From positions 3,080,147 to 3,144,146 of the forward strand of contig OZ199838.1 of assembly GCA_964304625.1 (NCBI GenBank): a stretch of 64,000 nt of DNA. Direction: 5' to 3'. This DNA comes from Kudoa neothunni. Its lineage: Eukaryota; Animalia; Cnidaria. How positions within the stretch are numbered: the first letter of the stretch is position 1; the number at the start of each line of letters is the position of its first letter. The notes under the pieces were generated by a model. The model did no database searches. It worked only from the letters and a program-made list of their open reading frames with translations, and was not told the DNA's origin. Positions 1-64,000 of this stretch are shown here, piece after piece. The translations under genes were made by a program, and so were the position numbers.

Positions 1-185
1 AATTTTTGAAAAAGTGCCATGTTGAAACGCAAAAACTTTTATCTTAAAAACAAAAGTCGGTACCTTTTATTGTTAAAAATGAAGCCATAAACATCAAAGA
101 GTTATTCAGAAAATTATGGAGAAAATAATTTAGTTTTCTATGAATTATGAGCAAAATGCGTCTTTTGGGGTAATTCAGTGGCCCA

Positions 186-221
186 CCTCGGACCTCGGAC
201 CTTGGAACTTGGACCTTGGAC
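186..221 (+). repeat. Short 7-bp tandem repeat (GGACCTY-like, about 5 copies)
   Basis: Sequence reads cctcggacctcggaccttggaacttggaccttggac. Confidence 0.7.
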
Positions 222-1086
222 AGGCAGGGTTAATAATCAAATATAAGCGATCATTGCGTTTAATATTAAATTAAAATAATTTGGTATATGTAAATTTTTG
301 TGGAATTTGAGTTCACTAAACATATTAATCCATTTATCTTTATTTTGTTTGTCTTCTCTAAATATTGTTACAAAAGACCCTTTAGGAATTAGTAAGAAAT
401 GCGATTTTTGAGACTATAATATATGTTTGAATTTACAAGTATGCAGGTAGTCTATATTCCTTTACAATGAAAGATTAAATAGTAAGGGTGTGATAATTTA
501 ATGAAATCAATAGGTTGTTAGTTATTTACATGCATATTTAATTGCACACAAAAAAATAATAAAAATAAGAGTATAAACATATATTTGTCGATCACGAAAA
601 AGGGATCCAATGTTCAGTGTAATATTAACTATTCATGGAGTAATAAACTGAAAAAAGTATTGAAACTATCACTTAATAATTCCCATTTATTGTCAACGAA
701 AGTTATTTAAGGGGTTATATCACTAAAAAAATATAAACATTTTATACATAATCCATTAATAGCATAATCCAACGTCTAAATTATTGTTTATTGGCGTGCC
801 AAATAGATCAGTTGTTTTTTCAATAAATTGATTAAATTAAAATAAATAAATAAACAAATATTGATATAGATAATTGACTGTACGTACAATCAACAAAAAC
901 AAATAGAATATAGGGCATATTTAGTCGTGATGAGAGTTTAATGGGCAGATCCGATTAGTTGCCTTTTATCGACACCAAGCTTGCGATAGAAACAAAGAAT
1001 TAGTCACATTAAATTATAATAAAACCGGATTTGAAACTTCCCATATTTAATGAAGTTGAGACATCGAGATAATCTTATTACTTACG

Positions 1087-2403
1087 ATGGATCCAGATGA
1101 GTTGGAAAGGTTTCGAAGGAAGGATGGTCGACATCGAGGTTTAAATCAACAAGCATCGACGGATTCAGTTAAGGATGAACCTGAGGAAAGAAATGCTGAG
1201 ATGAGTGGTGAACATAGAACGTGCAATGCGAATAGACATAAGAAGAATTTTAATTCGGGGGATTGTACTTGCTCCGCTTTCGAGGAAATGTCTGAAATGA
1301 CTGTTCCAGGAGGAAGAATATTTGTAAATATTTACTCTAAAATACTTGCACATTAAAATAAATTAGGGTGGGCCTAAGGGAGTAATACATGATTTTGCCA
1401 AAGTGCACAAAAACAATCCAAAAGATTTCACTCATGTTTGTCATTCAAACACATAAATATTAATGACGATATAATTTGATACTGAACTGTGTTGTGTTGT
1501 AAATAGGTAACCAAAGAGATACTCGAAGTATTACATTTGGGTCCCACCGAAAGAGACGCTGAAGTGAACAAAATATTGGAGAGACGGAAAAAAGAGTTAC
1601 AAGAGATAAAATCCCAAATACATGATAAACCCTACTTTAAACCGTAACTCTAATCAACAACCCTATCGAGACATATATGGATCAATGATTTTATAGCAAA
1701 TTCGGAACTGCCTATTACATCACCTACCACGACTACGACCAAGAAGTGTTTTTTTGTCACACATCATGTCCTGTGACAGTTATTGTGCTGATTTACGACA
1801 AAGTAGTAGTTGATGTGATTTTTTGTAGGATTTTTATTAAGGCACTCTCCACAACCGAACCAATGGCAAACGCAATGGATAAACTAGCCAAAACTTATCA
1901 AAGGGTTAAATTTGTTTGTCTGGAGGCCGACAGTGAGTACGCCACAGAAAATTTTGTAATTATTAACCAAGCAACAAATAAAATCACTAATTTATATCCT
2001 CTATTTTCAATAAACTCACATAATTAATATCGTTAAAAAAATGTAATAACAAAGGATTAAAACATGCGCAAGCAGTTTCCTAACATATTTATATTTATAC
2101 ATACATTGTAGTAATATCAATATTGATATGGAATACTAATTATTGTGATTAGAAAATGGTGAATGGGATGAAATTTATTTGAATGGTGTTTTAGTTGAAG
2201 AACGCATTACCATTATTTCAAGTGATACGGGCTAATTGTTTGGTGCATACGGTTCTTCGAGCAGATGATGAGATCGGGATTACATACGAAGAACTTTTGA
2301 AATACTTTTTCGAGTATAATACAATTGCATATTTCTGTCACTTTCCATTTACTAATATTATCAACTTTTCAACTGTAGAAAAGGATATCTTTTTGATCAA
2401 TAG
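1087..2403 (+). CDS. Phosducin-like protein (multi-exon)
   Basis: Splicing across GT-AG introns gives the phosducin N-terminal motif GGPKGVIHDF. A thioredoxin-like C-terminal domain follows (TVIVLIYD...MDKLAKTYQRVKFVCL...NALPLFQV). Stop is TAG at 2401-2403. Confidence 0.8.
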
Positions 2404-2566
2404 ATGATCAATAGATTATTGGATGTGAGTTGTAGTGCGATAAAAATTAAAATATATTAGTTCTCGGTTTGGTCTATCATTTTGAATTTAAACTTTGTGT
2501 ATGTCTGCGCATCAATTTAACTCAACATCAAGATAATCTTGATCCAGATTTTGAGCAGATAGTAGA

Positions 2567-3780
2567 ATGCCAGCCGGTGCGAGTAGCTAAAATAGATAGG
2601 CCAATTTTTTTCTTATCCCATAATAGATATTGAAATTAAAGAGTCGTGCGTATATGGTTCCTCAAAGTATTACGCACTTTGTGGAATAGGTGGAATTCTC
2701 AGCTGTGGAATCACGCACACCGCATTGGTGCCGTTAGATTTGGTCAAATGCAGAATTCAGGTATCCGAGGGATTAGATTTCCCTCAACAATTATACTAAG
2801 TGCCAATCAATACTTTTCAACCCAATATAGACCAACCCCCAAAAATACAAAAGTATGCTGGGTGGAATGCGTACCACTGTTGCTGATGGTGGATTGCGAG
2901 CATTGGCCAAAGGTTGGGCGCCTACTTTTATTGGTTATTCGTTGCAAGGATTAGGAAAATTTGGATTTTATGAGATTTTTAAAAACATCTACAGCAGCTC
3001 TTTGTCCGAAGAAAACGCCTATTTCTACAGAACCACAGTTTATTTGGCTGCATCTGCAAGCGCGGAATTTTTCGCAGATATTCTACTGTCGCCTATGGAA
3101 GCGGTAAAAGTGCGAATTCAAACTCAACCTGGTTGGGCAAATTCGCTTAGAGAAGGTTTGAAAATTGTTTGTTTTATCAACTCAAATCCTCTCCAGGTGT
3201 ACCAAAATTAGTGGCCGAAGAAGGTATCAATGGCTTCTATAAAGGCATCGTTCCGTTGTGGTGCCGCCAAATACCATATACTATGATGAAATTTGCTTGT
3301 TTCGAACGGACGGTTGAAGCTATCTACAAAAAATATCGTTACAAAACCTAGGTGAGCGAGCTGAGCTTGTTTTCAATTTTATACGTCAATAAATTACATA
3401 CAATCTATGTAAGATAGATCCGAATGTACCAAAAAAGAACAACTTTTAGTGACTTTTGCAGCTGGTTATATTGCGGGTGTTTTCTGTGCCGTCGTTTTCC
3501 CATCCTGCTGATACTATCGTTTCTGTGCTGAACAAAGATAAAGGAAAGACTGCTATCCAAGCACTTCAATCCATGGGAATGAGGAGTAAGAAAGCATTGT
3601 GATTGACTTGAAACATTTAACTTGTCTAGCCATGTGGAGAGGACTCACCACGAGGATTATCATGGTTGGAACGTTGACTGCTCTTCAATGGTTTATCTAT
3701 GACTATGTAAAGGTTACTCTCGGCATTCCTAGACCTCACCGCCCACCATGCCCGAGAGTCTTCTCAACAAACAACATTAA
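2567..3780 (+). CDS. SLC25A3: Mitochondrial phosphate carrier (SLC25A3/PiC) with three single-base frameshifts in this assembly
   Basis: Motifs [67 protein letters not shown] and [16 protein letters not shown]. Indels lie at about 3330, 3496 and 3737. Confidence 0.95.
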
Positions 3781-6736
3781 CTATTTAATCTATCCAAATT
3801 GATATTATTTCAGTTTTTTTCTGTAGCTAATCACGATTTATGTGGTTGTTTTTAAATTTGCTTTATTTTTTGCATCTTTTGGCTTTTTCTCACCATTCTA
3901 TATTATATTACAGTAAACTGAGTAGAATTGATTTTTTGTTCTATAATAATATTGCTTATTTTATCAAGTCTTACCTATAGATTTAGTAAGTATTGTTATT
4001 TGATTTTTCTTTGCATTTATCATTCCTTTACATATTTTTTGGTACAAGCCAAACTTCTAATAATTTCTTATTATAACATTTCCAATTTCATATCTAATGG
4101 TCGATAGAAGTGCTTCAACGCAATAGCCTTATCTATAAAGGCGGTACAGTAAAGAAAATTCAAGTGTCATAAGTTTTGGTCATGTTTAATTATCTCTGGC
4201 CCGTCATTTCATTGTCCGAGGTCAGAAATAATTAATACAGAAGATTCTAAAAGATTAAATCAGTAAAAGTTGCGAGATTAAAAAATAACGTTCCAATTGC
4301 TTTTGTTTTAGGTTGAACAGGGTAAACAGTTTTAAGGTAGTCATAAATTTAGTTTTCAACATAAGGAGGTCAATTTAAGACCCCTATGCTTGAGTATAAC
4401 AAACATTTTATTCTAAAATAAGAAATTTCAAACGGCATTCGATTAATGGATCAGAATATACAGAAACGAGGTATGATACTAACTTTGAAATGTATTTATT
4501 TTCTGCCTTTATATATAAAAATAATTTAAATTATTACCAAGATTAAATAAAGTTTTTAAGTTTGTCGCTTGAATTAATGATTTAGCTTTATCTAGGATAA
4601 TTTAATTGAATAAAATGAGCTACTAAACTATTATATTCAGATTAAAAATGTTGGAACGTGCTTTATGTATATTGGAAGTCGAAAAGAAGCCACTAATAAA
4701 TACGGAATTCTTAAAAAATGTCGAATTCATTATTAATATATTATTGACTAAAAGATATTACCAATATTGATATTTTTTAAGGAACAGAACTGTAATTTAG
4801 TGGTAAAGAAACAGATTCAAAAATTTAGGTATATAACAACCTGGAAAACAATTCGATTAATGCAATGTATCCTTCAAAAAGAACTATAGTTTTTGAGCAT
4901 ATGCTGAACGTTATAAACATTTAATGAAGCGCCATGAATTAAACATGGTAAAAACTAAAGTTGTTTAACCATTTTAATCAGAATTGGAGGAGAAAATAAT
5001 TCAATTTACATCTATTTGTGTGTAATCTTTGAAAATGGTGCAATTATGGTCATACTTGTTTAGGAAACTTAAATAAAATATCTACTTTTTTTATATATTA
5101 ATGGGAACCGAAAATTCAAAAATATATGGACTAACATTTTGAGGCTATTACAACCAATTTCTTAGAAAATAACATATTTTACTTCCTTTAAAGGTTTATA
5201 TCAGAAAAACTGAACCACTAAAAAATGTTATTTTTTAAACGGCAACGACTAATAATGGCTATATTTTATCTTTCTGTGTGATAATGGTGTAGCTTACCTT
5301 TTGAAATTATTTGTTCGCTAAAAGATCTCATTATTTGAAAAGTCGTAAAATGTAATTTATTTTTTATTCTGTAAGCTCTTTTAATCTAATCTAATAAAAA
5401 TTAAATTTTGATCAAATTTATTAAAGTAATACGCATTAGCAAAATTTATTTAATGGATACAGTTTATATTTGTTATTTATAATATAAAAAATTAACCCCA
5501 ATCAATGATGTGGCTTGTGTCAGAATATTTTCAATACTTTACAAATAATGACCTAATTGAAGATTACTCTATTTTGGTGGGTAGCATTAATTTTTATTTA
5601 AAAACTTATATATTACTTCGTAATTTCCATTATTTCCGGATGATTGCAAAAATATAAAAATAATCATTTTTCTATGTTTATATTAATAATTTCCTATGTA
5701 TAATAAAGAATTCAATCTATTAATAGGAAAAATTTGCTTCTTACTAACCATTAAATATCCATTTTTGGTGAAAAAAATATTTAAAAGAATAATTTTTAGG
5801 AGAAAATAGATTTGGCAACTAAATTATTTATCAAAATTACGAATTTCTAATCGTATATTGATTAAAATTCCAAATTTTTGTTAATTGCATTTTTTCACTA
5901 CAATGAATATAGTTCATAATTGTATCGAAAACAGAATATTTTTCAAAATGTGTGAAATAGAAAAACAGAGGTTGTGTATGAATATCTTAACGCTGTTTTT
6001 TCAATCTCAAAATTAGTCTCTCATCCCTATGTAGCATTAATCGGATGTCATACTCGCCACATATGATGGAGTGGATTCAATATCATAATTATTTCAAATA
6101 ATAAATATTAGTCGGCGCCTAAAGATGAGACTGAGACAAATAACTTTCAATTGATGTGTATATCCGAAGTTTTGTTTGGGACATCAATTTTCCGCCCATG
6201 CTAAAATTTCTTCTAATATCTCCACCTTGATTCAAATAGGACTGTTCTAAATATTGGAACTTAGAGCGTATTAGTCATTCTTTCTCAAAGATAATATACG
6301 GCTTTGGAAAACCACTCAATCTATTCTGACACTAATTATGTCGAATTGATTTGCCAAATTATAATAAATTCTATCACTTCTATTTGTTTTGATATATCTA
6401 CTAGTTGGTATTTTTTGAAACATAATCATTTTTTATTTTTAATGCAATTCAAATTTATCATAAAATCATTTAATTTCTGTTACAATTTTAAATATTCAAA
6501 ATAGCATTTTATTCTCAACGCCAAGGTATATTATGTAATTATTATATTGTTGGCATACATATGTTACTACTAATCATATACATTTACAAAAAATAATTCA
6601 TATCATCCCAAGTTATTTTTTATAATTTCAATAATCCTCAAGTTAAAAAATAATTTCTAGATCATACCAATGTGCACAGGAACAAATTTTAATTAACGCG
6701 CAAGCGCGAACACTTGCAAGTTTTTCACTCATTTGA

Positions 6737-7719
6737 ATGGGTTCCAGTAGTAAATCCAAAGTTAAAGGTAATCAGTTTGTGGATGAAATTTTATTGAATC
6801 AATTCAGAGGAACAAGTTGAGTCTAAACGAAAACAGAAGTATGATCGAGAAAATGACTACGATGACGCGAAACCTCCAAAGCGAGATGCGTCTGCTTTGA
6901 TGTATTGGTTCAAATTTTACTTATTTTGAATTATTATATTAAAATATAGCGATGATAACACGGCAAAGGAGCAACCGAATTACGAGTTATCTGGCAAATT
7001 AACCGAATACACAAATACTTACAAAGTAATCAAATTTGGCATGCCGATAAAAACATAAAAATGTTAATTGTGCTTTTCATTTTCAGGGTGTTGTAATAAA
7101 GTACAACCAACCACCAGACGCCCATAAGCCAAATAAAGTTTGGAGATTTTATCAATTTAAAGGGGAACAAGAATTAGGTTGCGAAATTATTGTTAGCATG
7201 TCACATCAGATTACATGTTAAATAATTTAGAAACTCTATATTTGCATAGAGAAAGTGCATTTTTGATTGGAAGAGACACACGAGTTAATATTTCTACTAA
7301 TTGGGGTCGGAGTTGTTGTATTTTTAATGAAAATTAGATTGTAGACATACCGATTGAGAACCCCTCTTGTTCTAGTCAGCATGCGGTATTCCAATATAGA
7401 TTGGTTCCATCGATTGATAAAAAGGGAAACCAAGTTAAGGTGGTCAAGTATTTGTCACTATTTAACAATCTCAACGTAGTGACAACGAACTTTCAATTTA
7501 TATTTAGGCCATATATCATAGATTTGGACTCAACTAATGGTACCTTTCTAAATGGTGAGCGCATAGGTGCTAGAAGATATTACGAATTAAAAGAAAAGGT
7601 AGATATTATAGTTGGCAATCAAACGATAATTAAATTTTTTGAATGTAATTAAGGATGTGCTCAAATTTGGTACAAGCGAACGAGAATACGTTCTGCTGCA
7701 CGATAATTCAAAAAACTAA
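6737..7719 (+). CDS. SNIP1: Smad nuclear-interacting protein 1 / Pml1 (FHA domain, RES splicing complex)
   Basis: Spliced product includes PNYELSGKLTEYTNTYKGVVIKYNQPPDAHKP, FLIGRD, NPSCSSQHAVFQYR, PYIIDLDSTNGTFLNG and YYELKEKDVLKFGTSEREYVLL. Confidence 0.93.
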
Positions 7720-7814
7720 TCACACATTCTTATTTCTATTGGCTAATGTACAGAAAGAGAACAGAACACAATACAATATTTTAAATGATATATATGTTTT
7801 ATTTATGGGTGTTT

Positions 7815-10800
7815 TTATTTGAACGAGATACTAACGATGGTTACATCTTGAAGGGGTTTGTCAGTGTCACGACTAGTTTTAACTTGAGAAATGGATTTGG
7901 CAGTGGATGCGCCTTGTGTCACTTTTCCAAAAATCGTGTGTTTGTTATCTAACCAACCCTATAAATAATTTTTGACTAATTTTAATTTCTCAAACACATA
8001 AAATTTTAATCCAACAATAAATTTATTACAGCAGGAGCGACTGTGATAAAAAACTGAGATCCATTTGTGTTGGGTCCCGAATTAGCCATACTAACCATAT
8101 AAGGAGAAGAATGTCGTAATGAGGAGTGGAATTCGTCTTCAAATTCGCCGCCCCAAATCGACTCCCCACCAGTTCCATTTCCTAATGTTATTTTCAAATC
8201 AGTTATGTTAATCTTTTCAACTTGTAGCATAAGACAGGTAAAATGGTTGGCCCATGTACATTAAAACAAAAAGGATAACTCACCCAGAGGATCACCAGTT
8301 TGAATCATAAATCCAGCAATAACTCTGTGAAATATGTGACCGTTGTAGTAGCCATTCTTACCATGGGTAACAAAGTTTTCAACCGTACGCGGACATCTAG
8401 AATAATCTTGTGAGTATTTAGTTGTTGAATTGATAAATACTCGGTGGCGTATAATTGGATTTGGATGTCGCCCATTGAAGTGTGTAATATGGCATTCTCC
8501 GGCATTGAATGATTGGCTTGTTTCTAAATTTTTGTCCAAAATATAGTCAACGAATTTTAGTTATCACTATAACCTCGGAGATCGATTCAATCTCGTCTTT
8601 TGTGGGTTTTTCGTTGAAAACGTCACGATTCGTTTCATCGCTAATCACGCCATTTTAATTTAATAAAATCGCGCCAACTTGATACACATCCCCTTAATTG
8701 TTATTAACGAATAAATTAAATCCACCAATAAGAACTACAAACATTTACGTATAATAATAAAAGAGATTAAATTTTCAAATCAGGGTGACTATTGCCATGC
8801 ATATATTTAATTCTATGTGCGAAGTTTTTATTATAATTCAACTTTTTCGATCTCCAAAATAATGCTAATTTAATATAAAGATTTGGTGTTAATAGATAGA
8901 TTATAAAAATCAGACCTCCAAACCATTAGATATTTTATAGTACGCATTCGTACTACAAAATAAAAGATTAAATTCCTTCTAAACAAAAATAACTGCAACG
9001 AATTTTAAGAAATACCTAAAGTTAATATTAAAATTTAATTTAAATAATTATCACCAAATTTCCCAAAAATTTATTTTTAGAAAAATAAATAACATTATAT
9101 CGAATGTTTATTATGAAAATTAAATTTTAATATTAACTTTAGGTATGTCTTAAATCTGCTTTATTTAAATTTAATTTCCAAAGTTGAGATGTAATTTCAC
9201 TGCAGGTATTTTTATAAGAAGAAACATCCATAAATGTGTTAAAATTGAACATTAATCGAATTGGAATATATCGGAATGAATAAAAAATAGCGCCACTTTA
9301 TATACAAATATTAATTTTACTTCATTCAATCAAAATTTCGTTAATTGATGGTAAAATATAAGTAATTTTAAAATTCTTTCAGTCATAATAATTAAGGGGG
9401 TATATATCACTATGGTTCACAGTGGTAATAAAGTTACCTTTCGGCGTTTGATGTAGGGTCTCGGCTTGAAAACAGATAAAATCTATTTTTGTTGAAACCT
9501 GTGCAGGCGATGGTGGGGTCTAATGAAATTTGTCTGAGAATGGGGTTTTCCGCAGATTCGACTTCCTTGATAAATTGTTTAATTACCGCCAAGATTATAC
9601 TTAAATTGAAAAAGTGATTGTGAAATAATATACTTTATTAAAAAGTAATTAAAATAACATAATTTTAATTCGACGATAATATATGAATAACTTTCATATA
9701 GAAAATTAAATAAAATTTTAAACGGCATGATCATTAAGTGAATTACTCATTTAATGTCAAATAGATTAGAAAAAATTCGTAAGAAAAAAATAAATTCATG
9801 AATAATGACCTCAAATTTATTATTAAAAAATTTTGTTGGGTACACAAACTAGCCCAAATGAACATAAATATTTCCTAATAGGAAATAGGAGACTCTATGA
9901 GCAAACGCAGCCGTACGCAAGCAATAAAAGCACTGTATTATGTATTTTGAAATAAATTACCAAATTTGTAGCTCTGCGTTTACGGTTTGGAATTCCCTGG
10001 TACAAAGATAACGAAAGGAATCGCACATGCTCATTTTTCCCAAGGATGCGACAACATTTCCCCGTTTTTAAATTTACAACTACAATTTTGAAGCGAAATT
10101 AAGGCATAGACTTTAAAATAACTACTTTTTATTCCAAACATTGTAGAATATATCAAATATTTGGAAGATTCATCAAAAACTACAAAAAATAAATAACAGC
10201 TACTTAATAAATATTACTTGAATCAACATAATGAAGCGCATCAGTCTTTTGAATTTCGTTTTCTATGGACAACTTTTTACCAAATTCAATATCATTCATT
10301 TTTATTGTATTCTACAATAATGGTAGAATACAACAAGAATCACTGGTTGATTTTTATTATATTATGATAGAATTTCTATCCATAACTATGTAATACCGAT
10401 TGTTGTTCAAGTGATGACTCCTTGGATTCGTCAAATACTCTGTAGATTTTACCAGACAAACAATGAAACACGCGTATCTAGACAGAGAAATAAATTTCGA
10501 AGTCGAAAAGAAGAGAAGAGAAAAAAGAGACCTTTTTATCGGCACTAACGCAAGAGAATAATCGACCGTTTTTCGACAAATTCATTGAGACAATACTTGA
10601 AGATTTCTACAACCAAAATTAGTGCCATTAATCTAATAAAATGAATTCATTTCACTCCAATAAATTCATAGAGGTCGGTATCGGTTTTAAATTCAAATTC
10701 CACATTGTCCGAAGGAAACTCAAAGGTGACAGCATCCCAATATTCGATAATGTCACTTTGATCGACAGAAAGCACAAAATCATACACAGCATTGTACTAA

Positions 10801-11660
10801 TTAAAACGATAATTAATTATCATACCATTTTCAAAATAGAATAACTTTAATTATGGAAACTGGTGAATGGTGTGTGTGTAATATTTTGAGTATTTCCCTA
10901 GAACCTTTACCATCATAGATATTAATATTCGGAGAGTTTTGATCCGATCTGCCATTTAATTAGGTCAACCATTGTCAAATCAGAAAATTGTATTCATATA
11001 TTACACAGCAACCAAGCAGCGTTCGTGACCTTGTTTATAGATCCAACAAACAGCCAACGGAGTATATCCAAGAGGAATCATATTGATCATGTCTATATGA
11101 TAACATTATGACAAAAATATGTTAAGTGTATGTTTTTGTTGACGAAAAAACTTACCAAAGTTGAGCACGTCAAATACTTTCAATGTTTTATCGCTACCTA
11201 CGGTACAATAAAGAAATCCATCAACTGAAGCAGACACATCCACAACGCTCCCTTCATCAAATTATATAAAATAATCCCTAACACACATAAACTTACCCAA
11301 ATGTACCTTGAAATGCTTCACAAATACAATTTCTTCGTAGTTTTTCTTCCAAAATTTCACGTGGCCATCATTACTAGCTGTTATGAGAAAATCCGACCTT
11401 CATATTTGAATATATAAGAAAACTGTTTGTAATTTATTGTTCTACTCTGTAAATGTGACAAAGTTGATAGTGTCACGATGCATAAAACTTTTTTCATAAT
11501 TTTCACTTTGAGGGATATTGTCCAGAAAAACCTTTTCATTGTGCAAAACTAAACTCACAAATTATTGGTTAAATTAAATAAAAAATATAAAACTTTTTTC
11601 ATCTAATTTATTGGCGTTGCTAGGCAACGTTTCCTCATTAACGTTAGCTACCTCCGCCAT
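7815..11660 (-). CDS. PPWD1: Peptidylprolyl isomerase domain and WD repeat-containing protein 1
   Basis: N-terminal WD region ([33 protein letters not shown]). C-terminal cyclophilin domain ([60 protein letters not shown]). Confidence 0.95.
8678..9412. mobile_element. Foldback/MITE-like insertion filling a PPWD1 intron
   Basis: 38-bp inverted repeat at 9004-9041 and 9117-9154 with one mismatch. Degenerate outer inverted termini at about 8680-8700 and 9388-9412. A similar terminus occurs at about 706-725. Confidence 0.55.
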
Positions 11661-12598
11661 ACTAACAAGATGCGCGATTCACGAGTTTTAAGGTTGACGT
11701 AGTTCTAATATTTTATTGGAAAACTCTTTTTTATATAATTTTTGAGATTATATAGTATTTAAAGATTTATTATTATTTTTATAATTGAATATTTCTATTA
11801 TTATGATTATGATTATCGTTATCATTATCATTATTTGAGGTTTTGGTTTTGAAGAAGCGTAAAAATTTGTTAGATTCCTATTTATAAAAAATATATAGTA
11901 AATGAGTCAAGAACTGTTGATACGGATGGAAATTTCTCCATAATATTATTTTTTATAAAAATCATTTTTTCATCACAAGCGATCGATTAGTTATTTAAAA
12001 ATACTGATCCATTATTCCATGAGACGGCGGCCGATATGACCGAAAGAGCCAATTATTGACGATGGAGAAAATTTTTATATTTCTGAGCCATAATATTGAC
12101 TATGAGCTGTATAATCAAAATATTTATCGATGAAGCCATAATAAGTTATATTCGGGGGAGATCTTAGGAAAATTATCGAATTAGCCTAACTATACGTGGT
12201 TCTATAACCAGTCAACCTAATATTTTAATTATTGATATTTTTAATGTGGAAGGAAATAATAAAAATAAATATACAAACGTGCAATTGTTTGCTTACTCCA
12301 ATTAATATCATAATTTCGTTGTTAATAATTTCCATTACGATAAATCAAAAATTCTACCTTTAATCTCTGTACAACGTATATACGGTAAAAATGCATCTTC
12401 ATGAATATTATCGTTAATAAAAGGGAAAAATACAACCAAATAATACAACCTTTTAGAATTTAAAGAATAACTTACTTTCTGGGTATTTTCAAAAATTTAC
12501 TATTTCTGTGGCATTTTATATAGAATTTTCTATTCAGCAAAAGTAAGGAATGTTCAATATTATGACAAAATTAATTTTGATGGATAAAATTTAATGGA

Positions 12599-12953
12599 AA
12601 CTAGCGCAAAACCCTCGCTTCGCTTGGACATCCTTTTCTAATCCAGTTAGGCTTTGGTCTTTTAGAGTTCAAAATAAATTAAGTGATCTTAGATAAATAG
12701 CACAAAGATTAGATAACAAAATCAGATGTAATAGATTAACAACTGATCATAATCTTATTTTGTAGCGTTTTAATAGACGTTTAGGAATTTTACTTATGGT
12801 ATACCATAAAATAACCAATATTTAAATAGCACAAAAACTAATCCAGAGTTTAAATAACATTAGTTTGATTCGGTTAATATGATACAGTCTTATTGATAAA
12901 AATATTAAATGTACACACACCTAAGGACACAAAAACTTAACATATATAGTAGA
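12599..12953 (+). mobile_element. Possible non-autonomous Helitron-like (HINE/Lep1-type) element
   Basis: Begins AACTAGCG...CCCTCGCTTCGCT and ends TATATAGTAGAT, resembling the termini of such elements. Similar ACTAGCG starts occur near 18422 and 24917. Confidence 0.35.
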
Positions 12954-14099
12954 TAGCATTAATACCGAGCTTTACTCAGAGTTATAATAACAGTTTACAG
13001 AGGTTCAATGTTGTAGTTTTTGGGCGACAAAATTTTATTAGAATAAAGAAATTTTGAAACTCAAAAAATTGCAATAGTAACATAGAAGTATAAGGGATTT
13101 TGTATAAAAAAGTTGTTTCTAAAAAATTAGTTTAGGCTTCCTTTTAAGTAATTTGAGTGTAAGATATGAAAAATCATTTGATTATGAAATATGATGGAGA
13201 ATACGTAGATTGTAGTATAGGAATGAAATATAAATTGGATTTTGCGTAATAGGTTAAACGAATGTGAAGGAGAGAGAGGAGGAGTTGGATGAATAAAGAA
13301 GAGGTTTGCAAATTATGAAGAATTCAGTATAAATAACTTTAAACAGACAAATTAAAATTAAAAATCAACACTCAAAGAAACCCGTAAGAAGAATGAATAC
13401 ACGTAAAAGTAGCCATGATAAATCAATGGGTCAGACGCACCAGAAAAAGGTGAGAGCAAAGGAAAGTAGAGAGAAGAAAACTATGATACGCCAACTGTAT
13501 CGAACATCCACAAAAACAGGGCCGAAAAAACACCAACAAGTTGAAGGAAACACATTACGTTATTGAAGTATCAGTTACATCAAAATGAGAAAAAAAATGA
13601 AACGTCTGGTAGAATAAAATGTGCCATGTCTAGAATTCCTCTAAAAAGAATGTTATAAAAATAACGCGAGCAGTAAAAATACTCATAACTTCGAATGTTC
13701 ATAAACATGGGAAGAGTTAAGGTTGGTTGAATTTTCATGTAAAATTTTTCGGCTGTACGAATCTTAATTAGAAAAACAAATAAGATGAAAAGATACCAGT
13801 ATGTATTCTGAACATGTATAATGGTTGTTTATTCCCTAAAATCCAGGACCTATCATTTTATAATTTCTATGGAGTGAGAGTTTCAACAACTCTTGTTGTG
13901 GAATTTCTCGTTAATTGACATTACAAAATATTGGTATATTTTTTAGATCAATTTCCTCATTTGAATCTATTTATTCGGATATATAATTGTCAATTCGTCT
14001 GTTCTTTTTATCCATAATAAAACGAAAAACAATCGACGCATTATCTCTACTGTAGCCAAAAAATGTAGAAATATTTTAAAAAATTCGATGCTTTTCGAC

Positions 14100-15034
14100 G
14101 TATATTAATTTTAATTCATTATGCGATATTCACGGTAATCGTAAAAAGTGTCTTTTTTAAGCGTTAAATTGTAAGAGTCCCCACAATATTACCCATCCTG
14201 ATAGAATCATCTTCGTTAATCGAAGATATCCTATTCCTCGGTGATATTTTATATTTGATATCATCCCAAATTCCGTCGATGTTGTTTGTAATGAGTCCCT
14301 GTGGTACTATTCACATATTCTACACTGTGATTTACAATGAGGTGAGTTTAGAAATTATGTAGCGTTCCATAACTTTTGAAGCAATCGGTTATAATAATCG
14401 AGACAGGGTGAACGTATGTTTTAATTTTTTTGGATAAGACCCTCGACGGTTCTGGCAGAAACCTCCACCAAAGGTGTCTTTCGTTCTTATGTCCTTTCTA
14501 CACCTTCAAGAACCCACGCTTCATTAACGCCATGCCCTCTGTTATGCTTCATCATGCCAAATTTGGACTCCTCAAACTCTACAATTATGTTTTCTCCTTC
14601 AATAACTATGTCCTCAAAGTCTAAACTGTCTGCCACCAGCTAGCGAAGATATTGACAATAATTGGTAATTGTTTGAGAAGAGTGTCCGGTAATATGATAA
14701 CTCCAGAAAATCATGAATTTTAATTTTCATATTACTGAAAAATGTAGCCTCAAAAATGGATGTTTCTTTCTGCATATTTTGGATCGACATCACCAATTTT
14801 TTCGATGTATAGAATGGCTAGTTCCATGATATTTATACAGTTATTTGGTGCTTTGAAGATACCAATATTGATAAGATAACGGATAGAGTTATCCTCATTG
14901 CAAAAAATATTATCAAACGATCTCCTTAGGGAAATAATTCGCTCAGTTCTAGTGATAATCGGTAGATAACCCTTTAATAATATACTTTGTCGGCTTAATC
15001 TATCTAATGCTGTAATATTATAAGTGCGACACAT
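14100..15034 (-). mobile_element. Merlin (IS1595/ISXO2-like) transposase pseudogene
   Basis: Minus-strand fragments IEGENIIVEFEESKFGMMKHNRGHGVNEAWVLEGVER, TDCFKSY and VNHSVEYVNSTTGTH..NNIDGIW match the Merlin DDE motifs. Stops and frameshifts are present. Confidence 0.85.
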
Positions 15035-15384
15035 CCACGAACATATAATTAATAATCAGTAAAAAGAGAAAATTTAACGGAGATTTTAAATTAAATGTGA
15101 TCTGGATTTGCTATATCTTAATATTTTACTTCGGCATTTCCTTAAAAACAAGATATCGTGGAAAAACTTTTAAGTTCCATTAATGTCATAATTAATTTAC
15201 CAGACCGATTTGAGCTAGATGACAAAAAATTGGTTTAGATTAATTTTTTTAATAACCTGAATAATTATTATCCAGTCGAAGTTTTGTTGTCTGACAATGA
15301 ATGAATCATTATATACATAAATGAGTAAAATTCGGGTCAATTGTATTCCGAGCCATCAACTGGTAAGTCATTTAATTGTCAGCC

Positions 15385-18300
15385 ATGAAAATAGCTGGAT
15401 TTCTCCACCTTGTTTTATGTATATTCATGAGTTAATTTTAATGCTAATGTAAGTTTAGGTGTTTCAATATTAAGCATAGTCATTGCTAATGGAAATACAA
15501 GTCCTCAAGCTGCAGCTGCAGCTCCAACGAAAACGCTGAAATACCAGATTGTGAAAGGTTCAGGTAATACCCCAGACCAAATTAAAATCAACCTTGAAGG
15601 CTCTGAATATGGGAATGGCCAAAAGTGTCATATAATGCGATCTAACGAGGCAGAAATTGCAGCTAGTTCAGGAACAATAGCTGCGTTTGCAGAAATCGAT
15701 ACTTGCGCTGCTAATGTTAACGAGGATGGTGCTGATGTTAATGGTAAATGTGTCGTCAACTGCGACACTATTTCGAATACTATTAATTACAAACAGCTGT
15801 CACCGAGAACCAAATACATATACGTTTACGTTGGCACTAATATAGCTACTGTTAGAGTGGCAGTTCAAGGAGCAGCGTCAAAAGTGTTCGGATATTCTAT
15901 ACGTAAATAAGTTTAATTTAACATTAAAATAAATTGAACATAGCATTATTGGCTAATCCACAAATTAGCGTGTCTACGCCTACATCCGGTGACAACAAAG
16001 ATAAACTGAAATTGGGAGCAATAACATGTGTACGTGTAGCGTGTCCAATTTATTACAAGGATATCAAATATGTAGAAGGTACCAAGGGAGAAGATTGTAA
16101 TGCTGAAAATACAAATAATGTAGTTGATTTTGATTTATTGTTACCGCATTATGAGGTGAGATGCGAAAATTATCCCAGTTTCTTTTACAATATGCCCAAT
16201 CAATATATGAAGAAAAGCATAGACATTTATAAGCCTCAGTTTTATATTGTTACAAAAAATGAAGACAAAGTGGGAATTAAATTCGCTAATTCACCATCAT
16301 CTGAAATATGCCTATTCAGTCTTAAAAATGGTCAGGGTGCAACAACCGACGAATCGTATACGTCTGTTTGTGGTGTGGTACTGGTAAAAGGTGTTATGCT
16401 CCTTGTAAGTATGTCGAACTCAATGGCATTACGGGTGGAAAAATTTACGATATTTTGATCCAAACCAGACATCACGACATAAAAGCTAGGGGTAGTAGTT
16501 TGGATGGTTACAAACAAACCAAACTGGGTAACCCTTATATTAACGCGCATTTCTTATTGTTTTCAATAGCCATTCCTGAATCTGAAGAAGGTTTGCTTTC
16601 GGCTTATACCAATGTTGGTGTGACGTTTAATGGTCCACAATTCAAAAAAGCCTCTGCATCAATGACTGCGTGTACTCTTAAACCCTACTTGGCAGACAAA
16701 ATCAAAACAACAAATCCATCAGAGGCAACCTGCAGCGGAGAGAGCATTGGTACTGATGGTAAATGCAAAACTGATTGTTCCATGAAATTGGTGATCAATG
16801 GACTTGCAGCAGGAAAAGCTTACATGATTGAAATTACACCTGGGGGCATTACTGATCCAAATGGTGTCAAAGAATATATATTCATAAGAACAGGTAAATC
16901 AATGTATTTGTTTTATAAAATAACGAATTATATAGCAAAGGGAACCGACAAAAATTATGGAACTACCGCACCAACAAAGACAGACACGACAGTCTCTCTT
17001 ACAGCTATACCTACTACTACAACTGCAGCTGATCAAAAGAAAAATGATCCTACCTGTGAGTATTTGGTGAGTCCGGCTGGATTGGACAGCTTTTACCCCG
17101 CAAAATGCAACGGCAACACCCCTTGTAGAGGAATTTGCAGTGAACAAATTACGATAGAAGACCTTGAGCCGAACAAACCTTATGACATCAGGGTGATCGC
17201 ACATAAGGACTACGATATAAAAGATTACAAAGATATACGAACAAGTTATTGAAGTTATAATTTACCCTTTGAATTTTTAATAGCATTAACAACATTAACG
17301 ATAACACACAAGATCACGTTGGATGGTTTGTCATTGAGGGCCCGATTAAATTCTGTGGATCCAAGTGCGATATGCAGTTATATCGTACAAAAGAAGAATG
17401 GTAACGATTACACAGACTATTACACATGTCCAGAGGTGCCGAAAGTAACAACACCTGTTTCCACCCAAGTAGCACCAGCACCAGCACCCGCCCCGGCTGT
17501 TCCTTCCATGTTAAGTTCTGCAGATCTCAACATAGCTAGAATTGCCATACCGACGGCAGCAGATGATGGTCCAATGTCAGAAGCGAACTCTTCAGTCGCA
17601 GATACTTCAGATACACAGCTTGTTGATGCCGCTAACAGCGCAAACACATGCTCATCAAATCCCCTTTGCAGTTCCATAGCATTTCCCGAGTATGAAGCAG
17701 CAAATACATACAAAATTTTAGTCACAGCTATCGGAAAATCTTTACCAAAAGAGCTTATCATAGAATCAAGTACTATAATGAATGCTTCAATGAATGACAC
17801 TATTAAGAATTCCTTAAACTAAACTTATATTAGGTACACCAAAAGTAAACCCAACTGACTCCTCAAAATTGATATCAGTCGTCATCACGCGTGATGGGAA
17901 CAGTTTTATTGTAACCACCACACTTCCAGCCGGTATGAACGATAAATCAAGATGCAAATGGGAGTTACGTAACAGTAGCGTCAAGTCTAATGCGGTAGTA
18001 AAATCTTGCATGGGAAGAAGCGTCGACGGATGTAGTGCTTTCAAGACCTGTAAAGAATTCAAAATAAATGATTTGCCTGATGGAAATAACTATTATTTGA
18101 CTGTTTACAGTTCTAGAGATGATACGATTTTTGGCGGTGCTGACATACAACAAGGTATATTATTTGTTCACAATGTAATTTAATGTTATATATCGTAGGA
18201 GCAAAGAGTAGTTCAGGGTGAGCTTAGTAATATTTTTTTATTTAATTTAATATTTTTTAGCGGAAAAACCAAACTTATGTATACATTTTTAAATGTTGAT

Positions 18301-18397
18301 ATTTGAATTAACCGTTTTTAGAATCATTATTGCATGCGTTGCTGTGGTTATGGTCGCAGCGATAGTTGGAATCGTCGTGCTGAAGAAAAGAGATTAA
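15385..18397 (+). CDS. Type I membrane protein with about 6-7 Cys-containing fibronectin-III-like repeats (lineage-specific surface protein)
   Basis: Signal peptide MKIAGFLHLVLCVSILSIVIA. Repeated C..C..C..C followed by I/L-x-x-L-x-P/A-x-x-x-Y-x-I/L-x-V motifs. Repeats are separated by phase-1 introns. TM helix IIIIACVAVVMVAAIVGIVVL followed by KKRD and stop. One apparent frameshift at about 16374. Confidence 0.75.
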
Positions 18398-20097
18398 ATT
18401 AATTTTCGTTAATTATAGTTTACTAGCGCTTTTGCCCAACTTTTTTTGGCATTATGTGATGGAAAATTTTAACTTTTAGTTTTATTTTTGAATGGAAAAA
18501 TTTGATGGAAGAGTTAATCTAATTAGCACGTTAAACCCTGTAAATTTTCTTTTTCTTTTTTAATCGTTGCATTTTAAAGCTTGTCATTATTTTTGCAATG
18601 TGATGATTTAGAAAAACAAAATTATGCGCCCACTTTCTATTCAAATATAAATAGAGGTATTGAAGGAAATTAATGAGTATTTTTAACTTTATTTTACAAT
18701 TTGTGGACCAAAAATATAATGACCTTTATTTTATGAGCAATTTAATTAATGATTAAAGTTTATTTATTCATTGAACAAAATTATTTAGTAAATTAAATAG
18801 GACTTTCAGTTCTTTAAAAATTTTGAGATACAAATTAATCCTTCTAGTTATAAAATTTACTATTAGTCTACAGATGATAAAAAAAATTAAAATATTAATT
18901 GTTACTCGTTTTTTCCAATTTTATAAAGGATGTTAATGAGGTTTTAATAAGCTGTGAGTGGTAACTTACGTATTCAATATTTTAACATAATTTCCCTATT
19001 TTTAAATAAATGAAACCCTTTTTTAACAATAATATTAACTGGTTAAAAAATATACAAATTTAATTAACAAGATTCGATTAAATCTAAAATGTAAAGGTGT
19101 TTTGTGGTTGAAAAATTACAATAATGCTTAAATATCAACTGGTTTTCTCGAAGGAGTGCATCCTTTTAAAATAAATATGCTGTTTGATTGCCCAAAAAAA
19201 AATTTCTTTGTGTTGAACTATTCTTAGATTAACGAAGACTTCGTGGAAACATCAATTAAATCGAATAGACCAATAATTTCTTATTAACTTACATGGCACG
19301 TATTGAGAGGGACTGTACTTTGTGCGAAAGTAGTCGTGAATATAAATTCTTAAACTACGTATAGAATAGGATGTCGTATATTTTCTTGCAGCTTTTATAT
19401 CATAATGAATTATTTTTAGTGAAAAGAAAATTATATATTGATTTGAATATTAATCTTAAGGTATGGGATAGGGGATAATTAGGTTAATAAGAACTTAAAC
19501 ATTATTTAAAAAATTGTCTCATCAAATATAGAAACTCATCGAATTAGTCATGCCAGCTGTTTCGCAAGAAAGTTTAGGAAAACCAAAAAATGAGTAAAAA
19601 CTTACCGAAATGACGAATGTAGTTTCAATCTCAATCGATATATTTGATAAAAAGAAAAAAAATTTAATTATCTGAAAACTCTACACACATCCTACATCGT
19701 TTTTAGAATGATTACAGAGACCCAAATTATTCCAACGTGGCAACAACTTGTTATCTCAAATTGTGCTTTATTTAAAACAGGGATGGGCAATTATATTTTG
19801 AAATGGGCCGGATTATAGTAAAGTCAGTATGCTTGATCAAATGGATCCATAAGATACTATTTCTAGTACTTCAATATTAAAATAAGGTAGATTGACATAA
19901 GTCAAATGTAAAAAATCGCTTGAATATTAATTTTTTAAGCATAAAAAAATTTACATTATAAAATTGGGGAAAAATAAATAATAATCAATGAGATAAATTG
20001 ATCGAAAAAACACAAGCTATTGAGTTTAAAAAACCTAACGAATCAAAATCAATATTTCTACAGGAGTGTTAACTAACATCTAGAAAAAGGGATTAGA

Positions 20098-22026
20098 TCA
20101 TTTATGTTTTTCTTTATATTTCTTCAAGAGTGCTCTTTTAACTTTCTTTGGCATTTTGTTTTTTCTTTTCTCTCTATTAGCCTCCTTTACAGCTATTTTA
20201 TTCTCTTTTCTGCGTTCGCGTCGGTCCTCAGCAGTTTCTTTTACTTTTGGAAGTCTGTCATCATCCAGATCCGAAAAACTATCAGAGGACGTTGATTCAT
20301 CTAATAATAATAATAATATTAATAAAAATAATGAGCAAGAAAAATAGAAGGATTTCAAAAATAAAATAAAATACCATCAGTTGTATCGCCTGGGTTGTCT
20401 TCAAGCGAAAGCTTATTGAGAAATGTTTCAAGAATTCCAGTTGCCTCCGCATAGGGCATATCGTTAGGAGTTCTGTTGATAGCCGCTAAAATATCATCTT
20501 CATAGTTTTCCACCTAGTGAAATAATCAGACACAATGCTAGGATAGATCCAACAATACATCATGCAAATTTCTTTCAATGTACGTATTTTTTAAACACAT
20601 AATCGTTGTGAAAGGTTTCCACAGAGTCATTCTCGTTATCGCTGTTAATTCTATCCATAAGCTGGCCAACAATCTCTTCACATCTCTACAAAATATACAC
20701 ATTAGTTGTCATCCAACAAATAACCACAAATTTTTATACGAATGGGTCAATAGAATCATCTGTTATTATGCTGAATAATGTTTTCAATGAGGGCAAATTC
20801 ATCCCACGTCGACTTAGATACACCAAAAAATTTTTGATATCTTCTTTTAGAAAATCAAAGGCGCTTGGGCCAGTGTTTTCAACCGACTATATTAGTCAAA
20901 TTAAGTCATACATTTGATAAGATTGATTTCGATGGTATGTTACTTGGGAAACGTCAATTACATAAAGAGTTGGGGTAATTGAAGTTTCAACGTCGTCCTC
21001 TGGCGATGATTCATTTAATTCAACCATGAGATTGTATTCGCTAAAGTCACCATGAACCAGCTTACAATCGTAGTACATTTTCTTCAGAATATTTATTCCC
21101 TGCATAAATATTGAGGGAAGCATAGACTCGGGTGGTGCAGCCGCTTTCAACGTAGGAAACGGAATACCGTCTTTGCCTAAAGAGACATGTAGATGAGGAA
21201 AAATAATGCGAATTGGTAGAGTGAAAATATCAGTTGGTTGTAATATTCCTACCCAAGAAAGTCATAACGACAACAGTGTCACGAATTTTGAGTGGTCTTG
21301 GCGCATTTATCTCAGCTCTTTCAAGCCGAATCAAGTTTCGCATTTCTTTCTCAGCCCATTTTCGAACCATCCTTCTAGTATTTCGTCCGACATTCCAATA
21401 TTTAAGTCTTAAATCTCCTTCAAGATATCTTCTTCGGTCTCTATTTGCAATAGTAGAGCATTAGAATTAAGCGGGTAGCCTATCACTGGAGGTGGTTACT
21501 TATAATCCAATATGGAAGATTTATAGATTTTAATGGCTAAGTCTTGGTACACATTTCCACCAACTGCGTAATAAACATTGGCTTCTTTCCCAGTACTAAC
21601 ACAACCATGGATAGATTTAAAAAATCCACTATTCCGTAAACGAAAAAGCAAAAGCGCCACTCGTTTATCAATAACCTACAATAAACGAAAAATATATTAC
21701 AAAAATTAATATTGTTAATATTAATTTAATAATAAGCATAAATGAATCATTAATAATGAATAATTAAAGTCGAAAAGTTAATCACCCAATTAAGGATTAA
21801 AAGTCCAAAAATAAAATATTTGGGCACAATGGAATAATTTTTATTTATTTAATGAGTTGATAATCACTTTTTCCGCAACAGCCACATCACATTTGTCTCG
21901 GCTTCTATTATAACTTGTTTTTGGGTGCGAACTTGGCATTATTTCATCTTCTGACGAGGTGACGTCAATTTGTTCATCATTATCAATGTTTTCAGTCGGA
22001 ATTTTATCTATACTCGAAGTATCCAT
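20098..22026 (-). CDS. RIOK1: RIO kinase 1
   Basis: CVSTGKEANVYYA P-loop, AIKIYKSSIL, WAEKEMRNL, LVHGDFSEYNL and IDVSQSVE motifs, plus a Lys-rich tail REKRKNKMPKKVK. Confidence 0.95.
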
Positions 22027-22167
22027 GGGCGTAGATTTTTTATCCGGGCATGCGCACAGTGAATAAATGAACTTGTTTTCTTTGTCACCCTGGTTTACGA
22101 ATAGAGATCAAATAAATTAATAGTTTTCTATTGGATCTCTGTTGGGAAAATTCATTGATTGATTTGT

Positions 22168-23217
22168 GGCTAAAGTTTACTTTAGATCAATTTAATCCGG
22201 ATTAATTTTCGTATACAAACCAAGAAAATTGGCATAAGGGGGATTAAAGTTTATAAATTTGATTTTCTGCAAACATTTAATCGCTAATTTTTTAATTATA
22301 TATTTAAAAGGTAGTTAGGCGTCAAATGAGGTCTTTTAATTCGAATACAGCAAAATTTTTATTTGTGAGCCCCCAGGGTGGCTTCAATACGATTCGTCTT
22401 TTCAATGTCTCTGCTCACAAATTCTTGGCTACGGTTTACAACAAAATGCAAATATTCATTTTTATCCAGCCTTCTGTATCCATACAGACAATCTGACCAA
22501 ATAATGGAACTTCGTTCAACTCAACAGATTATAATACCTGTAAATGTCTCCTCATTTCACATTGTGGCGGTCTCCCTAAATACATTTCCACGTCCCAAGA
22601 TCCCACCAACAATTAAATAATCTTGATTAGACAAAATCATCCCAACATAATATTTCCTCCTGCAAAGGTAAAGTAAGAATTTGTCTATCTGTGTAACTAC
22701 TCTAATTCCTCAGATTTGGAATTTTTTAAACATGATTGGAATGGACACACCGAATTAAACATTTCTATTCGACAATGGTTTTTGATGAGAGTTCTTTCTC
22801 ACTGAAAATAAACTTTTGTGAGGATACATCGTGCGAATACAAGAATATGACCTTTAAAATTTTTTATACCTTCAGATGACCTCGTTAAAAGAAACTACCA
22901 ATTCTAACAAATTTTTGTTTTTAACATTTTGAGCAATAATATTTGTGTCCAACACTTAGCTGACTTTTTGAAAAAGACAAGTCCATTACAACAATGTGGG
23001 TTACTGACCAGAAGCCCCAACTTTCTCATTACTTTTCTTAAATAATGATCATCGTATTTTAATAAATCTACTTAATGGAATTTTATTGTTTCAGCGTCAA
23101 TAAACTCGGTAGATGGAACAGAAATATACAACTTAAATATCCCTTTTTATAAAAGGATTAAACAGCGCCCCTACGAAGATTAATCCGGATTAAATTGATC
23201 TAAAATAAACTTTAGCC
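22168..23217 (-). mobile_element. TIR DNA transposon relic with degenerate THAP-like remnants (Harbinger/ISL2EU-like)
   Basis: 46-bp terminal inverted repeats (GGCTAAAGTTTACTTTAGATCAATTTAATCCGGATTAAT...) with 2 mismatches. Faint minus-strand THAP-like pieces (PHCC, SIPIMF). No clear TSD, so the superfamily is tentative. Confidence 0.7.
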
Positions 23218-25211
23218 TTGATTCGTTTGAATTAAATTGTTTATAAACTTAGCTGTTTGGTTTGTTAAAGTGCTAAACTTTATTGAGTCCTTATTTAAAG
23301 TATTTTTTGGTTTGATAATTTTCAAAATTAATCCATATGGAAAATATTGTGTAAAAAATGGAAATGTATCTTATATTGTATTTCATTAAAATTTTTACTA
23401 AAAAAATGAGTTCATTTATAATGTTAGATTTTATCATAATAATTTAATTATAGGGAATCCCCATATTCGTGAGGAATTCATTGCTTGATGTAATGCGAAC
23501 AATGAAACACCATATAAATCAATTTGTGACATTCAGTTAACATTTTTTCTCTTATTTTACAATAATAATTAAATTGACCTGTCGAGCGCTTTTGGGGTCA
23601 ATTTTGGGGCGATCGGAAGGTTAATGTGGCACGATTACATAATTTCTTAGTAAACATTGTCACACATTATTAGAAAATGTGAACTTTATTTCGAAATTTA
23701 TCTCAAACTATGAAGTAATTAACAATGAACATATTGATCTATTCTAGACATTAAGTATGAGTGAGTATTCGCGCCAAAAAATTTCAATAATACGACGATA
23801 ACTTTAAATTAAATATCTGAAGACGTAATTATAATTATAGAATCGGAACTGGATTAAAAATTTTAGTAGGTACGATTTTATCTTTTTGTTGTACTTTAAA
23901 CTAACGTTTTTTCGACTTTGGGTTTTTCTTAAACTCCTCCGGCAGTCCTGGTTATAAGCCAAATGAAATTGATAAATGAGAAACGATGCGTCCTAAATAC
24001 TAACTTATTACGTGATTGCATATGATAATAAACCAATTATAAATCACGTCATTTAAAATGATAGATCCAGAGAAATTTATTTAGGATGAATGAAACCAAT
24101 CTTTATGAAATATTTCGTTAATCTGTATCCGATGCTCAATTTTGATCCTTAACTGAAATTAATCCGTTTGTTGAACCTTGAATATCTCATAATTTTACCA
24201 CTTATGACTTGGCCGCTGAGATTACTATATATTTATTGGGTCTGTTCTCTTAAGGATAAGAAGTTTTTGAGAAAATGTGAAAAATTTTAATTTTGTAATT
24301 ATTATGAAAAAAGATATTTTAGCAATACGAATTATAAAGTCGAGGGATGTTGAATATTTAGCCACGTTAACATGCGGTGACACAATTTTCATCAACCTAG
24401 ATGTAAAGTATCTTAGAGGGGTGAAAAATTTCGAATTCTGGTAAAAACGTATTTTGAAAAGTATGGTTTTGTTTAGATGAGATAATAAGAATGGTGGGTT
24501 AAAATTGTTTGAATAATAATTAGGAAGGATGTAATCCATAATTAGTTGTATTTGGGGGAAATTATTGCAGTCGATTTAAAGTAACTTTTTGAAAAATGAT
24601 TTAATCATTAAATCTAAAAATAATTTTCAAAATTAAAATATTACAAAACATCTATTCAATAAAATATACCTATATATGTACCACATCTCGTTAATCTCTA
24701 ACAATTTATAGTATTAACATAAAATAGGTTAAAAGAACTTAATATTTTACTATTAGATTCATATTTGTAATAAAAAATACAATTAACACGCATTGAATAT
24801 TATTGTTAGTGGATTTGAACCATAATGAAAGGGTATCTTTGGAGGCTTTCAAATAAGCCTAAAAAAGATACCTTTCCGCCTATGTAGGTACTAACTATTT
24901 GTTATTCTATTTAACAACTAGCGAAACTATATCAGCTAAAAGTTTTACTGTCTGTATCTAGAGAATCCAAGGGAATTTTTAAATATTGTATAATATTTTT
25001 ACTTGGATTAGCCCCAGAATAAAGTATTAAAGTTCATTTTAGTTTTAAGCGTTCATCGAAAAATGAGGAGGCTGGTCGGAAACACATAACACAAAATTAA
25101 TATCATCATTACGAATGTAAAATGATATCAAACAAAGTATTTTACTATATCATCCATTTAACACTAATCTTCTTATGCGATATAACTAATTGATTGTTAG
25201 TTGGCAGAAAA

Positions 25212-25751
25212 ATGATATCGAGATTGGTGATCATTTCTTTGGCATTATATTGTATGAATTCTAGTTGCCTGGAGCTTGAGCCTTGTCCTCAAGGTAATGC
25301 ATATGGACAATATTCACCTGTTACTGATTTTTTTAGTAAAATATGCCTCGGTTGTGGGAAATGCTACTATAGATGATTGTAACAAGGAACCTTGTCCTGC
25401 ACCCATAGGCAACACTATTACAGGGCGCTTAAATTTCACTCCCATTGAAAATCTTGACATTGTAAAACTCTGGTTATATGCGGATGTTTTTGGAATAAAC
25501 GTCACAGTGTCAGAAGGGGTGAATATGTGTGATAATAGTTACGGTGTAAAGTGTCCATTAGAGGCACACAAGAATGCTTCATTAGACTATCAAATCGAAG
25601 TGCCATTCTACGCATGGCCATACGTTAGTTACATCTATGTTTGGAGGGAGTTTTGATGATATTCTAGATTAATGTGGATGTTATCTTGATGGTAAAGGAT
25701 GACAACTTTAACATTTTCGGATGCTGGAAATGCAGCATGATTACTGAATGA
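25212..25751 (+). CDS. NPC2: NPC2 / MD-2-related lipid-recognition (ML) domain protein
   Basis: Signal peptide followed by the ML-domain Cys pattern (EPCP..DDCNKEPCP..NFTP..MCD..GVKCPL..GCW). Three exons. Confidence 0.85.
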
Positions 25752-27493
25752 TTGCTCAATATACATTTCACATTAAACAATTCATCAAAAACACAGCAAA
25801 ACATTATTTCATGGGTTACCTATAAATAAAGAAGAAAATTTAGCATTGTGTATTTTATTGACTCAAGCGCAGATATGATAATAAAGATTTAAACTTGAGA
25901 GCAAAAACAAACTATCATTTAGAATAGGGCTACTCGATTGAGAGTCCGAGATTCATATTCTGAGTTAACTGAAAAATTGTGCGGCCGGAAATGTTTCATA
26001 CGTAATGTATTAATTCTACGAAATAGGAATCTCTCCCTAAAGTATATTATGTGCGATTAGTGTGCAATCGAAGTTGATACAAGTTTGGTAAACCATAATC
26101 AATGATGAATTTTATTGAAAATTAATCTACGGTTTCCATGTACTATTTTCTGATAATGAGTATACACAACAAAAAAGATAATTTATATTTTTATTCAAAA
26201 ATAAATAATCTCATTAATATCTTAAAATGTCACACAACAATTCTAAGATATTGACCTTTAAACGTAGAGAATAACAAAAATTATAAAATGTTTTAACGTG
26301 TTGAATTCTTAAAAATATTTATCGATAACTTTTTAAGCAAACTCTAAGGTAAGCAATAATTAAACTTTAATAAGCATCAAACTTAAGTTCTTCAAGTTTT
26401 CTGTAAAATTATTTCGAATTTTTATTCTCCAAGTTACACCTAATTTGAATAAAAAAATTTAATAAACTAAAACTTTTTATCCTAGATTGGATCGTAGGTT
26501 TATTTTTTTCGTTGAACTTCTAAATTTGTAATTAAATCAAAAATCCCTATAAAATCAACATCTGCGCATGCGCAGATGTCACATTTGATATTTAATACTT
26601 AACTATTAAATATTTAATTAATGAATGAATAATGTTTTATAATGTCTTTTTCTAATGAATAACCTCGTTTCGAAAAATATTTACCCAGGCAAGATAAGAA
26701 AAAGTCGAAACTTTAATTTATTATCAGTTGTAATTGTTTTATTTACAATTGTTATCTCGTTAATATAGACCTCTTTTTCGTATCTTTTTAATATAAATAT
26801 TTTCTCATCCAAAAAGCTCTGTTTTACAGTTTATTTATTTGAGAAAGGATGCGGAAACTAAAATGAATTAGGAAGTGCTGCTCTAATACATGTGAGGACA
26901 ATTCTGCATCCCTCCAAAAAAAAAGATTTAAAAATGGATTTATTTTTAGGCTGGAGAAATATTTTTACTAAACTTACATTAAGAAGAAAACAGGCGCGCA
27001 CAAATAAATACAAATGATAATAGATTATACGTTTTCACTTTGTTTCTTGTCTTCTTGGACAATAAATAAGTTATAATAAGGTTGTTTATCGATTAAAGAT
27101 CAACTTAAATCATAATTTTCGGATGCACTAGATATACTAATATTTTATTGAAAAAATATTACATGCAAATAATGGCACTTGCGCCATATTATGGATTTTG
27201 TAGCTTTTTCGTTGATCCTAAATTTAAAAATTAAATAAGGAAAATAAACATGTGACCCCATCTAGAATGAAAAGTTTTAATTTATATAATTTTTGAGTGC
27301 AAAATGATTCTAATTTGAAGTATCAAAATTTAAAATAATTTATCAACAAGAATTATAAGCAATCCTTCAAAATGAAAATTAATTTAATTGTTATTTAACA
27401 AAATTATTAATAAAAAAAATGTGGACAATTAGGAGATAATTGGCGCATATAAAAATAATCGTCCAATCGAAAAAAACAAACTATATTAAAAAA

Positions 27494-28951
27494 CTAAATT
27501 TTAGGAATTAATCCTTTGCTTATCAAATTCACAACTGTAGCCATGTAAAACATAAGAAAATGATATTGATGAAAAGTGTTGGAATTGCACGAAAACTTTG
27601 ACAAAGTGCTTGGCGAGTAGGAAAAACTATTGACTATGTTCATCAACTGAGATAACGCGTTATAATTATCAGGAATATGCTTGCCAATGAATTCACTTAA
27701 AGATTCTTTATCAATAATGGACCACTATAACATTAATTGATTAAAAATTAAATGCAATCAATCACATTCAGTAAAATAATGTTATGAAGGTTGATGATAT
27801 CAGATTGTGATTGTAGGAGGTTGGTTGTGGATAGTTTTAGGCCATTTTGAGCAATTTTGGTTAACAATGAAGATTCACCCTCCTCACAACTTATTGTCTG
27901 GTCATTTAAGTAGGATTCGAAATACAATTTTGAGTTTTCCTTTAGACTCTATCATACAAATACAATTCATTATAAACAGCACACAAAGAAACAACCTCAA
28001 GGTAGGAACGATCTTTGGTCAAATCAAATAAGTATTTTCTGTACTGATAGAATGTTGAATACAAACTCATGCTGTGAAATCTCATTTGATTGTTATTATC
28101 ATTTTCGAAGACATTTGAAAAATATCTTTGAAGGCAAATGCTAACAATTGCATTGTTGCGAAGGAAAATTTTAGCAAGGTTCAATTTTCTATTGTTATTA
28201 GCATATTTAAGTTTGCTGTTGATTATGTAGAGATCTGCGTTTGGAGCTTCACAAAAGGATCTTGATAACTAACCGCAATCAACCGATATCACACTACAAC
28301 TAACAAATTCAATTACTTTATTGGATATATCACCAACATCCTCAAATATTTCTATATTACAACTCGCTGTGATATCAACACTATTGGTTGTTCTACAGTA
28401 GGTACAGAACAATACGTTTTTCAAGCCGATATCGATCACCATGACCTTGTTATATTTCTGCAAAAATATAACATTATATATTCATTGTTAGCATGTTAAA
28501 ACAAACCAACCAGCCAAAAATGGTCATCATTGGTGGATTTTTCAATACTACAACTAATGGTTTCATCCAACGTATCATCATCTTTTTGTAAATAGTCCAT
28601 AATTTGATTGGAAGTGAGTAGGCCATGTGTTTCGATATCATCAACCTTTTCGAATTTTTTTCCACCTTCTTTCTTCATTTTTTTCAGCTGCATCAATTTA
28701 TAATCAGGCACATCAAAAATTTGTTTAATTTTCTTCACATAAGCTTTATTAAATAGTTGAAGCAATTCCATCTAAGTTGATTTATTGATTGATTCATTCA
28801 TTCATCTAAGAAAACATTCCGATGGGTTGAATACTTGTTTTTTATGCGAAACTCCTTCAACATAGTTTCTATCTTTGATACTGGCATGACTGAGACATTT
28901 TGACTGTAAAAGTTTGTGTGCATAGGCGGGCACAGTTTTCCATTTATTCAT
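27494..28951 (-). CDS. TEFM/Ydc2-like (HhH)2 + RuvC-fold protein, paralogue B, predicted catalytically dead
   Basis: Six exons splice in frame: MNKWKTVP...|MELLQLFNKA...KFEKVDDIETHGLL...|KYNKVMVIDIGLKNVLFC...|...PNADLYIINS...|SLKENSKLYFE...|...HQYHFLMFYMA...PKI*. Confidence 0.7.
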
Positions 28952-29136
28952 CTCAAGTCCACCTGTTCCCACTTGAACTAATTTGTATATTTTATTCGAT
29001 AGATTGACTATACAAATACAAGAAATGACTTATTTTCTAATTATTTATGAAAGCAATCAAGCCTAAATCTTGAATTTAGCTAGGGGTGGGGGTGTTTAGG
29101 CATGCGCAAATTTAAATTAAATTTAAGGATATTTTA
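28952..29136. promoter_or_regulatory. Putative bidirectional promoter with GC/GT-box and NRF1-type motif
   Basis: 185 bp between divergent ATGs. GGGGTGGGGG at about 29083-29092 and GGCATGCGCA at 29099-29108. Confidence 0.65.
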
Positions 29137-30545
29137 ATGAGGGGTATAGCGAGGGTCCTTACCCGATCATCACTGTGGAAACGGAACCTTAATTATCTAG
29201 CGTATCCGAAACAAGTCTTGGTATTTGGATTCAAGCTGATACAGAATTTAGATGGTTGAATATTGTTTAGACCACCACATTAAAATATTTTAATGATCCC
29301 AAACACACATGGTTAACTGAGTATGGGATGGTGTTGAGTGATTTACGAAGGCTGCAGTTGATTTTATTAGAAGTTGATCGATTTAAAAATCTTCAGCAGA
29401 TAATGGATCGTAATATCTTGAATGAAATACAACTAAAAACGCTGCTGGATTATGTCCATAATGATTACATAAATGGTAGGACTAGTGATCTCACTAAACT
29501 TTCAGCTACCCCTGCTATTAAGGTTTTACATTAGTTGATTTTAATTTTATTTGAATTAATGTAGGATATATATTCATGTGTTGGAATCGATTTATCGCCA
29601 ACTGAAATCGCTTTTTGTTCAATTGATTCCTATTTCAATGTGACCAACCTGAAGTACATACCGTTGGATATAACCTTCTCAAATATGGATCATGTTACTA
29701 GAGTGGTACGTGGTTTATTTTTTGATTGCAATTTAGAATGTGTGGTGACAATTTAGATTTGTGATGTGGTGGACAACTCATTACCACAGGCAGATCTTTA
29801 CGTTATAGAACAACAACCAACCTCACTTAACCACGTCACGAAAGATACTGGTTTTCTGAATTTCTATATTATGGAGAAATTGCTGCATACAGCGATTGCT
29901 ACTCGAAAATCACAACAACAACTAAAAACACCTAAAATAATAACCATGTCCGAAAATGAAATGTGTCTACATAGTGGACTGCCCAATATGCAAACTCAAA
30001 GAGAATACATTTGCAAGGTGGTCACCGATGACACCTTCTACTATGCGGAAGTTATCAGATCGGTCAATTTAATGAAACTCAATGAGAGACGTCATGTGGA
30101 TTTGGAATCGATGTACGATGCGAGAAATATCTCCAGTCAGTATCTAGTGGATGTAAGTTGTTTTAATGGTTTTTGTTAATTTGTCGTTTAGAATGTTATA
30201 TCGGCCTCGTTTTTACCTGTATGATAATATTGTTATTTTCATTGTTGTTTTTTTGTTTTGAAATATTGTGGCAGGTTAATTAATCTCAACTTTGATTAGG
30301 TATATTTTGAGATCCTATTAAAAGATAATGCCACTCTAACAGAATTCCACTCGTTTGTTAACACTTTCAATATTCCCGACCACTTAAAATTATACTACAA
30401 TAGCCTGCCAATCAAGCACGATGTCGCTGATGCGTTGTGGTTGGCAGCTTCCTATTGGTTTTATATGAACAAGAATCATGCTTCATTTTTCCAAAATCTA
30501 CCTCCTCCCAGCTCGATCACCATGATTTCTAATACCACCGACTAA
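29137..30545 (+). CDS. TEFM/Ydc2(Cce1)-like (HhH)2 + RuvC-fold mitochondrial protein, paralogue A, with intact resolvase active-site residues
   Basis: Arg-rich, acid-free N-terminus MRGIARVLTRSSLWKRNL. HhH-like region LKYFND...RFKNLQQIMDRNIL. RuvC-fold motifs CVGIDLS, PQADLYVIEQQ and IKHDVADALWLAASYW. Six exons with GT-AG introns. Confidence 0.78.
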
Positions 30546-31640
30546 ATCTATTCTTATTCTTATTATGTTAACTTTTAATGCTCATTCTCAGTCATTTATG
30601 ACGTCTGTATTTGTTTTTTTTGTTTTCTATTGACCATTTTTCTGTCTTATTAACACACAAATCGCGTCATTATTTTCAATGTTGATGGGAATATTTATGT
30701 GATGTGGAAAATAATTAACTAAGGAATGGTTTTATAACGGTTCTATTAGAGTTTGAATAATATATTTTCACATTTAAACGTGTTAATGTTGAAATACAAT
30801 AAATCTTTATTAAATGGAATTAATTAGGAATGCCCTACGGTCGATTAAAAACTGTTGATCATTTTTGAATAATTTTATTTAAATTAAACTTTCAATTTGA
30901 TACTTTTTTAGATATAAGTTAAAAATAATTAAGTTTTCCAATTTAGAAGTTCTTATTGGTCCAAAAAATATAGTTATTTCTGGTTAAAAAGAAAAATCGG
31001 CAAAAATACTATTTAGTATATTAAAATTAATATAAAATTTAGTTTTTTATTTATAATGTGGAAATTATTGATACTTGAAAAGTAATTGATATAATTTTTT
31101 TTGCCCTTTTTTGAATTGTTCTATTCCCTTACCCATATATATTATTGCTTTTGAAGTAAAGCAAATTAATGAATAATCAATTCAAATTATATATATCGTA
31201 AAAACTTTATTCATCAACAAAAATATCACTAACTTTAGATTTTTTTAGCTTTTTTCGATCCATTAAAATATTAAAATATGCGAAAAATTGGCTGCTCCGT
31301 GTTATAATTCCTAGACTTGTCCAACATGAATGTGCGTGAATTTATTTGTTTCCGCTAGTCTTGAAAAGGTTGTAATCGTTTCTTATTTGCTTATTTGAAA
31401 TAAAATTGTGGGTAAGCATCACAATTTGCATGTTTTATAGATCTGAGCGTTCGTAACTTATTTTTCGACCTTTAATGGACGAAGGATAAGTCACTTCAGA
31501 GATCCCGTAGTAGAATTATAATTGATAAAAATAGAATAATACGGACTCATTCAAAACTTTTTGATTAAGTTTATAAGGAGCGCAATATTAGATCGAAATA
31601 TTTGAGGAACAATTTTTAATTAAAATTCCCAAACCATATA

Positions 31641-32984
31641 CAGTCGAACCCCGTTTATCCGAACGATTTTTTAAAATTTATTTGAAATTGATGTATATTC
31701 TAAATAAAAAAATTTCGTTTCATCGAAGTTTGAGAAACAACTTTTTTCTGGAATTTTCGGATAAAAATACCTTCAAAAATGGATTAGTGCTCGGTTAAAA
31801 TAGCACCCATATTTATTTTTTTGACGAATATATTCGTTATTTATCCAATTTAAGTTTATGTTTGATTAATAGAAATAGCGTAATGTAGATAATATAGTAT
31901 TTTATGTTCATGATGAACGAATAAATGTTGAGTAGAGACAAACTCCCTTATATCTTTTCATGAGTAATAAAATAAAAAAATAAAAATTTAGTTTATTGGA
32001 TTGTTTAACCACAAACTAGCAGTGACTTCATAAGACCAATTTTTCCACGGGATTATAACTGACTAGTTCCAGGCGGCATATAAAACAAAGTGTGGTCATT
32101 TTTTGTATGAAATCTTTTTCTGCACGATAATCACTTGGAAGTGATTTGTTAGGCCCAATTTTAATAAAAAACAATTTTTATGAGAGATATAAATACTTTA
32201 CGTTGGATAATTATTCAAGGTTTTTATGCCATTTTTAATAATTTCACTATTTTCTATGGCTACCGAAACTCTAAAAATCTGTGAAATACTTTATAACATA
32301 TTTTATATAATTTTTAAAACAATTAAAATATGCCGAATAAAGTAAAATGTTCTATATCCTAAGCCTATATACGATTTTGTTGTTTCATCAATAACAAATA
32401 TTTTAATAAACACGTTTATGTGCGTTAATTTTTCCGTATATAAAGGGGGTTCCTAGTTGATTCAATACAACATCTTTCAATGTTGTATGGGTTGATAAAT
32501 AAAATATTATATATTTTGCATAATTACGTAGATTATTTATGATAGATATTACTTCAACAATGACAACTTATTTAGTATCAAAATCGTGTGATAATAAGTT
32601 AAAAGCGATCTTATTATACTTTGTTTTAACTTTTCATTGTGAATAATTATTTGCGAACCGTTCAAAATATTTACATTAAAAGTTAAACAATGAATATAAA
32701 TATTAAAAAAGATCACAAACAAAAAGTGTATGAAATTTTATAATGTTGTCTTTAAAATTAGGATATAGTTTATATATTTTAATCAAACGTTATTTTCATT
32801 CTAAAATGATATATAATTCATCCAAATGATATTATTCAAGTTAGAATGTATTGTGAACACAAATGTAGGCTAAGAGTGGATTTGGATAATAGTGAACTTT
32901 CTAATAGAGATAATACAAGAATTAAATATATACCCCGAGAATTACCTTGGATAGCGCTACTATCGAAAAATCGAAGTTTGACTG
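31641..32984. mobile_element. Degenerate Tc1/pogo(Tigger)-type element
   Basis: TA|CAGTCGAACCCCGTTTATCCGA ... TCGAAAAATCGAAGTTTGACTG|TA: imperfect TIRs with TA flanks. Confidence 0.5.
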
Positions 32985-34634
32985 TATATATTTTACAAAA
33001 AACGAAATATTTATAATACTTATATTATCACAATGTCTGGAAAATATATTTTTCAAAAATATCAATCAGTATTAAGCGCGGTAAACGATTTTCAAGGTTA
33101 AGTTCAATTAAACAAGAGTTTGCGTTAAAATACAAAATTATGAGTAATTTGACATTAAAATTTAAATGTATAAACTTCTAACAGATATTTAATTTGAAAA
33201 AAAACAAATCGCCGGAGAAATTTTTTCTACAAAATTTTAATTAAAAGCAATTAAGTTAGAAGTAAATTTTCTCCATGAATTTATGAAAAATATGTTAGTA
33301 TTATATATTTTTCTCAAAAAAACTATTTTATACATTTCTAAACTATATATTAAATATTTTTAAACAGTCACTTTAATTAAAATTGGAATTTCATTAAATT
33401 TTTAAGGACAAGCGATTTTGACCACGATTTATTGTTGAATGATGATACTGAAATCAGCGAAATTTATGACGACGATATTGCTGAAAATTGCTATATTGAT
33501 AAAAATGGAGGTAATGGGCTCATTGAAAATCCTAGAATAGCGGAAACCAGAAGTTATACTCCATTATAATAAATATATGGTGTGGTTCAGATACAGTCGG
33601 CAAAATTATATCTACAACAATTGCCAAAAGATACACAATTCGGTGACCAACAGCTGTTTTCTACGATATGATTGATATTAGTTTAATTAACACATTTCAC
33701 ATTTACAAGAATATTTCCTCAGATTCAAATTTTAAAAAAAATTAGTTGATAGTCTAGTTAAAAATTATATTCGCGATAACATTAAATAGGTCGAGAAAAA
33801 CGTTGCGACGAGTGAGTCTCGTTCTAGTAGAAAAAGATGTTATCTGTTTGACTATGTTCAAGACAAAAAAATATAAATATTCAGTTCGATGGCCAATTAA
33901 ATTGTGAAAACCACTCAAAAGTTACCTGCTCAAAATGCTTCAAATAAATCAATTATTAGGTTTTAACAAAATATATTAAACTTTTTATTTTTCTTGATAG
34001 ACGATTAATTTTATTAACTCTAAAAAATATACCTTACTCTAATTTTATCAAATATTTGACACTTCATAAATAGGAATTGTCATACGACTTAAATTAGTCA
34101 AATAAGGATTTATGTAAATAATTTTTTGGCTGAGGCATTATCCGTACAACCTCGTAGTTACTATTTTTAGTCATTATTCCAAAATTAATGATTAGATTTA
34201 AGTTTAGTCCACATAAAACATCATAAAATATTTTATTGTACCATTATGGGGAAAAAATATTTGAGGTCATATTGACCCCAAAAGGAGAGTGAATGTATTG
34301 TCGATTTCGATCTAGCCTAAATCTCATCAGCTCTATCTGCTAACAACTATTGATTTAAATAATGTCAGCGAGTTAAAGAAAAGCTTTAACTCATGATAAA
34401 ACTATTGCCACGATAATACTAGCAGCAAATAAAAAAATATCAAATTAAAAAAAAAGATGGAGTCGAAATCCTATATATATTATTATTGTTTAAATGAAAA
34501 ATAGAATATTTAAGGACAACCTTTTTTAGACAACAGACAATGAACAATAAGAGCCCAGGGGTTCAGTTGCGAAGAGCTGAAAAACGGCCAGAGGTGACAA
34601 TAGACATACAAACAATGCATTCAAATGACCGCTT

Positions 34635-37100
34635 TCACCGCATGTAGACCGATGAACGTTTTCGATGAGATAATACATCGGTATTTTCCAAATCTTGAGA
34701 TTTTGGATTTCCTAATTTGTTTAATCGGTTATTAATACATTTCACGGTTTGGACGTTTAAGCCATAAATGGGTTGCAACGTCGAATCCAAATTATTCGTT
34801 TCGCCAGGTTGACCGGATTTTGTGTGGATTTTGGAGTGTTTCACGAGGTTACTGGGGTCTCTAAACGTTTTTTGGCATATGTGGCACAAAAGTGGCTTGT
34901 TGCTGTTGTGTGTTCGAAGATGGATTTTCAGACCGTACTTCCGTGTGTACAAGTTCTCACATATATGGCAAATAAATTGTTTCCCGTTTCTAGACCACAA
35001 ATGAGGTAGATTCATTATGATGATATCAGGAAGTGCGCCATTTTCCCCATCCAACATAAACAACTTTACTAAACATTAAAGTTATAACCGAATTCGACAC
35101 CATCGTATCCAATTACTGTCATTGTATTTCTCCGAATACATTAAACAATCGACAATCGTTGGCAAACCGTTAGGACATCCCATATGGCCAGATGAGGAAT
35201 TGCTTCTTGACGATTTATAGCTGCCTGTAAAATGGTCGAATGTAAAATTCCATTAGACAATCAAGAATGAGTTCAATGTTGTTACTGTATTCGTGATAGG
35301 AGTTGATATTGAATTGCACATACAAAGGTCCCAACACAGTTTTATTGCTGGTGTTCGAGTCCATCGAAGAGTCGATACTATTTCTAAATGTTAAAACAAC
35401 CCCATTGTGGCTGTTCTCTCGTAGAAAGGATTTAACAAAGTTAAACTTTTTGATAAATTTGTCATAGACATGAATAAAATTTTTCAAATGAGCAAAAGGG
35501 GAAAATGTGCTATTTGTATTATTCTGTGTCATTGATGGTATTGAATTGGAGCCATCTAAAATATCAACCATTACATATCCGCTAATGAATTCCGATAGTT
35601 GTTTTGGTAATAACAGAGATTCGAACCTGGATTGTGAGAACCAGAAGCTGCAGCGTTGTTAGCCAATATTATGTCTAAATTGGGGGAAATTCAGAACTAA
35701 AATAACCATTAATTTACATTCGTTTGAATATATATTCAGAAGCCACTGCCTGATAACTTTAGTCAATTCTTTCTTTTCCAGCCCAAGGTCAATCAATTTA
35801 CCAACATTAATAGCTGTTATGGATTTTCCATGGAATGTACAGTTGGAGATATAGTCGATAAGTTCGGCTTTAGTTTGAATTTCTAGCAGGGATTTGTTGC
35901 GTTCAATTTTGATGTTGTATTTGAAGAGTTCGGCGAGATTTTGAACAAAAACCCCTGAAACCAAATCAGGTGTGTAATAGATAGATGGAAGAGCTATGGG
36001 AATTCGCGACAAATCACTAAGGTTGATATTTGAAATTATGGTGTCGCTCTGAAGGAAGAAATCTATTAAATTGTTTAACGTGTTCGTGTGCTGGCGACCA
36101 TCGTCATTAATGAACAATTTTTTCAAGTGGCTCAAAAAATCGTCATACGTCGCGTATATTTTATTGTTCATTTGATCAGAAACATCAGTATAGCTAAGGG
36201 TTTCATGGGTGACAACGGATGGCAGGAATTCACCAGTATTGTAATCATTCACAAAAAACCCATTAGTGCTAGTAGTTGTAGTAGCATTAGAGGAGGCATT
36301 ATATGAGGAGCATGGATCAGAGCATAGGGACTCAACGTAGACAGACTGTGGATTTATATTACTAAAATTGTTCCGATGTTTTAACGACGTTGTAGGATCG
36401 CTGAACTTTCTAATTGGAATTTGGGCATCATATGCTGGTGAAAATTCTGTGTGCGGGGGAGGCAAGGTATTACAAGGTGCTTGAACGAACATATTGACCA
36501 CTTCTCCGAATTTATTAAGGCCATTTTCAGGATCCCATACATTGTTAGAAAGGAGACACGGCAGATTTGTGTTAAAAGTGTTTTTTGTTTCGATTGAATA
36601 ATTATTGGCGTTATTTGGACAAGGAAAATTTGGATTATTTCCAGCTAAATCCACGGATTGATTATTCGGTCCAGTTATCTCACGTTTGTAGGTAGAATAG
36701 TGCTGTTGGAGCATAGTGAGATGGGGATCAACGTTATTTTTATAGCCAGTAGATTGCATGTGGCTATTGGAAAAGTTATTAAGTGGCCTAGACTGATCAG
36801 CTAGGCAAAAATTGGTCGGCTGATCGGTTGTCTTATTTTTGGCGCAATCATTACTCAAATTATATGACAGTAAATTTTGCTGAAACCCAAAAATAGGATT
36901 ACTAAGAATATTGGTTACGTAAGGACTTTCCCAAGCCTCAGAAAAACTAAATTCATAAAGGGAAAAACTCAGGATTTGTACCCCACATTAGTAATACTTA
37001 TTTTCAGTGGTATTCCTCACATTTTGAATGTTATTTGGTGGAAGAACATTCAAGTAGGAGTTAGAAGAATTTTGTTCGACGAATTGTTTTGGGGCATTAC
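34635..37100 (-). CDS. PRDM13: PRDM13-like C2H2 zinc-finger protein (5' end and exon joins uncertain)
   Basis: Zinc fingers CHICENLYTRKYGLKIHLRTH and CHICQKTFRDPSNLVKHSKIH match the PRDM13 signature (YSRKYGLKIH...FGDPSNLNKH). Partial PR/SET-like pieces TVLGP and DSNWIRW. Long upstream ORF at 35659-36858. Confidence 0.7.
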
Positions 37101-40100
37101 CTAAATTTAAATTATACACAACCGCACAAAATCTAGAAACTTTAAAACTTAACGCTAAAGCAGTAAAATACACGCAAATGTTACATTTTATTTAAACAAA
37201 GGCAAACCAGCCGATTCTTAAATGTATAACCGCTTGTGTCTTCTAATTTAGAGGACGCCGTTCCTAAACAATAGTACCTGTGCTGGAATAGATGTCTCTA
37301 TACATGCCCCCTATTTGATATTGTATTGCTAACCTAATCTTGGATACGACTAATTTGTGTTAACCAGTACCTGCATTTCTGACATCCACTGAGATATCAG
37401 AATACAATAAGAAAGTACGCCGAAAGAATTTCTATTTTATTCATTTTAATCCTTACCCCTGAAAAAAATCCCCATAGTATTGAAAATAATAGCTACCTTT
37501 TGGGACAGGTAACAGGTGATAATTGTCAGAACTAGTAGTCTAGTTAATAATAGCCAAATAAACAAATACTATCGGGAAGAAATTTCCTGTTATTATAGGA
37601 CAATTTAGCAAAACTACCATTATAAAATTAACCAAATTCTATTTCCCTTGTTTTCCATGGGGGAGGCACGGCGGTAAACAAATTAAATATACATTTATTA
37701 ATGTGATATGATCGCTGAAAATTAATTTCAATTTATTTCAAAATTAATCGACTATTTAATACCTTAGAAACTAAAAGGTATGAATTTACTTAAGCATTGA
37801 TTGCTTGAGTTTAGACGTGGAATTCTTTCTTGAATATCGCTTGTTATTGGACGATTCATCATGCACAATAGTCAACAATCTCAGTCTAATAAATACACCA
37901 AATTAAGACGATAAAATCTGTTCAATTGAGATTTTGAATAATTTCCCATAGATAAATTCTACTAAAGGGATCCGATATCCCTCAGGCAGCTTCCAACAAT
38001 GACCACTCAAAACAACCAAATTTTTCCCGTTTAATCATTATCAATAACTTACTTTTGAGGTACACCTGTAAAAGGGTGCAAGGTGGTAGCGGCTAACTTA
38101 GGATAAAAACTTAGAGGGTATCATTTGCACGCATAAAAATAATGCTCTTACGTGGGAGAGATTTGACTAGGTAATCCATCTTGAGAGACCGTGGTTAATG
38201 AATTCCTTAATCTAATGTGAAAATTATTAATCAACTAAACAAATAGATTGATTTTAACTTAAGGATTTAATTTCGCTCTCTTTACCAGACTACCGTTTCT
38301 CACCCTAAGGATCTACATATAATTCACCTACCACTCATTTTCTTACACTATAAAACAACCATATTAATTTTATCGCATGAAAAAAAAAGAAAACTAATAA
38401 ATAATTTATTTTATATCTCAATGGTACCTGCTAGGTTAAGTATAGATAATTTTGTTGGTTCTTCAATTTTAGGGGCAACATGTAGATGTGTGTCCTTCAA
38501 ATTTCAAGAATTCACATCTTTACTATTCAGAACTATTATCCAGTTTGAATTTTAATTAACTTCTTACGATCACTCAGTGTAAACCGGATAATTTTGGCAG
38601 GTATTGGTAGATTTATTCACCTTGCATATTATTCTAGGCAAGATTTTCGTCTTATCTTTAGCAAACCACAAAATTATTTTCTTTCTGTATTTAATGCCAA
38701 TTCATACAAGATAGTTATATCTTACAATATTTAAATAATTCGTAACGATAAATAAAACAAAATAAATGATTAGGTCTCATCGTTGTATTATTGGCACCAA
38801 TTTGACAGAGATTGAGGTCATTCAATGCAACACCACTCCCATTATTATCACCTAATGCTGTAAGATCATCACTTGTGTACTAGCTATCCTATCGATAATT
38901 TCTCAACGCTAACTCATTATTCTAATCCTTTAATGTAAATGAGATAATTTTTATTTCGAACTTTATTAACAATCAATTTTTATGAACTGTAATCAATAAT
39001 ATTATTCTATGTATTCATTGCGGCCAATTAAAAAAATATATCAATCATTTTTTTATACGATTTGAGAATTTAAAATGACCATCACATGCACCCCCCTCCA
39101 AATAAGCACCTACATAGTACAATTTGAGGTGACGCTCTCCGAATACTTTGTCCAAACCAAAACAAATTGCAAAAACTATGTCAAAATCTTTTCACTGTCA
39201 ATTAAAAACCCGATAACTATTACAGTGCAAGAGAAAACTCAATTAAATCAGTACTACTAAACGAAACTCACAACTCCTTTACTCTCTCATTTATATAAAC
39301 TATTAACTATTTATTTATATCCTAAACGTTATAAAGATGGGTATAATTCCACCTCTAACCAACTCTAGAGTAGATTTGCTTTGTAGGGATTAAACAACTT
39401 AACGTCTCCGCCTGGAAGGACGCATGCTCAGCGTCGATATTAATCTGCTCGCCTAAAGTCACATTTTTGTTTCGGTTACATTACTCCTTATTTTTTATAT
39501 TCTATTTTTTTATTTAAATTTAATATAATTCTAAGATAAAATAAATTAAATTAAATTAGAACAATAAAACACATTTTTAAATAAGAATACAAAATTATAC
39601 CAGTTATAATTATTAAATAGATTTGAATAATTCGCAAGAATAAATTTTTCTCTCCATATCAGTATCAGAATCGGTGGTATCAGATCACGCACGCGCAAGC
39701 ATTTTGGCTCAAAGGTAGGAAATCTCCCAATAGATTATATTTAATTTTTTTTAAGTTTCAAGCATTAGTTCTATGTCTACTGTAGTTTTAAAAATAATCT
39801 TTAGGCTATATGTCAACAATAAGGATGCCTAGATCCTTGAATATTAAAACCATCAATAATAAATTACTGAATTTATGAATTAAAGCATGTTTTTTGGATA
39901 TTATAATGACTAAATAGGTGTTTAAATTCAAAACCATCATATTCTATTGTGATTATAACATAGAATTGTTATAATTACAAATGATAATATTAGAATTGTT
40001 TAAAATCTAATATAGATTTATAATATTGATGAAAATAAATTAAACGAAATAAATCACATGTAATTTATTTTTATACATGTTTTGTCGTATTTACATTATT

Positions 40101-42476
40101 TTGGCTTCTGATTATTAATTTTGGAGAAATCATATTTGATATGAATATATACATATCGGTTAATAACCACATTATAGAATAATATTATGAGTATTACAAT
40201 GTTAATGCTCTTTCGTTATAACGGTAAAGTTAATAAATATTTATAGCTTTTATATTATTGTACACAATGATTTTTATTTATAAAGCAATTGAAGTCTCTA
40301 GTAATTAATTTAACTAATTTAAATGCGTACATAACAGAGAAATATAACTAATTATTTAATCAATTAAACGTTTAAATCACATGACCAATGCTACTGAATT
40401 ATGGAGTTATTAAATTAAATTCATGATGTTTTAGATGGATCTATTAAAGTATGCGTATCGATTTAAATACGAGAAATATGTCCTAATTGAAATTTAATTG
40501 ACAAATCACGTGATTTGAAGTTGAAAATAACGAAAATTTTAACACGAATAAATACACAAGTTATTATCAAACCAAGATAAACCTATATATTTTTTTAAAA
40601 ATAATTTATATGAGGAAGAGCGAGAATTTGATAATATTTTTTCCGTCATCGTCAATACAGAATAATCATCAAAAATATATCTCATTGGTAAAAAATGTAT
40701 GTAACCTAGATTTTTCTTATAAATAAAATATATGACTATTTTTAGGAAATATTATAAATAAGAATACAGAAAAAGTTTTAAAAAAATTTTCCTCAATAGA
40801 TTATCAACACTGCATTGTACACCATAGTGAGTGTTACGCTGCAGGTGGCGGACCCTCACGAACACGATTGAGTTGAAATGGCGTTAGTCAAAACTTTTGT
40901 TACTTTCGAATGAAACAAAGAAGTCCTTTTACTCAATGATTTTATATCGATAGTTAATAAATTATTAAAATATATTTTATACGTGAAAATTTTAGATAAT
41001 TACATTTTTTTTTAATATTATCATACTATTTTATTTTATGAAGTAATTTGTCCTGATTTACTGTTATAATAAAGTAACGCGTTGTAGTATTTCAAAAATA
41101 GTTACATAAAATAATATATAAAACAATATTTTGTGAGGTTGACGTTTAATCAGATTAGCGTAAGCGGGAGGGGCGTGAGAGTAACCGACTGGTGTTTAGT
41201 ATAACTAAGTAACGGTATTGAATCCTGCATTGTGATAGTGTTTGATCGCAACAAATTGTCCCATGATAAGGAATAATGTAATGCACAATTGATTTCGTTC
41301 GAATTACGCGGGTCCACATTTAATTGTTGTGTTAACGTATGCGCGAGAAGATGACACCGATTCTAACGTTGTTCCAAATTTTTTCGTATACTTTAATCAG
41401 TTATGGCAGTGTTAGCCCGCAAGGGATGGGGGAATCATTCAAGAATAAATTTAAAAATTAATCTTAGTTTATTCACTACGAAAGTTTCGTTAGTCCCCGT
41501 TTAAATCAAGTAAGGACGTGATGCATGTAAGAATATTTTTGGTTGTTTTGATATCAATTGGTTTCCATTCAAAAAGTGGGATATGCGAATTTATTTAACT
41601 TATAATTTATTTTAATCGATTCTACGAAATAACGCAGTATGGTAATAGTTTATATTAAGCCTTTTCAGCGTACAAAATCTAACTATTGCTATTTTCATGT
41701 AAAATCGTAACTTTGTTACCTTTCAACATAACGTATTTATATGTTTAAGCTGTAATTAGGTTTTCAACATTTTTGTCTACTTAGAAATAACCTATATCCA
41801 CAAAAATATAACCACTGTTTTATTTTAACTTTGTATTCTGTCTAAATTTGAGATCCATCATTTATTTGTATAGTTTTTATTATGTTACGTTTCAAGTTTT
41901 ACTTTCGAATTTGTATTTTGCCTCTGATATAAATCTAGGATCAATTGTTCTTTAAAGTATAGGTAAAACAAGGATCAAAGCATTCATTTATACACATAAA
42001 TAAATGAATGCCAATTTTAACAACATATATTAGTTATTTTAGTCAAGTATATTTAGACGGCATATTTTTTGAATCTATTGAATTTTTATTTACAACCGCC
42101 TCAAAATCTAAGTTAACATATGACTCTACATAGAATAAGGAAGCCGTTAAATTTGTTCAGCACAAGATAACATATGAAACAAGCTTATTGACTTAATTAT
42201 ATACAAATAATAAGTGTTGGAATTCATAAAACCCCCAAAAACGAGTTTCATGTTTCATAGTCCAATAAAATTATTCTTAGTGTCATCGAAAATTTTAATC
42301 ATAATTAAGAGTAAATAAGACTTATTATCAGTCGAATTTCTATAAAACCACTCTAAACATCACAATTTTAGATCTCGCTATCTGCCCCGCAACAATCAAC
42401 ACTTCATAGTAGAAGGTTTATAATTACAACGAATGCGCCCAGATTAACAAGAAAACATGCATCAATCGTAACACTT

Positions 42477-45400
42477 CTACATATAACAATAAATTTCTTC
42501 CAAATTTACGATATGGTAAGAATTTTGTTCCAAAAATTGATTTATTCTTGAATGAACGTGATTCAGCTGAGTCTTGTATTCGCCAATGTAACATTCAACA
42601 GGTGGGGCATCTAAATCCATATGTAACCAGCGCTGAAATCGTAGAATAGCAGAATACTAGTACCTCTACTCTGATTGACTAGCATTTTGTAGTTGTCAAT
42701 GTCAAACAATCTTTTCATGTTAATCAACTGAAAATAAAGCTGTTTCTCGTTGTACTGGTGTTGAATAAAAAAAATAATTACTATTGCTAGAAATACAAAG
42801 TGAAATACTTCTTCCTTGAGTTCTCCATAGCAACAGGAGGGGCATTTAGGACTTTTGAAAAATCCAACAGAGAAAATATCTCTACAGCTGAAACTACAAA
42901 TTGGATTGTTACAACTAGCAAATCCAGAGTAGTAGGTGGTGACGCAGTGATGGATAAGTTGATCAACATAGTTGCAAATGTTGGCGACATTATAATCATT
43001 ATGGCAGTAATCACATTTAAGACCAGAAGAAAAATTGATCAGCTGGTCGGTCGATTTGGTTTCCTATCAACCAAAACCAATTTAATTATAATTTATAAAT
43101 TTGCCAATCAACATTCTTACTCTAACAACACCCACAAAATCAACTTCTTTATCATACTCACTGCAAGATTGGTTGTAGCATTTAACTTTTATGGGTTTGA
43201 CCTAAAGAAATATGATAGAGAACTATTTTTGAAAAACAACAATATCACCTTAACAGATTCGCAATCGAGTTTACCGAATAAAACTTGCTCCAACGAATTG
43301 ATATTTTTTCCGTTGATATCTGTGAATGATGTTGACTGAGAAGAAACTGGATTCGATGTTCTAAAATCAGAAATTCCTAGCGAACGCGCTATTTCTTGCG
43401 ATGTCAATCCTTCAATACACTCACACAGACGAGAAATCACTGAGAAAACTTGATTTTTGATATAGTAATTGTAATCTAGCCAAGTCCAAGTTGAATAGTT
43501 AGAAAAACACCAAAGGCTATTTAGTTCAGAAACGAAAAAATAGTTTACCTATTTTCAAATCACTCTGACTCATTTCAGACAAATGATAAGCTCGCTGCAT
43601 AGCAGAATTTGTAGTGCCATCCTATATATGTTTTAATAATTATCATATAATTATATTTTTGAGCATCATAAATTGAAATATGTTAATGATTAGTCCCAGT
43701 TGAACGAGATTCTCCGGAGCCTCAACAAAGAAACAACAAAATGAGTATATTGGAGTTTTAACTGCTTGGCAAATATTTTTAATTTAATTATTTTTATTTT
43801 GAAATCCCAACAAGAAAATATTCCCCGATTAGACATAATAAGTCCAAAATATGATAATAACAGAATATTCTAACTTTACAGTAATAATTTAATGATTATA
43901 TTATTTTAAGTAATATATAGGATTCTAATGGGGAAATAATAAATTTATACATATTATTAAAAATAAACGACGTAAATTGTTAAAAATGAGTAAATATTGT
44001 TTCTTTAATCAAATTCTAACTAATGCTACAAATTATTTTATAAATCATACAATAGATAATTTGTGTAAACTTACTTAAAAGTTGCATAGTCATTACGACA
44101 ATCCTTATTATGATTAATTAAAATAAGCCATAATATGTCCTGCGTTAATCAATATTTTGTTTGTCAAGTTCACGAAATCATTACATTTTATGTATATAAA
44201 TAAAATAACTTAACTCAACGATCAAGAGGTCGACTCACTTAACCTTGAATGATAGGGTTATCACAATTAATATTTGAGTATAACATCAAACACGATAATA
44301 ATACTTTCTATGCAAAAATCTGTAACATATATTAACCCCTAGTAGGTGACTTTGGGCTCCAGGAGCCCAACTGAGTAGTAAATTGAGCATAATTCATTCA
44401 AAAAATAGTTTTATTAATTTTTTTCATGTAAATTGTTAAAATTTTATTTTACATCTAGTTGTAAATTCTTAATGAATTCGAAATTTTTTATTTTAAGCCG
44501 ATGTTCCCCATAAAAGGATTATGACAATAACATTATGGTTTATTTTATTTAAAAGCTAATCTCAAAATTGCGCTGTAAGTGCATCAGTGTCATGCTTGAA
44601 TTTATCAAATCAAGTATCTACTGATAAATTATTAATGCGGCTGCTTTTAATTCATTTACCGTGTTTTTTCCAAGAATTTTGGAACATTCGAAAGACAAAT
44701 CTAGCCGCCAACAACAATTTTTAGTGGATTTATTTGCTTCTTTGATTGTAAGCCACCAGAAATGAACAGCTGAATATCAAAAAAATAGAATGTCAACCTG
44801 CCTTTAAGCGTTCTCTTGAAGCAGTTACGTTTAAATTCAATGAGAATAATTCGTCATTCACGGAAAATAACAATATAAATGACCGGAAACGAAGTAGTTT
44901 ATATCCAGCACGTATCATAAGGCGGGACAAACAAGTATGCGATGTGTGTAACAACAGTATATGTAACGAGCATTCAATAAAATAAATTTACCTGTTTTAG
45001 CGCCCCCAAATAAATTATTTATTGTATATCACACATTTTTTATCACGCAATAACGTATTATAGTATGCAAATACAGCTCAAAATATAATTCAATAAAGGA
45101 TAGAAATTAACCCCGGTGGGCTCGTCGAGACCAAGATACCTAAATCGGGAGCGCCAGAAGGTCACCTATTACTATTAAGGGTTGATAGGGAAAAAATTAA
45201 AGGGTATCATTATATCTAACGAGAAAAATGGGATTAAAGTGGTTTTTGCATAAGAAAGATTTTCATTGGAACCAAAGATGGTTTCAAATCCCATAATTTA
45301 ACATGATATAAGATGGTAGGTTTTCTAATATAGTAAAGAAAATAGGGAAATAATATATTTTTAAACAAATATTTATGTTCTATTAGAGAAATTTTAACAG

Positions 45401-48400
45401 AATCTATTGAATGTATGAAAATAAAAATATAAATTAATTAAAAACAAGAAAAACGTATACTTGAATATTAAAAATTAAATATATTGAAATAATCTCCATT
45501 ATTATGTATTATAAATGAAGAATCCTGCAGAATTTACCATTAGAAAATAAAAAAAAATCAATGCAGTGATTAATACATATCCAATTGAAATCTAATAATC
45601 GAACAATCGAATAATAAATGAGGATAATATTATTCATATAATATACTAAAAAATATCGTATTTTAAAAGTTCAAGTGATTTTCCACAAGTTAATAGGTTG
45701 GAAGTTTTTAAAAATACTTAATATTTTATATAAATCCAACTACCAAATAAGTTTTTATTAATTACAATCATAAGAGTATTAAAACTTTATTTTCAATTTA
45801 TGCTTATATCAGCATGCAGAAAAAACTAAATATTTCCTCATGAAATGCTTCTCTTCCATTTTTTAAGTTGAATTTAAAACTTCACGAAGATAGATCTGTA
45901 AATATCATAGAAAATTATTACCAAGCATATCACGTAACGTATCGTGTCACCAACATGGATAGATACACCCTTCTGAATTAGTCGTTTTGCCACAAGAACA
46001 TGAGGCAGAGCCTTATCATTGGCGTATTGGGATGGATGTTTGGTAAGACACTAACGAATAAACAATGTCAAATGCAGAGTTGTTCGAACCAGCATACTTT
46101 GTCGATCTCATAATGGTTGAGCGGGATTTCGTTGTTGAATATTTTCTCTTTTACTACAAAGATATGAGTTCCAAGCTGTTAAATCTCAAAATACAGCCAA
46201 CCAAATGGGACAACACATTTTTGAGTAAGTCGTCGTACGATTGTTCATTAAGTAGCATACCCAGAATAGTGCTAAATATGTCAACAAAATGAGCATTGAC
46301 AATTCGAATAAAACTAACTTTCCGCATGATTTGGCCAAGCTAGACCAGTCATGTCGAATCATATCCAATCCTTTGATTTCCACTTTGGCAGATACTTCGT
46401 CTATTAGTTTAATGCACACATGTTATGCTGAGTAATCTCCAAGGCAAAATTACTGTTGTCCTCTATTTTTATATTCAAAGCCGCATATCTACATGAGTAA
46501 TTAGTTATAGTAACCACGTAAATTGATAAATCAATAACTTTTTCTTCCTTAACAACAAAAATGGCTTATAAATGCCATCCATTTCAAATTCAAGATGTTG
46601 ATAACATCGGCTGACTTTAGTTTTTATCTAAATTCAAAGGATTCATCAGAATCCTAATGGTTGTCTACATTACCTCTCGTCCGATATCCTTAACAACTGC
46701 TATCTCATTGCAGTGTGTATTGATCATGAGTGAATCGGTGTCTCCATAGATAATTTCGTATCCCAACGATTCGACAAGCTCCTTGGTTTTACGGAGAATC
46801 TTATCAAATTAGACAATAACTTTGGGAAATAACGGAGAGTTAAGGTACGTTTCTTCCATGAGCAGTGATGAGAGCCGCAATGTGACTTGCTTGAAATCTC
46901 GACCCAACAAACCCCAAACAACCATACATACTACGTAAAATCATAGTTTACGGCGCCTTAACATAACATTAACGGGATACCTGTTGGCGGTAAGTTTTAA
47001 GGCTTTTTGTCTTATATCCAACTAAATCAATAATTCAGATATAAGTTAGGCGTAAATAATTGGAGCTTTATTTGAAAAAATCTATCAGATTACTTGTTGT
47101 AAATTTTGAGGATTTTTTTCGGATAGAATCAATTTTTTTATATCTTTTCGTCGATCAACCAACTTTCTTATTTCTCTCGGAAGAATTCCGGCCTTATCTC
47201 CACACGAATATGTGTTCAAGTTGAGGTTGGATTCCGTCTCATCGTCATCATCTCTACGAGGCACAGTGGAAAAACACACATTATATTCTTGGATAATCGA
47301 TGGATACAAACTATTAAAATCCATCAACAAAATGTAATTTCGGTAATAGCCTATTTATGATGCATTATGATGATGACGTTTTCCAGTATCAGCGGTACCT
47401 TTTTTTGGTTCTAACACCAAGCCTCCCTCATATTTAGGTTTATAACTAAGTGTGGTTTTATTTCTAATGATTTTGTCTGGAAATATTGCATTACTACAGT
47501 AAGTCGTAATTAACTCATGAGAAGACGATGTACCAACTCACTTTTCCACAAACGCATGCAATAACAAATATTCATTACGATCTGCCCGTCCACTATTGAA
47601 ACATTTTGACTAACGGGGTAAAAATAGCGGTTAAATATTTCGTTGTATAACAACGTCAAACTTACCAAAATAAATCCACATATTGAGGTCAGTTGTAGAA
47701 ACAATGGTAACAACTAAGCAACATATTTAGTCTGTTAACTAAATTAAACATAGAGTTGACTACCTGCAACGAATCACATAAATTATCAAACAACTCGGTG
47801 TCCGACATCAAACTAACCATAACATCCTTCACATCGATAGACGACAAGGATCCAGTATTCTGAGTCTCGTCGAAAGTAACGGCACTGAATGCCAATTTGT
47901 TTTTCAAATTGACATCATAATTGTAATTGGAAACCAACTTTCTGCCAATTTCTAAAAAAGCTTTAAATATTATCGAATAAAAGTACGATTAATAACCATA
48001 GATGGATTGATTTGAAAGGGAAGGTATCAACTCCTTTATCATTGCATTCAAGTCCACAAAACACCGGCCCCACGGCAGCTTATCAATAAAATTGAGATGA
48101 AGTCTTTTGATTTCCACTGCATTTTTGTAGCGTCCCAATTTTGAATAATCGTTTCGATCCAACACTTTAAGTCGATACAGCAAATTCTTCAAGGTAACAT
48201 CGTACAGTTTATAACCCTAATCATATAGCCAAATTAAAATAATCTCAGTCATCCGAATACATGTTATATTTAAACGTTTTTCATGTTATATATATATATT
48301 AAAAATAAGTGTCACTATTAGATTTATTTAATTCATTCAATATAAAGCGTGTTAAAATCTTCAATAAAAAAATATAATTTATAACTTTCGATTTAATGAT

Positions 48401-51400
48401 TGAATATAACTAATTAGATTTTCTTCCGTACATTTAAATAAATTTGTAAACAATCAGTCTGATTAAATATTAGAAATAAAGTTAGAACGAGTACACAATA
48501 ATTTATATGCGTTTAAATAAAAAAATCGCACGATTTACAGCGTCCTAATTTATTTGAACGACGTAAAGCAGTCGCTATATTAGAAAACAAAATGTATTTT
48601 TTATATAATAAATCTGAGCGACATTATTTACGTTTAAATACCAATAAGACGTTAATAACTAAATTAAATTCAACTTATTTAATCGAAAAATAACGTCTAA
48701 ACAAAAATTTACTCATCCCAACGTTCCATAAATTACGTAAAGATAAGTTGAATTTGGCGTAGGAATAATAAATATTTATTTTTGTTGAAAATAATCCATA
48801 AATTAATCTCAACAAAAAGAGATTACACTTAACCATCAAACACAAATTTTTATAATTTAATAAATTTTGAATTTTATGCCTGAAAAAATGTGATTATTCA
48901 TTAAAACCATAAATTTAACCAACTTCGCGATTTTTCGAATTATAAAGTAGACAAAGTATGGTTGGTAATCCCAATGGGGAATCAAAAATTGAAATATACC
49001 AAATCCTGTCACAGGAATCAGTTTTCTGTTTCAAGTTCAAGTTCATATACAAATTCATTATTTGTTTATATTTATATTATTTTGGTTTCATTTTTATGAT
49101 TGCTTTTCGAAAAAAATTTTTAATCCAGCCCTAGAAGTTTAAGAAAATCAAAAATTTGGCTCGCCAACTAAAAACATTGGTTACCCCTGTATAAAATAAT
49201 AGAAAGCAATGGAACACTGTAATTTTTTAGTCAGATTAAATAAATAAAAATGAAATTCGAAATTGATATTAAATAACTTGTGTATTTTATCAATTTTTTA
49301 ATAATCTTTAAAGAAATCAGTGTTTATAAGGTTTAAAATTATTAAATTAGATGTTAATGTATTTTCCTAACATTACAAAATTTAAAATAGCTAGGATGGT
49401 ACAATAATCAATTAAGTTAGAAATTTGATTCAAATACAAAATACATACGATGAGAAATTCTGGATTAGTTTCGGCCATTAAAGCCAAAAACCAATTCAAT
49501 AATTGCGATTCATTGTTAGAAATGTGAAATTCGTCAGCAATCCTCATCATTTTAATCCTTTCCAAACTTTCTTTATTGTAACACTCAGCATTAACCCCAA
49601 TGTGTCGTTTGACGGAGTTTGTTTCGGTAGAGTGAAATCGAAGACAAATAATTGAAATATTTTTTTCAGTATTATTTGAGATGGGTTGTGTTGATATTTT
49701 ATGCTCCATATGAACCGCGAGAAACATTTTAGTCTAAAAATACAATTTCAAATCTATTTTATTGAACAAGATACAATCTCTAACTTACATAATCCACAGA
49801 CGAAGGCAATTTGTTGAGTTTATTCGAGTCTATTACCACCATAACGTCATCGAGTTTTTCCACTTTGAGTTGAAGGTTACACCATGTGTCAATTTGACCA
49901 GATTGTTCTAGAAAATTTTTTAACGCGACTTTGAACTCCTCTTTTATTACTGCAGTTGGTAAGCGCCAACCATTGGGGACCTTTTAATTTTGTAGTCAAA
50001 ATGAAATGCTCCAAACTAAAAAATATTTTTAAAATGTAAATATCGATAAATAATTTTTAGCATATTATTCAAACATTACGTAATTCCTTAATCTATTAGA
50101 GACTACCAAAAAGGGTAAAAAAAGGCGCGGTTTATACGATAAACGCTGAATCTCACACAAAATTAATACAGTGCAACCTCGGAGTTCGACCAAAAATTTT
50201 GAGTCAGAAACACTTTTGAGTTCTAGCACACGGAAAGGGTATTCAGAACAAATCCAGTAGGAGCAAAAAAAATAGAGACGACCAAAAATTCTAGAAGGAA
50301 ATTCGCGCAATCAAATTGTGCGAACGTCATTTAAGGAAAACCCTTTATAATATATCGTTTGGCGACCAACAAGTATTTATTCTATGTAACATGTGGATTA
50401 TAAAGGTTGTAATCCATCAATCATGTGCGTGATTGAGAGCAGAGCGGCCTGGCACCACATCCTTTTATTGCTAATAACGCAGGTTCGAATCCCAGTTTTG
50501 AACATGTGTTCCATAGTATATCTCATTTTTATTATTATTAATATTTATTTGTTATATTTTATAAACATGAGGCATGCTTGCTTTTTTAATAAATAAGAAT
50601 AAAAATAGTCATTTATTTGATGAGTGATGTGAATTAAACCAATTTTCATTATTTGACAAGAGGAAATTGATTCGGAGTTCGAACACACTTCTAGAACGGA
50701 TGATGGTCAAAGTCCGAGGTTGCACTGTACGAAATGAAACTTGGAATTTGAAATTTTTTTTAATAATAATAAGTTGGTTACAAATAGTTTATATAATTGA
50801 TTATTCACAAAATTTAAAGTTTAGGTTGTTTCAGTTTCATTTCTTAAAAACTCAGCGAAAGCAACAACAAACTCACATTTATTAGTTAAAAACTCTTTAC
50901 TTATCACAGAAAAAAATTCAAAGGATTTTTAGAAAGACAGCATAAATTCTACCATCGTATAACGAATTATTATTCTAAGACATCATCATAAACCCAAACC
51001 TCTTAATAAAAACTAAGAACGCAAAAAATATAAATTATTTAAAATCATAAAACTCATTAAAAATTATAAAATTTGTTCGAAGAACAAAATTAGGCGCAAA
51101 AAAATAATAATTAGTCTAAGATTCAAAATTATAAACCTTCCATATAACCATAATGCGACTGAAATTTCTATGAATGAATTATATTTTAAATAAATATGGT
51201 AATATAGTAGATAAACTATATGATTCACCAGAAAAAAACTTATTATCTATTTCCCTGCGACGCAAGGGGGAAAATTATAATTAGGGATCACCGTTATTGA
51301 TGGAATTCAATTAAAATCGATTTTCGTCGTTGAATTTTTAAAAAAGTTTCGACATTTATTTTTCATGAACAGTTGAAATATCTCGTTTTAATTTGAAAGG

Positions 51401-53609
51401 GGTAGTAACTGGTGGGAAATTGATATTTTTCTTGTTGAATGGATCGACTTAGCGGAGATGTAAAACAAATTAGCCTGTAAATATTGCCAAAAGAAATTCA
51501 CTTCGACAAAATAGAAATCACGAGAAAATAAAGTCAAAGAAACTAAACTCATTAAAAAAGCATTTCAAGACATTTCTCTTCCGGTTATTTTTTTAGAAAT
51601 AGAAAAAATGGCAAGGTTACGAAAAATTGAGAAAAAATAGGTTTCTAATATTGTTCTCCCATTATTGCCATTTGTTAAAAAAAGATTTGGGGGATTTCTC
51701 CCAATTTTTTTAAATTAGAGCTGCTCAACATAAGCGCATACGCAATGCTAAACCAACAATAATAAACATCGATTTTAGTCACCGAATATTTTAGAAATGG
51801 ACACCTCTAATTAAAATTTATAATCGATTGTGACGAATTAACTTTAAATTTATAATTTCCTCCGTATAAAGAAACATATTTAATTTATTTTAACGTTTAT
51901 AGATAATTTTTAAAAAATATTATAACAAATTTTCACACAATATCCTATAGATCTGTTTACCGTTCATCGAAATTTAAAAACAACTAACCATCAGAAATAA
52001 TTCGATATTTTTAGTACAAATTTAAAAATCACGAATCGAAATTAGGATTATACAAAGACAGATATTCATTACTTAAAATTATCTGTGAAATTATTCAGAT
52101 AATAATGAATTTAAAACACTTACTATAGGCTGCGAAAAAAAATCTTAACGAATGATTTTCATCAAACTAAAAGAGAAAAAATCTTACCATGAATTTGTAA
52201 CGCCATAGAGATGGTCAAAGTATTCTCCGCTATAATCAGCCACTGGTAATGGAGGAAATTTTGACTAAATTTATGACTAGTTATCTAACTATTCGCTTAT
52301 TACTGAGATTACAGAATATGTCACTCGGAGATAGTTTTGTTTCTCGAATATTGTAGCCTCGTTGTTGGAGGACGAATACGCGAAATCCTTGGATACTACC
52401 TCATGTCGGAATGATGTGACGGAATGTTTCTTTAGTAACAGTCCAACTTCCTAACAAAAGCAATTAGGCATAACAACCTGTGGCCTAAATATATGATATA
52501 CCGTCACAATATTGGTCCGATCGTCTTCCTATATGAAATTAATTAAGAAAGCTCACAATAAATGCTGTAAACATTATTATTTTTCAGATGGAAATATAAC
52601 TGGCGAGGTATATCCTCAACCACCACACTACAATTGTACAGCTTTCCAGATGGAAGAAAGACTTTTCCAAACAAGTAAACATTAGTGTGGCTAGGTCGAC
52701 CTTTTTGGAAGGGCGCTTTCGCTTCGATAGCATCGAACCAATAAAAAAATACTTTTTCTACAGATTATATAGTAAAAAATACAAACACCCATCATATATA
52801 ACTGTCAGAATCGAGAATATCACACAACTTTGGAACAGTGGACGGTTGATCACGAAGCGAAGACACACTCTCAACCTCTACAACCAAGTCCTCTGCAAAT
52901 GCTTCATTCTATCGATCACACTTACAATCAATAATACAAATCAAAGTTCCTCTATACCGATGACATATTCTCAAGTATACTGTTGAGTATAGCATCGGTT
53001 TCCAATTGTTCGCTCATGTCCACAGATTTCTGTTCGTTGTGGTGGTTTTTAATGCCAAGATCAATAGCAGATGGCATCAGTTTAGGTATTTTGGGAGTTA
53101 TATTTTTATCACTTGTCCCATCATTGTCATGCGACGATCGTTTAAACATGTCAATCACACTTTCCAATTCTTTATTTGACACAGTACCATAGTAGTCGTC
53201 GATTTCATCTATGATTCAATTATAGATTGCTGATGAGCAGTGGAGTGAAATGTATGATATAGTGTACCATCATCTACAATCCAATCTTTCAGATCATCGT
53301 CGTGAGAAGGTTTTAGGAAAAAATCCGCCCCGCTGTTTGTTCGCTGTTCGACTGTGTAATCAGATTCGATGTCGGAAGTGTCCTAGGAGTTGGGAATTAG
53401 ATGGGGTTAAAATTGAGGCAGTGAAGCATTATAATAACAATAATAATAATAATAATGAGGTGGTTTAGATGTTCAAACCTCAATAACAACTTTCTTTCCA
53501 GTTTCTCTAGCCTCTCTGTGAGTTTTATGTTATCACTTTTTTTAATTACAAATTTTAAATACTTAATCTTATCGAGAAGCTTTTTCGCTTTTTCCTTTTT
53601 TGAGGTCAT
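42477..53609 (-). CDS. POLA1: DNA polymerase alpha catalytic subunit
   Basis: N-terminal DWIVDD and family-B motifs DFNSLYPSIIQEYN, KALKLTANSMYGCLGF, YGDTDS and KGLDMIRHDW. Then GDTIRYVICL|DGTTNSAMQRAY and both C-terminal Cys4 sites, ending NSYHIVNLEEIYCYM*. The gene has three kb-scale introns. Confidence 0.96.
44336..45181 (+). mobile_element. Internally deleted piggyBac element inside a POLA1 intron
   Basis: TTAA|CCCCTAGTAGGTGAC ... GTCACCTA..AGGG|TTGA. Coding relics INAAAFNSF and a Cys-rich tail RKR...KQVCDVCNNSICNEH. Confidence 0.75.
50169..50727. mobile_element. Tc1/mariner-type MITE inside a POLA1 intron
   Basis: TIR CAGTGCAACCTCGGAGTTCGACCA with a 22/24 match at the other end, and TA on both flanks. 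Confidence 0.8.
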
Positions 53610-54465
53610 CCCTATTGTAGGTAGCTTTATGTAGGCAACTGTCCGCGCCTTTATGCGCCCGTGTGAAAACATTGATTGATTTTATCAAAAGTCTGTATCG
53701 TTAACATTTCATTCTTAATAGACTTTTTTTAAAGTTATCATAATTTATGTTTCAAAATATGCAAGGTTGCAAATTTTAAAATTATGGTCAAATCCATTTG
53801 AATGTGTTACTGTCCTTAGAAATTAGTTTCGCGTCCATATTTATATAATTCTTAATCGAATCAATATTGGTTATTGAATTGCGGGGATTTAATCTAGTAA
53901 TTGTTCCAGTGGAAAATTCGTACTAATACTGAAATGAGGAAGAAGTCGCACTACATCGTTTATTTTCGGGCGTGTTTTTAATAGGCAGTGGCTATTGCAA
54001 GAGGAGGGAATTACTCCTAAACTAACATGTTTATAAAAATTCAACTTCATTTTCCTAATGAATGATTTTTTTGCTAAAAAGTTAAACTATTTAAAGAAAT
54101 CCAAGACAACAAATTTTCTTATTTTATGATAATGAATTCGGTGGTTAAAAATTATTTTTAAATCTTTCATTTGCATTTTTTAAGTTATAAATATAATTGC
54201 ATTTGTCCTAATTCTGGGTAATATGGATAGTCCAAAGTGAAACATCAAAAATTACTAATGTAAATTTAGTGGGATGCGTATGATTCAAGCAGCGCTATAA
54301 CGCCTAAAGTGATAGGATAGATAATGCGCTGTTTACATAACCCCTAAATTGTTATATTTTTTTCTTTTGCGAGTCTAATATTCTACATATTAATTGAGTT
54401 TTCTTTTCGATATATAATTAATTTTTTTATTTTTAAAGAAATACCAACAACTGTTAATGTGGACA

Positions 54466-54920
54466 CTTTTTTTTTGTCTACAGGGTAAAACCCCTGGCGC
54501 AACTTATTAAGTTGTGGAATTCTGGTTGGTCAGACCTCTTCCATTAACGCTTTAGGCACCGCAGGACGTAACATGAAACCTCGTCGCTTATCTTTATGTG
54601 GTAGTGTGGGACTTTAATTCATTAAACATCCTCGTCTCAGGGCGACCACTACCCCAAACCCTATCCTATCTATCCCTTTAAGGACGTTGGCTCGGTGGGG
54701 ACTGCAAATTACTTGCCTTTCGATGGGTTCCGGAGATTCAAACTCCTAGTCATACTCACTCCACTTCACAGCGAACGCACACTTTAACCACAGCTCCTAA
54801 GTAAGTAAGGGATAGAGACCCACCGACACGGAAGCATTAATCTGACCATCGGCGGATTCGAACCATTACCTCAAGGTTCTGAGTCCGAGTGTCACACCGA
54901 TATGCTATCTGTCCTCGGCC
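54466..54920 (-). mobile_element. tRNA-derived SINE-like element with two tRNA-related heads and an A-rich tail
   Basis: GC-rich island. The minus strand has A-box TAGCATATCGG with B-box GGTTCGAATCC, then a second A/B-like pair (TGTGGTTAAAG, GAGTTTGAATC). It ends in 3' hairpins and an A run. Confidence 0.6.
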
Positions 54921-56743
54921 GAATGTTTAAAAATGGTAGCCAGAGAAGAAAACGTGATATTAACGTTTAACCCTCGATGCCAGTGAAAAATTTCATCCTC
55001 TAACGCAGTGATTCCCAACTTTTTTTAGCCGTAACCCACGTTAAGATCGTAAATGTTTAATCGAATTTAACGTTAACAATTTTAATGTTTTAGTAATATT
55101 TATATCCGGTATTATATATAACGAAAATATTATAATGATTGGAACCGTCTACGTTTATAAAAATTATTTTTAATTTATTAATTTAAAAATTTTATTTAGC
55201 ATTAATTTTACTTGTGCTTTTCAAACTTGAATATTGTTTTCTATACTAATACTATTGAACCGTCACGCTTGTCTTGTGTCGACTTATCACTCTTTTTATT
55301 TAATTATTTCAGCCAGCTTATTATATTTAAAATGATCGTTTAAATGTATTTCATTTTCAATGATTATTTTTTGTTTTTTTGACCCGATGGTATCATGTAT
55401 GAAGTTACGAACTACTAGTCTTGAAAAATTTCTCGTTCGAATATTCAACGCAAAGAATACAATTTTGTTGATACATAATTTTGTTCTATTCAAAAAAGTT
55501 TGAAAACAGCTGAAGCATGTTTTTTGTAAATCAAATAAATTTAAATGTATATCAAATTCATTCGAATATAACTAGTTATTACCTAATATTAATACTTTTT
55601 AATGTTTCAGGCATTTAAAACAAAATTTATTCAGTTAAAGAATTTTTTTTCTTCTAATTTAAAAAAATTAATATAATTATTAATTTAATACTAGTATCTA
55701 TTTGATGAAGGTACGAGTAATCACATTAATAAATGACATACCAGTTTGGTGTAGTATTGTATGATGGAGATCTATTTAAATATAACACTAATTATATTGT
55801 TTGCATTAATATAAAAACAAATGTTTAAACACAAAATATAGTTATTTATTTTTAATAACTATAATAAGAAAATTAATCATGAATAAAATCAAATATAATA
55901 TCCATACCAGAGTTATATATAGCAGCAGTTAGGAAATTTACATTTTTATTAAAATTTTTAAATTAGACAAACATTATTGCTACATTAAATTATTTGAATT
56001 TATGATTTTTGTACTAATTTTGGAGTTTCTGGCAAAATTTTAATTCATTATTTTTCAACCGCTGTCATGACAATTTAATTTTCTTAATCTAAATACGTTA
56101 CGCAAAATCAAAAATATGTTTGAAAACATGCGGATAAAAATTTATGTGCAATTCCATTTTATTTAAAATTATTCATTGAAAACTTTCTTCAATTAGAAAT
56201 AACATATATTTTATTAATTAAATTTATATGTATATTAATTTTCTTTTTGTTAAATTATCTAATTAAAAAGTTTATTTCGTCGATTATAAATAATATGACC
56301 GGCATAAAAGGATAGTAAAAAAATATAGTTAGGATGTGCAGATTATATTTTCAAGAAATATCAAAAAACACATTATTTTTTAATAAAAATCTTTAATTTC
56401 ATATGAAATGATGATATTATTTTATAAAATTCTTTCTATATGAGAAATCCGGGCGAATAATGCTTTCAATGTCTAGATTTGGGTTATCAAATCAGCGAGT
56501 GAACTGAAGTGTTTGAAAATACCTTCAAGTTTTAATAGCTAAATTAAATAAAAAGTGTTCTACATGAACCCCACTTAACTCGAATGATAACTATCATTTA
56601 AGCACATTAATTATTTTGGGTTTTATTGAATTTTGGTAAGCCGAAAACTCCAAATATAACTTTTGTTAGAAAAATCCAAGAAAATAAAATATAACAATAA
56701 ACTATAGGATAACAAGTGACAAAAGGAGGCAGTAGATTTATAA

Positions 56744-58299
56744 TCATAGCTTTTTTAGGATAATGGCCGAAGAACCACCTCCACCATTACAAATAGCAGC
56801 AACTCCATACTGATCCTTTTTCAGACGATGTACAAGATGAACAACGATTCTAGCACCGGACATACTAAAAATATCAAAACCGTTACTATTCAACACAAAA
56901 ATTAAAACTTTACCCAATAGGATGTCCCATAGAAACCGCACCACCATCAATATTTACTTTGGTGGGGTCGAGTCCCAGTTCCTAGTGAGGAAAAAAAGAT
57001 AAAGCGTACCTATAGCAACTAATATAATGTGATACTTTTATATTGGCTAAAACAACAGCACTAAAAGCCTCATTCACTTCCCAGTAGGAGATATCTTTGA
57101 TGGTGAGATTGGCTTTTTTCAGGGCATTTCTGATGGCGATAGAAGGTGCGATTCCAAAATAGAGTGGATCGGTAGCGCCATCTGAGTAGGAGATAACTTG
57201 AGCGAGTGGTTTGATGCCTTTAGAGAGGGCGGTTTCAAGCGACATTAAAACAACAGCAGCAGCTCCATCATTGAGTTTGCTTGCATTGGCAGCGGTTATT
57301 GTACCGTTGGTTTCGAACACGGGTTTTAATTTGAGAATTTTTTCACGCATAAATCTTTGAGGTTCATCATCGCAGTTTACCACCACGCTGGATCCATTCT
57401 TGTCTTCAATAACACAAGGAACAATTTCCACATTGAACACATTAGACTAATATTAATCGGCACTGCGGTAAACACCAAATTCTCAATTAAACAACAACAA
57501 CAATTACATTCATAGCATGATTGGCGCGTTCATAAGAATCAATAGCAAAGTTGTCTTGGTCAGCTCGAGAAATGTTATATTTTTGAGCCAACTTTTCGGT
57601 ACACGAGCCCTACATGTTTCCACCAATTTAGATTTACTATATATTTCAAACACCATACCATATGAATTCCATTTACAGCACATGTGATACCATCATTTAG
57701 AATGGAATCAGCCATCATTTGGCCGCCATATTTTGGCACAGCTCTAGGCACAAGAAACGGCGCGTTGCTCATACTTTCCATACCACCAGCGATTACAATT
57801 TTCTATCCACAATACATTCACAACTACTGAAACTTAAACACATGACAACTTACATGGTCTCTCAACGCGATGCTTTGACTTCCAAGTATTATTGCTTTGA
57901 GCCCTGAAGAACATAATTTATTTATTGTTGTGGCATCTGAGGTAAATGGAATTCCGGCTTGGAGAGCAGCTTGGCGAGCGGTTCCTTGTTTGCAGTTGGC
58001 CTGCAAACAATGACCCATGTATACTTCACAGATTTCTTCGGGATCTAAGTCGATAGTTGAGTAGGCTTGTTTGATCGCCAAACCGCCTAGCTCTACAGCT
58101 GTTTTCGACTTCAATGAACCATTAAATGAACCAATAGGTGTTCGTACACCACTCACAATCACCACCGCTTCCTACACACAAGTACACATTATTTAATTGA
58201 AATTCGTCGACTATAATAATTATTTTTCAATTGTTGGTTAATAAGATAAATATTATTCTTTAATTTTTAGTTAATTGGATAATCAATAAATAATACCAT
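56744..58299 (-). CDS. ACAT1: Acetyl-CoA acetyltransferase (ACAT1/Erg10-type thiolase)
   Basis: [18 protein letters not shown] (catalytic Cys), [25 protein letters not shown] and CNGGGGSSA. The first coding exon appears to be ATG only. Confidence 0.92.
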
Positions 58300-58379
58300 A
58301 AAACAGTACACGCATGCGCATAAAATAAACAATATTAAACTATCAACAAATATTGATTATTAGAATATTGTGATTAGAA

Positions 58380-60698
58380 TTAGTCAGAATTATCCGAAGT
58401 GACGGATTGTTGACTCATCTCATCATCGTCGCCATCGTCAGTTGAACTAAGAAATATTGAATAAATGGCGCCAAAAATTCATTAAATAAACCCCTCCGAA
58501 TCAGAATTGGAAGAAGAGGACGAGGAGTAGGAACCTTCTTCCTCAGGATCTGCACGAGCTTTATCATTAGGATTAAAGTCTATAAATTAATATAAGAAAA
58601 TTAATGCGACAGGGATGAAGTGCAACCTTCATCGTTTGATTCGGAATCATCATCAGAGACGGTATGTTTAGCAACGTCATCGCTACTGGCATCCACTCCA
58701 GAATCTTTATTCTTCTAAATGAAAATAAAATCGATTAAATAATATAATTAATTTAATTATTTATTTATTTATTTATTCAATCCAAAGCTTATTCTATTGG
58801 ATAATTGATTGTATAAAAGGAGTATCACAGTGACTGTGGTATTTCGAATAACAATGTGTTTGGCACTCATATGGTCGTAGAAGGGGTTGTATTCTTCCCT
58901 AGCAAATTATAATAATTGAAAATTGACATCGATAACTGAGTATTTCGAGGGGAAAACTCACTTTTCTATGCTACTAAAGACAATATTCTGACCACTTTTA
59001 AGCATAAACTCAACATCAAATGTGCGAGACCCATCAGTCCCACGTTTGAAAAAAATGCCAGAAATCTCTTCGTTGCGAATGTAAATAGTCGGCTTGTGCA
59101 CGTAAAGAAAGCCGTTGTCTAATGGAAACAGAAGTCCAGTGGAAGCTTTGTGTGAACAGACGAATGAGCTGGTTTTTTTGAAACTACAACAATAAGCATT
59201 CGAAAATTTGCAGTTGTTGAGAGAGGATAAATTACGATTTGTAGTGTTTAGTGAGGATTAACTTTTTGGTTGAAATCTCACTGATAATACGAGGCAGAAC
59301 CTTATACATTTTCCCATTGACTGTATTGTTTTCAATATTACAACGACCATCCAATGAGGCCATAATCTGATTGGCCAATTGTTTGTCATTTCTTAACAAA
59401 TTAATAAATAAACTTAAGAGTAAACTATTTGAGAATACTCTTGCTTAAAATTCAAATCAAAAGTATGCTCCTTCGAATTATCGATATGAATAACTATGTA
59501 GGGATGTCTGGTTTGACCGTGACGTAATGGAGGATCGATATTGAGCTATTTAGCCGATTAATTATAATAAGAGATTTCCACTTTTCAACTTGATTTTAAT
59601 TACCACAAAATAACGGAATTTGCTATCCGCATTCGGTATCAAAAACAAACGAACAATAGATCGATATGGAACCTTAAAATCGTACGATTTCCCGTATAAT
59701 TGAAAATGCGAGTCAAACAATTTCATGTTGTACTTTCCTCTACACATTGAAACAACTCAAAAATGGTTGACCACAACAAACAATTGTATTAAACGCCCCT
59801 ACCTAGGAACCAAACAATTAACCTCATCAATTTCCACTAACAAATCATTGCTGGTTGTTGCTATATCACTTCTTTCTGTTAAAATCTCTGTCATTTCCTA
59901 ATCAAATAATCATGCAATCAAATGTTGGCTGGAATAGGTTGGACACCAGTCCAAATTTACGCGAGTTAAAATTTCAGTATTTCGATCGGGATTGCTATTT
60001 GGATCAATGTGGAACCGAATTTCAGTGAGTGAAACTGGATTTTTTTCGGTCCCATGAAAAACAAGTCCTATCTCATTCTTTCCTAATTAACAACTTTCAA
60101 ATTAACTAATTCCATCCATACCATTACTAACCTGTGATAACGTTGGACACACACTCCAATGGTATGTCAAAAAGTTGGTTGTTATCATGCATCATTTCAA
60201 TCACTGCACCTAATATTATTGATAGTTATTCAAGGGGAAAGCGTTTGTAGAGGAAACTACCGTTATTTGGTATACGCATAACTCCATCGCTACGACCACC
60301 AAGATCCTTCTCAAGTCGCTGAACTGTCACCCCACGCTTCTCACCAATAAACTCACTAATTCTATCAATATCCTACAGTGATTGGTGCATTAGAATGGAC
60401 ACATTTTCCACATGTGTACCGCTCTGGAAAATCCACTAAATAGGATTATCGTGCCATCTTTTTTGGTCATTCTCAACCCAAAACCTTTAGCCATGTACAT
60501 ACTGCAAACATCTTTCAAATCAGACACACACACATTAACTTTCTTGAAGGCATTATTCGAATCGAATAATAAACTCTCTTTGTGAGCACGGAGAACACCT
60601 TCATACTATAGTTAAATGAAATAAATTCAAAAGTTTAATTGGTTCGGTTGTTTTACGAAATCTCCATGATCCATAAATGAAATGTCAGGATACTCCAT
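58380..60698 (-). CDS. SSRP1: FACT complex subunit SSRP1/Pob3, without HMG box
   Basis: LTEIRFH, LVPRGKY, LYGKSYDFKVPY, DPPLRHGQTRHPY, CSHKASTGLLFPL, HKPTIYIR, RTFDVE and FSSIEKEEY. An acidic tail is followed by a stop. Confidence 0.93.
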
Positions 60699-61438
60699 AT
60701 CAACTCGTACAGTAGTCGGTTTGCGCTAATGTTATGTCACGTGGTGTGAATTTTAACAGTACTTTATTTCTACAAAATTATTCATTATATTGCAAATTTT
60801 TTTAATAGAAGATTTATGTTTAAATTATATGATTGTACATAATTTTCGATTTTCAATTTTCAGTAGTTTGATTATAATTATTTTTTTGTCTCACGAGAAA
60901 CAAGCGGTAGGATAGAAATAATTAAACAGAGCTGGATCTAAAATAGTGTTCCCAGGGTGGGACGTGAAAAATTTTGATGGACTTGGAAATATTGGAATGT
61001 TTAAAGAACTGATCTGTTGGGACGCGGAAAATCCTCAGTATTGATGGTATTGGCGGTATTGGCGTGGCAAGGATAATAGCGAGATAACTGGACAGTATGA
61101 CGTACTTTGAAATCAACATCATGATTTTCGAGTGACGACTAATATCATGAAAAGTACAAAAGACCATGAATAATTACATAAAAATCAAGAATATTATTTA
61201 ACGTGTCCTTCACCCCAATAGAATCAGAATGTTTTGAATCATCTATACCCTTTTTTGATTAAACATAATATAATATTGACTTATTTCGTATCTATATTAT
61301 TTATGTTCGGTTCATCAACTCCATATACAAAAAAGTCTTTCCTAATGAAGATGGGATTACGACGAGTTTCACTTGATGCTGTTTTTGGTGGAATGAAGAA
61401 CTGAGGTTGTTAATTTTTAAGGTTCTTCCATAAATTAA

Positions 61439-61687
61439 CCCTTAAAGGATAACCTTCAGTTCCATGCGCCCATCTTTATATTATTTTGTTTATAAATTTT
61501 GTTGTTATGCATGTAATATTTTGTGTATATTCGTCAGAATTTCATCTACATTTTTAAAAAAGCATTATCTACCGACCGACATAATAAAATAAGTTAATGG
61601 TTTGGCGAAATTACACAAATTATAACAGGTTTTACAACAAAATAATAGGGTGGTGGACGCGCGAATCCAATGGTTAGCCGTTAAGGG
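61439..61687. mobile_element. piggyBac-type MITE (249 bp)
   Basis: TTAA|CCCTTAAAGGATAACC ... GGTTAGCCGTTAAGGG|TTAA: 14/16 TIR match with TTAA TSD on both sides. Confidence 0.8.
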
Positions 61688-63329
61688 TTAAGTTAGATCA
61701 GATCGAACATAGTTTAATTTTAACGAGAAAAGAAATATATATTAATTGTTTTGAAATTTTAGTGTCATAGGGAGTTTATTTAAAATTATCAAAGGTTTAG
61801 GTAAAAAAATCAATACTTTGGAAAGAGGTGGGATAAAGAAATTTTTTTAGAGAGAAAGTGGGCGCGATAGAAAAAGGTTTGGAAACACTGCTCTAAAGAG
61901 TTATATTTGAATATAATTTTGAGTTAAAAATTCTGAAAATAAAAACTACTTTCACACATGCTTACAGACAGTTTAGAATTAAAAATTTTACTCCACCAAT
62001 AACTTCTGCCTATTCTTAACCATCATTATTTATCTCAAATTGAAGGTATTCGAAAATATGCTCTAATAAGTGTTAAGTTTACTTTTTTAGTGCGTAATCT
62101 AATTTTTTGTTAATAAAATAAATAATCAAGCAGAAAATTTACCATAACTTCAATTATTGGAAAATAATATTAATATGTCGACTTTCAAAAGCAATATTAT
62201 TCCTCTCGACTACTCATAAAATTATTGCATCTGTAGTGATTTTTTGCAAATTTTGTTAAAAAGCAATTTTAATTGATTTTATTCGAGAAATTTAAAAAAA
62301 TTCAATTAATTTTTTTGCTGCAATGTGAGGAATACCTTGATAAAATTTGAGGCAAACTTAACTTTCTAATGAACTTGAAGGTATTATAATTATAATACCC
62401 CACGTACACTTTAATCCTCTCCCAAAATATTACGTTTTTCTGGAAAATTTTCTAGCTTTTAGTTATTCACAAAATCATAATAGGTGATACATACTAGTGT
62501 TAAAACCTTGTGAAAAAATAATCTTGAGTTGGCTGCGAACAAAATATTGAACCGCCAACCAACTTTAGGGCGAAAGTAACATAACCCTAGATTTTTTACT
62601 AATCCATTCACCTACAAGATTCATTTTAAATGACTCTCAAATTAGAAATAAATTCTATCGGTGGATTTTTTAGAAATGTGGTAATTATTTTAATAATCCG
62701 ACTTAGTGATCTTGGGGAAAAATTCGTAGATTGTCGTTAAAAATTAACCTTTGCCGCCATAGCGATAGCTGTTCGACTTCCAAAACTTCGAATAACACTT
62801 CTTATTAATCTCTAATGTTTTACGTATAACTGACTTTAATTATACAAAATATGCTATATTTAAGGCTTTAATAAAATTTTACATTTATTGTGCTTTGTTT
62901 TGGTGCACACAGAAATTTGAATTTTAATCTATCGCCGAAATTTCACGAAGCGTATAATAAGCTCATCAAATAAGGTTAGCATAAAGCAAATGAAGAGAGT
63001 GATTGGGTTTTTTCTAAAATTCATTTGATAAAAAAGGATTAACAAACTGTAGCTTTCAGCCAAGTCTGGTGTGATGATATTCAATAATTTATTCATTCAT
63101 CAGAACGTAAAAATATCAAAAAAGCAAGAAAATCTATTGTTTAAATTATTCATGTTTAAAAATAGTGAATAGTAACAATAACAATTTCAGTTAGTTTAGG
63201 ACTCCGAGCTTGCACGAGTTTTTTTACCTTAGAAATTAATAATTTTTTTAATCATTAAAAATCTTTTTTTAACTTCAAAATAAGTTTAGCAATATTTTAT
63301 CCCCATCAAAACTTAAATGACGAAAATTA

Positions 63330-64000
63330 AATATGATCTAAAAGATTTGATGTTGAATGTTGAATACAACAACTTTCGATGAATATTTGATCAATCAATG
63401 TTGGAGTGTGTAAGTTGAATAGATGAAAAATTCTGTATGAACTATGATAATATTTATTTTAGGGAACTATTGAATTTTCAGAGTTTTTGTTATGGTGATA
63501 ATTCCCGCGAAGGATTAAAAGTAAGAAAGAAATAATTTCCTACCAAGTAATTGTTCGTTGGCATTAGTCGGCAAGCGAAAACAAAGGTTCTAGGAGCCAA
63601 ACCAGCATACTTCCATCTTAGCCGTTCCATCCACTAGTTCCATCATTGCGTTTGGAGAGAAGTCTATTGAACTGCCTTAAAGCTAAGGAATATGACAGAT
63701 TCAAAAGAATCAAATACCCTACTCTCAACCCCATTCGACGATAACTGTCACCAACAAGAGCCGCTATATTTGATTGCTGATATTTGTGGCATACAACAAA
63801 AACTTATGATTGACACTGGGTCATCTATCTCTTTGATAGATAACGAAACTTTAAGAGAGCTTAAAGACAAAGGATGCAAATGGGCCCCGTTGACTCAATC
63901 AGTAAAAACAACAAGCGCCACCAATCACAGCATGAAAGCACATGGAATGGTTAAATTATCCTTTTTACTGGACTCCAAATATGAACACTGGCATCAATTT
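63330..64000 (+). mobile_element. Ty3/gypsy-like LTR retrotransposon gag-protease fragment (runs off the window)
   Basis: Retropepsin motif KLMIDTGSSISLID (Asp codon 63812-63814), preceded by decayed gag-like sequence. Confidence 0.75.

Follow-up and report, generated by a model that had tools for sequence, protein, structure and literature searches.

Two divergently oriented genes, designated A and B, were delineated within a 64,000-nucleotide window of the Kudoa neothunni genome (Table 1). The introns of gene A measure 50, 42, 51 and 147 nt, and those of gene B, which has one intron more than A, measure 63, 53, 48, 56 and 41 nt; all possess GT..AG borders and are in phase 0. Genome searches recovered a single copy of each gene. 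Frame openness computations yielded probabilities of encountering no stop codon of ~6e-13 for gene A and ~3e-14 for the 398 open codons of gene B, which bears out the preliminary description of both reading frames as intact, and the off-frames of the exons of the two genes contain 1-16 stops per exon. A 48-nt intron forms the boundary that precedes LSRSF in B; without splicing, its acceptor TAG would terminate the reading frame.

Table 1. Features of the A/B locus, with positions numbered from the first nucleotide of the window.
Feature	Position	Strand	Remarks
Gene A	29137-30545	+	5 exons, 372 aa; TEFM orthologue candidate; from translations and splice sites
Gene A exons	29137-29220, 29271-29522, 29565-29705, 29757-30152, 30300-30545	+	
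Gene A exon 1	29137-29220	+	presequence-like N-terminus; 28 aa, 6 Lys/Arg, 0 Asp/Glu
A first Asp (GID, RuvC-like strand beta-1)	29589-29591	+	ninth codon of exon 3; motif assignment
A Glu of YVIE	29808-29810	+	aligned with Glu of human TEFM FYVLE
A DVAD (last-helix DxxD)	30420-30431	+	exon 5 codons 41-44; motif assignment
Divergent intergenic region	28952-29136	.	185 bp ATG-to-ATG, GC 0.30; putative shared promoter
GCATGCGC element, NRF1-site-like	29100-29107	+	30 nt upstream of A ATG
Gene B	27494-28951	-	6 exons, 398 aa (model 1); putative diverged TEFM paralogue
Gene B exons (model 1)	28951-28835, 28771-28511, 28457-28317, 28268-27996, 27939-27766, 27724-27494	-	
Gene B exon 1	28835-28951	-	presequence-like N-terminus; 39 aa, 8 Lys/Arg, first acidic residue at position 27
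B first Asp, kept (VMVID)	28431-28433	-	invariant in orthologue of another species (contig L005)
B Asn replacing Glu (LYIIN)	28218-28220	-	
B NIVN	27629-27640	-	MAFFT-aligned with A DVAD; DxxD to NxxN on that alignment
B HQYHFLMFYMA	27539-27571	-	alternative last-helix segment, from the preliminary description
Disputed B stretch	27706-27890	-	coding and intron (model 1) or intron (model 2)

The 3′ portion of gene B can be modeled in two ways. In model 1 the disputed stretch holds the coding end of exon 5, the 41-nt intron and six codons at the start of exon 6. Alternatively, in model 2 a single 185-nt phase-1 intron (27890-27706) produces a protein of 351 aa whose length is nearer to that of A than is the model 1 product. 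Within it, the 125 nt at 27766-27890 form an open stretch that has a GC content of 0.35 and, like the exons, shows GC1>GC2. The presequence-like composition of exon 1 in both genes would fit a mitochondrial location of the two putative proteins. The tail of exon 1 in B (NY.EG...KKQ) is conserved in an orthologue from another species that is described below.

The genes were described initially as a head-to-head pair separated by 185 bp, an arrangement that the start codon positions corroborate. The median intergenic distance in Kudoa neothunni is reported as 3,578 bp (PMC12239612). As the A/B interval is far below this median, a bidirectional promoter common to the two genes is a reasonable proposition. 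The interval includes an NRF1-site-like element, GCATGCGC, which has five matches within the 64-kb window compared to 0.29 expected. The further copies either precede apparent start codons by 20-100 nt or are part of an 18-nt palindrome.

The relationship between the two proteins was assessed by searches and alignments that were conducted with one exon each; exons were pooled solely for residue shuffling and for base-composition counts. Four intron positions, all in phase 0, are common to A and B, and each of A, B and the B orthologue has an exon 3 of exactly 47 codons. Ungapped alignments anchored at exon starts produced p values of 2.5e-4 for exon 3 (offset 0), 2e-4 for exon 4 (offset 1), <5e-5 for exon 5 (offset 4) and 6e-3 for exon 2. 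When exon-wise local scores were summed, the similarity was significant (z=3.45, p=0.003); in each row of the comparison the top cell was the one on the diagonal. Alignment of the B exon 3 profile with A exon 3 in hhalign matched residues 6-25 with 6-25 (E=0.0045). These data support the conclusion, drawn from the sequences, that A and B are deep paralogues with common intron positions. The preliminary description of B as a highly diverged paralogue of A with phase-0 introns at equivalent positions thus agrees with the coordinates, the splice sites and the register-preserved similarity. It is extremely improbable that A and B are unrelated neighbors that resemble each other by chance. Single-exon BLASTP comparisons gave E values of only 0.004 to ~1 and the exon 2 pair was not significant in hhalign, both of which would fit a chance resemblance, but this explanation is opposed by four register-preserved anchored matches at intron-defined positions (each p<=6e-3), by the identical length of exon 3 together with the uniform phase of the common introns, and by the observation that the counterpart is the best-scoring partner for every exon.

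The identity of the pair was approached through structural and family databases. A phmmer search of the PDB with exon 4 of A retrieved human TEFM (E=0.02), and each of the top four matches was TEFM. The 69 aligned residues take in PxADxYVxE and FxIME. In the ESM Atlas the cluster nearest to A was Ydc2-catalyt from chordates (0.92, 202 shared features), and the best 10 family-bearing matches belonged to the same family or clan as the top one; Atlas clusters near A carry PF09159 and PF04848. The sequence evidence weakly suggests a TEFM-like RuvC-like domain in the C-terminal part of A. For B, the proposed tie to TEFM is solely via paralogy with A. Exon-wise examination of B alone against Pfam, PHROGs, the PDB and the Atlas was blank or uninformative, with recognition of its exon 4 in the Atlas below threshold. 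Adding B to the A profile made the TEFM match weaker, with a change from E=0.02 to E=0.77, and profiles that combined A and B did not yield a stronger TEFM match.

Exon-wise Pfam and PHROGs scans of both genes provided nothing relevant. A sub-threshold match of A exon 4 to Sld3_N (20.4 compared to a 25-bit cut-off) was taken as chance, and the sole match of this exon in an exhaustive phmmer search of 1.8 billion representative proteins was a repeat protein that was considered spurious. Neither A exon 4 nor B exons 4 and 6 found a match in word-indexed searches, and PDB searches with A exons 2, 3 and 5, a 31-aa segment around DVAD, and B exons 2 and 4 were blank or irrelevant. TEFM carries a tandem helix-hairpin-helix (HhH) domain in its N-terminal part. 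Exon 2 of both genes displays an HhH-like pattern by eye only, without an exon-wise Pfam match. AlphaFold models of exon 2 in isolation comprised four to five short helices for B (pLDDT 44) and a single, artefact-like long helix for A. A search of the genome with PF12836 detected neither A nor B; it identified one other locus, within a 1,466-aa open frame that was taken for Spt6.

The acidic residues that characterize RuvC-type nucleases are distributed unequally between the two proteins. The tetrad is complete in A by motif position, a tool alignment supporting the Glu only, and is incomplete in B. An acidic pair is absent from both candidate last-helix segments of B, NIVN and HQYHFLMFYMA, and from its entire last exon. 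The preliminary description reported that B retains the first Asp, has Asn in place of Glu and has no DxxD in the last helix, and the codon positions agree throughout. Because only the first Asp is kept, B is predicted not to be a metal-dependent nuclease. The preliminary description termed A an enzyme, a putative role that depends solely on the kept carboxylates. With its complete tetrad, A might be a real nuclease, which would run counter to the reading favored below. In RuvC, Ydc2 and MOC1 a loop that conforms to the pattern E(X)2-4[Y/F](X)1-2[DKRNQS] follows the catalytic Glu (PMC7078210). The corresponding segment of A, E-QQPTSLN, is devoid of an aromatic residue and does not match the pattern; in this respect A is closer to human TEFM than to the resolvases. 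In B the spacing is matched (N-SKLK-Y-A-N), but without the Glu. Pfam scans of each exon did not detect PF09159 (Ydc2-catalyt) or PF04848 (Pox_A22) at E<=10. Six-frame searches of the genome with these two models also were blank, but constitute a weak negative because the controls gave no match either.

An orthologue of B from another species was located on a 601-bp ENA contig (L005) and is 60% identical to B. The orthologue has two of the same introns, and its 47-codon exon ends at a canonical GTGAGT donor. Comparison of the two sequences over 144 codons gave a dN/dS of 0.24 (pN 0.21, pS 0.57; Fisher p=1e-9), and the frequency of differences was 0.44 at third codon positions compared to 0.22 at first and 0.17 at second positions. 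With a dN/dS of 0.24 and introns in common with its orthologue, B is best viewed as a selected gene and not as a relic. This result strengthens the initial suggestion that B is under selection, for which a dN/dS near 1 would have been contrary evidence. That B might instead be a neutral, decaying or mis-modeled duplicate that serves no function itself is highly unlikely. The lack of any family match for B alone and the ambiguous 3′ exon model are in keeping with decay, but the open codons, the conserved splice sites and exon sizes, and the dN/dS value speak against it, and for exons 1-3 the proposal is largely refuted. A JGI metagenome scan with a B exon 2 profile recovered no relative, and an orthologue of gene A was not found in exhaustive, word-indexed and ENA sequence searches.

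The genome contains four loci that match PF00940 (POLRMT-type) above the Pfam cut-off and that are 32-41% identical to each other. These loci are regarded as mitochondrial RNA polymerase paralogues of old origin. In the human elongation complex a TEFM homodimer meets a single POLRMT asymmetrically, and TEFM raises the processivity of this polymerase. TEFM is a dimer in solution that binds POLRMT directly (PMC4357710), and the recombinant protein has no junction-resolving activity (PMC3105396). The mtDNA of Kudoa neothunni is reported as one circular contig of 18,219 bp, which runs counter to the earlier proposal that the gene pair is associated with multipartite or linear mtDNA.

On balance, A is probably a TEFM orthologue and B a specialized, non-catalytic paralogue, with both proteins acting as accessory subunits of POLRMT. 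A would be the conservative copy that resembles human TEFM and retains all four RuvC-type carboxylates, and B would be a fast-evolving, yet selected, copy. The genes probably are co-regulated from one bidirectional promoter as they are only 185 bp apart in a genome where the median interval between genes is 3.6 kb. Most likely neither protein cuts DNA and each serves POLRMT. B might contribute the second, asymmetric protomer in an A:B TEFM heterodimer, or might assist one of the three additional POLRMT paralogues as its cofactor.

Two other proposals assign a nuclease function to A. In one, the first reading of the preliminary description, active A and inactive B form a heterodimer that operates as an asymmetric nickase or resolvase at mtDNA junctions. 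This proposal, which is unlikely, draws on the complete D/E/DxxD set in A compared to one kept residue in B, on the tight head-to-head pairing of the genes, on the dimeric action known for RuvC-family enzymes and TEFM, and on the fit of B to the (X)4-Y-(X)-N spacing of the wedge loop even with the Glu missing. However, carboxylates are no proof of activity, since human TEFM keeps the Glu and resolves no junctions; furthermore, the aromatic wedge loop is absent from A, the resolvase Pfam models match neither gene, and the mtDNA reportedly forms a simple 18-kb circle. The same residue pattern could reflect a division of labor in which A is a resolvase, by retention or regain of the activity, and the working elongation factor of POLRMT is B. 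The Asp strand of B (IDIGLKN..FC) is presumably closer than that of A to the Ydc2 and poxvirus A22 motifs, and its more canonical appearance implies that B is no mere decayed copy of A. Nevertheless, it is A and not B that resembles human TEFM, and a division of this type also is improbable. A more specific arrangement, in which the RuvC site functions in A only within an obligate A:B heterodimer that makes single cuts in junctions or R-loops alongside four POLRMT and two TEFM modules, is judged quite unlikely from the sequence data. If correct, it would couple mitochondrial transcription to recombination-dependent mtDNA replication in an animal.

Animal TEFM has been treated as a single-copy, homodimeric 'pseudonuclease'. 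Kudoa has a conserved putative TEFM pair, with one full and one nearly erased acidic set, on a very short putative divergent promoter. The same genome has four paralogues of POLRMT, and its mtDNA evolves very fast. The pair may offer a natural experiment on whether TEFM of ancestral type cuts DNA, on the route from a homodimeric clamp to asymmetry after duplication, and on the reason why the mitochondrial transcription machinery has multiplied in a reduced fish parasite, a myxozoan.

Several known systems provide points of comparison. Cce1, Ydc2, MOC1 and poxvirus A22 have an RNase H-like fold family in common with A, as judged from the Atlas clusters. RuvC-type resolvases are dimers with an acidic tetrad, the matching residues of which are present in A. 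Unlike Ydc2 and A22 resolvases, A and B do not match PF09159 or PF04848, and A does not have the E(X)2-4[Y/F] loop; Ydc2 and Cce1 are not known from animals. Mus81-Eme1 and XPF-ERCC1 are heterodimeric structure-specific nucleases in which a subunit with an intact site is joined to a paralogue without catalytic residues. This active/inactive pairing is the model for the nickase proposal, although the fold family differs from that of A and B. Plants possess several phage-type organellar RNA polymerases, RpoTm, RpoTp and RpoTmp, that serve two organelles. The four PF00940 loci likewise represent several single-subunit RNA polymerase paralogues in one genome, but the animal has mitochondria alone, and TEFM is not known from plants. 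The closest parallel is human TEFM (C17orf42; PDB 5OLA, 5OL8, 8U8U, 9MNA), a protein of 360 aa compared to 372 aa for A. Both have a presequence-like N-terminus and a RuvC-like domain preceded by a helical region, in A a putative one within an N-terminal exon, and both lack an aromatic wedge following the Glu. The human protein retains this Glu but has lost the first Asp, whereas A also has the first Asp and the DxxD. In the literature searched no TEFM paralogue has been described, nor a back-to-back TEFM pair with a full and a single acidic set in any animal. In Kudoa, in contrast to human, the gene is duplicated and copy B is without three of the four carboxylates.

Genes A and B are arranged divergently in an AT-rich region (GC ~30% in the window) with introns of 40–150 nt. 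The source assembly comprises 40.26 Mb in four contigs, and the published K. neothunni assembly is 40.2 Mb with 30.4% GC and a median intron of 49 bp (PMC12239612). Gene models were built by reading both strands and translating each exon separately. Each gene is present once in the genome, and all introns in both are phase 0 with GT..AG borders. The exon layout in the preliminary description stood overall, but not in two details: B has a 48-nt intron at the LSRSF boundary, and the TAG of its acceptor would be read as an in-frame stop if unspliced; and B has one intron more than A. An alternative model for the 3′ end of B drops an ~50-residue insertion relative to A. As the disputed stretch has an open frame and exon-like base composition, model 1 is preferred, although with some doubt.

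Coordinates of the features (window positions unless prefixed)
Feature	Coordinates	Strand	Details
Gene A	29137-30545	+	5 exons, 372 codons; introns 50, 42, 51, 147 nt
Gene B (model 1)	28951-27494	-	6 exons, 398 codons; introns 63, 53, 48, 56, 41 nt
Alternative intron of B	27890-27706	-	single, 185 nt, phase 1
A/B intergenic region	28952-29136		185 bp, ATG to ATG
Wedge-loop spacing in B	28199-28220	-	exon 4, residues 17-24
GCATGCGC copies	22048-22055, 26564-26573, 29100-29107, 58312-58319		NRF1-site-like
ATCTGCGCATGCGCAGAT	26560-26577		perfect 18-nt palindrome
ATTTGTATA / TATACAAAT	28981-28989 + 29009-29017		9-nt perfect inverted repeat, spacing 19 nt
PF00940 locus L007	G000:C2:9124637-9125881
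PF00940 locus L008	G000:C1:5208446-5209497
PF00940 locus L009, L010	G000:C1:7051805-7052125 + 7060311-7060484
PF00940 locus L011	G000:C2:5061077-5062308
piggyBac-like ORF	L009:8518-9006 (= L010:518-1006)

All searches were performed exon by exon with single-exon queries. BLASTP matches between A and B were weak (E 0.004 to ~1), and the best B match of each A exon was its positional counterpart. Summed exon-wise local scores exceeded those of shuffled sequences (z = 3.45, p = 0.003). Ungapped alignments anchored at exon starts gave p = 6e-3 for exon 2, 2.5e-4 for exon 3 (offset 0), 2e-4 for exon 4 (offset one residue) and <5e-5 for exon 5 (offset four residues). Exon 3 has 47 codons in both genes with Asp as residue 9 in each, and a B exon-3 profile kept register with A exon 3 (positions 6-25 to 6-25, E = 0.0045). 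This exon-register similarity and the adjacency of the genes make chance resemblance very unlikely, and the paralogy with equivalent phase-0 introns that had been proposed is upheld by the exon-wise scores, anchored alignments and exon-3 profile.

The four best PDB matches to A exon 4 (132 residues) were all human TEFM (E = 0.02), with a 69-residue alignment pairing PQADLYVIE with PKADFYVLE and FYIMEKLL with FHIMEAML. In the ESM Atlas, the nearest neighbor of this exon was a chordate cluster with PF09159 (Ydc2-catalyt; 0.92), followed by clusters of RuvC-like resolvases of the poxvirus A22 type. To our knowledge, TEFM is present in animals and Ydc2 and Cce1 are absent. A also resembles TEFM in size and in a presequence-like N-terminus (28 residues with six K/R but lacking D/E). 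Taken with the animal distribution, these matches and likenesses indicate that A is very probably a TEFM ortholog. B alone produced no informative family match with single-exon queries of Pfam, PHROGs, PDB and the ESM Atlas, and adding B to the A profile weakened the TEFM match compared to A alone, for which reasons B is assigned through its paralogy with A. The predicted RuvC-like domain extends over exons 3-5 of A and exons 3-6 of B. Exon 2 displays an HhH-like pattern by eye only; HMMs did not support HhH in this exon and single-exon AlphaFold models were uninformative.

Searching with a profile of the two exon-2 sequences retrieved one protein, P0002 (E = 7e-18), from L005, a 601-bp ENA metagenome contig (ERZ28624939, scaffold_50741; sample SAMEA5316497). 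Its identity is 61% with B exon 2 and only 23% with A. In the contig, an exon-1 tail is separated by a 57-nt intron from exon 2, which has 83 codons; after a second intron of 51 nt come the 47 codons of exon 3 and then GTGAGT. This structure confirms the predicted gene model of B, with the exon-3 end included. Across the 144 codons aligned, B and L005 share 60% identity with pS 0.57, pN 0.21 and a dN/dS of 0.24 that is rough as dS is near saturation. Differences affect third codon positions (0.44) more than the other two (0.22 and 0.17; chi-square p = 3e-7), and the synonymous/non-synonymous contrast yielded Fisher p = 1e-9. Judged from these codon patterns, B is clearly under purifying selection, which was the outcome of a dN/dS check in a relative set beforehand; with open frames in A and B, the expectation that both genes are under selection was borne out. 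The first Asp of B is conserved in L005. Because a B ortholog occurs in a second species, the A/B duplication is older than the split between that species and K. neothunni. L005 is the sole relative found; it derives from a metagenome sample, has a GC of 0.42 versus 0.32 in the same exons of B, and shows that its data set contains another myxozoan-like genome. No ortholog of A was found by phmmer in 1.8 billion representative proteins or by word-indexed searches (query A exon 4), nor of B exons 4-6 by word-indexed searches with B exons 4 and 6, and JGI metagenomes scanned with the B exon-2 profile yielded no relative.

The gap between A and B compares with a genome median intergenic distance of 3,578 bp (PMC12239612). 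The pair therefore is unusually tight, and a bidirectional promoter common to both can fairly be inferred. The GCATGCGC motif occurs five times in the window versus 0.29 expected, with copies 20–100 nt upstream of apparent start codons, and probably is a general promoter-proximal element of the genome without specificity for mitochondrial genes. The ATCTGCGCATGCGCAGAT palindrome is centered on this motif in AT-rich surroundings ~0.9 kb past the 3′ end of B. The ATTTGTATA / TATACAAAT repeat lies mid-way in the intergenic region and may be due to chance given the AT-rich sequence.

The phage-type RNA polymerase domain PF00940 was detected at four separate genomic loci, all above the Pfam cut-off. 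Pairwise identity is 32–41% in the motif-A stretch (DGSCNGLQH, DGSCNMFQH, DATCSSFQH and DISATLVTH), and the catalytic Asp is present in all four. Animals normally possess one POLRMT. The loci point to an expanded POLRMT family in K. neothunni, an animal, and no description of an expansion of this kind was found in the literature searched. An ORF that, on visual inspection alone, resembles a transposase of the piggyBac type lies between the two PF00940 fragments of the third locus, so that this copy may be interrupted or contain a very large intron. The duplicated TEFM and quadruplicated polymerase suggest paralogous polymerase-cofactor modules.

The carboxylates in A are Asp (GID), Glu (YVIE), which aligns with Glu of human TEFM, and DVAD in the last helix. 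Exon translations and a MAFFT alignment agreed with the preliminary description that B keeps the first Asp (VMVID), has Asn at the Glu position and is devoid of DxxD: NIVN stands against DVAD, and the segment HQYHF noted initially likewise is non-acidic. With Asn replacing Glu and the acidic pair missing, the predicted B protein cannot be a two-metal nuclease. Human TEFM retains the Glu, and the recombinant protein is without junction-resolving activity (PMC3105396).

At the level of sequence, the genome reveals two paralogous TEFM-family genes with contrasting catalytic residues and tight divergent spacing, accompanied by an expanded POLRMT family. An asymmetric A:B junction nickase had been proposed, but is improbable, and none of the tests run favors it. 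Division of labor between one resolvase and one POLRMT elongation factor was the other proposal; it too gained nothing from any of the tests and is quite unlikely to apply. The suggested tie to unusual mtDNA architecture does not fit the mitochondrial DNA reported for K. neothunni, a separate, single circular contig of 18,219 bp (PMC12239612). A and B would both be non-nucleolytic mitochondrial clamp subunits. B may have specialized in pairing with A as the second, asymmetric protomer of a heterodimer, or in serving an extra polymerase as its cofactor. The human TEFM dimer is used asymmetrically on POLRMT.

A loop, E(X)2-4[Y/F], follows the Glu in RuvC, Ydc2 and MOC1 (PMC7078210). This resolvase loop is missing from A, as it is from human TEFM. 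B displays the resolvase wedge-loop spacing, (X)4-Y-(X)-N, directly after the Glu-to-Asn position. B possesses the spacing without the Glu, whereas A possesses the Glu without the spacing.

Follow-up and report, generated by a model that had tools for sequence, protein, structure and literature searches.

An ancestral-state TEFM candidate with RuvC-type acidic motifs encoded in the nuclear genome of Kudoa neothunni

A five-exon gene of the myxozoan fish parasite Kudoa neothunni, located in the 64,000-nucleotide stretch of DNA analysed here (the window, to which all positions refer), encodes a predicted 372-aa product with acidic residues at all four positions of the RuvC-type tetrad, and exon-by-exon sequence searches have shown it to have weak kinship to TEFM and to the resolvase clan. 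TEFM is a standard example of an enzyme fold that has been turned into a non-catalytic factor. The reading that we favour, and to which we would give slightly less than an even chance, is that the nucleus of this very fast-evolving Kudoa contains one gene of the RuvC/Ydc2/TEFM lineage, the present one, and that it encodes an ancestral-state TEFM whose metal site is intact and which may still be a nuclease. Nuclease activity itself, as predicted from the motifs, could equally well be present or absent.

Gene structure and N-terminal region

The gene, defined from open reading frames and splice-site reading, occupies positions 29137–30545 on the forward strand and is present as a single copy in the Kudoa neothunni genome. 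All four introns are of the GT..AG type and lie in phase 0 (Table 1), and the GC content is 35–46% in the exons versus 17–31% in the introns. An in-frame stop codon is located upstream at 29113, and read-through of intron 3 is impossible because an in-frame TAG is present at its end. The sequence of the gene was matched by DNA reads of one run with 0 differences. The spliceosomal introns, together with neighbouring genes encoding ML, C2H2, and FN3 domains, support the assignment of this locus as a nuclear gene of animal type, in agreement with the animal-like genome proposed in the initial annotation.

Table 1. Exons, introns, and codons of the acidic tetrad in the Kudoa neothunni gene.
Feature	Position	Strand	Description
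Exon 1	29137..29220	+	28 aa; start codon; basic N-terminus without acidic residues; GC 46%
Intron 1	29221..29270	+	50 nt, GTATTT..GTTTAG, phase 0
Exon 2	29271..29522	+	84 aa; N-terminal region where TEFM carries its HhH domain and linker (fold putative)
Intron 2	29523..29564	+	42 nt, GT..AG, phase 0, GC 17%
Exon 3	29565..29705	+	47 aa; opening strands of a putative RuvC-type domain, CVGID
D121 codon	29589..29591	+	GAT, in CVGID (exon 3)
Intron 3	29706..29756	+	51 nt, GTACGT..ATTTAG, phase 0
Exon 4	29757..30152	+	132 aa; LYVIEQQ strand, FLNFYIMEKLL helix, KIITMSE strand, long insert
E177 codon	29808..29810	+	GAA, in LYVIEQQ (exon 4)
Intron 4	30153..30299	+	147 nt, GTAAGT..GATTAG, phase 0, contains in-frame stops
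Exon 5	30300..30545	+	81 aa and stop; C-terminal helix KHDVADALWLAASYW with both last Asp residues
D332 codon	30420..30422	+	in KHDVADAL (exon 5)
D335 codon	30429..30431	+	in KHDVADAL (exon 5)

The gene thus appears to be real as far as its sequence goes, with the splicing predicted from the sequence alone, a point that tells against the favoured reading. It is highly improbable that the open frames arose by chance or belong to a decaying, non-functional pseudogene. Five in-phase exons with canonical splice sites and a GC contrast argue against this reading, as do the recognition of exon 4 in the Atlas search (2473, above the 2300 mark) and the agreement between the family matches of two separate exons described below. 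The lack of relatives in large protein and contig collections would fit a non-functional sequence, and so would the finding that 0 reads fell on the gene in three metatranscriptome runs with the same species label, but these runs showed no sign of the organism and hence constitute no test.

Exon 1 contains six K/R and no D/E residues among its 28 aa and has a hydrophobic moment of 0.51. In composition, it looks like a mitochondrial presequence, from which import is predicted, and the presequence-like N-terminus described in the initial annotation was thus borne out. The same annotation had assigned a TEFM architecture to the product, including an HhH-like domain. In TEFM, a tandem helix-hairpin-helix domain lies between the presequence and a linker (PMC11001877). 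No counterpart of this domain of human TEFM was detected in the Kudoa protein: exon 2 showed no HhH or other family match in Pfam, PHROGs, NCBIfam, or a phmmer search of PDB, no BLASTP match to Escherichia coli YbaV, and no match to an unfiltered YbaV/ComEA-type HhH HMM (this HMM and the RuvC HMM used below were derived from close enterobacterial relatives and are barely better than single sequences). The single-sequence AlphaFold model of exon 2 is one long helix (pLDDT 79). The HhH of TEFM is itself degenerate, and the missing match in exon 2 therefore does not exclude an HhH. The HhH part of the proposed architecture was not detected, which weighs against the ancestral-state TEFM that we favour. 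The N-terminal region of Ydc2, which carries a SAP motif (PMC3105396, Fig. 1 legend), is also unlike that of the Kudoa protein.

The acidic tetrad and the loop after the catalytic glutamate

In protein numbering, the four residues are D121, E177, D332, and D335, and their codons coincide exactly with those named in the initial annotation. The tetrad that characterizes RuvC-type enzymes is thus present at the motif level, and the motif blocks line up with the D-E-D-D pattern of E. coli RuvC (D7, E66, D138, and D141), as had been claimed: GID, VIEQ, and DVADAL correspond to GID (at D7), AIEQ, and DAADAL, respectively. The blocks GID, (A/V)IEQ, and D-x-A-D-A-L-x-(I/L)-A are near-identical in the two proteins, and the Asp-to-Glu spacing is 56 residues in the Kudoa protein versus 59 in E. 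coli RuvC. The unfiltered RuvC HMM sets exon 5 on QADAADALAIAITH, with D332 and D335 in the D138 and D141 columns, at ~0 bits.

No significant overall similarity between the two proteins was found. Pairwise local alignments of the exons with E. coli RuvC scored no better than shuffles, including the best alignment of exon 4, which covers QPDYFAIEQ and whose score lies within those of the shuffles. Unlike E. coli RuvC, the Kudoa protein also carries ~110 additional aa at its N-terminus and, ahead of the last helix, a long insert. The catalytic motifs stay identical in a protein so diverged that no relative was found among 1.84 billion protein representatives (see below), which points to selection on the motifs. 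The three motifs occurred jointly in ~1.6e-5 of the shuffles of the three exon peptides, a figure obtained with patterns chosen post hoc. The motifs taken alone are suggestive, and the case for kinship to the resolvase clan is carried by the independent family matches. Spatial clustering of the tetrad is a prediction from the motifs, which counts against the favoured reading.

The four residues may also have no catalytic meaning. The Kudoa protein could be an ordinary TEFM, that is, a non-catalytic DNA clamp that raises the processivity of the mitochondrial RNA polymerase and in which the acidic residues are structural, contribute to metal-mediated DNA binding, or are present by chance, and many invertebrate TEFMs may match it in this respect; we regard this as a serious alternative, albeit one that we lean against. 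The occurrence of four carboxylates in contexts identical to those of RuvC (GID, IEQ, and DxADAL) amid extreme divergence would be hard to explain by this alternative without selection, and the TEFM HhH was not detected. Human TEFM, however, keeps the Glu at the catalytic position (YVLE in the alignment with exon 4) and yet has no junction-resolving activity (PMC3105396); retained acidic residues thus need not mean catalysis. This also bears on the contrast drawn in the initial annotation between the Kudoa protein and a human pseudonuclease. In the literature, human TEFM figures as a pseudonuclease or non-functional resolvase, whereas the Kudoa protein has Asp, Glu, Asp, and Asp at the four motif positions; the full tetrad on the Kudoa side was confirmed, but because human TEFM keeps the Glu, the contrast, which on the human side rests on the published description and on the Glu seen in the alignment, is smaller than four versus none.

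The loop that follows the catalytic Glu has the consensus E(X)2-4[Y/F](X)1-2[D/K/R/N/Q/S] in RuvC, Ydc2, Cce1, and MOC1 and provides an aromatic wedge (PMC7078210). A search for this pattern at E177 gave no match: the sequence after E177 is QQPTSLNHVTKDTG (EQQPTSLNHV from E177), and the first aromatic residue occurs 15 residues on. At the same place, E. coli RuvC reads EQVFMAK, the Phe of which is missing in the Kudoa protein. Human TEFM reads EKTGLSIQNS and is likewise without an aromatic residue. In both proteins, the Glu is retained where the fourth strand ends, and the loop that follows contains no aromatic residue. The absence of the wedge loop counts against a classical resolvase and also against the favoured reading, while a TEFM-like loop is what an ordinary TEFM would show. 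The choice of substrate would therefore probably not be that of RuvC and Ydc2, which cleave Holliday junctions in a sequence-specific manner.

Kinship to TEFM and to the resolvase clan

When exon 4 was compared with PDB using phmmer, the top four matches were all to human TEFM (E 0.021–0.029, 18 bits). Residues 7–75 of the exon align with residues 221–286 of human TEFM, a strand-helix-strand segment bearing the Glu, and no other resolvase, including the fungal ones, was found at E values up to 10. In the exon-by-exon search, human TEFM was thus the only detectable sequence relative, with a weak but specific signal, and by this weak match no other solved protein comes as near in sequence to the C-terminal domain as TEFM. 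This result is also what would be expected of an ordinary TEFM. Human TEFM (PDB 5OLA, 5OL8, 8U8U, and 9MNA) is of similar size, with 360 aa compared with 372 aa in the Kudoa protein, and both possess an N-terminal targeting peptide and, at the C-terminus, a domain of the RuvC type (both features being predicted in the latter). The stretch that separates the fifth strand from the catalytic helix is probably longer in the Kudoa protein than in human TEFM.

The Atlas feature search, which measures protein-language-model similarity and in which the exons were queried separately, placed exon 4 with a PF09159 Ydc2-catalyt cluster (0.92; 202 shared features), followed by Pox_A22 clusters at ranks 2 and 3 (0.90–0.91), and placed exon 5 with Pox_A22 clusters (0.91; 183 shared features). 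Exons 4 and 5 therefore reach Ydc2-catalyt and Pox_A22 clusters independently, which favours a member of the RuvC/Ydc2/TEFM lineage. Residues 35–65 of exon 5 also showed a weak match to an IS110 transposase profile (E 0.028). IS110 transposases have a RuvC-like DEDD domain.

All family signals were weak, which counts against the favoured reading. In single-exon queries, no Pfam, PHROGs, or NCBIfam model reached its cut-off on any exon, and exon 3 alone gave no statistically supported match. PF02075 and PF09159 matched no exon at E values up to 10 in exon-by-exon tests, which have reduced power, and PF04848 also matched no exon. The PF09159, PF02075, and PF04848 profiles gave zero matches in the six-frame translated genome; in the control for PF09159, this profile had no match in any control genome. 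When 1.84 billion protein representatives were searched exhaustively with exon 4 by HMMER, no relative and just one spurious repeat protein came up; a homologous-protein search with the same exon, using a length filter that left out full-length TEFMs, found none, and no relative was found in a scan of metagenome contigs. Exon 4 alone was modelled by AlphaFold with a pLDDT of 38, too low for use, and the three-chain complex of exons 3, 4, and 5 scored 0.32, where the mark is 0.34 and the controls gave 0.00–0.11, a result that counts neither for nor against the fold. The RuvC fold proposed in the initial annotation is thus favoured indirectly, by the TEFM, Ydc2-catalyt, Pox_A22, and IS110 matches, but no profile reached its cut-off.

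The complete D-E-D-D motifs, the missing HhH, and the Atlas match to the PF09159 family would also suit a mitochondrial Holliday-junction resolvase of the Cce1/Ydc2 type, which would be a fungal-type enzyme retained in this animal and not a TEFM orthologue, and would act in the recombination and segregation of mitochondrial DNA (mtDNA) only, with no role in transcription. Ydc2 of Schizosaccharomyces pombe and Cce1 of Saccharomyces cerevisiae (PF09159) are mitochondrial proteins whose genes lie in the nucleus and which have a RuvC-type domain and the complete tetrad, and the Kudoa protein is alike in these respects, with import and fold being predicted. We nevertheless consider this origin improbable. 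In contrast to the fungal enzymes, the Kudoa protein has no PF09159 profile match, in either the exons or the genome, and no aromatic E(X)2-4[Y/F] loop, and the search of PDB returned TEFM and no fungal resolvase. The best Atlas cluster, moreover, is mostly chordate. To our knowledge, TEFM is the only member of the family in chordates.

Exon 5 and ranks 2 and 3 of exon 4 fall in Nucleocytoviricota clusters, some with PF04848, and the resolvases of poxvirus A22 and giant viruses belong to the same RuvC-type clan and share the D-E-D-D pattern. A poxvirus-A22-like resolvase that came from a giant virus of the Nucleocytoviricota and became a domesticated nuclear gene of the host would account for these matches, but such an origin seems most unlikely. 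The gene contains four spliceosomal introns, has a composition like that of the host and host neighbours, and encodes an N-terminal extension of ~110 aa with a presequence-like start; PF04848 was unmatched, and the best direct sequence match is to TEFM. In addition, the taxa of the Atlas clusters are drawn from few members and are expressly not to be read as evidence of gene transfer.

Mitochondrial setting and possible function

The mtDNA of Kudoa neothunni is 18.2 kb in size, and its COX1 contains 8 TGA codons. An inverted repeat of ~6 kb, imperfect and palindromic at its centre (mtDNA positions 13146–13842), was found in it, and a large half of the molecule is non-coding and palindromic. 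It is plausible that the inverted repeat provides a branched-DNA substrate. These large inverted and palindromic repeats are in keeping with a resolvase of the Cce1/Ydc2 type as well as with the favoured ancestral-state TEFM. The genome also encodes several phage-type mitochondrial RNA polymerase genes (PF00940, best E 2e-39), and a polymerase partner is therefore present, as an ordinary TEFM would require; together with the single copy of the gene, this is also consistent with the favoured reading.

As an ancestral-state TEFM, the 372-aa product would be imported into mitochondria via its basic N-terminus and, by analogy with TEFM and RuvC, would act on mtDNA as a dimer formed through the C-terminal RNase-H-type domain. 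The four carboxylates of the putative two-metal site lie in canonical RuvC contexts, which suggests that the tetrad may bind Mg2+ or Mn2+ and cut DNA. The protein would then be a structure-specific nuclease and might also serve the mitochondrial RNA polymerase as a clamp. A more specific form of this model, which we put forward as a doubtful possibility, is that the TEFM orthologue is a working metal-dependent, structure-specific nuclease, a living intermediate between the fungal-type mitochondrial resolvase and the vertebrate pseudonuclease clamp, which would cut cruciform or recombination junctions arising in the non-coding half of the mtDNA with its inverted repeat and palindromes, possibly while travelling with one of several mitochondrial-type RNA polymerases.

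If the gene belongs to the TEFM lineage, its full tetrad combined with a wedge-less loop would provide a direct experimental handle on the loss of nuclease activity in TEFM, and would touch on the question of whether animal mitochondria anywhere possess an enzyme dedicated to resolving junctions. If nuclease-competent, TEFM could help to maintain the odd mtDNA of myxozoans. Should the tetrad prove common to most invertebrate TEFMs, the Kudoa gene would be ordinary, but the general point concerning TEFM would still be worth stating.

Yeast Mrs1, a Cce1 paralogue that has become a splicing cofactor of group I introns (PMC2813881), sets a precedent in this lineage for the use of a mitochondrial resolvase fold in a non-nuclease role. 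Mrs1 acts on RNA, whereas nothing points to RNA binding by the Kudoa protein, which keeps the tetrad.

Gene structure and predicted product

The five-exon model (E1–E5; see table) yields a predicted product of 372 residues. Its four introns measure 50, 42, 51 and 147 nt; all are phase-0 GT–AG introns, and because each contains an in-frame stop, none of them can be read through. The G+C content is 35–46% in the exons, compared with 17–31% in the introns and 22–31% in the flanks, and 24 nt before the ATG there is an in-frame stop. The assembly (40.26 Mb in four contigs) contains a single copy of the gene, and an independent-format run of this sample gave contigs that match its DNA with 0 differences. 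That the locus is not a functional gene is very improbable; three RNA runs (X10–X12) contained 0 reads of it, but these runs held no sign of the organism at all. The sequencing runs that share a species label with those containing this stretch (X5–X13) are WGS, RAD-seq and metatranscriptome libraries of very large size; given also the lack of reads in the three RNA runs, the label probably belongs to the host fish, and the assembly probably to a cobiont recovered from host data. The extreme divergence of the protein and the tiny introns fit Kudoa neothunni, a myxozoan of tuna muscle, as does the resemblance of the runs under this label to data from a host fish.

The presequence-like N-terminus proposed in the initial annotation is borne out by composition: E1 encodes six Lys/Arg and no acidic residues (hydrophobic moment, 0.51), as in a mitochondrial presequence, which this peptide may represent. 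The proposed TEFM architecture was recovered only in part: the presequence-like N-terminus and the probable RuvC-type domain fit, whereas the HhH part, which E2 may still encode, was unmatched in searches with this exon. E2 had no match in Pfam, PHROGs, NCBIfam or PDB (the last covering TEFM both as its N-terminal domain and at full length), no BLASTP alignment with E. coli YbaV and no match to the unfiltered YbaV-family HMM. The AlphaFold model of E2, with a single sequence as input, was one long helix.

Features of the gene, its surroundings and other contigs of the assembly
Feature	Location	Strand	Description
E1	window 29137-29220	+	28 aa
E2	window 29271-29522	+	84 aa
E3	window 29565-29705	+	47 aa
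E4	window 29757-30152	+	132 aa
E5	window 30300-30545	+	81 aa + stop
D121	window 29589-91	+	Asp in CVGID
E177	window 29808-10	+	Glu in LYVIEQQ
D332, D335	window 30420-22, 30429-31	+	Asp in KHDVADAL
Open frame	window 16368-17249	+	294 aa; weak fibronectin-III match, E 3e-4, below cut-off
Open frame	window 25276-25653	+	ML (MD-2-related lipid-recognition, NPC2-like) domain, PF02221, E 8e-8
Zinc-finger exon	window 34638-35063	-	C2H2, PF00096, E 8e-10
Open frame	window 35662-36858	-	399 aa; no Pfam match; adjoins the C2H2 exon
PF00940 site	C2:9124637-9125881
PF00940 site	C1:5208446-5209497
PF00940 site	C1:7051805-7060484
PF00940 site	C2:5061077-5062308
COX1	C4:2716-3945		8 in-frame TGA codons
Inverted repeat	C4:10012-16158		imperfect, ~6 kb
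Repeat arms	C4:10012-10675, 15500-16158		identity 84-90%
Self-complementary blocks	C4:12885-13044, 13146-13842		within the repeat

Family relationship and the acidic tetrad

All searches used single exons as queries and never the joined spliced protein, which lowers their sensitivity. No curated family was significant on any exon in exon-by-exon searches of Pfam, PHROGs and NCBIfam. An exhaustive HMMER search of 1.84 billion representative proteins with E4 returned one spurious repeat protein and nothing else, and neither a word-indexed search nor a metagenome scan yielded any match; the protein is therefore extremely diverged. Among sequences of solved structures, human TEFM accounted for all of the best four matches of E4 (E 0.021–0.029, 18 bits), and no resolvase other than TEFM was found among the matches up to E 10. 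The alignment spans E4 residues 7–75 and human TEFM residues 221–286, and includes the blocks PQADLYVIEQ/PKADFYVLEK and FLNFYIMEKLL/LLHFHIMEAML. In the Atlas search of language-model features, the top cluster for E4 was the mostly chordate PF09159 Ydc2-catalyt (0.92; 202/256 features; recognition 2473), and the next clusters were Pox_A22. E5, queried separately, reached Pox_A22-type clusters at 0.91, a match given less weight because its recognition value was low (1745). Residues 35–65 of E5 also weakly matched an IS110 transposase profile (E 0.028); the catalytic domain of this family is of the RuvC-like DEDD type. Obtained by different methods and from different exons, the signals all point to the RuvC/Ydc2/A22/TEFM clan, among whose members TEFM is the nearest by direct sequence comparison. 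A RuvC-type fold is highly probable and orthology to TEFM probable, while acquisition of an A22-like gene from a virus, despite the Pox_A22 clusters, is most unlikely.

The codon positions of the tetrad in the initial annotation proved exact, and at the motif level D-E-D-D occupies all four RuvC positions. GID, VIEQ and DVADALWLA in the window protein correspond to GID (D7), AIEQ (E66) and DAADALAIA (D138, D141) in E. coli RuvC (K-12 record), with an Asp-to-Glu spacing of 56 versus 59 residues. With filters off, the enterobacterial RuvC HMM set E5 exactly on the catalytic helix, Asp on Asp, at ~0 bits; the best local alignment of E4 to E. coli RuvC fell on QPDYFAIEQ, with a score no better than shuffles. 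The three motifs, whose patterns were chosen post hoc, occurred together in ~1.6e-5 of shuffles of the three exon peptides. Because this rate is not overwhelming across a whole proteome, the motifs need the family matches of E4 and E5 to carry weight.

The loop after the catalytic Glu and the question of activity

In RuvC, Ydc2, Cce1 and MOC1, a loop with the consensus E(X)2-4[Y/F](X)1-2[D/K/R/N/Q/S] begins at the catalytic Glu and inserts its aromatic residue into the junction, as described with the MOC1 structure (PMC7078210). E. coli RuvC has EQVFMAK here. The corresponding stretch of the window protein, EQQPTSLNHVTKDTGF, lacks an aromatic residue within this range, and a search with the loop pattern gave no match at E177. 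It resembles the stretch in human TEFM, EKTGLSIQNSSLF, so the window protein sides with TEFM in this loop. The missing aromatic wedge speaks against a classical resolvase, and a resolvase of Cce1/Ydc2 type outside the TEFM lineage is unlikely, full tetrad notwithstanding. With its tetrad full, its wedge loop absent and TEFM nearest, the protein fits neither known group cleanly.

The contrast drawn earlier with human TEFM as a pseudonuclease needs softening: the window protein has the full tetrad, but human TEFM also keeps the catalytic-position Glu (YVLE; YVIE in the window protein), and the gap is therefore smaller than four residues versus none. In human TEFM, part of the site persists without activity (PMC3105396). 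This, together with the TEFM-like loop, favours a plain pseudonuclease acting as a non-catalytic clamp, a possible but somewhat doubtful reading. Against it, and for retained catalysis, it is exactly in the catalytic blocks that residues have stayed identical to bacterial RuvC, the rest having diverged beyond the reach of HMMER. Judged from sequence, the gene most likely encodes the TEFM-lineage protein of a myxozoan, its predicted metal-binding tetrad intact, and the chance that the product would be nuclease-competent falls just short of even. The finding would be an ordinary one if the tetrad is retained in most invertebrate TEFMs.

Genomic and mitochondrial setting

The region is animal nuclear DNA, because neighbouring frames carry ML, C2H2 and FN3 domains. 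Phage-type single-subunit RNA polymerase (PF00940) was found at four separate sites in the genome (loci L004 and L005; best E 2e-39). Animals normally have one POLRMT gene; the four sites may represent paralogues, or else copies that came from a plasmid or virus. Contig C4 (18,219 bp; loci L006 and L007) is the mitochondrial genome and contains COX1 and a large inverted repeat. Inverted-repeat mtDNA can extrude cruciforms and recombine, and such events in the C4 repeat might provide a task for a mitochondrial structure-specific nuclease.
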